Below, in pieces: positions 1 to 64,000 of a DNA stretch of 64,000 nt (its first letter is position 1; each line of letters opens with the position of its first letter). The translations under genes were made by a program, and so were the position numbers. This DNA is from Octopus vulgaris (lineage: Eukaryota): positions 7,812,001 through 7,876,000 of the forward strand of contig CATOCA020000001.1 in NCBI GenBank assembly GCA_951406725.2. Reading direction: 5' to 3'. A model generated the notes under the pieces. That model searched no databases. It saw only the letters and a list, made by a program, of their open reading frames with translations, and was not told the DNA's origin.

Positions 1-347
1 GCTGTGTGGTAAGTAGCTTGCTAACCAACCACATGGTTCCGGGTTCAGTCCCACTGCGTGGCATCTTGGGCAAGTGTCTTCTACTATAGCCCCGGACCGA
101 CCAATGCCTTGTGAGTGGATTTGGTAGACGGAAACTGAAAGAAGCCTGTCGTATATATGTATTTATATATATATATATATATATAGGCGCAGGAGTGGCT
201 GTGTGGTAAGTAGCTTGCTTAACAACCACATGGTTCCGGGGTCAGTCCCACTGCGTGGCACCTTGGGCGAGTGTCTTCTACTATAGCCCCGGACCGACCA
301 ATGCCTTGTGAGGGGATTTGGTAGACGGAAACTGAAAGAAGCCCGTC

Positions 348-421
<74 letters not shown>

Positions 422-3400
422 TCTTCTGCTATACCAATGCCTTGTGAGTGGATTTGGTAGACGGAAACTGAAAGAAGCCTGTCATATATGTATATATATA
501 GGTATATATGTATTTGTCCCTGTCATATATATATGTAGCTTGTCTTGTGTGTAATGATGATTTGTCAGCGAGTCAATTTGTGACTGAAACAAGTAGCATT
601 GGGACAACCGATGCGTGTGTTTATGTCTGTGCGTAAAAGTTCGGCAAAAGAGACCTGTCACAATGACTAAGTCATAGGGTATATATATATATATATAGGG
701 TGGTGGATGCATGGCTTGCAACCAAAGGTTCTGGCCTGTCTCATATGGCATCTAAAAGAGGCAAGATAGTCTTCTGTAGCAGCCCCGGGCCGACCAATGC
801 CTTGTGTGGATTTGGTAGACGGAAACTGAAAGAAGCCTGTCGTATATATGTATATATATATATATACGTGTGTGTTTGTGTGTTCTGTGTTTGTCCCCTT
901 AGCATCGTTGACAACCGATGCTGGTGTGTTTACGTCCCGATGTAGCGGTTCAAAGAGACCGATAGAATAAGTACTGGGCTCAAAAGAATAAGTCCGGTCC
1001 GATTTGCTCGACTCCGGTGCTCAGCACGGCCGCAGTCGATTGAAACAAGTAAAAGAGTAAAAGAGTAAGAGTACCAACATCGAACTAAATTTACAAGAAA
1101 TAGTCTTCTTGGTTTACCTACAAAAAAACTTCCTTGGACGTTCAGTTATATACTTTATTTTCAAAATTGAACCTTTTTCAGAAAACTTTCATCTTTCATG
1201 TTTAAAACAGACGCTGAGAGTTTGGGGTTATCTGACTTAGTCTTTACTTGTTTCAGTCATTTGACTGCGGCCATGCTGGAGCACCGCCTTTTTAGTCGAG
1301 CAAATCGACCCCGGGACTTATTCTTTGTAAGCCCAGTACTTATTCTATCGGTCTCTTTTGCCGAACCGCTAATTTACGGGGACGTAAACACACCAGCATC
1401 GGTTGTCAAGCAATGCTAGGGGGACAAACACAGACACACAAACACATATACACACATATATATATATATACATATATACGACAGGCTTCTTTCAGTTTCC
1501 GTCTACCAAATCCACTCACAAGGCATTGGTCGGCCCGAGGCTATAGTAGAAGACACTTGCCCAAGATGCCACGCAGTGGGACTGAACCCGGAACCATGCG
1601 GTTGGTAAACAAGCTACTTACCACACAGCCACTCCTGCGCCTACCTGACTAATCTTTACTTGTTTCAGTTATTTGACTGCGGCCATGCTTGAGCACCGCC
1701 TTTAGTCGAGCAAATCAACCCCCAGGACTTATTCTTTGTAAGCCTTCTACTAATTCTATTGGTGTCTTTTGCTGAACCACTAAGTTACGGGGTCGTAAAC
1801 ACACCAGCATCGGTTGTCAAGCACACCCACACACCTGTTTCGCCTAGTATACTATATATATTACAACATTCCGCCGAGTTTCCCGTTGGTCAACGGGGTC
1901 GATTAAATAAGTACCAGTTACGCACTGGGGTCGATGTAATCGACTTAATCTGTATTAGCCTTGTGTACTGGTTGATATGACATATATACACATATATACG
2001 TTCTTTCAGTTTCCGTCTACCAAATCCACTCACAAGGCTTTGGTCGGTCGGGTAGAAGACACTTGCCCGAGTGCCACGCAGTGGGACTGAACCCGACCCA
2101 GGTTGGCAAGAGACACACTTATCCTATAAACATGATACGACTTTTTTCCTGTGTCGTTAAATTACTCACCCTATGGGTAGCATGACTGCACTGGCTTTGC
2201 AAAGTTTACCACACAGCCACTCCTGAAAGCAAACCTGCAATCCACTCCTCCCTTTTATGTTGGTGGGAAGAGAGACAATATCCAGTTCCACTGGGTTATG
2301 TAATGCAGGTGTCCTGCAGTACAACTTCACTGTGTTATATGTAGAGAATATTCATCTGCTAGTTCAAATTGCCGAGGACACTTGCCTTCATTCTAAGTAC
2401 CAAATGGGTGGAGGAGTTGATAATATTTACTCCGTCTGTGTTTTGTTCTCTCTCCTTCCTCTGTGTTGTCTTGTGGGTAGTAAACAAACAATATATTTGG
2501 AGGCTCTGGCCTAGTGTTTAGAGCAAATCTCCCAATTCGAGAAGAACTTGCTCTCCTCCTCATTAATTCGTCCAGGTGGGGAATCTATACGCCAAGAAAC
2601 CGGGTCCAGGGTGGCTCGAGAAGGAACGAACAAAAACTTCTCCATACATCACAAGGAATATATTTTCAGTTACTATAGGTTCCCACCTGGACGGGCTTGG
2701 TCCATCGCAGGTGAGCTGCAAGATGCAGAGGAGAGAAGAGTGGCGAAAGAGTCTGCAGAAGTTCGCCATTACCTCTGCCAGCCGCGTGGAGCTTAGGTGT
2801 TTTCGCTCATAAACACACAGTGATTCGAACCCGCGATCCCTCGACCGCGAGTCCGCTGCTCTAACTACTAGGCCATGTGCTTCCATATATATATTGATTG
2901 TTTGTTCCTTCTGCCGTGCCTGGCTATAAGGGCCTTTCCGGTTACTGGCGTATATTCCCCAACGGGACGCCAGTCCATCGCAGGTGAGCTGCAAGATGCA
3001 GGAGGAAAGAGTCGCACGAAAGAGTCAGCAGAAGTTTTGCTATTACCTTTTAGCCGGCAGATTTGCTCATAACCACATCGCCAGTCTGAGAACTATTCCT
3101 CTAACCACTAGGCCATATAAACACTTAGATATCTGCGGCGAGCTGCGAATGGTTGGCCCATGCGTATCCGATTTTCCTTCTTTACTTGTGGGTAGTGGAG
3201 TATTTGTCTGGTGTTCAGCTTTAATCCACTCCAATGTTTATTTATCCCTTTGTCTATAAAACTATTCATGTTACCGAAACTGGGCGTAGTATTTATATTA
3301 ATAGTTCGACTTATGTCCCCTTGTTTATTTTGGGGCATTAAAGTACAGTAAGCACTATGTCGCTTAAGTGTTCTGTTTATTCGCCGAGAGTCTGACTTTG

Positions 3401-3871
3401 CCTTTCATCCACTTCGGGGTCGATAAATTAAGTACCAGTTACGCAGGTCGATGTAATCGACTTACTTTGTCGTAGTAAGTATATATTTCCCTTTCTGACA
3501 GAATTTAGCCTTGTGGGTAGTATTTTATTGTTAATCCATGCTTCTTCATCTCACCTGGGGATAAATGAAATCACAAGATGGCTTTTGGCTTTTATAGCGA
3601 AACATATTGTATATATATCGTCTTGTCTTATATATCATCCTTTATCATTCATAATATATTATATACCAGTATATATATAATCCTAATCCATTTGTTTCTG
3701 ACCTATTTGTTAAGCTATTTGTGGGTTATATATATATATAACATATTTAATCTTAAATTACCTCTACTATATAATTTTCATGTTACCACCTTATGTGGGT
3801 GCTCATGTATATATATATATATATATATATTTTATATATTATCATTCGAAATTTATGCTTATATTATAATT

Positions 3872-3928
<57 letters not shown>

Positions 3929-4000
3929 TACTTTGGGTTTAGAGGAGGTTGCAAAATAGTTTTTCAGTCTCTGCCAACCATCCAAGATTAGTGGGGCACA
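1..4000 (-). repeat. Degraded inverted (fold-back) copy of ~4290-10900; probable sequencing/assembly artefact
   Basis: Non-SINE anchors match in reverse complement and in order: 1081-1250 vs 9600-9780, 2620-2670 vs 7241-7290, 3100-3130 vs 6660-6690, 3555-3596 vs 5521-5572, 3942-4000 vs 4290-4390. Deletions increase towards the apex near 4150. Confidence 0.85.
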
Positions 4001-4120
4001 TATCATATATATAATATATAACAAATAAACACCCCACCCCACAATATAACCATAACACAATAAACAAAAACACAAAAAATAATAATATAATATATAATAT
4101 ATATATAACATAATAATAAC

Positions 4121-4152
<32 letters not shown>

Positions 4153-4196
4153 AATAACCAACACCACCCCCCCAGCCCCCCCCCCCCAAAACCCAA

Positions 4197-4289
<93 letters not shown>

Positions 4290-4292
<3 letters not shown>

Positions 4293-4453
4293 GCACCCAC
4301 TACACTCTTGGAGTGGTTGGCGTTAGGAAGGGCATCCAGCTGTAGAAACTCTGCCAGATCAGACTGGAGCCTGGTGCAGCCTCCTGGCTTCCCAAATCTC
4401 AGTCAAACCGTCTAACCTTTGCTATCATGGAAAACGTACGTTAAACGATGATA

Positions 4454-4522
<69 letters not shown>

Positions 4523-4685
4523 GCACCCACTACACTCACGGAGTGGTTGGCGTTAGGAAGGGCATCCAGCTGTAGAAACTCTGCCAGATCAGACTGGAGC
4601 CTGGTGCAGCCTCCTGGCTTCCCAAATCTCAGTCAAACCGTCTAACCTTTGCTATCATGGAAAACGTACGTTAAACGATGATATG

Positions 4686-4731
<46 letters not shown>

Positions 4732-5067
4732 GCACCCACTACACTCACGGAGTGGTTGGCGTTAGGAAGGGCATCAAGCTGTAGAAACACTGCCAGATCA
4801 GACTGGAGCCTGGTGCAGCCTTCTGGCTTCTCAGACCCCAGTCAAACCGTGGAAGCCTTGCTAGCATGGAAAACGTACGTTAAACGATGATATGATGATA
4901 TATATATATATATAGCACCCACTATACTCAAAGAGTGGTTGGCGTTAGGAAGGGCATCCAGCTGTAGAAACACTGCTAGATCACGCTGGGGCCTGGTGCA
5001 GCCTCCTGGCTTCCAAAACCTCAGTCGAACCGTCCAACCCGTGCTAGCACGGAAAACGGACATTAAA
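4290..5067 (+). mobile_element. Four tandem copies of the 3' part of an RTE-related SINE (family D), separated by (TA)n
   Basis: Repeated unit GCACCCACTACACTC...TGGTTGGCGTTAGGAAGGGCATCCAGCTGTAGAAAC...GTTAAACGATGA at ~4292, 4522, 4732 and 4915. The AGGAAGGGCATCC block resembles RTE-derived SINE bodies (recalled, not searched). Confidence 0.65.
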
Positions 5068-5149
5068 CGATGATGATGATGATGATGATGATGATGGTGA
5101 TGGTGATGGTAATAATAATAATGATGATGATGATGATGACGATGATGAC

Positions 5150-5225
<76 letters not shown>

Positions 5226-5512
5226 ATGATGATTATGATTATGATGATGATGATGATGATGACGACGATGATGATGATGATGATGATGTTGTTGATGACG
5301 ATGATTATGATGATGATGATGATGATGATGTTGTTGATGACGATGATTATGATGATGATGATGATGATGATGATGTTGATGAGGATGAGGATGATGAGGA
5401 TGATGATGATTATGATGATTATGATGATTATGATGATGATGAGGATGATGAGGATGATGATGATGACGACGACGACGACGATGATGACGATGATGATGAT
5501 GACAATGATGAT
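5068..5512 (+). repeat. (GAT)n microsatellite, expanded tail of the last family D copy
   Basis: Directly visible; produces the spurious poly-Met and poly-Ile ORFs. Confidence 0.95.
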
Positions 5513-5571
5513 CTTCAAATTATAAAAGCCAAAAAGCCATCTTGTGATTTCATTTTATCCCTTTTTTTCAG

Positions 5572-5704
5572 GTCTGCGAGATGAATGATGGATCAAAAGC
5601 TGTGAAACTTGGAGATTTTGGATTAGCAACCGATGCAAAACAACCCTTGTTCGTTGTTTGCGGAACCCCTACTTATGTGGCCCGGATATTCTGTCAGAAA
5701 AAGG
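5572..5704 (+). CDS. DCLK: DCLK-like kinase exon (subdomains VII-VIII) with an apparent 1-nt deletion
   Basis: ttttttcag| [37 protein letters not shown], then shifted frame [P]DILSEKG |gtaagt. The exon is 133 nt where 134 is needed to join the next exon. Confidence 0.9.
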
Positions 5705-5721
5705 GTAAGTGTTTATATATA

Positions 5722-6660
5722 TTTCTTTACTACAGACAAAGGGATTAAGTCGATTACATCGACCCCAGTGCGTAACTGGTACTTAATTTATCGACCCCGA
5801 AAGGATGAAAGGCAAAGTGGACCTCGGCGGAATTTGAACCCAGAACACTTAACGGCAGACGAAATAACTATTTCTTTACTAGCCACAAGGGGCTAAACAC
5901 AGAGGGGACAAACAAGGACAGACAAACGGATTAAGTCGATTACATAGACCCCAGTGCGTAACTGGTACTTAATTTATCGACCCCGAAAGGATGAAAGGCA
6001 AAGTGGACCTCGGCGGAATTTGAACCCAGAACACTTAACGGCAGACGAAATACCTATTTCTTTACTACCCACAAGGGGCTAAACACAGAGGGGACAAACA
6101 AGGACAGACAAAGGGATTAAGTCGATTACATAGACCCCAGTGCGTAACTGGTACTTAATTTATCGACCCCGAAAGGATAAAAGGCAAAGTCGACCTCGGC
6201 GGAATTTGAACCCAGAAAACTTAACGGCAGACGAAATACCTATTTCCTTACTACCCACAAGGGGCTAAACACAGAGGAGACAAACAAGGACAGACAAAGG
6301 GATTAAGTCGATTACATCGACCCCAGTGTGTAACTGGTACTTAATTTATCGACCCCGAAAGGATGAAGGCAAAGTCGACCTCGGCGGAATTTGAACCCAG
6401 AACACTTAACGGCAGACGAAATACCTATTTCTTTACTACCCACAAGGGGCTAAACACAGAGGGGACAAACAAGGACAGACAAACGGATTAAGTCGATTAC
6501 ATAGACCCCAGTGCGTAACGGGTACTTAATTTATCGACCCGAAAGGTTGAAAGGCAAAGTCGACCTCGGCGGAATTTGAACCCAGAACACTTAACGGCAG
6601 ACGAAATACGGCTACGCATTTCGCCCGGCGTGCTAACCATTCTGCCAGCTCGCTGCCTTC
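5722..6660 (-). mobile_element. Tandem array (~5 units of ~181 bp) of SINE family B body; only the last unit keeps the tRNA-like head
   Basis: Unit TATTTCTTTACTACCCACAAGGGGCTAAAC...TTTATCGACCCCGAAAGGATGAAAGGC...GAATTTGAAC...GACGAAATAC. Minus strand has a B-box-like GGTTCAAATTCC and GCCTTTCATCCTTTCGGGGTCGATAAATTAAGTACCAG, a Meta/MESC-like core (recalled). Confidence 0.8.
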
Positions 6661-6671
6661 TAAGTGTTTAT

Positions 6672-7770
6672 ATGGCCTAGTGGTTAGAGCAGCAGACTAG
6701 TGGTCGAGGGATCGCAGGTTCGAATCTCAGACTGGGCGATGTGTGTGTTTATGAGCGAAAACACCTAAGTTCCAAGCGGCTCCGGCAGAAGGTAATGGCA
6801 AAACTTCTGCTGACTCTTTCGCCACAACTTTCTCTCACTCTTTCCTCCTGCATCTTGCAGCTCACCTGCGATGGACTGGCGTCCCGTCCAGGTGGGGAAC
6901 CTATACGCCAAAGTAACGGGAAACCGGCCCCTTATGAGCCAGGCACGGCTTGAGAAGGAACAAACAATCAATATATATATGGAGCACATGGCCTAGTAGT
7001 TAGAGCAGCGGACTCGCGGTCGAGGGATCGCGGGTTCGAATCTCAGACCGGGCGATGTGTGTTTTATGAGCGAAAACACCTAAGCTCCACGCGGCTCCGC
7101 AGAAGGTAATGGCGAACTTCTGCAGACTCTTTCGCCACATCTTTCTCTCACTCTTTCCTCCTGCATCTTGCAGCTCACCTGCGATGGACCAACGTCCCGT
7201 CCAGGTGGGGAACCTATACGCCAAGAAACCGGGATTGCTAACTGAAAATATATTCCTTGTGATGTATGGAGAAGTTTTTGTTCGTTCCTTCTCGAGCCAT
7301 CCCTGATTCCCGGTTTCTTGGCGTATAGATTCCCCACCTGGACGGGACGCCAGTCCATCGCAGGTGAGCTGCAAGATGCAGGAGGAAAGAGTGAGAAAGT
7401 TGTGGCGAAAGAGTCAGCGGAAGTTCGCCATTACCTTCTGCCGGAGCCGTGTGGAGCTTAGGTGTTTTCGCTCATAAATACACATATTGCCCGGTCTGAG
7501 ATTCGAACCCGCGATCCCTCGACCGCGAGTCCTCTGCTCTAAACACTAGGCCAGAGGCCTCCATTTATATATATATTGTTTGTTTGTTCCTTCTCGAGCC
7601 ATCCCTGGCTCATAAGGGCCGGTTTCCCAGTTTCCTCGGCGTATAGGTTCCCCACCTGCACGGGACGCCAGTCCATCGCAGGTGAGCTGCAAGATGCAGG
7701 AGGAAAGAGTGAGAGAAAGTTGTGGCGAAAGAGTCAGCAGAAGTTTGCCATTACCTTCTGCCGGAGCCAC
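6672..7770. mobile_element. Cluster of tRNA-derived SINE family C (two + copies, two - copies)
   Basis: A box TGGCCTAGTGGTTAGAGC and B box GGTTCGAATC, followed by body GAGCGAAAACACCTAAGCTCCAC...GAAACCGG. Confidence 0.8.
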
Positions 7771-7828
7771 TTTTACTTAGTTCAAACATACGTATATAGA
7801 CACACATCAACCAAGTCACATCAACCAT

Positions 7829-8760
7829 AGGCGCAGGAGTGGCTGTGTGGTAAGTAGCTTGCTTACCAACCACGTGGTTCCGGGTTCAGTCCCACTGTAT
7901 GGCACCTTGGGCAATTGTCTTCTACTATAGCCTCGGGCCGACCAAAGCCTTGTGAGTGGACTTAGTAGACGGAAACTGAAAGAAGCCCGTCGTATATATG
8001 TATATAGGCATAGGAGAGGCTGTGTGGTAAGTAGCTTGCTTACCAGCCACATGGTTCCGGGTTCAGTCCCACTGCGTGGCACCTTGGGCAAGTGTCTTCT
8101 ACTATAGCCTCGGGCCGACCAAAGCCTTGTGAGTGGATTTAGTAGACGGAAACTGAAAGAAGCCCGTCGTATATATGTATATAGGCGTAGGAGTGGCTGT
8201 GTGGATGTCTCTTGCTTACCAACTACATGGGTCGGGTTCAGTCCCACTGTATGGCACCTTGGGCAATTGTCTTCTACTATAGCCTCGGGCCGACCAAAGA
8301 CTTGTGAGTGGACTTAGTAGACGGAAACTGAAAGAAGCCCGTCGTATATATGTATATAGGCATAGGAGTGGCTGTGTGGTAAGTAGCTTGCTTACCAGCC
8401 ACGTGGTTCCGGGTTCAGTCCCACTGCGTGGCACCTTGGGCAAGTGTCTTCTACTGTAGCGTCGGCCCGACCAAATCCTTGTGAGTGGATTTAGCTGACG
8501 GAAACTGAAAGAAGCCCGTCGTATATATGTTTATAGGCGTAGGAGTGGCTGTGTGGTATGTCTCTTACTTACCAAACACATGGGTCGGGTTCAGTCCCAC
8601 TGCGTGGCATCTCGGGCAAGTGTCTTCTGCTATAGCCCCGGGCCGACCAAAGCCTTGTGAGTGGATTTGGTAGACGGAAACTGAAAGAAGCCCGTCGTAT
8701 ATATATGTATGTATATGTTTGTGTGTCTGTGTTTGTCCCCCCAACATCGCTTGACAACCT
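7829..8760 (+). mobile_element. Five tandem 5' halves of tRNA-derived SINE family A
   Basis: GGCGCAGGAGTGGCTGTGTGGTAAG (A box)...GGGTTCAGTCCC (B box)...CCTTGGGCAAGTG...GAAGCCCGTCG(TA)n repeated every ~176 bp. Confidence 0.85.
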
Positions 8761-8988
8761 ATTTCTTTATTACCCACAGGCTAAACATAGAGGGGACAAA
8801 CAAGGACAGACATAGGTATTAAGTCGATTACATCGACCCCAGTGCGTAAATGGTACTTAATTTATCGACCCCGAAAGGATGAAAGGCAAAGTTGACCTCG
8901 GCGGAATTTGAACTCTAAACGTAACGACAGACGAAATACGGCTACGCATTTCGCCCGGCGTGCTAACCTTTCTGCCAGCTCGCCGCCT
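8760..8988 (-). mobile_element. Full-length SINE family B copy
   Basis: Minus strand starts GGCGGCGAGCTGGCAGAA and ends GTGGGTAATAAAGAAATAGG. Confidence 0.8.
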
Positions 8989-9197
8989 TATATGTATATA
9001 GGCGCAGGGGGTGGGTGTGCTTGACAACCGATGCTGGTGTGTTTACGACCCCGTAACTTAGTGGTTCAGCAAAAGACACCAATAGAATTAGTAGAAGGCT
9101 TACAAAGAATAAGTCCTGGGGTCGATTTGCTCGACTAAAGGCGGTGCTCAAGCATGGCCGCAGTCAAATAACTGAAACAAGTAAAGATTAGTCAGGT

Positions 9198-9598
9198 AGG
9201 CGCAGGAGTGGCTGTGTGGTAAGTAGCTCTTTTACCAACCGCATGGTTCCGGGTTCAGTCCCACTGCGTGGCACCTTGGGCAAGTGTCTTCTACTATAGC
9301 CTCGGGCCGACCAATGCCTTGTGAGTGGATTTGGTAGACGGAAACTGAAAGAAGCCTGTCGTATATATGTATATATATATATATGTGTGTATATGTGTTT
9401 GTGTGTCTGTGTTTGTCCCCCTAGCATTGCTTGACAACCGATGCTGGTGTGTTTACGTCACCGTAAATTAGCGGTTCGGCAAAAGAGACCGATAGAATAA
9501 GTACTGGGCTTACAAAGAATAAGTCCCGGGGTCGATTTGCTCGACTAAAAAGGCGGTGCTCCAGCATGGCCGCAGTCAAATGACTGAAACAAGTAAAG
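9198..9598 (+). mobile_element. Full-length (~400 bp) SINE family A copy
   Basis: tRNA-like head, internal (TA)/(TG) spacer, 3' body ending GGCCGCAGTCAAATGACTGAAACAAGTAAAG. Confidence 0.85.
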
Positions 9599-9784
9599 AC
9601 TAAGTCAGATAACCCCAAACTCTCAGCGTCTGTTTTAAACGTGAAAGATGAAAGTTTTTCTGAAAAAGGTTCAATTTTGAAAATAAAGGGATCTAACTGA
9701 ACGTCGTAAGGAAATTTTTTGCTAGGTATTCTCCCTTAAACCCGAAGAGACTCTATTTCTTGTAAATTTAGTTCGATGTTGGTA

Positions 9785-12236
<2,452 letters not shown>

Positions 12237-12494
12237 TGGTACATTAAAAACCAAAAATAAAACCCAAACTTTTTTCTTGTTAAATGGATTCTGATAAAAT
12301 TTCAACTTTTGAAAATAAAGGGACATAACTGAATGTCGTAAGGAATTATTTTCTAGGTGTTCTCCCTTTAACCTGAAAAGACTCTGATTCTTGTAAATTT
12401 AGTACGAAGTTTTCTCTACAAATAAATTTATATTTATTCGTTGTTGGTACATTAAAAACAAATATAAAAGCGAAACCTTTTCTTTTTCCTCCAG

Positions 12495-12572
12495 GTATGG
12501 CCTAAAAGTGGACGTCTGGGCTGCAGGGGTCATAACATATATTTTACTTTGTGGATTCCCTCCATTTGTCAG
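12495..12572 (+). CDS. DCLK: DCLK-like kinase exon (subdomain IX)
   Basis: ttttcctccag| (G)[25 protein letters not shown](S) |gtgagt; 78 nt, phase 2/2. Near-identical to the DCLK signature [25 protein letters not shown]. Confidence 0.95.
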
Positions 12573-12626
12573 GTGAGTTCCTTACACACACAAATGCACA
12601 TTGATGGTCTTCTATGTGTAAAATTT

Positions 12627-13261
12627 CTACATACATACACACATACACACTCATACATACAAACACACTCATACATACAAAAATGCATGCATACATACAT
12701 AGATACATACATGCATACATATATACATACGTGCATACATACATATGTGTATACATACATACATAAATGCATACATACGTACATACATGCATACATGCAT
12801 GCATTCATACTTACATACATACATAAATATACATACATACATACATATATACATACATACATACATATATACACACTCATACATACAAACATGCATGCAT
12901 ATATACATACATACATACATACATACATACATACATACATACATACATACATACATACACACACACACATACATACATACATACATACATACATACATAC
13001 ATACATACATACATACATACATACATACATACATACATACATACATACATACATACATACATACACACTCATATACATATACATACATACATGCATGCAT
13101 ACATACATACATACATACATACATACATACATACATACATACATACATACATACATACATACATACATACAAATACATACATACATACATATATATATAT
13201 ATATACATACATACATATATACACACTCATACATACATGCATACATACATACATACATACA

Positions 13262-13293
<32 letters not shown>

Positions 13294-13355
13294 CATACAT
13301 ACATACATACATACATACATACATACATACATACATACATACATACATACATACA

Positions 13356-13387
<32 letters not shown>

Positions 13388-13525
13388 CATACATATATAG
13401 ACACTCATACATACATGCATACATACATACATACATACATGCATATATACATACATACATACATATACATACATATATACATACATACATACATACATAC
13501 ATACATACATACATACATACATACA

Positions 13526-13556
<31 letters not shown>
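12627..13556 (+). repeat. (CATA)n microsatellite
   Basis: Directly visible ~930 bp tetranucleotide tract. Confidence 0.95.
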
Positions 13557-13639
13557 CAGTGGAAATTGTAGCTGTGATACCAGTGGCGGTGGCACGTAAG
13601 AAAACCTTCCGAACATGGCCGTTATATATTTATATATAT

Positions 13640-14002
13640 ATATACATATATACAATGGGCTTCTTTCAGTTTCCGTCTACCAAATCCACTCACAAGGCTT
13701 TGGTAGGCCCGAGGCTAAAGTAGAAGACACCTGCCCAAGGTTCCACGCAGTGGGACCGAACACAGAACCATGTGGTTGGTAAGCAAGCTACTTACCACAC
13801 AGCCACTCCTACACCTATATATATATATATATGTATATATACGACGGGCTTCTTTCAGTTTCCGTCTACTTTATTCACTCACAAGGCTTTGGTCGGCCCG
13901 AGGCTTTAGTAGAAGACACCTGCCCATGGTGCCACGCAGTGGGACTGAACCCGGAACCATGTGGTTGGTAAGCAAGCTACTTACCACACAGCCACTCCTA
14001 CG

Positions 14003-14039
<37 letters not shown>

Positions 14040-14251
14040 GACGGTCTTCTTTCAGTTTCCGGCTACTTTATTCACTCACAAGGCTTTGGTCGGCCCGAAG
14101 CTTTAGTAGGAGACACTTGCCCAAGGTGCCAGTCAGTGGGACCGAACCCGGAACCATGTGGTTGGTAAGCAAGCTACTTACCACACAGCCAAGCAGTAGG
14201 ACCGAACGCAGAACCATGTGGTTGGTAAGCAAGCTACTTACCACTCCTGCG

Positions 14252-14316
<65 letters not shown>

Positions 14317-14857
14317 GTATATACGACGGTCTTTATTCACTTTGCGTCTACCAAATCCCCCTCACAAGGCTTTGGTCGGCCCGAGGCTATAGTAGAAGAC
14401 AGTTGCCCAAGGTGCCACGCAGTGGGTCTGAAACCGGAACGATGTGGTTGGTAAGCAAGCTACTTACCACACAGCCACTCTACGCCTATACATATATATA
14501 TATACGACGGGCTTCTTTCAGTTTCCGTCTACTTTATACACTCACAAGGTTTTGGTCGGCCCGAGGCTATAGCAGAAGACACTTACCCAAGGTGCCACGC
14601 AGTGGGACTGAACCCGGAACCACGTGGTTTGTAAGCAAGCTACTTACCACACAGCCACTCCTACACCTATATATATATATATATGTATATATACGACGGG
14701 CTTCTTTCAGTTTCCGTCTACTTTATTCACTCACAAGGCTTTGGTCGGCCCGAGGCTTTAGCAGAAGTCACTTGCCCAAGGTGCCACGCAGTGGGACTGA
14801 AACCGGAACCATGTGGTTGGTTAGCAAGCTACTTACCACACAGCCACTCCTGCGCCT
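13640..14857 (-). mobile_element. Tandem 5' halves of SINE family A
   Basis: About six head units separated by (TA)n. Confidence 0.85.
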
Positions 14858-14937
14858 ATAAAGAAGAAAACGTACAAATTTGCAAAAGATATTCATAACT
14901 GAATTATGGCTTTTAATGTTGAAATTTCTTTTTCTAG

Positions 14938-15034
14938 TCCAAGCAACAACCAAGAAGAATTATTTGACAAGATCCTAAGTGGACATTTTGAATTCATTTC
15001 ACCATTCTGGGACGAGGTTTCGAGTTCCGCGAAG
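14938..15034 (+). CDS. DCLK: DCLK-like kinase exon (subdomain X)
   Basis: ttctttttctag| (S)PSNNQEELFDKILSGHFEFISPFWDEVSSSAK |gtaaga; 97 nt, phase 2/0. Confidence 0.95.
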
Positions 15035-15055
15035 GTAAGACCCACGTATACACAT

Positions 15056-15898
15056 ACTCTTTTACTCTTTTACTCTTTTACTTGTTTCAGTCGTTTGACT
15101 GCGGCCATGCTGGAGCACCGCCTTTAAGCGAGCAAATCGACCCCCGGGACGTATTCTTTGTAAGCCCAGTCTCTTTTGTGACGGGCACGTAAACACACCA
15201 GCATCGGTTGTCAAGCAATGCTAGGGGGACAAACAGAGACACACACATATATATATACATATATACGACGGGCTTCTTTCAGTTTCCGTCTACCAAATCC
15301 ACTCTCAAAGCATTGGTCGGCACGAGGCTCTAGCAGAAGACATTTGCCCAGTATGCCACGCAGTGGGACTGAACAGAGAACCATGTGGTTGGTAAGCAAG
15401 CTACTTACCACACAGCCACTCCTGTGCCTATATATATGTTATTTCATTTTACTTGTTTCAGTCATTTGACTGCGGCCATGCTGGAGCACCATCTTTTAGT
15501 CGAGCAAATCGACGCCGGGACTTATTCTTTGTAAGCCCAGTACTTATTCTATCGATCTCTTTTGCCGAACCGCTAAGTGACGGGGACATAAACACACCAG
15601 CATCGGTTGTCAAGCAATGCTAGAAGGACAGAGACACACAAACATATACGCACACGCTTATATATATATACAAATATACGACGGGCTTCTTTCAGTTTCC
15701 GTCTACCAAATCCACTCACAAGTCATTGGTCGGCCCGGGGCTATAGCAGAAGACACTTGCCCAAGATGCCACGCAGTGGGACTGAACCTGGAACCATGTG
15801 GTTGGTTAGCAAGCTACTTATCACACAGCCACTCCTACACCTATATATATATACGACGGGCTTCTTTCAGTTTCAGTCTACCAAATCCACTCACAAGG

Positions 15899-15942
<44 letters not shown>

Positions 15943-29027: not shown

Positions 29028-29217
29028 CTATCCGCTCAGTCGAAGTTGACTCTCGGTTACTCGTTGGATCAGTGTCCCCCAGGCAGTTCTATCCTGGGTC
29101 GCTTCTTTCAGGTTGGCTATGTCCATTCCCGTGTCACTCTTGATGGTGTCAAGCCAACGGGTTCTTGGTCGGCCCCTGTTGCCACTGACCATTCCGAGCA
29201 TGATGTCCTTCTCCAGG
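29028..29217 (-). mobile_element. 3' fragment of an RTE/BovB-like LINE with a (GATA)n tail
   Basis: Minus-strand translation LEKDIMLGMVSGNRGRPRTRWLDTIKSDTGMDIANLKEATQDRTAWGTLIQRVTESQLRLSG*, typical of the RTE-BovB C-terminus. Confidence 0.8.
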
Positions 29218-29437
29218 AATTTTCTTGTTTTTACTTGTTTCAGTCATTTGACTGCGGGCATGTTGGAGCACCGCCTTTAATCGAGCAACTCGACCCCGGG
29301 ACTTATTCTTTGTGAGCCCAGTACTTATTCTATCGGTCTCTTTTGCCGAACCGCTAAGTGACAGGGACATAAACAACCAGCATCGGTTGTCAAGCAATGC
29401 TAGGGGAACAAACACAGACACACAAACACACACACAT

Positions 29438-29510
<73 letters not shown>

Positions 29511-29512
<2 letters not shown>

Positions 29513-30152
29513 AGTAAATATATGGCACAATGAAGTACCGATATTTACTGGAAATAGCGAACGTAATAATACGAGGCTAATGTATAGCTTCACCGCGTAT
29601 GTACTAGCAAAAATGCGTGTGTGCAACAAACTTGAAAACAATTGTCTTACCTCCAGGGAGAACATCTGAAAGATGAAATACCTAGAAAAGGATAATATGG
29701 GACCGGCGCCGGTTTCAGATTTTTCAAGATATGCCTGCCCACATATACTTGATCTATCTTCATCAGCCAAACATATACCACGACAACCTTTCAGATGTTA
29801 CCACATTAATGCCATTACACTCGACTGAAACGCCGAAACGCTAACAGCACGAGAACGGTGAAGAAGTTTCAATAAATTAGTAATGCAATACTAGAGTATT
29901 GCTTTCCAGTAAAGAATAGCCCGTGACGGGAAAATATACAAAGAAGTAAATATATGGCACAACGAAGTACCGATATTTACTGGAAATAGCGAACGTAATA
30001 ATACGACGCTAATGTATAGCTTCACCGCGTATGTACTAGCAAAAATGCGTGTGTGCAACAAACTAGAAAAAATTGTCTAACCTCCAGGGAGAAGATTTTT
30101 GCTATTACATACGCGGTGAAGCTATACATTAGCGTCGTATTATTACGTTCGC
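29511..30152 (-). mobile_element. Non-coding Penelope/retrozyme-like element: 432-bp monomer, partial direct repeat and short inverted end
   Basis: 29511-29662 recurs at 29943-30093; 30095-30152 is the reverse complement of 29989-30046; contains a hammerhead motif. Confidence 0.7.
29695..29772 (-). ncRNA. Type I hammerhead ribozyme, canonical core
   Basis: Minus strand: TTTGG-CTGATGA-[AGAT aga TCAAG t ATATG tgggcagg CATAT CTTGA aaa ATCT]-GAA-[ACCGGCGCCGGT]-C-CCATAT; GUC cleavage triplet, cut predicted after 29701. Confidence 0.8.
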
Positions 30153-31469
30153 CTAAAAGCTCCACGAGGCTCCGGCAGGGGGTGGTGGCGAGCCCTGTTG
30201 TACTCATTTGCCACAACTTTCTCTCACTCTCTCTTTCTGTTTCTTGGGTAACGTCCCGTCCTGCTGGGGTGGGGGTCACATACGCCACAGAAACCGGGAA
30301 ACCCGGTCCATGAGCCCGGCTAGGCTTGAAATGGGCGAATTTATTTTGTGGAGGCGCAATGGCCCAGTGGTTAGGGCAGCGGATTCGTGGTCGGAGGATC
30401 GCGGTTTCGATTCCCAGACCGGGCGTTGTGTGTGTTTATTGAGCGAAAACACCTAAAAGCTCCGCGAGGCTCCGGCAGGGGATTGTGGTGATCCCTGTTG
30501 TACTCTTTCACCACAACTTTCTCTCACTCTTACTTCCTGTTTCTGTTGTACCTGTATTTCAAAGGGCCGGCCTTGTCACTCTCTGTGTCACGCTGAATAT
30601 CCCCGAGAACTCCGTTAAGGGTGCACGTGTCTGTGGAGTGCTCAGCCACTTACACGTTAATTTCACGTGCAGGCTGTTCCGTTGATTCGGATCAACCGGA
30701 ACTCTCATCGTCGTAACCGACGGAGTGCTCCTGCAGGGGATTGTGGGGACCCCTGTTGAACTCTTTCACCACAACTTTCTCTCACTCTTACTTCCTGTTT
30801 CTGTTGTACCTGTATTTCAAAGGGCCGGCCTTGTCACTCTCTGTGTCACGCTGAATATCCCCGAGAACTACGTTAAGGGTGCACGTGTCTGTGGAGTGCT
30901 CAGCCACTTACACGGTAATTTCACGAGCAGGCTGTTCCGTTGATTCGGATCAACCGGAACCCTCGTCGTCGTAACCGACGGAGTGCTTCACTTGAGCGAA
31001 AACGCCTAAAAGCTCTACGAGACTCCGGCAGGGGTCGGTGGCGACCCCTGTTGTACTCATTTGTCACAACTTTTTCTCACTCTCTCTTTCTGTTTCTTGG
31101 GTAACGCTGAGGGGAGGGGGAACACATACGCCACAAAAACCGGGAAACCGGGCCCACGAGCCCGGCTAGGCTTGAAAAGGGCGAATTTATTTTGTGGAGG
31201 CGCAATGGCCCAGTGGTTAGGGCAGCGGACTCGTGGTCGGAGGATCGCGGTTTCGATTCCCAGACCGGGCGTTGTGTGTGTTTATTGAGCGAAAACACCT
31301 AAAAGCTCCACGAGGCTCCGGCAGGGGTCGCTGGCGACCCCTGTTGTACTCTTTCTTCTGTTGGCCTGCTCGCTTAGCCAGCGGGGTGGCGTCATTCGAA
31401 GGCTTAAACAATGCGAAGGGCATTGTGACCAGCGATGTGTAACAACATCTGATAGCCTGGTCGATCACG

Positions 31470-31504
<35 letters not shown>

Positions 31505-31790
31505 TGAGGCGCAATGGCCCAGTGGTTAGGGCAGCGGATTCGTGGTCGGAGGATCGCGGTTTCGATTCCCAGACCGGGCGTTGTGTGTGTTTATTGAGCG
31601 AAAACACCTAAAAGCTCCACGAGGCTCCGGCAGGGGTCGGTGGCGACCCCCTGTTCTACTTTTTCGCCCCAACTTTCTCTCATACTTTCTTCCTGTTTCT
31701 TGGGTAACGTAGAGGGTGGGGGAACACATACGCCCCAGAAACCGGGAAACCGGGCCCATGAGGGTTAGGGTTAGGCTAGGCTTGGAAAGG
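30153..31790 (+). mobile_element. Cluster of tRNA-derived SINE family C copies with different 3' modules
   Basis: Heads GAGGCGCAATGGCCCAGTGGTTAGGGCAGCGGA...GGTTTCGATTCC at ~30350, 31197 and 31506; shared AAAACACCTAAAAGCTCC body. Confidence 0.8.
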
Positions 31791-31974
31791 GCGCACAATA
31801 AAATCAGCAGCAATTGCTATAACAACAACAACAAATGCAAGAACAAGAATTAAGACGATGATAACAGCTTCAACAATAATAATTAAAATATTCATCACGG
31901 AAAGTGACAACGGAAGAGAGGACGAAAAAACATTGATTTTCCTTCCTTCTTTTACATATATTTTTTACTACCCA

Positions 31975-32620
31975 GCGTCCAATTACTCCCTCCACAACAC
32001 TAATCTCAAAAAGTCTTCTTGTGAACGTGACCTGGGTATTATTGTCGACAGAGCTTCGTGTTGGACAAAACACATCGCTAAAATTGTCAAGAAGGCTGAG
32101 GGTGTCTTGGCATCACTCACCAAGTCCTTTGTGAGCCGCTCTCCGACTATCTATCTGCGGCTTTATATAGCTATGGTAAGATCTCACCTGGAATTTGCAT
32201 CACCGGTCTGGAACCCCTTTCTTGCCCAGGATATCAATCGTCTGGAAGCCGTTCAGCGATGTGCAACCAAAAGAATAACCTCCATCAGGAATTTGCCATA
32301 TTCTGAACGCCTTACTTCCCTGGGCATGGATACATTGAAACTCCGACGTCTGGCAGCTGACGTGGCAGACACCCATAAAATTATTAACCATCTTACAAAC
32401 AATAACTCTGAGCACCTTTTCAAACTCCACCCATCTAACACCCGTGGTCATATTTAGAAAGTCAGAAAACAGCACAGCTCCCATGACTTCAGGAAACATT
32501 TTTTCACGCTGAGAGTTGCTGAAGCATGGAACAAACTGCCGGCATCAGTTGTTAGTTATCGGAGCACTGCATCCTTCAAAACTTCCATGCTTCCTGAGAT
32601 TCGCCAACACTACACCTGAT
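31975..32620 (+). mobile_element. 3' fragment of a CR1/L2-group LINE
   Basis: ERDLGIIVD, YIAMVRSHLEFASPVWNP, LEAVQRCATK, YSERL, LKLRRLAAD, NTRGH, HFFTLRVAEAWNKLP. Confidence 0.85.
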
Positions 32621-33230
32621 TTTGTCCCTTCCATACACACGCTGAAGCATGGAACAAACTGCCGGCATCAGTTGTTAGTTGTCGGAGCACTGCATCCTTC
32701 AAAACGTCCATGCTTCCTGAGATTCACCAACGCTACACTTCATTTTCTCCCATCCATACACACACAAGCATGGAACAAACTGCCGGCATCAGTTGTTAGT
32801 TGTCGGAGCACTGCATCCTTCAAAACTTCCATGCTTCCTGAGATTCACCAACGCTACACTTCATTTTCTCCCATCCATACACACACAAGCATGGAACAAA
32901 CTGCCGGCATCAGTTGTTAGTTGTCGGAGCACTGCATCCTTCAAAACTTCCATGCTTCCTGAGATTCGCCAACACTACACCTGATCTTCTCCCCTCCATA
33001 CACACGCTGAAGCATGGAACAAACTGCCGGTATCAGTTGTTAGTTGTCGGAGCACTGCATCCTTCAAAACGTCCATGCTTCCTGAGATTCGCCAACACTA
33101 CACCTGATCTTCTCCCCTCCATACACACACAAGCATGGAACAAACTGCCGGCATCAGTTGTTAGTTGTCGGAGCACTGCATCCTTCAAAACTTCCATGCT
33201 TCCTGAGATTCACCAACACTACACCTGATT
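32518..33230 (+). repeat. Six tandem ~122-bp copies of the LINE 3' terminal segment
   Basis: AAGCATGGAACAAACTGCCGGCATCAGTTGTTAG...CCATACACAC recurs at ~32520, 32643, 32766, 32887, 33010 and 33131. Confidence 0.9.
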
Positions 33231-33242
33231 TTCTCCATACCC

Positions 33243-33630
33243 CCTAGACGACGCCGTGGTGATCTCATTCTTGCTCACAACATCATAAGCGGAAAGTGTA
33301 ACCTCTCGAAAGAGCTGTTCTTCACTCCTGCTCCAGAGCGTAGGTTGCGGGGTCACTCCGAAAAGCTCTATCTGCGACGATCTCATCTCAGTCGAAGGAG
33401 AGGGTCTTTCTCCGTCCGGGTTGCGGATCCGTGGAACAAGCTTCCGGACGAGATGGTGAAGATGCTGACGACCGCTCGGTTCAAAGTCTTCCTTGACCAG
33501 AAATGGCCTGAACTCTTTACATGAACACCACCCTGTACATAACTCCATGTCCCCCCTACATGGCCTTGCTTTTTGCTTTTTGAGCCAAAAATGAACTAAC
33601 TAACTAACTAACTAATTAACTAACTAATTA
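33243..33630 (+). mobile_element. 3' fragment of a second CR1-type LINE with an (ACTA)n tail
   Basis: RRRRGDLILAHNIISG...RLRGHSEKL...FSVRVADPWNKLP...FKVFLD, followed by AACTAACTAACT repeats. Confidence 0.8.
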
Positions 33631-33874
33631 CTACTACTACTAGTTACAGCAACATGAGAAGCCCTAGGAACAACTACCACCAAGACAATACCACTGATAG
33701 TACCAGTACTGCAACCAATACAACAACAAACACTAACAAGATTCCCGGATTTACTGATTTGTTTTATTGTTAAGTAAAATGAATTTTTTTCTAATTCAAT
33801 AAAACAATTTTTTTACTAGGAAATGTTTTTTCTTGGTTTTTTTTTTACTTATTTCTGTGTAGCAATAAAGTACA

Positions 33875-34071
33875 TTACGGAGATGTACTTGCATAGCAAG
33901 TGACCTGATCTGAGATCGTGTGCTGGAACGAAAATAATTGCAGCGTGGAAGGTGTTTATAAGCGATTTAAGAAACACACAAAAACCGATAGATTCACTTC
34001 AACATTTAAATTGAATTTGTTAAAATATTTTCGTCGCTTTCCGACCGCGACCTGTTCACTGACAAAGCTTC

Positions 34072-34110
<39 letters not shown>

Positions 34111-34201
34111 TATATTACGGAGATGTACTTGCATAGCAAGTGACCTGATCTGATATCGTGTGCTGGAACGAAAACAATTTCAGCATGAAAGGTGTTTATA
34201 A

Positions 34202-34240
<39 letters not shown>

Positions 34241-34454
34241 GTATATATATATATACATATATATACATATATATACATATATATGTTACGGAGATGTACT
34301 TGCATAGCAAGTGACCTGATCTGATATCGTGTGCTGGAACGAAAACAATTTCAGCATGGAAGGTGTTTATAAGCCATTTAAGAAACACACAAAAACCGTT
34401 AGGTGTCCAAATATTTTCGTCGCTTTGAGACGGTGACCTGTTCACTGACAAAGC

Positions 34455-34548
<94 letters not shown>

Positions 34549-34765
34549 GTATATATATATATACATATATATACATATATATACATATATATATTACGGA
34601 GATGTACTTGCATAGCAAGTGACCTGATCTGATATCGTGTGCTGGAACGAAAACAATTTCAGCATGGAAGGTGTTTATAAGCCATTTAAGAAACACACAA
34701 AAACCGTTAGATGTCCAAATATTTTCGTCGCTTTGAGACGGTGACCTGTTCACTGACAAAGCTTC
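33875..34765 (-). repeat. Four units of a ~200-bp (TA)n-spaced repeat (family E) carrying a hammerhead-like motif; another unit at 38058-38228
   Basis: Unit TTACGGAGATGTACTTGCATAGCAAGTGACC...CCTGTTCACTGACAAAGCTTCA(TA)n; the second unit is truncated before the motif. Confidence 0.85.
34016..34066 (-). ncRNA. Minimal type I hammerhead-like motif, G3-C8 core variant (best-preserved family E copy)
   Basis: Minus strand: TTTGTCA-GTGAACA-g-[GTCGC ggtcggaaa GCGAC]-GAAA-ATAT-T-T-TAACAAA; stem I 6/7 paired, palindromic ATAT loop III, one extra G after A9. Confidence 0.6.
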
Positions 34766-34852
<87 letters not shown>

Positions 34853-34853
<1 letters not shown>

Positions 34854-37800
34854 GATTTTGATTTTGATTTTGATTTTTCCAGTTTCAGCTAATGAGCTGT
34901 GGCCATTATGGGGCACCGCCATTTGGTTTGCTACACGGGTTTACCTCACGGATGCTTTTTAGCAAACGTCATCTGATGCATGAGAGAGTTCGATGCAGCT
35001 GCCCTCATCTGCACCTCCTGCCGTGAAGTTGGTTCATCCGGGACACCTGACAGGAAGAGATCCAGTCCTACTTTAAAGACATCCGCATCTACACCATGCA
35101 GGTCCCTCAGGTTCTTCGGGAGGACATTGAAGAGCCGTGGGCCTCTGAAGCCCAGGCTATCACAATATCTTGTCCTACATCTTGATGGCAAATTTGGAGT
35201 CCTTGGTACTACGCAGTGGCGTCCGGTTCTGGCGTTTGTGTGACTCTCGATGCCAAAGTCTGGGACAAGACCTTCCAGGATCTTCCAGATATATATTATG
35301 GCATATCTTTCTCGCCTACGCTCCAGGGAATAGAGCTTTAATCTCTTGAGTCTCTCCCAGTAGCTCGTATGCTGCACAGAGGCTATCTTCTTCGTGTAGC
35401 TTCGTTGGATCGCCTCAAGTTCTGTGATCAACTTGACACTGGATGGTGACCATAGCTGAGAGCAATAGTCAAAGTGGCTTAGGACAAGTGTCTTCCAGAG
35501 GACCATCATGGTTTCTTGTTCTCTTGTTCTAAAGGTTCTAAGAATCCATCCAGCCAGCCGTCTGCATTTTATTGTCAGTTTAGCAACATGTACATGAAAG
35601 GTCGCGTCATCACTCATGTGAATACCCAGGTCACGCACTGATTGTGCCTCTGGGATTGCAATCCCTCCGGGTCCAGTGTATTCATTAGGTATTGCATTCA
35701 GTTTTGCATGCTGATAGTATAAAGCTGGAAACTTTTCAGCATTGAACTGCATGCTATTCTTTTCAGCCCACTTGTATATTTCGTCCAGCTCACATTGCAG
35801 GTGCTTAGTGTCTTCAGGGTTCTGTATTGCCTGTGAAACTTTTGTATCATCTGCATAACTTGTGATCGTGGCTCTCCGCGTGGCTGAGGGCATGTCTGAG
35901 AGGGCCATTATGAACAGTAGTGGTCCCAAAACAGTGCCCTGTGGAACACCGCTCACTATTTGCGTGCTAATGGAAGTGGCCCCATTGGCTGCTACCACCT
36001 GACTTCTATTCTTCAGAAAGTCATGTAGCCATTCTCCTAGTTTTCCAACTATGCCAAGATCACGCAGTTTGTGACATATCATTCCATGATCGACTTTATC
36101 GAAGGCCTTTGCGAAGTCGAGATATATGACTTCCACATTTGAGTGGTTGAGCAGTTGTTTCAGCACCCAGTCATAGTGCTGCAGGAGCTGAGTTAAGCAG
36201 CTTCTTCCTGGTCGGAAACCATGTTGGGTGTCAGGCAGCAAGTCATTTTCTTCAAGGAAGGTGATTAGTTTCCTTCTGACTATTCGTTCCATGACCTTGC
36301 TGATGTGTGAGGTCAGAGAGATAGGTCTGTAGTTCTTGGCCTCCGCTCTGCTACCTCCTTTATGAATAGGGCATATTTTACCTTCCTTCAGTTTTCTTGG
36401 AAGTTTGCCAGCTGCAAGGAAGCTCTGAATGAGGAACTGCAGTGGTCTTGCTAGGACTCTCTTACATACTTTTAGGAGGATTGCCGGGAATCCATCGGGG
36501 CCAATAGCTGAGTCTGTTTTCATTTCATCTATAGCCTTTATTACATCGTCTTCCTTTATATCGATGTAATTTATCGTCGCCGCCTCTGATTCTATATCTG
36601 CAGTGGTAAAGAAGTCAATTGGATTGCTGATTTGGAAATGCCCAAGGGGTGGGGTGAAAACACTCTTGAATTGTTCATTCAGTATTTCACTTACCCTCAT
36701 TGGTTTTCCTGTGAGTGTGCCATCCTTTTCAAGGAGTGGCCCTATCCTACAGTGCACTGTAGCTGTTTCTTTGGCATACCTGTAGAAAGCTCTGGGGTTA
36801 GTTTTTATGTTGTCTGTAGCCCAGGCTTCTTTGTCTGCTCTCTCCTTCTCATGGGAGAGTTGCAGACAATTTTCAATTTCTAACAGTTTTATTTTCAGGC
36901 GGGACTTTTCACTGCTTTCAATTTGTTTGTTTAGGCGATTTGAAATTTTTGTACGCCGTCTCATTAAAATTTTCCTCTCTCTGGGGATTTTGTTCTTGTG
37001 TACAGCTCTACCATGTTGTGATCCGAGAGTAGTGTCGGTGTCACTTTCACATTATGGATGAGATCCATATTATTTGTGAAGCAGAGATCCAGTGTGTTAC
37101 CTGCTCTGGTTGGTTGGAGTATTACTTGCTCCATGTACAGGGTGTTGATGAGGTTCAGGAGGGACCTCGCCTGTCCTCGTTCACATCTTGTCATTCCTGG
37201 GAGAGAAAGGCCCTCGGGCCATCTGACATTGGGTAGATTGAAGTCTCCCAAGAGAAGTACACTTATGTGTTGTTCTAATGTGATTAGAACTTCTTCTATT
37301 TTTAAAAGGCAGTCCTCAAACTTGCCCATATGACTTGGGGCATCTGGAGGGCGTATGTAGCACACACAATTACATCAAGTTGCCTGATGTGTACAATTAG
37401 TGTGTCACACACCGAGTTTGAGTATGACAAAATGACCTGGGGTGTGAGGTCCCCACGGATGTACGTAGCAACTCCTCCATGACTCCTTTCTTTCCTGTCG
37501 GTCCGTAGTACAACATACTGTGGTATGTGTAGTTCCGCATCTGCTATGTCCGGTTTCAGATGCGTTTCTGTGAGTGCTATGCATAAGGCTTGATTGCATG
37601 CGACAAAGTCTCTCAGGAACGGGACTTTTGTCCTGTTACTGTGTGTTAGTAGTCCTCTGATGTTCAGTAGGAGCATCGAGGTGAGGTGTATGCTGTTGCC
37701 GGTGGTGTCCACCCTGGGTCCATCTGCTGTGGCGGTCTTGTGAACTGTGGGCAGTTCCATCTGCGAGCCTGAGCCTGATGGAGCCAGGTTAGCTGATGTA

Positions 37801-37903
37801 CAATCTTTTGTGCCATGCACAAAAAAGATTCCTGCTCAGCAGCTGCCCTTTCAACAATACGTTGGTGGTTTGTGGTACGCACCACATCTGCGTACCTCCG
37901 TTT
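34853..37903 (-). mobile_element. CR1-group LINE, 5'-truncated and internally deleted
   Basis: End of ORF1 (37664-37885), EN (LNIRGL, LTETHL, LGDFN, LDLCF, SDH) with a frameshift near 37360, EN-RT linker missing, open RT; (AAAATC)n tail at 34853-34878. Confidence 0.9.
34946..36964 (-). CDS. Reverse transcriptase part of LINE ORF2 (open, 672 aa)
   Basis: NYRPISLTS, YLDFAKAFDKVDH, GVPQGTVLGP, YADD, LERRRERY. Confidence 0.88.
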   Translation of the reverse strand: MRRRTKISNRLNKQIESSEKSRLKIKLLEIENCLQLSHEKERADKEAWATDNIKTNPRAFYRYAKETATVHCRIGPLLEKDGTLTGKPMRVSEILNEQFKSVFTPPLGHFQISNPIDFFTTADIESEAATINYIDIKEDDVIKAIDEMKTDSAIGPDGFPAILLKVCKRVLARPLQFLIQSFLAAGKLPRKLKEGKICPIHKGGSRAEAKNYRPISLTSHISKVMERIVRRKLITFLEENDLLPDTQHGFRPGRSCLTQLLQHYDWVLKQLLNHSNVEVIYLDFAKAFDKVDHGMICHKLRDLGIVGKLGEWLHDFLKNRSQVVAANGATSISTQIVSGVPQGTVLGPLLFIMALSDMPSATRRATITSYADDTKVSQAIQNPEDTKHLQCELDEIYKWAEKNSMQFNAEKFPALYYQHAKLNAIPNEYTGPGGIAIPEAQSVRDLGIHMSDDATFHVHVAKLTIKCRRLAGWILRTFRTREQETMMVLWKTLVLSHFDYCSQLWSPSSVKLITELEAIQRSYTKKIASVQHTSYWERLKRLKLYSLERRRERYAIIYIWKILEGLVPDFGIESHTNARTGRHCVVPRTPNLPSRCRTRYCDSLGFRGPRLFNVLPKNLRDLHGVDADVFKVGLDLFLSGVPDEPTSRQEVQMRAAASNSLMHQMTFAKKHP

Positions 37904-37969
37904 TATATATATGTATATATTTATATATTTATATGTATATATTTATATATACATATATTTATATATATG

Positions 37970-38012
<43 letters not shown>

Positions 38013-38225
38013 GTATATATATATACATATATATACATATATATACATATATATATATTACGGAGATGTACTTGCATAGCAAGTGACCTGATCTGATATC
38101 GTGTGCTGGAACGAAAACAATTTCAGCATGGAAGGTGTTTATAAGCCATTTAAGAAACACACAAAAATCGTTAGATCTCCAAATATTTTCGTCGCTTTGA
38201 GACGGTGACCTGTTCACTGACAAAG

Positions 38226-38269
<44 letters not shown>

Positions 38270-38324
38270 GAAATATTAAAATTAATAAGTCTCTCTAAAA
38301 GAGAACAACGGCAGCGATCCCGGA

Positions 38325-38762
38325 AAATAATAGATATCGCCATACTAATATGGCATTCTTATAAAAATAAGAATAAAGCTGTCCGCTTATTAGCTCCATG
38401 AGGCCATCGCCTTAAGTTAGCTATTTGATACACAAACTGTATCCATATAACCTTCGAACAAGGGAGGTCAGTCGCTCCACACTACTTGACCGGCAGCTAC
38501 AGACGCGTTTCGGGGTATTGCCCCTTTTCAATGCAGTATAGCCAGACCAGTAGGTGTCGCTTCTGACAATCTCTGTTCGAAGGTTTTATTTACCTAGCTT
38601 CGGTCAAGTAGTGTGGAGCGACTGACCTCCCTTGTTCGAAGGTTATATGGATACAGTTTGTGTATCAAATAGCTAACTTAAGGCGATGGCCTCATGGAGC
38701 TAATAAGCGGACAGCTTTATTCTTATTTTTATAAGAATGCCATATTAGTATGGCGATAACTA

Positions 38763-38768
<6 letters not shown>
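38325..38768. mobile_element. Fold-back element: 168-bp inverted repeats around a 108-bp spacer that contains a hammerhead
   Basis: 38325-38492 is the reverse complement of 38601-38768 with one mismatch seen; set in (TA)n. Confidence 0.85.
38490..38545 (-). ncRNA. Minimal type I hammerhead ribozyme, U3-A8 core variant
   Basis: Minus strand: CTGGC tata CTGCA-TTGAAAA-[GGGG caata CCCC]-GAAA-CGCG-T-C-TGTAG ct GCCGG; palindromic CGCG loop III; cut predicted after 38502. Confidence 0.75.
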
Positions 38769-38796
<28 letters not shown>

Positions 38797-38800
<4 letters not shown>

Positions 38801-40143
38801 ACGAGGGGGACCTCCGAAAACTGTACGGAATCCCTCAGACAGGCCCGACTCGATCAGCGAATATTCCCGCCACGGAAACTCGTCGGGGAGAGGAGAGGAG
38901 AGAGACACAACCGCAGCAAGGCAACCGAGACACAGAGATACAACCGGAGAGAGACACCAAAAGAGGCAAGGCAACAACTGGCAACACTGGCTTACATTCA
39001 ACAACTAGTTTATATGACAATCAATGGTTACAACATCAAAGCATTTAAGGCAAACAACAAATCAATACATCATACGGGTATACCACAGATCAAAGCATTT
39101 AACAACATGCATGTAACAATATAACAGTCCGGAGACACAAGTCATATACAGTATTTCAAAGGTACACGTTACGTCACAGTCCAATCAGAACCCTATAATC
39201 GATACATTATACAATGTTCGTATCACAACAATTCACGTTACAGTTCAAAGTTCATTATCGTCTACATCAGAGTCCTTCTTTTTCTCTCTTCTTTTCTCTT
39301 TCTTTTCTTTTACATCGTAACACGTATCAATACAATTAAATACCCTAATTCCTAATTGAATCGCCAGCGTCCCATTATTGCACCTCCATCTCTCCGTACC
39401 GCTAAATCCAGCCTGCCAAACTCCTGCATCCCATCGCTCGCTCCCAAGATTCTCTGACGACCGACTCCCACTGCCCAAAACCTCACTTCCTTGTCCTGAC
39501 TTCCACTCCCTCATCTCCCTCTGTCTCTACCGCTTATAGCCTTTCTATCTGCTCTCTGATTCCTTACTCTATCTCTATCGCCTGCTGCCTATCACCCTCT
39601 CATTACAGCTCTACCATACTCTCTGCCTGTCCTTCTCTGCCCCCTCATCCTCTCTCACTGCTAATTCTTCCTCACATCTGTCCCTTAGCCTTATACTCTA
39701 TCTCTCTCACTACTTTTCATCTCTCTGCCCCTCATCCTCTCTTACTGCCAATACCCTCTCTATCTGCTCTAAGATTCCTTACTCTATCTCTATCGCCTGC
39801 TGCCTATCACCCTCTCATGACAGCTCTACCATACTCTCTGCCTGTCCTTCTCTGCCCCCTCATCCTCTTTCACTGCTAATTCTTCCTCACATCTGTCCCT
39901 TAGCCTTATACTCTATCTCTCTCACTACTTTTCTTCTCTCTGCCCCTCATCCTCTCTTACTGCCAATACCCTCTCTATCTGCTATAAGATTCCTTACTCT
40001 ATCTCTATCGTCTGCTGCCTATCACCCTCTCATGACAGCTCTACCATACTCTCTGCCTGTCCTTCTCTTCAAGGGGTGTTTAGAACGACCTCTAATTCAC
40101 CCGAAAGGGGTCGCAGAACCGATCAATCCACCTGAATCTGACA
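38797..40143 (-). mobile_element. Probable solo LTR (~1.35 kb) with an internal ~215-bp tandem repeat (39545-40068)
   Basis: Bounded by TGTTA...TGACA (TG..CA); non-coding; no target-site duplication, PBS or PPT found. Confidence 0.45.
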
Positions 40144-40149
40144 GGACAA

Positions 40150-40329
40150 AGTAGGTCGCCGTTTGAAAGCGACGAAAAGATTTGAACAAATTCAATTGAA
40201 ATGTTGAAGTGAATCTAACGGTTTTGTGTGTTTCTTAAATCGCTTATAAACACCTTCCACGCTGCAATTGTTTTCGTTCCAGCACACGATCTCAGATCAA
40301 GTCACTTGCTATGCAAGTACATCTCCGTA

Positions 40330-40362
<33 letters not shown>

Positions 40363-40565
40363 TACATATGAAGCTTTGTCAGTGAACAGGTCACGGTCGG
40401 AAAGTGAGGAAAAGATTTGAACAAATTCAATTGAAATGTTGAAGTGAATCTAACGGTTTTTGTGTGTTTCTTAAATCGCTTATAAACACCTTCCACGCTG
40501 CAATTGTTTTCGTTCCAGCACACGATCTCAGATCAAGTCACTTGCTATGCAAGTACATCTCCGTA

Positions 40566-40598
<33 letters not shown>

Positions 40599-41039
40599 TA
40601 TGAAGCTTTGTCAGTGAACAGGTCACGGTCGGAAAGTGAGGAAAAGATTTGAACAAATTCAATTGAAATGTTGCAGTGAATCTATCGGTTTTGGTGTGTT
40701 TCTTAAATCGCTTATAAACACCTTCCACGCTGCAATTGTTTTCGTTCCAGCACACGATCTCAGATCAAGTCACTTGCTATGCAAGTACATCTCCGTAATA
40801 TATATATATTTATATATATGTATATATATATATAGATACATATGAAGCTTTGTCAGTGAACAGGTCACGGTCGGAAAGTGAGGAAAAGATTTGAACAAAT
40901 TCAATTGAAATGTCGAAGTGAATCTAACGGTTTTTGTGTGTTTCTTAAATCGCTTATAAACACCTTCCACGCTGCAATTATTTTCGTTCCAGCACACGAT
41001 CTCAGATCAAGTCACTTGCTATGCAAGTACATCTCCGTA

Positions 41040-41091
<52 letters not shown>

Positions 41092-41287
41092 GAAGCTTTG
41101 TCAGTGAACAGGTTACGGTCGGAAAGTGAGGAAAAGATTTGAACAAATTCAATTGAAATGTCGAAGTGAATCTAACGGTTTTTGTGTGTTTCTTAAATCG
41201 CTTATAAACACCTTCCACGCTGCAATTGTTTTCGTTCCAGCACACGATCTCAGATCAAGTCACTTGCTATGCAAGTACATCTCCGTA

Positions 41288-41318
<31 letters not shown>

Positions 41319-41519
41319 CATATGAAGCTTTGTCAGTGAACAGGTCACGGTCGGAAAGTGAGGAAAAGATTTGAACAAATTCAATTGAAATGTTGAAGTG
41401 AATCTAACGGTTTTTGTGTGTTTCTTAAATCGCTTATAAACACCTTCCACGCTGCAATTGTTTTCGTTCCAGCACATGATCTCAGATCAAGTCACTTGCT
41501 ATGCAAGTACATCTCCGTA

Positions 41520-41550
<31 letters not shown>

Positions 41551-41753
41551 TACATATGAAGCTTTGTCAGTGAACAGGTCACGGTCGGAAAGTGAGGAAA
41601 AGATTTGAACAAATTCAATTGAAATGTTGCAGTGAATCTATCGGTTTTTGTGTGTTTCTTAAATCGCTTATAAACACCTTCCACGCTGCAATTGTTTTCG
41701 TTCCAGCCCACGATCTCAGATCAAGTCACTTGCTATGCAAGTACATCTCCGTA

Positions 41754-41803
<50 letters not shown>

Positions 41804-41999
41804 GAAGCTTTGTCAGTGAACAGGTTACGGTCGGAAAGTGAGGAAAAGATTTGAACAAATTCAATTGAAATGTTGAAGTGAATCTAACGGTTTTTGTGTG
41901 TTTCTTAAATCGCTTATAAACACCTTCCACGCTGCAATTGTTTTCGTTCCAGCACACGATCTCAGATCAAGTCACTTGCTATGCAAGTACATCTCCGTA

Positions 42000-42032
<33 letters not shown>

Positions 42033-42231
42033 CATATGAAGCTTTGTCAGTGAACAGGTCACGGTCGGAAAGTGAGGAAAAGATTTGAACAAATTCAATT
42101 GAAATGTCGAAGTGAATCTATCGGTTTTTGTGTGTTTCTTAAATCGCTTATAAACACCTTCCACGCTGCAATTGTTTTCGTTCCAGCACACGATCTCAGA
42201 TCAAGTCACTTGCTATGCAAGTACATCTCCG

Positions 42232-42281
<50 letters not shown>

Positions 42282-42477
42282 GAAGCTTTGTCAGTGAACA
42301 GGTCACGGTCGGAAAGTGAGGAAAAGATTTGAACAAATTCAATTGAAATGTTGAAGTGAATCTAACGGTTTTTGTGTGTTTCTTAAATCGCTTATAAACA
42401 CCTTCCACGCTGCAATTGTTTTCGTTCCAGCACACGATCTCAGATCAAGTCACTTGCTATGCAAGTACATCTCCGTA

Positions 42478-42508
<31 letters not shown>

Positions 42509-42709
42509 TACATATGAAGCTTTGTCAGTGAACAGGTCACGGTCGGAAAGTGAGGAAAAGATTTGAACAAATTCAATTGAAATGTTGCAGTGAATCTATC
42601 GGTTTTGGTGTGTTTCTTAAATCGCTTATAAACACCTTCCACGCTGCAATTGTTTTCGTTCCAGCCCACGATCTCAGATCAAGTCACTTGCTATGCAAGT
42701 ACATCTCCG

Positions 42710-42759
<50 letters not shown>

Positions 42760-42955
42760 GAAGCTTTGTCAGTGAACAGGTTACGGTCGGAAAGTGAGGA
42801 AAAGATTTGAACAAATTCAATTGAAATGTTGAAGTGAATCTAACGGTTTTTGTGTGTTTCTTAAATCGCTTATAAACACCTTCCACGCTGCAATTGTTTT
42901 CGTTCCAGCACACGATCTCAGATCAAGTCACTTGCTATGCAAGTACATCTCCGTA

Positions 42956-42988
<33 letters not shown>

Positions 42989-43431
42989 CATATGAAGCTT
43001 TGTCAGTGAACAGGTCACGGTCGGAAAGTGAGGAAAAGATTTGAACAAATTCAATTGAAATGTCGCAGTGAATCTATCGGTTTTTGTGTGTTTCTTAAAT
43101 CGCTTATAAACACCTTCCACGCTGCAATTGTTTTCGTTCCAGCACACGATCTCAGATCAAGTCACTTGCTATGCAAGTACATCTCCGTAATATATATATA
43201 TTTATATATATGTATATATATATATAGATACATATGAAGCTTTGTCAGTGAACAGGTCACGGTCGGAAAGTGAGGAAAAGATTTGAACAAATTCAATTGA
43301 AATGTCGAAGTGAATCTAACGGTTTTTGTGTGTTTCTTAAATCGCTTATAAACACCTTCCACGCTGCAATTATTTTCGTTCCAGCACACGATCTCAGATC
43401 AAGTCACTTGCTATGCAAGTACATCTCCGTA

Positions 43432-43464
<33 letters not shown>

Positions 43465-43590
43465 TATGAAGCTTTGTCAGTGAACAGGTCACGGTCGGAA
43501 AGTGACGAAAAGATTTGAACAAATTAAAATGAAATGTTGAAGTGAATCTAACGGTTTTTGTGGGTTTTTTTTAAATCGCTTATAAAATAT
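40150..43590 (+). repeat. Tandem array of family E, 15 units (13 complete) of 232-248 bp, opposite orientation to 33875-38228
   Basis: CATATGAAGCTTTGTCAGTGAACAGG recurs 14 times from ~40365 to ~43463; length variation lies in the (TA)n spacer. Confidence 0.95.
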
Positions 43591-43666
43591 AGTACATATG
43601 TTGTGTAATGTCTGTAGTACATAGTTTATGATGTATTTAGTATTTCCAAACAAGAATATTATTGAC

Positions 43667-43709
<43 letters not shown>

Positions 43710-43713
<4 letters not shown>

Positions 43714-44135
43714 GTTTGTATGTCTGTTTATCCCCCCAACACCGCTTGACAACCGGTGCTGGTGTGTTCATGTCCCCGTAACTTAGCGTTTCGTCAAAAG
43801 AGAAAATAGATTAAATACTAGGCCTACAAAAAATAAGTATTGGGTTCGAATTTCGCGAATAAAGGCGCTGCTGCGGCATGGAATATATATATATATATGT
43901 ATATATATATACATATATATATATGTGTGTGTGTGTGTGTTTGTAATGTCTGTTTATTTCTCGAACATCGTTGGACAACGGGTGCTGGTGTGTACGATTC
44001 CCCGAACTTAGCGGTTCGGGAAAAGGGACCGATAGTTTAAATACTAGGCCTACAAAGTATAAGTCCTGGGGTCGATTTGCACGAATAAAGGCATTGCTCC
44101 ACCATGGCCGCAGTCAAATAATTGAAAAATTAAGT
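43710..44135 (+). mobile_element. Two diverged 3' bodies of SINE family A
   Basis: GCTTGACAACCGGTGCTGGTGTG...GGCCGCAGTCAAATAATTGAAA. Confidence 0.7.
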
Positions 44136-44609
44136 GTGTAAAATAGAAAATAACCAGAAAAGTTTATATTCTTTTAACTACATCAGTAAGGGAGATAACT
44201 GAAAATCAACTTTTAGAGTTACTTCCCTTGACATATTGATAAAAGACATGACAGTTTAAGATGTAGGCGCGTTTGTTTTTGATGCGAAGGGCACACTTGC
44301 ATTCGCGCAGGAAGATACAAACATACGCATGCAAATTTTCTGCTGTTCACTTTAACAAATAAACATTATAATTTACATTTAATTACACCCGAAAACTATG
44401 TAAAGTACTCACCATATCTAGTACTACCCTTTGGACATGATCAGGTTTTCTTTTGTTTTAGATAGTATATATGCGTATGTGGGTATATACACGTGTATAT
44501 GTATGAATGCATGTATTTCTGTATATAAATATATATATATATATATATATGTATTTATATATATATTCATAAATTTATAATTTTATATATATATATGTAG
44601 GTATATACC

Positions 44610-44662
<53 letters not shown>

Positions 44663-44664
<2 letters not shown>

Positions 44665-47650
44665 TCAAAAATGGAAGATAAAATTCCTGGAGGACTGGAT
44701 CGATGCCCATCCAAACCACATCCCTTTCTTCGTCCTCACTGAAACCCATCTTAGTGACCTCCACTTGGAAGCCGAGGTGAAAGTTAAAAATTTCAAAGCC
44801 ATTCGTGCTGATCGTGCTGGCAGAAGAAAGGGTGGGACTGCCATTTATGTTCATGATTCATTCTCAACAGAAGCTATGAACATATTTTCCAATGGATACT
44901 GCGAAGCAGTCGCTATATTCAGTCAAACCAACAACTTAACAGTAGTTGGGCTCTACAGACCACCCCAAACGCCCCTACCATGCTTCAAGGAATGCCTCAA
45001 CAACATAAAGTGTTTCATTCAGCAGTGTCAACCTGACAACATTTTAATGACGGGAGACTTCAACCTTCCCGGGGTTGACTGGTCTACAAACAGTCTGCCG
45101 CCAGGTTCTTCTCTCTCAACCCCTGACAGGGAGGCAGTGGAATCGCTTCTTGACTTCATGGATGATTTCTTCCTGTCCCAACTGGTGCTCGAACCAACGA
45201 GATGTCACAAAAACGTCTTAGACTTAATTTTCAGCAATCACACTGATACTATCCACAATATTGCAGTGGAGAAAACTTTACTCTCCGACCATGACATGGT
45301 TCTCTGTGATCTGAGATTTCACCGGCCAAAATGCAAAACAAATGTCATCCCTCCTGTTCATCCATTTGACACTATGGATTTCCACAATGCAAACTGGGAA
45401 GCGATCAATAATGATCTTGCACAAGTCGATTGGTCCTTCACGCACACATACACACCCACTAACATCAAAAAGTCCTGGCAGTCATTTGTAGACACCATTA
45501 CGAACATATGTGCAAACCACACCCCATTAAGATCTGCAAACAAATCTAAGTGTCGAATCCCTAGAAATAGAAAATATCTCATCAGGAAAATTAAAAGAAT
45601 TAACAAAAAAATCAACGAGCTGAAATACTGTCAACAGCAACACACCAACCTGACTGCCATCTCGTCGCTAGAGATTAAAAAACATAAACTCCAAAACAAC
45701 ATTATGTCTATCATCAATAGTCAGAGAAGAGCTGAAGAGGCCTGGGCCATTGAGAAGATCAAACTCAATCCCAAAGTATTCTTTTCATTTGCAAAAAAAC
45801 ACAGAGTCACTGGTTCTACTGTTGGCCCTCTGATTGATGAAAATGGTACTCTTCAAGACAATGCCAAAACCATGGGAGAGATATTGCAGAAACAATATTG
45901 CTCTGTTTTCAGCAATCCTGATATGACTGATCTGGTCTGTATCAGTGATGTTACTCCCCAATACACTTTATCGGACATAACCTTTGGTGCTACTGATGTC
46001 TTAGCAGCAATAAAGGAAATGAAGCATAAATCAGCAGTAGGTCCCGATAGGTTCCCTGCTTGTGTCTTGAAGATGTGTCAACACCAACTTGCACCCACTC
46101 GAGCCAATCTGTGGCGGAACTCACTGGATGCTGGATATATACCAGAAGACCTATCCCAGTTTGTATTCCCAGTTTTCAAAAAAGGAAACAAATCGCTTGC
46201 CGTGAATTACCGTCCAATCTCACTCACCTCTCATATCATTATGGTATTTGAGAGAGTGCTGAGATCGCGTATGACTCACTTCCTTGAGAGTCATGATATG
46301 CTGAACTCCAACCAGCATGGATTCCGTAATGGAAGGGATTGCCTGACGCAGCTACTGCATCATTTTGATGACGTTTTGAGAGCCTTGGGAGAGGGTTCCA
46401 ACACTGATGTCATCTACCTTGATTTCAGCAAGGCCTTTGACAGGGTTGATCATAAGATCCTTTTGAGAAAGCTGTCTAATATTGGTGTCACTGGAAAGCT
46501 GCTACAGTGGATCAAGTGCTTCCTGTCTAACAGAACCCAACATGTTGTAGTCGAAGGAGTCAAATCCAGCCCAGCCAAAGTCAGCAGTGGTGTCCCACAA
46601 GGCACTGTGTTGGGCCCACTTCTCTTCATCATCTACATTAATGATATTACTGACACCATCAAACACATAACATCAGAACTTTCGCTGATGATTCCAAGCT
46701 CCAGAAGGTCATCAATGGCGTGGATGACCGAATAAGCCTTCAGTCAGACCTACTGGCTGTTGTCCAATGGGCGGAAAAGAATAACATGTGCTAAACGAAG
46801 ACAAATTCGAACTGATCCACTTTGGAAGGGAGGACGCTCTAAAACTCCCATACTCCCTTCCTTCTGGAGAAATTATCATGGCGTCCAACAACATCAGAGA
46901 TTTGGGAGTAACAGTGGACAACAACATAAGCTGGGCTACACATATAAGCAGCAAAGTTGATATGGCCCGCAGAATGTGTTCCTGGATTCTCAGAACCTTC
47001 CAGTCGAGAGATTCCCACACCATTATCCTTCTCTTCTTCACTTTTGCCCGACCCCCACCTTGAATACTGTTGTCCACTGTGGTCTCCCTACACGAAACAA
47101 AATATTATGAGAATTGAAGCTCCCCAAAGGTCAATCACAAAAAAGATAGATGGCATGTCAGACCTTGACTACTGGGGTAGACTAGAGAAGCTGAAACTGT
47201 TTTCACTCCAACGACGCCGTGAACGCTACATTATCTGTATGATGTGGAAAATATTCCATCAGCACTGTCCGAATGATGTTGGCATCACCTTCAAAATACA
47301 TCCAAGGCTTGGACCACGTGCCATCCGTCCACAACAAAAATCTAAATCGCATCTCATAACAACAATACGGCACAATTATTTCATCTCAATTGGAACCGCT
47401 CTCTTCAACATTACACCAGGACACGTCAAAACAGAAACTGACCACACAAAATTCAAGAAGTCTTTGGACAAATTCCTTCAAACAGTCCCGGACAAACCAT
47501 CCACACGAAGATATGTCTCCGCAAACAATAACTGTCTGCTCGAATGGGCCTTGGTGCCCAAATCCTGAAGTGAAAGACTTCGCCAGGTGGTGCTATTAAG
47601 TTAGACATGGCCTGGGCCAATACTGGCCAAAACCTTTCTAAGTTATTCTA
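44663..47650 (+). mobile_element. CR1-group LINE, 5'-truncated ORF2 (EN plus RT) with several frameshifts
   Basis: LTETHL, YRPP, GDFN, LDLIF, SDH, NYRPISLTS, YLDFSKAFD, GVPQGTVLGP; FADD is reached only after a shift near 46670; further shifts near 46790 and 47050; (TA)n on both sides. Confidence 0.9.
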
Positions 47651-47651
47651 A

Positions 47652-47660
47652 TTATATAAT

Positions 47661-47708
<48 letters not shown>

Positions 47709-47815
47709 GTATGTATATATGTATGTATATATGTATGTATATATGTATGTATGTATATATCTATATATATCTATATATATATGCATGCATATAACTATGT
47801 ATATATGTATGTATA

Positions 47816-47864
<49 letters not shown>

Positions 47865-48112
47865 GTATGTATATATGTATGTATATATGTATTTATGTAT
47901 ATATGTATGTATGTATATATATATATCTATATATATATACATGCATATAACTATATATATATATATATATATATATACATACATACATGTATATATTTAT
48001 GTATATATGTATATATTTATGTATATATACATGTATGTATATATATATATATATATATACATGTATATATATATTTGTATGTATGAGTATAAGCGTATGT
48101 ATGAGTATGTAT
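47652..48112 (+). repeat. (TA)n/(TATG)n tract with an internal ~152-bp duplication
   Basis: Directly visible; ACACATGTATG...GCATATAACT occurs twice. Confidence 0.9.
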
Positions 48113-49581
48113 GAGAAGGAGAAATTTTTTTTCAAGAATATTGTTTACTTTAATATTTGTGTCTTTGTGAAATAGATGTTGGTTGGATTATGTTCTTCGT
48201 TATCTTTGTATTAATGGCGGGGAGAAGGATGGCGTTCCAGTGTCTTTTGTTTATTTTAACTCATAAAATTATGTGTAATTAAAATTACTTCATCAGTAAA
48301 TGAAGGATTTAAAAATATCCTTCCTTCCCCCCATCCCCATCCACTCTAATACTCCAATATAAATATCTTTTATAGGTAATTCCAGCCTGAAGAATTCAAT
48401 ATGTTATATAATAATAATAATAATAATGATTTTAGTCAGTTGTCTGTTTGCTCAACAATATCAAAAATATGTTTGGGAAATTATTGGCAGATACATTCGT
48501 TTGCTTCCTGGAAAACTGAAAATTGAGAATAATTTTTTAGCCTGAAGAGAAGGTGTGGAAGGATGAGCGGGAGGAGAGGTGGTGGTCATGGGGAAGACTC
48601 TTGTAAAGGATTATTCCTGTTGAAATTAAGTAATGAGATTATTAACTGAAAATATGTAAACTTGTCTTGTTCAATTATCAATGTCCCTTAAGTGTTGCAT
48701 TATCTACACAAGTGCAATCTCTGAAATAATTTGAAAACAGCTAAATTGAATTGAGAAGAAATAATTAAATTAAAAACAGAATACATTGATAATGCTTGTT
48801 CTTTTCTGAAGAATTATATTTGACAGAAGGAATTACACAATGTTGTTGTTTTTAACAATGCTGTTCAAATATTTGCTTTTAAATTTCTCATTTTTATATT
48901 AAAAAATATATAACACTGCTCCTAATGAAAACTGTTTTTCTTTTCTTTTTATCTTGTTTTAAATTTTTAAATTTAAAAATCAAACAAAATGTATTAAGGG
49001 GGTAAAACGTAGTGACTTCATGCAAAATTTTAATATGAAACAAATTCACAAACTGGAATAAAAACAAAAAAAATTATCATACTTCAAATAAACTTGCAGA
49101 CATAAGTCCATTAAAGGCATCATTATGAAAACATATTCAAAATTTGGTTATTAATAACCAAATAGTAGAAACCGATTGACAAGATGAGACATTTCAAATA
49201 GATTTTTTATAATGAACTGCTGTCAAATGTAAATAAAGGAAATGTTAACACAGGAGATAATGACTGCGAACGATCTGCTAATTAAATGCAATTAGCAACA
49301 TGGGTGATGGTTTAATTAGCAACACTCACTGGTAAAGAAAAACAGGGATTACCTCCCCTTGCCTTTCAACTCCATCCAAGCATGTTCCATGCATTAAATA
49401 CCTGCCAGTTGTTACTTGGGGATTCGACAGGATTGTTAGCGGATTGCTTAGAATGTATTGAAGTAGTCATTCTGGCATTCTGTGCCCTGAGTTCAAATCC
49501 CATCAACGTCAACTTTGCTTTTTCATTCTTTCAATACAACATCAGGTACTGAAAGGAATACATCATTATATTTTGCACTCT

Positions 49582-49644
<63 letters not shown>

Positions 49645-50625
49645 CTTTTGAAAGATTTCCACTGTGGTTTGACAGAGAGAGGGGTTAGCTACATCATGTT
49701 TAAAATACCCAAATATGAGTGTGAGGAAGGCGTCCTTATGATTCTGACAACATATGATGACTGAAGACAGGGAATGGATATGAATAGACCCCCTCATCAA
49801 TAGATATACCCAATACTCAATCCTATTGAACAACCACAGTTATCTGTGGTAGTAGTAAGTACATCAGATAAAAATGCTATCTGATGCGTCTACTGAAAAT
49901 CTAAGCAGGGTCCTGTCAAACTGTTCCTGTCTATTTATTTGCACAAGCTAATAATGAACCAATGAGAGATCGTGTATGTGGTGGTTAGGTCTGTTAGATG
50001 TAGCAGCCACATCTGCCTCGTATCTTAAAACAAGGACATGTGAACTCACATGGTTATATGGTCATTGCAAATAGGAAAAAGACAGGATGGTCACAGCTAG
50101 AATGCTTTTGATCTCAGGCCTGCGCAGTCAGGGTTGACCAAGGGCTAAACAGCACATTTTATTATTAGTATTGTTGTTGTTATTGTTGTTAAGGTGACGG
50201 AAATGTGAGCACATCAGGCAAAACGCTTAGTAGCATTTCTTCTGACTTTACATTCCAAATTCTGATTACCATGAAGCTGACTTTGCCTTTCATCCTGTTA
50301 GGGTCAGTAAAATAGGTACCAGTTGAGTACTGGGGTTGATTAATGGACTATATATTCCACTTTACCAAAATTGTTTTTATCTTCATCATCATCATCATTA
50401 TCATCATCATTATCATTATGGCGGCAAGTTGGCAGAAACATTAGCACATTGGACAAAATGCTTAGCAGCATTTTATTCACCTTTATGTTCTGAGTTCAAA
50501 TTCCACCAAGGTAGACTTTGACTTTCATCCTTTCAGGGTCAATAAATTAACTATCAGTGAAACACTGGGGTCATTGTAATTGACTAATCATCCTTCCCCA
50601 AATTTCAGGCCTTCTGCCTTTATAA

Positions 50626-51810
<1,185 letters not shown>

Positions 51811-54184
51811 GGCAGCGGTGTACTGGAACTGGCAGCAAAACGGGAGCATTCCCGGTTTTGTGAGCCGAGGAGCAGTAACACTGCTGAAGAAAGATCTAAA
51901 CAAGGGAAATGTAATAGATAACTTTAGGCCCATCACTCTGCTTAATGCAGACTTGAAGATTTTGGCCAAGGTGTTAGCCAAGAGGTTGGCGCTTGTCATC
52001 GAAAAACTGGTTGACAAGGCGCAAACGTGCACCGTGCCGGACCGGATCATCCATGACAACCTCCACCTGATGCGCTACATCATAGACAGGGTAGTTAACG
52101 AACCTGGCATGGGTGGGGCGCTGATCAATCGAAAGCTTTCGATAGGGTAGACCATCGATACTTGGAGGCAGTCCTCAGAGCGGCTGGCTTCGGTCCCGTC
52201 TTCCGCGGCTGGATAGCCACTTTGTACAGAGGCATCCGTTCGGTAGTTCGCGTAAATGGACATCTATCGAGACCTTTCGACATCGCACGTTCGGTTCGTC
52301 AGGGATGCCCCCTCTCGTCGCTTCTATACGTATTGACTCTCGAGCCACTATTGCGGAAGCTGGCAACTCTGAGGGGCATCCCGTGAGAACTGGGATGCGG
52401 GACGAGCGTGTCTGCATACGCGGACGACGTCACCGTCATAGTGTCTAGCCACGAGCACATCGAGCAGGTCGGCGAGACACTGAAAAACTACGAAGCAGTG
52501 ACAGGAGCAAAAATCAACCGGGAAAAGTCAGTGGGCTTGCGACTAGGCACCTGGAGAAGCAAACCCATGCCGTCCACCAGCGCCTCCGTTGTGGGACGCT
52601 GGACCGACGGTCCGGTCGAGTTGCTCGGGGTCTGGTTCAGTCCGGACCTCCAAATGGAGAAGAACTGGAACGAGATAACGAGTAGGGTGGTCACTCTCGC
52701 CCAGCAATGGGCCGAGAGGAAACTGTCCCTAAAAGGTCGGGCGGAGGTGGCGAACACGTACATCGCGTCCATCATCTACTACCGCCTGACCGTCGTGCCT
52801 TGTTCCGACCCTACCGTCACCAAACTAGAACGTATTCTCTTTCGTTTCTTGTGGAAAGGATGCGTCCCGATGGTCAGACGATTCATTTGCTGCCAACTCC
52901 CGTTAAAAGGAGGGCTGGGCATGCCGTGGTTGATGATGCGCAGACATGCGCTGAGACTGCGACATCTCAGGCTCTTCGTAGACGACGGTGAACAGGTGTG
53001 GTCACCGTTTGTGAGGCACGCGTTCCCGCAGCTCGTCTCCATGACCGAAATGCAATCGTAGATCAAAAAGAGGCCGAGGAAGGGCGAATGGCATCGCGAG
53101 TGTCGCGTTGCTCTCAAGCAACTCTGCCGTCTTGGGTCAACCTTGAGTGACTCCATCACAACCAAAGCATTCTATAGGGGATTAGTGGAGGGGAGGTACG
53201 ACGATGAGCTCGGGGCGAACCTGGACGTCGACGAGGAATACCTGACCCGCCTGTTCGGGACTACTTTCGGGCCAGGGCCCATGGACAACTTCCAGAGATC
53301 CCTGGCCTGGCAGTGCTACCGAGAAGCGCTACCCGTTCGGGATAAGCTCTACAGACACGGCTCGAGAAACACGGGGCCGACCTGCCCGAGATGCGGTCAG
53401 AGCGACGAAACCGTTCTGCACGCACTCGTGCAGTGTCCAACAATTTCCGACCTGTGGGCTTATGTCGAACAACTGCTGTTACGTGTGGGACGAGTTGGTT
53501 TATCAGCTGAGTCTATTGTCAATATTGTCACGCCTCCTTCCTTCAAACGGGAAGGAAGAGCTATTTTCATCATCCTTGTGACTATGGCGAAAGAATGTAT
53601 CTGGTGGACGCGTCTGAAAGGATTGGAGAGAAACACTTTCCTCTCTGGTCAATCTCTCATCAACTTCTTCAAGTATCACTTGAAGAGGAAAGTGAGAGTA
53701 GAGAGGCAAGTTTTGTCTAGCGAATGTTCTAAAAAAAGATGGGTGAATGTAGAAAGGATGGCACGTATGAATGACGAAGCCACCTTGAGCATAATCCTAT
53801 GAACCCAGAAATTGAAAACAGAGGATTACCCACTTGCAAACAAATGTGGTAACATATAACAATATTGACCGAGGTTACCGTTGTCTTTTTCCTAGGCTTT
53901 TCTTCCCACGGATAAACCTTATCTGCCTCCCCCTTTACACCGTACATCATGACACTGTGATACACGATCCCTATTGATCGTTTATGTTCCTCTTCCTCTT
54001 TTTCTTCTTCTTTCTTTTTTCTTTTCTTTTGTTTCTTTTCCCTTTTTTTCTTTTTTTCTTTTCTCCCTTTTACGATCCCATTTGATCGAAAACCTACGCC
54101 ACTTTTTTTTCATCCCCCAAAAGAAAAGCTCTGCCTTGTAATTTGTCCCATCTGTGTGCAGCCCTGTGTGGCTAATAAAGAAAC
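51811..54184 (+). mobile_element. 5'-truncated Tx1/L1-clade LINE, copy 2 (defective)
   Basis: [42 protein letters not shown]...H...C; stops at ~52384 and 53059; same 3' end AATAAAGAAAC followed by (TCTA)n. Confidence 0.9.
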
Positions 54185-54239
<55 letters not shown>

Positions 54240-54344
54240 CGTCTATTGATGTCTCTCTCTCCGTCTCAGTCCTCTCTCTCCCTCTCTCTCTCTCTCTCTT
54301 TTCTCCCTTATTATATATATGTCGCTATATAACTCCGGCTTAAT

Positions 54345-54572
54345 TGTTTATTGCTCACAAGGGGCTAAACATAGAGGGGACAAACAAGGACAGACAAACG
54401 GATTAAGTCGATTTCATCGACCCCAGTGCGTAACTAGTACTTAATTTATCGACCCCGAAAGGATGAAAGGCAAAGTCGACCTCGCTGGAATTTGAACTCA
54501 GAACGTAACGGCGGACGAAATGCCACAAAACATTTGGTCCGGCGTGCTAACGTTTCTGCCAGCTCGCCGCCT
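54345..54572 (-). mobile_element. Full-length SINE family B copy
   Basis: Same sequence as 8760-8988. Confidence 0.8.
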
Positions 54573-55599
54573 TCTTATTGATTCTCTTACCTCACACACT
54601 GTTTTCCTCACATCCGCTTTCTCCTCTCTCTCTCTCTCTCTCTCTCCTACCTCTCTCCCTCTCTCTCTCTCTCTATTCCTCGCATCTACATCATATATTC
54701 GAGTTATCCCTCTTTCTCTCCTTTCTCTCACCATCTCGTTACACATTCATTTCAATCTCTCCACCTCCCTTGCTACATCACTTACCTTATCCTCTCCCTC
54801 ACTTGCCGCAACTCTGTCTCATACTCACCCCCTCTCTTTCTCTGTTACCCCCATGCATTAACGTATCACACCCCGCCCTCTCCCTTTTCCCACTCCCCCC
54901 ACCGCATTATACATTACCCTTTCCCTCTTCCTTTAATTTTATTTCTCAGACGCCTCTGTCCTAATAAATTATATTTTCAGATTTGCCTTAAAATTGTTTT
55001 CTTGTTTACGTTGATTACTAACTAATTAATTATTTAATTAATTTAATGAAAATAGTTCAGTCATTGAAGGACAATTTAAGAAACCTTTATTAAAAGAATT
55101 GTCTTATAGAGGACTTCACATCATGCTAGAAATAACTGTCAAGTGCACAGAAATTTGTGTTCTTTTTCATAGAGAACTGAAAGGTCTTAAAGAATCATAA
55201 ATCTGCCCCCGTCAAAGTGGTCAGTATTGATGCTGAAAACACAAACCAAGGGACTTCAAATTCCCTTTGTTTATCCTTTTTTATGTATGTAAGTGAAGGA
55301 TAACTTCAGAAAACTTTATGAAACAATCTGACCCCTATATTGTCTCGCATCATTCAAGAAAGACCAACGATGCTTCGTATTGTTCTACAGGTGGTCCGGT
55401 ATCTTGCTAGAAATAATAGCTCATTGTATTATTTTCATGCACGACTGAAGGATACTTTAAAAAGCATCTGGAGAAATATTGTCCATCTGGTGGTCTTACG
55501 TGATGCTAGAAATAACAGCCACGTACGCTAAAATTTTGTATTGTTTTCCTATAAGAAATAAGGACACTTAAAAAACCCTCACACACACACACACATATC

Positions 55600-56644
55600 C
55601 TTCGCTGTGCTTCTCCAATTCTTTCACTCCCTCTCTCAACCGATACACTCCCTCTCCCATCGTTGTCTCAGAGGAGACCCCCTCACTCTCTCTCTCTCTC
55701 TCTCCCTCTTTACCACCTCATATATCATAATATCCCTCTACTTCTTTTGCTTTCTCGCCCACGTCAATCCCTCCCCCTCAATTTCCAAACTCTCTCTCTC
55801 TCTCTCCCCCACCTCATTATATAATGCTCTATGACTACGCCTTCTTTGCTTTTATCTCTTACCTCATACTTTCCCTCTTTTGCTAAGCTTATATATCCCT
55901 CTTTACTCCCTTTCTATCTCTCTCTCTATACTCTCTCTCTCTATCACTCTCTCTCTCTATCAGCTCTCTCTCTCTCTCTCTCTGTCGCTTTGTCTGTCTC
56001 ATTATTTGCCTCTCTCTTTCTCACTCTCTTTTCTTACTCTCTCTCTCTCTCTATCTTCCAACCCCTGTCACTGTCACTCCCCCTCTCTCTCTCTTACCTC
56101 ATTATATATTAACTCTCCGCCTATTTTCTCCTTGTCTCTCAACTCCTACTCTCCCTCTCTATCAATTATGTTTTGTTCTAATCTCTCTCTCTCTCTCTCC
56201 TTCTTACTCTCCATCTTTCTCCCTCTCTTTCCGTCTCTCGCTTTTTCTCCCACTCACTCTCCCTCCTCCTCTCTTCAAAGAACGAAAGAATCACTTCGAC
56301 TTTCTTTCTTTCCTTCCTTTCCTTTCCTTTCTTTTCTTTCTTTCTTTCCTCTCCTTTCCTTCTTTCTTTCTTTCTTTCTTTCTTTTCTTTCTTTCTTTCT
56401 TTCTTTCCTTTCCTCTCTTTCCTTCTTCCTTTCTTTCTTTCTTTCCTTCTTTCTTTCTATCTTTCTTTCCTTCTTTCTTTCTTTCTTTCTTTCTTTCCTT
56501 TCCTTCCTTCCTTCTTCCTTTCTTTCTTCCTTTCTTTCTTTCTTACTTTCTTTCTTTCCTGCTTTATTTCTTTCTTTCTTTCCTTCTTTTCCTTTCCTTT
56601 CCTTCTTTCTTTCTTTCTTTCTTTCTTACTTTCTTTCTTTACTG

Positions 56645-56683
<39 letters not shown>

Positions 56684-56923
56684 TCCTTCTTGTTTCTTTA
56701 TCTTTTTGAGCCTTTGTTTCTTTTTTTCTTCCTTTACTATATTTCCTTCTTTCCCTGTTTTCTTGTTCTTTCTTTCTTTCTTTCCTTTTTCTTTTTATCC
56801 TTCTTTCTTTCTCACCTTTTTCCTTTCCTTCTTTTCTCTTTCTTTCTTTCTCTCTTTCTTTCTTTCTATTTGTCTCTAGCCTCGTTTCCTTCTTTCATTC
56901 ATTCTTTCTCTCTTACTATCTTC

Positions 56924-56967
<44 letters not shown>

Positions 56968-58110
56968 CTCTCTTTCTTTCTTTCTATTTGTCTCTAGCCT
57001 TGTTTCCTTCTTTCATTCATTCTTTGTCTCTTACTATCTTCTATTCTCTCTCTCTCTTTCTCTCTTTCTCTCTTTCTCTCTTTCTTTCTTTCTATTTGTC
57101 TCTAGCCTTGTTTCCTTCTTTCATTCATTCTTTCTCTCTTACTATCTTCTATTCTCTCTCTCTTTCTCTCTTTCTCTCTTTCTCTCTTTCCTTCTTTCTT
57201 TCTTTCTTTCTATTTGTCTCTAGCCTTGTTTCCTTCTTTCATTCATTCTTTGTCTCTTACTATCTTCTATTCTCTCTCTCTTTCTCTCTTTCTCTCTTTC
57301 TCTCTTTCTCTCTTTCTTTCTTTCTTTCTTTCTATTTGTCTCTAGCCTTGTTTCCTTCTTTCATTCATTCATTCTCTCTTACTATCTTCTATTCTCTCCC
57401 TCTCTTTCTCTCTCTCTTTCTTTCTCTCTTTCTTTCTTTCTTTCTTTCTATTTGTCTCTAGCCTTGTTTCCTTCCTTCCTTCATTCATTCTCTCTTACTA
57501 TCTTCTATTCTCTCTCTCTTTCTCTCTCTCTTTCTTTCTCTCTTTCTTTCTTTCTTTCTTTCTTGTCTCTAGCCTTGTTTCCTTCTTTCCTTCATTCTTT
57601 CTCTCTTACTATCTTCTATTCTCTCTCTCTCTCCTTCCCCTCTTTCTCTCTCTCATTCTCATCTCGTTCTTTATTACAGAATCACTTCACGTTTTTTTGT
57701 TTCTTTCCATCTTTCTTCCTCACTTTCTTGTTCTGTTTCTTTTTCTTCCATCGTTTCATTATTCCTTCCTTCCATCTTTTCTTTCTTTCTTTTTCCCTCC
57801 CATCCTTCCCTTCTTTCTTCTTTTCTCTCTTGATTTCCTTCTTTCTCGTTGTCTCTTCCTCCCTCTCTCCTTTCACTTTCTCTCTTGTCATCTCTGTAAC
57901 CCCATCTCTCAATCCTCCCTCTCTCTCTCTCTCTCTCTCTCCTTCAAACCCATCTCTTTGTCTCCCTCTTCTTCTCTCTCTTTAACTCTAACCCTTCCTG
58001 TATCTGACTGTCTGTCTGTCTACCTGTGTGTCTCTCTCCTTTTCTCTGCTTCTCTCTCTCTCTCTCTCACCTCATTATTTATTACTCTACCATTCTGCCT
58101 CTCTTCCCAT
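55600..58110 (+). repeat. Polypyrimidine (CT/CTTT) low-complexity tract with an embedded ~100-120-bp minisatellite (56860-57640)
   Basis: TTTGTCTCTAGCCTTGTTTCCTTCTTTCATTCATTC...CTTACTATCTTCTATTC recurs about seven times. Confidence 0.9.
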
Positions 58111-58599
58111 TTATAAGTCTGAAACCTATTTAGGGGTAATTTGGGGTCACTAAGTTTTAAAATTGCAATATTTTTCTTTTCTATCACATCACGTGATATT
58201 TCCCTATAGACTGGTCCTTATTAACCCACCCATAGCTCCATCTTTCAGAAATTTCTCGATGTGTTTTTGGTAGAGTAGCTTAGCAGTAAGAATCTCAGAG
58301 TCAGTTGAGCATTCAGTGAGTGAGGTTGTGACGCTCTGTTGGCCTCGTATACATACATGTATAGAAGTGTGTTTCCTAATATCTCTGTGCTTCAACGCTC
58401 GGTCGTCTCAATCTGCTTTGTTAATCTCTTCTTACTATCAACAAATGTACAAAAGACATCATCGTTAAACATTTCTGTTGAATATTTATTTTATCCAAGT
58501 ATTTCGACATCTATTTAGACAAACCTAGATACATAAATATGCTCTTTGTTCTTTTCTCTCTTTTCACATTTATCTCCTGAAATAATGCAGAGGTTCAGT

Positions 58600-59930
58600 A
58601 GCATGGTGTCATTGCGAAGGAAATGATTGAAATTCCCTGACACCTGTGGGTGTTTTACAGTATCAAGTCCAAGAATGAACATTGCTCAATTGACTTACCT
58701 GAAGATTAAAGTTGGCAATCGGTATAAATCATGGGTCCCGCTCAATATATGTAAACCCGGTGCCGAAAAATCTATGCCAATCGACAAAGGACTCAAACAA
58801 ACAACTAACTTTTGGCATTCCTATGGCATGGTAAGAACCGAAGAACCATATTAAAGATTGCTACTTTTGTCTCACAAATTCTTCTGGTTATAGCAAGAGA
58901 TTGCGACAGAACAAATCTGGATTCATCAAATCGTCCAATGTTTCACCCAGAACCCAGTTTCAAGGATCTACCGTCATTGCAAGATAAAACTGGTATATGT
59001 GAAGTAGATGTAAAACATGAAGATGACAGTGATACAGACTTTGTAGTAACATCGACCAAAGAACGTGAAAACCAGGCAGAACTCAAGTATTTCGTTAGAG
59101 ACCTACGACTGTCACAAGAGTTATCGGAACTTATCTTCTAGGCTTAAAGAGAAGAATGTGTTGCAGAAACGTGACTTTTTATCAGAACAAAGAAAAAGTC
59201 CTCTTAGCATTCATTACAACTGAAAATTATTTTGTTTACTGTTGTGACGTGGCGGGGCTGTTAAATGCGATGGGTGGTGGATACTATGACCGTAGTGAGT
59301 TTATAGATAGCTGAAAGAAGTGTCTAAAATGTTTGTTAGTCCATAATTGAAACTTGTTTGCTGCGCTTCCTATTGGTCACTCTGTGAACTTAAAAGAGAA
59401 TTATGATCACATAAAAGTTGAATTAGATTTACCCAAATCTGATGAACACAAATGGGTCATATGTGTGGATCTAAAAATGCTCAACTTTTTACTTGGTCAA
59501 CAAAGAGTTTACACAAAACATCCGTCTTTCCTGGGTTTATGCGATAACCAAACGAGAGACAATCATAGGGAGCCGGAAACTCTGGCAAGTAAGGAAAAGT
59601 TTGACTTTTGGAGAGAAGAATATCATACACGAAACACTTGTTGAGCGAGAGAAAATCATCTTCTCAACCCTTAATTTTAAACTAGACTAATGAAGTAATA
59701 TATCGAAGCTCTTAATGTGGAGAGTAGCTGTTTCGAATTCATATGTTTAGCATTTCCTGTGTTATGATAAAATAATGGATGGTGTTTTTTGATGGGTCAC
59801 AAATCCGAAAGTTAATGAAATGCCAGACATTCTCGTGCTCGATGACTGACGTAGAAAAAAGAGCATGGGATTCATTTGTGGCTGTTGTGAAAGGATTTGT
59901 AGCGAGTGAAAAGGCTGAAAACTACAATAA
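58600..59930 (+). pseudogene. Decayed DNA-transposon transposase, Chapaev3-like
   Basis: Fragments KVGNRYKSWVPLNICK, FGIPMAW*EPKNHIKDCYFC, LPIGHS, WVICVDLKMLNFLLGQQRVYTKHP, FDGSQIRKLM; many stops and frameshifts. Family assignment is from recalled motifs. Confidence 0.65.
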
Positions 59931-59994
59931 GGATTCATTATTTATTTGTCCTCATTTTGTTTGTTGTTCTCATTCCTAAGGTATTTTTCGATGT

Positions 59995-60056
59995 TATTAT
60001 TATTATTAAGGTCATTGCCTGGATTCGAACTCGGAATCTTGGGGTTAGTAGCCTGT
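59995..60056 (-). mobile_element. Truncated short tRNA-like SINE with (AAT)n tail
   Basis: Minus strand GGCTACTAACCCCAAGATTCCGAGTTCGAATCCAGGCAATGACCTT(AAT)n; same family as 61042-61220. Confidence 0.6.
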
Positions 60057-60059
60057 GGG

Positions 60060-61030
60060 CAATTATGGAGTGAATTTTATGGGTTATAAACCTAATATTT
60101 CCCTATCCTTCCTTAATACCGGTTCCCATATGCTGCTCATATCTGCACTCGGTCTGCTTAGGAGGATGTTGTGTCTTTGCATATGTGCTGCTTCTTTTAG
60201 TTTTCCTATTTTCCAGTGGTGTTCTCTGTCTATTATTTTAACTTCATCCCACCCGGATGAGGTGGTCTCCATTTTTCCATACATGATCACCTATACCCGT
60301 TTTATCAATATCTCCTCGTGTCACAGCTTTGCGATGTGCGTCTACCCTTATTTTGAGTGGGAGGCATGTTTCGCCTTTGTATAACCTACCACAGCTGCAT
60401 GGGATGGAGTACACGCAGTCTTTGGTCATATTCTCTTCTATTGGTGGTTTAACTCGAAGGAAATATTTGCGAAGTGTTGTATTACTCTTGAATGCTGTCC
60501 TGATGTCATATGGGCCGCATATCTTTTGTATCTTTTCGGAGAAGCCTTTCACATAGGGTAGACAGACTGTGGACAGTTTATTGGTTTCATCCTCTCTTTT
60601 CTTCATAATTAGAGTGGATTGTATATTTTGGGGTAGTTGTTACTTAATAGATTGTTACTTAGCTTGATCATTTCTTCGTTGTGGGTATCACAATCGCTAC
60701 TTATATTCTTTACTCGATGTTTTAGGCACTGAGCAATCCCTCTCTTTACACTGTATGGATTGTAGGAATTGAAGTTGAGGTATCGTCCGGTGAAGGTCGG
60801 CTTGTAGTATACGGATGTGCTGAATCCATACTTGGTGCATGTTATTAATACGTCCAGGAATGCCAGCTGATTGTATTTCTCCTTTTCCATTGTGAACTGT
60901 ATGGATGGCTTTATTGAGTTCACATGATATAACAGCACTTGAGCATATTCCTGGTGGGGCCAGACTATAAACGTGTCATCAACATATCGTAGCCATAGGG
61001 TTGGTTTTAGTGGTGTTGATACTAAGATTC
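60060..61030 (-). mobile_element. Penelope-like element fragment: RT C-terminus plus GIY-YIG endonuclease, frameshifted
   Basis: WLRYVDDTFIVWP, NSIKPSIQFTMEKE, LAFLDVLI, VYYKPTFTGRYLNFNS, LPYVKGFSEKI, CVYSIPCSCGRLYKGET, RVDAH, KLKEAAHM. Confidence 0.85.
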
Positions 61031-61041
61031 ACTCCATAATT

Positions 61042-61142
61042 GCACACGGGCATATGACGCAGTGGTTAAGAGCGCGGGCTACTAACCCTAAGAGTCTGAG
61101 TTCGATTTTCGATTCCAGACAGGGACCTGAATAATAATAATG

Positions 61143-61220
<78 letters not shown>
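61042..61220 (+). mobile_element. Short tRNA-like SINE with (AAT)n tail
   Basis: A box TGACGCAGTGGTTAAGAGC, anticodon-arm-like GGGCTACTAACCC, B box GAGTTCGATT, then (AAT)n. Confidence 0.65.
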
Positions 61221-61223
<3 letters not shown>

Positions 61224-61239
61224 GCAACACGGAAAATAT

Positions 61240-61650
61240 GTAGTACTCCTTGGAGTAGTCCGTCCGCTTTGGTCCTCCCGTGACTCCCACCTCTCACCTG
61301 TGGTTCATCAATGCTATCTGCATGCAACAGTATCCACACCCGGCTCACGGCTTCCACAGGCTGGCTAAACCATGGTAAGGGTAGCACACGGCCTTTAACC
61401 ATTGGTGGACTAGGGCTTGTCTATCTAAGGATGTGAACCGGTTGAGTGTGCTGAGGAAACCACTAGACAGGCTCAACGGACCAGCAAATTTGTGGAGGGT
61501 GAACTGCAACCTGTCTGTAGTTTTCTTGACTTCATCCTTCCACTGGAATCACAGAGGAAGGGACGAGAGAGTGAGCCAGATGCTATTGTGCAACCTTCCC
61601 TCACTTTAATCCATGTCACGCTCAATTCAAGATATCACACCATCCCAGGG
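61240..61650 (-). mobile_element. Possible RTE-clade 5' UTR fragment
   Basis: Minus strand AAAGTGAGGGAAGGTTGCACAATAGCATCTGGCTCACTCTCTCGTCC...TCCAGTGGAAGGATGAAGTCAAG resembles RTE 5' regions as I recall them; not searched. Confidence 0.4.
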
Positions 61651-61662
61651 TCAGGTAAAATA

Positions 61663-61900
61663 TTGGGTTGGTGCATAATTATTGCGGCTATTTTTCAACA
61701 AATATTATTCAACAAAAACAATAAAAATATTTATCAAAAACATCTTTACATGATCGTCTATCAAGCGAATGGGAAGCAGTTATTGAAGTAGATGGTGAAT
61801 ATGCTCCGGAATAATCATTTAACGATGTTTTGTTACATGTTATTGTTTTTGTTGAATAAAATTTGTTGAAAAAAGCCGCAATAATTATGCACCAATCCAA
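61663..61900 (+). mobile_element. Mariner-derived MITE
   Basis: Long TIRs TTGGGTTGGTGCATAATTATTGCGGCT.../...AGCCGCAATAATTATGCACCAATCCAA; TA on both sides; internal remnant RLSSEWEAVIEVDGEYAPE* resembles a mariner transposase C-terminus. Confidence 0.85.
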
Positions 61901-62719
61901 TATATGGACACACACACACACAAGTCGGTCGACAATGGCAAAGAGACGGACGGAACAACGGTTCGCTTATTGATGAGAGAAACGGATGTGAGGACATCTG
62001 GATGGAACGCCTCTTCAGAGAGCATCGTGCGGTGTGTGGAGGGAGAGAAAGGGACGGAGCGACGGCGAGTGATGCCTATTATTAAAAAGAGTGAGAATAA
62101 TATAAAATAGTGTTTATAACACATTATCGATAAATATCGAACATTGATCAATGGAATTAGTACAGATTGCGACTCCACGTCACTGATTCGTTTTTTATTT
62201 CGCTTTTTCACATTTCCAATTCTTTACTTTTCCTTTCACTCTGCCTGCAATCGTCACACAGTTTGCATGGTCGCTGGAGTGAAGTGGCTTAGAGGTTAGG
62301 GGTATTCGGCTTAGATTTGGGGTGATATATTAATATATGCTGAGGTGGGAGAGAGAGGATTTTCTAAGTACCCTTAATTTTTATATGAGTGACAACACAA
62401 AACTTTTATATACCTGGCTGTTATTTCTAGCATCACGTAGGACCACCAATTGTGTATTATTCCTCCGGATGCTTCTTAAGGTCTCCTTCAATCTTTCATG
62501 AAAAACAATGCAGAATATAATGTATTGAACTGTTATTTCTACCATCTTACCCGACAACCTGTAGGACAATATGTTTGATAGACGCTTCGTCAAGTGTCCT
62601 GCTTTTATAAAATAAAAACTTTAGAAATTTCAAGGTGTTTGGTTGCTGTTTCACGAATGATGCGAGACAATAGAGAGGTGAGATTCTTTTATAAAAGTCG
62701 AAATGGTTTTGGGAGGGAA

Positions 62720-64000
62720 ACAATGAGATTAAGGGAAAGAAAGAGAGTGAGAGAGAGAGAGAGTAAAAGGAAGGAAAGAATGAAAGAGAGTGAGAGAGAG
62801 AGAGAGAGAGAAAGGAAGAAAGAAAAAAAGAAAAAAGAAGGAATGAAAGAAAAGAGAAAGGAAGGAATAAAGTAACGTGATTCTGTAATAATGCATGAAA
62901 TCAGAGCGGAAGTAAGAAAGAAAGAAAGGAAGAAAGGAAGAAAGGAAGGAAGGCTGGAAGGAAGGAAGGAAGGAAGGAAGGAAGGAAGGAAGGAAGGAAA
63001 GAAGGAAATAAGGAATGAAGGAAATAAGGAAGTAAAAGAAGGAAGGAAAGAAGGAAGTAAGGAAAGAAAGAAAGAGAGACAGAAACAAAGAAAGAAAGAA
63101 AGAAAGAAAGTAAAAAGGAAAGAAAGAGAGACAGAAACAAAGAAAGGGAGAAAGAAAGGAAGAAAGGGAGAAAGTAAGAAAGAAAGGGAAACAGAAAAGA
63201 AAGAAGGTTAGAAGGAAAAAGAGGGAAAGATAGAAAGAATGAAAGAAAAAAGAAAAAAGAAAGAAAGAAGGAAAAAAGAAGGAAAGAAAGTGAGAAGGAT
63301 AAGAGCAGGGTGAGAGCGAGAGAGAGAAAAAGGAGACAAGGAAAGGAAACGAAGCAACGACAGAAAAAAGAAAGGAAGAAAAATGAAAGACGGATTGAAG
63401 AAGGAAAGATGAGAGGGAAGAAAGAAAAAAGAATGAAGGTAAGAAGAAGGAAATGAAAAACAGAAAGTAAAGAAAGAAATAAGGAAAATAAAGGAAGGAA
63501 GGAAAGAAAGAATGAGAGAATGAAGGGTAAGAAGAAGGAAATGAAAAAGAAAGTAAAGAAAGAAATAAGGAAAATAAAGGAAGGAAGGAAAGAAAGAAAG
63601 AAAGAATGAAGGGTAAGAAGAAGGAAATGAAAAAGAGAAAGTAAACCAAGAAATAAGGAAAATAAAGGAAGGAAGGAAAGAAAGAATGAGAGAAATGAAG
63701 GAAGAAAGAAAGAAAGAAAGAAAGGAAAGAAAGAAAGAAATGAGGGAAATGAAGGAAGGAAAGAAAGAAAGAATGAGAGAAATGAAGGAAGAAAGAAAGA
63801 AAGAAAGGAAAGAAAGAAAGGAAAAGGAAAAAAGAAATGAAGGAAGAAAGAAAAAAGAATGAAGGGTAAGAAGAAGGAAATGAAAAAGAGAAAGTAAAGA
63901 AAGAAGTAAGGAAAATAAAGGAAGGAAGGAAGGAAAGAAAGAAAAAAGAATGAAGGGTAAGAAGAAGGAAATGAAAAGAGAAAGTAAAGAAAGAAATAAG
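62720..64000 (+). repeat. Polypurine (GAAA/GGAA) low-complexity tract
   Basis: Directly visible. Confidence 0.95.

Follow-up and report, generated by a model that had tools for sequence, protein, structure and literature searches.

Structural modeling of the window, i.e., the complete stretch of 64,000 nucleotides of Octopus vulgaris DNA that was analyzed, supports the presence of three hammerhead-type folds with differing Watson-Crick variants of the 3-8 pair, each residing in a Penelope-type retroelement and predicted to be self-cutting. As described in the initial annotation, the three cores read CTGATGA (29760-29766, C3-G8), TTGAAAA (38525-38531, U3-A8), and GTGAACA (34053-34059, G3-C8); all of them are located on the minus strand. 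Downstream of every core come helix II, GAAA, a palindromic stretch (12, 6, and 6 nt, respectively), an H site at position 17 (C, C, and U), and stem I. The repeat units hosting them are indeed unrelated, showing no significant mutual similarity (best E 0.64), and each motif belongs to a high-copy repeat family. The 3-8 pair keeps the general-acid nucleotide of the hammerhead in place.

The C3-G8 motif lies in a non-coding repeat with a 432-nt monomer, of which approximately 1.36 units are arranged head-to-tail (29510..30096, minus strand), as defined by blastn of the monomer and end mapping. The latter placed the 3' end at 29510, adjoining (TA)n(GA)n, and blastn located an inverted 5'-truncated arm of the element at 30095..30152 on the plus strand. 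Its type I fold (29698..29769, minus strand; core 29766-29760) combines a long interrupted helix II with the palindrome at 29713-29702 and a 3-bp stem I, the cut being predicted after C17 at 29701; it has A10.1-U11.1 and no extra base after position 9. The U3-A8 family has a non-coding monomer of 363 nt and is represented by 340 nt of it with the 3' end in (TA)n (38265..38604, minus strand) and by an inverted 5'-truncated arm (38601..38768, plus strand) stopping at a second fixed 3' site. The respective minimal type I fold (38497..38536, minus strand; core 38531-38525) consists of a 4-bp helix II, the palindrome at 38508-38503, and a 5-bp stem I with a predicted cut after C17 at 38502, and it displays G10.1-C11.1 without a clear extra base after position 9.

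The G3-C8 motif is part of a single pseudo-LTR (pLTR) copy of approximately 200 nt (33875..34071, minus strand), in which the start codon of the open reading frame (ORF) is mutated. Here, the minimal type I fold (34016..34066, minus strand; core 34059-34053) features G10.1-C11.1 together with one additional nucleotide following position 9 (G at 9.1), a 5-bp helix II, the palindrome at 34029-34024, and U17 at 34023. The closing stem I that had been ascribed to this copy as well is broken after 1 bp and has one mismatch relative to the family stem; the perfect 7-bp stem occurs in dispersed genomic copies. Further G3-C8 material on the minus strand comprises three pieces separated by (TA)n (34114..34761; one of them a 3' fragment, the other two internally deleted copies in which helix II and stem I are damaged) and a deleted, damaged copy beyond an inserted RT-bearing LINE (38057..38225). 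On the plus strand, 15 units spaced by (TA)n form a tandem array with a period of 232-248 (40153..43586). The core is found in 14 of these units, all 14 having a broken palindrome and stem I and 13 having lost G10.1-C11.1, and the array is likely a DNA-level amplification of a decayed copy. Considering all core-bearing G3-C8 copies of the window, stem I is damaged in 18/18, including the whole array at 40.2-43.6 kb, and 17 of them are damaged in helix II or the palindrome as well.

A strict descriptor identified three sites in the window at a stem I of at least 1 bp and two at a stem I of at least 3 bp, in comparison to means of 0.06 and 0.015 in 200 shuffles, and the observed fold score was reached by none of 20,000 dinucleotide shuffles of any family unit. 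In family-type copies, the junction is closed by helices I and II of 7+5 (G3-C8), 5+4 (U3-A8), and 3+4 bp (C3-G8). In dimer models, the helix III palindromes pair for U3-A8 and C3-G8, not for G3-C8, and in relatives these palindromes change on both sides. For C3-G8, the lowest-energy predicted monomer is a misfold lying 3.2 kcal/mol below the active fold. That the motifs might be chance matches merely multiplied by repeat amplification was considered, in the light of each family counting only once, of relaxed descriptors matching by chance (9 non-Watson-Crick matches per Mb in a 1 Mb sample vs 4.6 in shuffles), and of Rfam calling no hammerhead either in the window, where 150 of 224 matches were listed, or, with the gathering score as threshold, in five loci. 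However, the shuffles, the pLTR position of one motif just before an ORF, the existence of sister motifs, and the two-sided changes render such an origin practically negligible, leaving hammerhead-type folds as the preferred reading.

In evenly spaced genome sequence totaling 1 Mb, 15 C-G, 5 U-A, and 2 G-C matches were counted vs shuffle means of 0.2, 0.7, and 0.2. A putative fourth version, A3-U8, yielded four matches from one family and none in the 1-Mb sample; the four are best interpreted as a C3-G8 motif taken in a shifted register, the copies of which all read CTGATGA. A literal first box CUGANGA, or the published UUGANAA, is present in two families, and the G3-C8 family reads GUGAACA. 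The expectation that a search restricted to CUGANGA would miss two of the three motifs holds, and if a Neptune-like element has indeed fixed a working G3-C8 hammerhead (see below), hammerhead censuses fixing C3 and G8 miss whole retroelement families.

In respect to the G3-C8 family, the proposed status as a non-autonomous element had to be abandoned. The repeat is the approximately 208-nt pLTR of an ORF-bearing Neptune/Nematis-like Penelope-like element (PLE) with RT and GIY-YIG, into whose ORF it runs at three loci (L332, L344, L345). Young copies contain long open frames, with YVDD-bearing frames of up to 893 residues (the longest at L340). The GIY-YIG domain was recognized with E 9.7e-05 and is preceded by a CX3CxxC linker at L258 and L270; no Pfam or PDB match was obtained for the RT part, which we take to be an RT from its sequence motifs. 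The linker and the microsatellite targets make the element look Neptune/Nematis-like in terms of clade. The pLTR with hammerhead and ORF start, inverted truncated arms, and the tail are all present, the start codon is located 57 nt downstream of the predicted cut site, and the hammerhead is the sole candidate among the pieces of the element scanned. An intron-like stretch precedes the motif, and its predicted splice junction gave zero exact matches.

Within this family, G3-C8 accounts for 6,323 of 6,560 exact core matches and is the form carried by the young ORF-intact subfamily, accompanied by 220 matches for G3-G8, 17 for C3-C8, and none for C3-G8. Two sister motifs (L323, L037) are C3-G8 and closely similar to the G3-C8 motif in stem I, helix II, and spacing, the L037 motif being situated behind an EN of 44-49% identity. 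Both are single copies with a non-palindromic helix III, one of them with A9 changed. Recurrent variants within the G3-C8 family affect 5/9 loop II columns vs 0/10 helix II columns (p=0.011). The claim that the core is kept better than its flanks found weak backing in the recurrent variants (2/39 structured vs 13/71 unstructured non-coding columns, p=0.08) and none in raw within-family counts, in which core (0.053) and flank (0.052) do not differ, a result to be anticipated when copies decay. Double changes are not in excess in helix II of this family (n=95, with 1 double and 7 single changes). Most of the loci were picked by similarity and are biased to young copies.

These data also bear on the possibility that the G3-C8 motif is of hammerhead ancestry and has lost the ability to cut, cleavage being unnecessary for the element, so that its fold persists as a component of the 5' UTR or promoter region or by hitch-hiking. 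The G3-G8 subfamily, 13-fold above the C3-C8 background, points in this direction and suggests that the 3-8 pair is dispensable for spreading; core-deleted copies adjoining ORFs (L354-L358), the weakness of an AU-only palindrome, and the in vitro insertion of hammerhead mutants (PMC11167929) are in line with it. In contrast, the predominance of G3-C8 in the exact matches and in the young ORF-intact subfamily, the change of both letters relative to the sister motifs with pairing retained, and the partial activity of an engineered double mutant (PMC11167929) argue for a motif still capable of cutting, and we regard the loss of cleavage as rather unlikely. A self-cutting G3-C8 hammerhead is therefore kept as the preferred, though predicted, reading.

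The U3-A8 and C3-G8 families, on the other hand, do look non-autonomous, as had been suggested. Their repeats are circularly permuted, non-coding monomers of 363 and 432 nt with a GC content of 41% and 38% and with folding far beyond that of shuffles (z -6.8 and -5.9). The 3' end is joined straight to the monomer start in 55 and 41 segments, 25 and 11 segments being longer than one unit, and same-strand matches recur at a spacing of 360-365. Non-coding head-to-tail organization, a type I hammerhead, a GC content <45%, and self-pairing all correspond to retrozymes, with 432 nt lying slightly beyond the range of ~170-400 nt. U3-A8 homologues at 77-79% identity have palindrome and helix II changed on both sides. 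The U3-A8 unit was also encountered in contigs of four other organisms, mostly at 90-99% identity and in one case wrapping round the unit; these contigs are too similar for covariation, and a circle and a genomic tandem look the same in them. With regard to expression, no RNA record was listed as carrying the repeats.

Alternatively, the 363- and 432-nt units may be pLTR tandems of unsampled autonomous parents or copies of linear multimers formed without a circle. Genomic tandems produce the same junction as a circle, and the sample consists of the roughly 30 best-scoring loci of each family, supplemented by copies met by chance. Against this stand the direct joining of 3' end and monomer start, the segments exceeding one unit, and the pronounced folding; moreover, the 2.5 kb behind the two EN queries contain no descriptor match of either family (51 and 38 matches), and no ORF-bearing parent of either monomer was found in about 1.9 Mb of sampled genome. 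We thus consider an origin without circles a minority possibility, and copying from circular or multimeric RNA remains the favored route for both monomers.

End mapping connects the three families in another way. All of them possess two fixed 3' ends roughly 60 nt apart (about 59, 63, and 62 nt), and TA runs follow the 3' ends in 39/84 (G3-C8), 29/41, and 19/28 cases (the two monomer families). The 5' ends are scattered, with no pile-up at the predicted cut sites, and inverted arms are common to the families. The monomers and the Neptune-like element share no sequence. The initial annotation had raised the possibility that the families are mobilized by a Penelope-like RT such as that of the family at 60-61 kb, of which the window contains a decayed copy (59943..61028, minus strand). 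This different PLE family is abundant (3,632 candidates; present in 15/100 sampled stretches) and carries its own minimal C3-G8 hammerhead, deleted in the window copy and present in other copies; its abundance and its hammerhead would suit a mobilizer. Nevertheless, we rate it as an unlikely mobilizer, and its driving all three families as highly improbable, because its 3' ends are about 28 nt apart and show no TA bias (0/9 ends in TA runs). It has no sequence in common with the families, no zinc-finger linker was seen in the decayed copy, and its RT is only ~27% identical to that of the G3-C8 element over short stretches. For the G3-C8 family, which has RT and EN of its own, the proposal is refuted. 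A Neptune-like protein remains the better candidate mover.

Taken together, we consider it probable that all three motifs are type I hammerhead folds of Penelope-type elements, G3-C8 in the pLTR of an RT/GIY-YIG element and U3-A8 and C3-G8 in monomers likely borrowing such an RT. The predicted self-cleavage of the RNA would be slow and would likely involve dimers or the assistance of a protein. The pLTR-driven transcript would carry the hammerhead just before the start codon, and the protein of the element would nick (TA)n DNA, with reverse transcription starting inside the ORF at two positions, about 30 and 90 nt from its beginning. The thousands of ~208-nt solo repeats may arise when the start takes place on the 5' copy of the transcript itself, and the longer copies that keep the intron when it takes place on the downstream copy. 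For both monomers, the template may be circular or multimeric RNA, copied by this Neptune-like protein or by a relative of it. The G3-C8 pair would have arisen from C3-G8 by two compensating exchanges, and insertion likely proceeds without a need for cleavage. Only tentatively, and with somewhat less than even confidence, we extend this to a young ORF-intact Neptune-like element having fixed a working G3-C8 hammerhead, to the ~60-nt signature identifying circles of U3-A8 and C3-G8 type as parasites of this element, and to the short copies being cDNAs of capped-mRNA 5' ends. Thousands of natural G3-C8 copies, the G3-G8 sub-lineage, and the C3-G8 sisters offer a ready series on the cleavage need of PLEs. 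Likewise, the common end spacing would allow non-autonomous retrozymes to be paired with their mover by simple genomic means and, if true, assigns retrozymes to driver elements.

Minimal PLE hammerheads, U3-A8 cores, retrozymes, and partial tandems were known beforehand, and their occurrence was expected. Minimal type I hammerheads are described in the pLTRs of metazoan PLEs, including about 1,300 with U3-A8 cores in Schistosoma (PMC4209133), with which the present motifs share a short or palindromic helix III, predicted action as dimers, opposite-strand pairs, U3-A8 cores, and the place in the pLTR beside an intron-like 3' splice site. The G3-C8 family additionally shares with their PLE consensus the extra nucleotide after position 9, G10.1-C11.1, and the palindrome, whereas the C3-G8 window motif differs by its long interrupted helix II and A10.1-U11.1. 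The U3-A8 core had already been published in PLE hammerheads (PMC4209133, PMC3088659), and Perreault et al. 2011 (PMC3088659) reported that the 3-8 pair naturally covaries to U3-A8. A G3-C8 core is absent from the text and alignment rows of PMC4209133 examined, the searched part of its supplement contains no match for octopus, and the section of PMC3088659 examined does not name G3-C8 among natural core variants. Within the published accounts examined, where the swap is encountered solely as a laboratory mutant, natural G3-C8 is thus the only candidate novelty of the three. Reportedly, Lunse et al. in 2017 collected about 150,000 PLE-linked hammerhead variants, which may list G3-C8.

With EN+ PLEs of the Neptune/Nematis type, characterized by RT, a CX2-5CxxC linker, and GIY-YIG at the C-terminus (Craig et al. 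2021, PMC8557442), the G3-C8 element shares domain order, partial tandems, inverted 5'-truncated arms, a tail, and the (TA)n bias, its tail being about 60 nt vs 30-40 bp. The monomers resemble non-LTR retrozymes (Cervera and de la Pena 2020, PMC7229834; Li et al. 2026, 10.64898/2026.07.22.740005), proposed to be PLE derivatives, as non-coding, low-GC, highly self-paired tandem units with a type I hammerhead. Described retrozymes mostly have canonical hammerheads with loop-loop contacts, whereas a minimal U3-A8 or a long-helix-II motif is found here, and the 432-nt monomer exceeds the 350-390 bp of mussel monomers. A further parallel is PAc, a Poseidon element of Anolis with two internal RT starts and a protein-assisted hammerhead, in which insertion proceeds without cleavage (Frangieh et al. 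2024, PMC11167929). The hammerhead at the pLTR-ORF junction and AT-rich targets are common to both, as would be two ORF-internal RT starts setting the tail and uncleaved RNA as template; unlike PAc, the Octopus element has a CX3CxxC linker, an end spacing of about 60 nt, and 57 nt between the cut site and the start codon. In PAc, the C3G/G8C swap, described as only partly active, gives a partial rescue as an engineered mutant, whereas in the Octopus element G3-C8 is the natural majority form.

All three hammerhead motifs proposed for the window were recovered with their cores at the positions first assigned to them, each on the minus strand. The repeats are named here by their predicted 3-8 core pair, i.e., the G3-C8 (core GTGAACA, 34053-34059), U3-A8 (TTGAAAA, 38525-38531), and C3-G8 families (CTGATGA, 29760-29766), and their suggested lack of relationship was borne out by a best E value between units of 0.64. 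A strict descriptor accepting any Watson-Crick 3-8 pair and requiring a palindrome of at least 6 nt retrieved these sites and three more G3-C8 copies without stem I. Compared with 200 window shuffles, three sites with a stem I of at least 1 bp (shuffle mean 0.06) and two with at least 3 bp (mean 0.015) were observed, and for each family unit the observed fold score was reached by none of 20,000 shuffles.

The genome (2.8 Gb in 227 contigs) contains plentiful microsatellites and retroelements. First-look candidates amounted to 1,179 for G3-C8, 1,674 for U3-A8, and 596 for C3-G8, and exact-pattern matching gave 6,323 hits for a 20 nt G3-C8 pattern and 780 for a 34 nt U3-A8 pattern. Within 100 evenly spaced stretches of 10 kb, the descriptor found 15 C-G, 5 U-A, 2 G-C, and 0 A-U sites (shuffle means 0.2, 0.7, 0.2, and 0.4), the window's own families accounting for three of the U-A and both G-C sites; non-Watson-Crick states were observed nine times vs. 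4.6 in shuffles. This excess indicates that many predicted minimal families are present in this genome, so that three within 14 kb are unremarkable in themselves. Among the top genome matches, the window neighbourhood was found several times more on its own contig, and these copies were excluded from family counts. For contig C31 and window 29400-44000, several occurrences of the region were noted on the same contig, some in each orientation, through either segmental duplication or redundancy in the assembly.

Further families were encountered on the way. These include at least two more with U3-A8 (loci L113:700-761, L247, L222, L018:1811-1868, and L197), one of which has a U3-G8 variant and 8-nt palindromes of three kinds, as well as C3-G8 families with 8-nt palindromes and very long helix II inserts of 45-95 nt (L124, L079, L100, L125, L187, and L215). 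A very abundant minimal family with variable helix II loops (L038 and ~45 other matches) has many copies with C at core position 4 or changed positions 6-7. Short telomere-like TTAGGG pieces occur at repeat inversion or insertion junctions (L017; window 31760-31775).

The G3-C8 family had been taken for a non-autonomous element; instead, its sequence context identifies it as the end of a Penelope-like element (PLE). In dispersed copies, stem I is perfect over 7 bp, helix II (5 bp) follows an additional G, and the palindrome measures 6 nt. Six longer copies, when followed upstream of the motif, showed an intron-like stretch, then a UTR rich in microsatellites, and then a GIY-YIG endonuclease (EN) frame, itself preceded by a CX3CxxC linker and a reverse transcriptase (RT) frame with YVDD. 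At three loci (L332, L344, and L345) the repeat runs directly into the RT/GIY-YIG ORF, the start codon of which lies within the repeat, 57 nt past the predicted cut. In a young subfamily, the open frames are still long (L340, 893 residues; L341, 707; L345, 692), and G3-C8 is kept wherever the motif is in view (L345, L346, and L352). Because of the linker and a preference for TA, the element's features point to a Neptune/Nematis affinity, judged by the text of PMC8557442. At L354-L358, copies with three bases missing from the hammerhead core immediately precede an ORF with an internal shortening, and these copies have undergone several duplications.

The window's own G3-C8 copies are, by their sequence, relics: in the copy at 34.0 kb, stem I contains a mismatch and the start codon is mutated, and three copies carry an internal deletion. 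The array at 40.2-43.6 kb consists of 15 units of one damaged version separated by (TA)n spacers, which suggests amplification at the DNA level. An RT-bearing LINE-like element (34946-37835, minus strand, Pfam RVT_1) splits the run of G3-C8 copies, and an insertion starting with TG and containing pyrimidine-rich tandem repeats (38790-40070) separates the U3-A8 element from the array.

The intron-like stretch comprises GT, a branch-point motif, a pyrimidine tract, and AG 23 nt before the core; directly 5' of the motif (L008, L010, and L221-L250) its splice signals are good, and along 11 nt each of its ends almost matches the reverse complement of the other. An exact-pattern search of the genome for the predicted spliced junction gave 0 matches. 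Of the 75 copies that extend to the 5' boundary, 26 run on into this stretch, 22 abut an inverted arm, and 27 are solitary. Fifteen of the latter end in AG, ten of them with a G one base beyond, where the intact element has C (8/11 once two duplicate rows with the intron, and two others in which the G has a different explanation, are removed); solitary short copies with an additional G ahead of the AG include L273, L276, L282, L285, L300, L305, L319, and L020. A copied cap is recognisable by an untemplated G, and we infer a cDNA origin, from the capped 5' end of the element's own mRNA, for many of the short copies.

For the other two families, ends were mapped on repeated monomers (U3-A8, 363 nt; C3-G8, 432 nt), using 55 and 41 segments, of which 25 and 11 exceed one unit. 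The monomer end joins its start directly, and 3' ends fall at two sites per family, at +267 (17) and +204 (11) for U3-A8 and at +264 (18) and +326 (7) for C3-G8, inverted pairs often having one site per arm. The 5' ends in these segments are scattered, with no position occurring more than twice and no accumulation at the predicted cut. When folded as circles, both monomers greatly outperform shuffled sequences (z -6.8 and -5.9), and dimer models pair the palindromes of both families; the active C3-G8 monomer fold is predicted 3.2 kcal/mol above a misfold. Diverged U3-A8 relatives (L285 and L185, 77-79%) have the palindrome and one helix II pair altered on both sides while keeping U-A or U-G at 3-8. 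Across ten U3-type motifs, picked by motif pattern and five of them from families dissimilar outside the motif, 93% of cells pair and 8/12 pairs change on both sides; the C3-G8 palindrome has a two-sided variant in 3/38 rows.

The initial annotation considered the PLE family at 60-61 kb (59943-61028, minus strand) as a possible mobiliser. The element there is a member of a different, abundant PLE family that possesses a C3-G8 minimal motif, deleted in the window copy, and its RT is ~27% identical to that of the G3-C8 element, over short stretches only. The spacing of its two 3' ends is ~28 nt (modes at +94 and at +122), in contrast to spacings of ~59 nt (G3-C8), ~63 (U3-A8), and ~62 (C3-G8), and TA runs follow 0/9 of its ends, where the marker may stop before the true end, vs. 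39/84, 29/41, and 19/28. A Neptune-like protein is the better candidate. Sequence common to the monomers and the Neptune-like element, which would prove this mobiliser, was not found, nor was a link of U3-A8 or C3-G8 copies to either endonuclease query detected.

Whether the G3-C8 core represents a real swap was approached through sister motifs and variants. Two C3-G8 motifs (L323 and L037) closely resemble it in stem I, helix II, and spacing, 24/54 columns being invariant among the three; L037 lies ~500 nt behind an endonuclease with 44-49% identity to the element's EN. Each sister is a single decayed copy with a non-palindromic helix III. Among 81 copies, none picked by core pattern, recurrent non-CpG variants affected 5/9 loop II, 0/10 helix II, 1/14 stem I (preserving pairing as wobble), 0/4 palindrome, and 1/11 core columns (loop II vs. 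helix II, p=0.011). Against a real swap count the overall comparison of structured and unstructured columns (p=0.08) and the raw difference rates, which do not differ between core and flank. A third point against it is G3-G8, the only recurrent core variant, with 220 exact matches over many contigs, vs. 17 for C3-C8 and 0 for C3-G8, which indicates that a lineage with its predicted 3-8 pair broken has spread. Long, intron-keeping G3-G8 copies are concentrated on contig C16 (L226, L228, L231, L236, L240, L244, L255, and L265), as are 23/40 intron-start matches.

The three-motif finding is real and mostly of a kind already known. The text of PMC4209133 describes minimal hammerheads in pseudo-LTRs together with their dimer action and low activity, and U3-A8 as well; natural U3-A8 is also in that of PMC3088659, and retrozymes, with an origin from PLEs, are treated in PMC7229834 and 10.64898/2026.07.22.740005. 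The main text of a recent repeat annotation for octopus contains the word "ribozyme" 0 times. Apparently new are the natural, high-copy predicted G3-C8 core with its C3-G8 sisters and G3-G8 offshoot, and the end-spacing signature by which a Neptune-like driver would be tied to two of the retrozyme-like families. For natural G3-C8, a search of article texts found engineered mutants alone (PMC3884650, PMC11167929, and PMC8495972). In the lizard (Anolis) Poseidon element PAc, the engineered C3G/G8C mutant was partly active, as stated in the texts of PMC11167929 and PMC8495972, a point in favour of a real swap. Of 162 distinct 3' ends of G3-C8 copies, 58 lie between +120 and +129 and 78 between +175 and +189, counted from the core. 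These two clusters, roughly 30 and 90 nt inside the ORF, agree with the two demonstrated internal RT starts of PAc (PMC11167929), and the spread of G3-G8 fits this element as well, the insertion of which, according to the text of PMC11167929, did not need cleavage.
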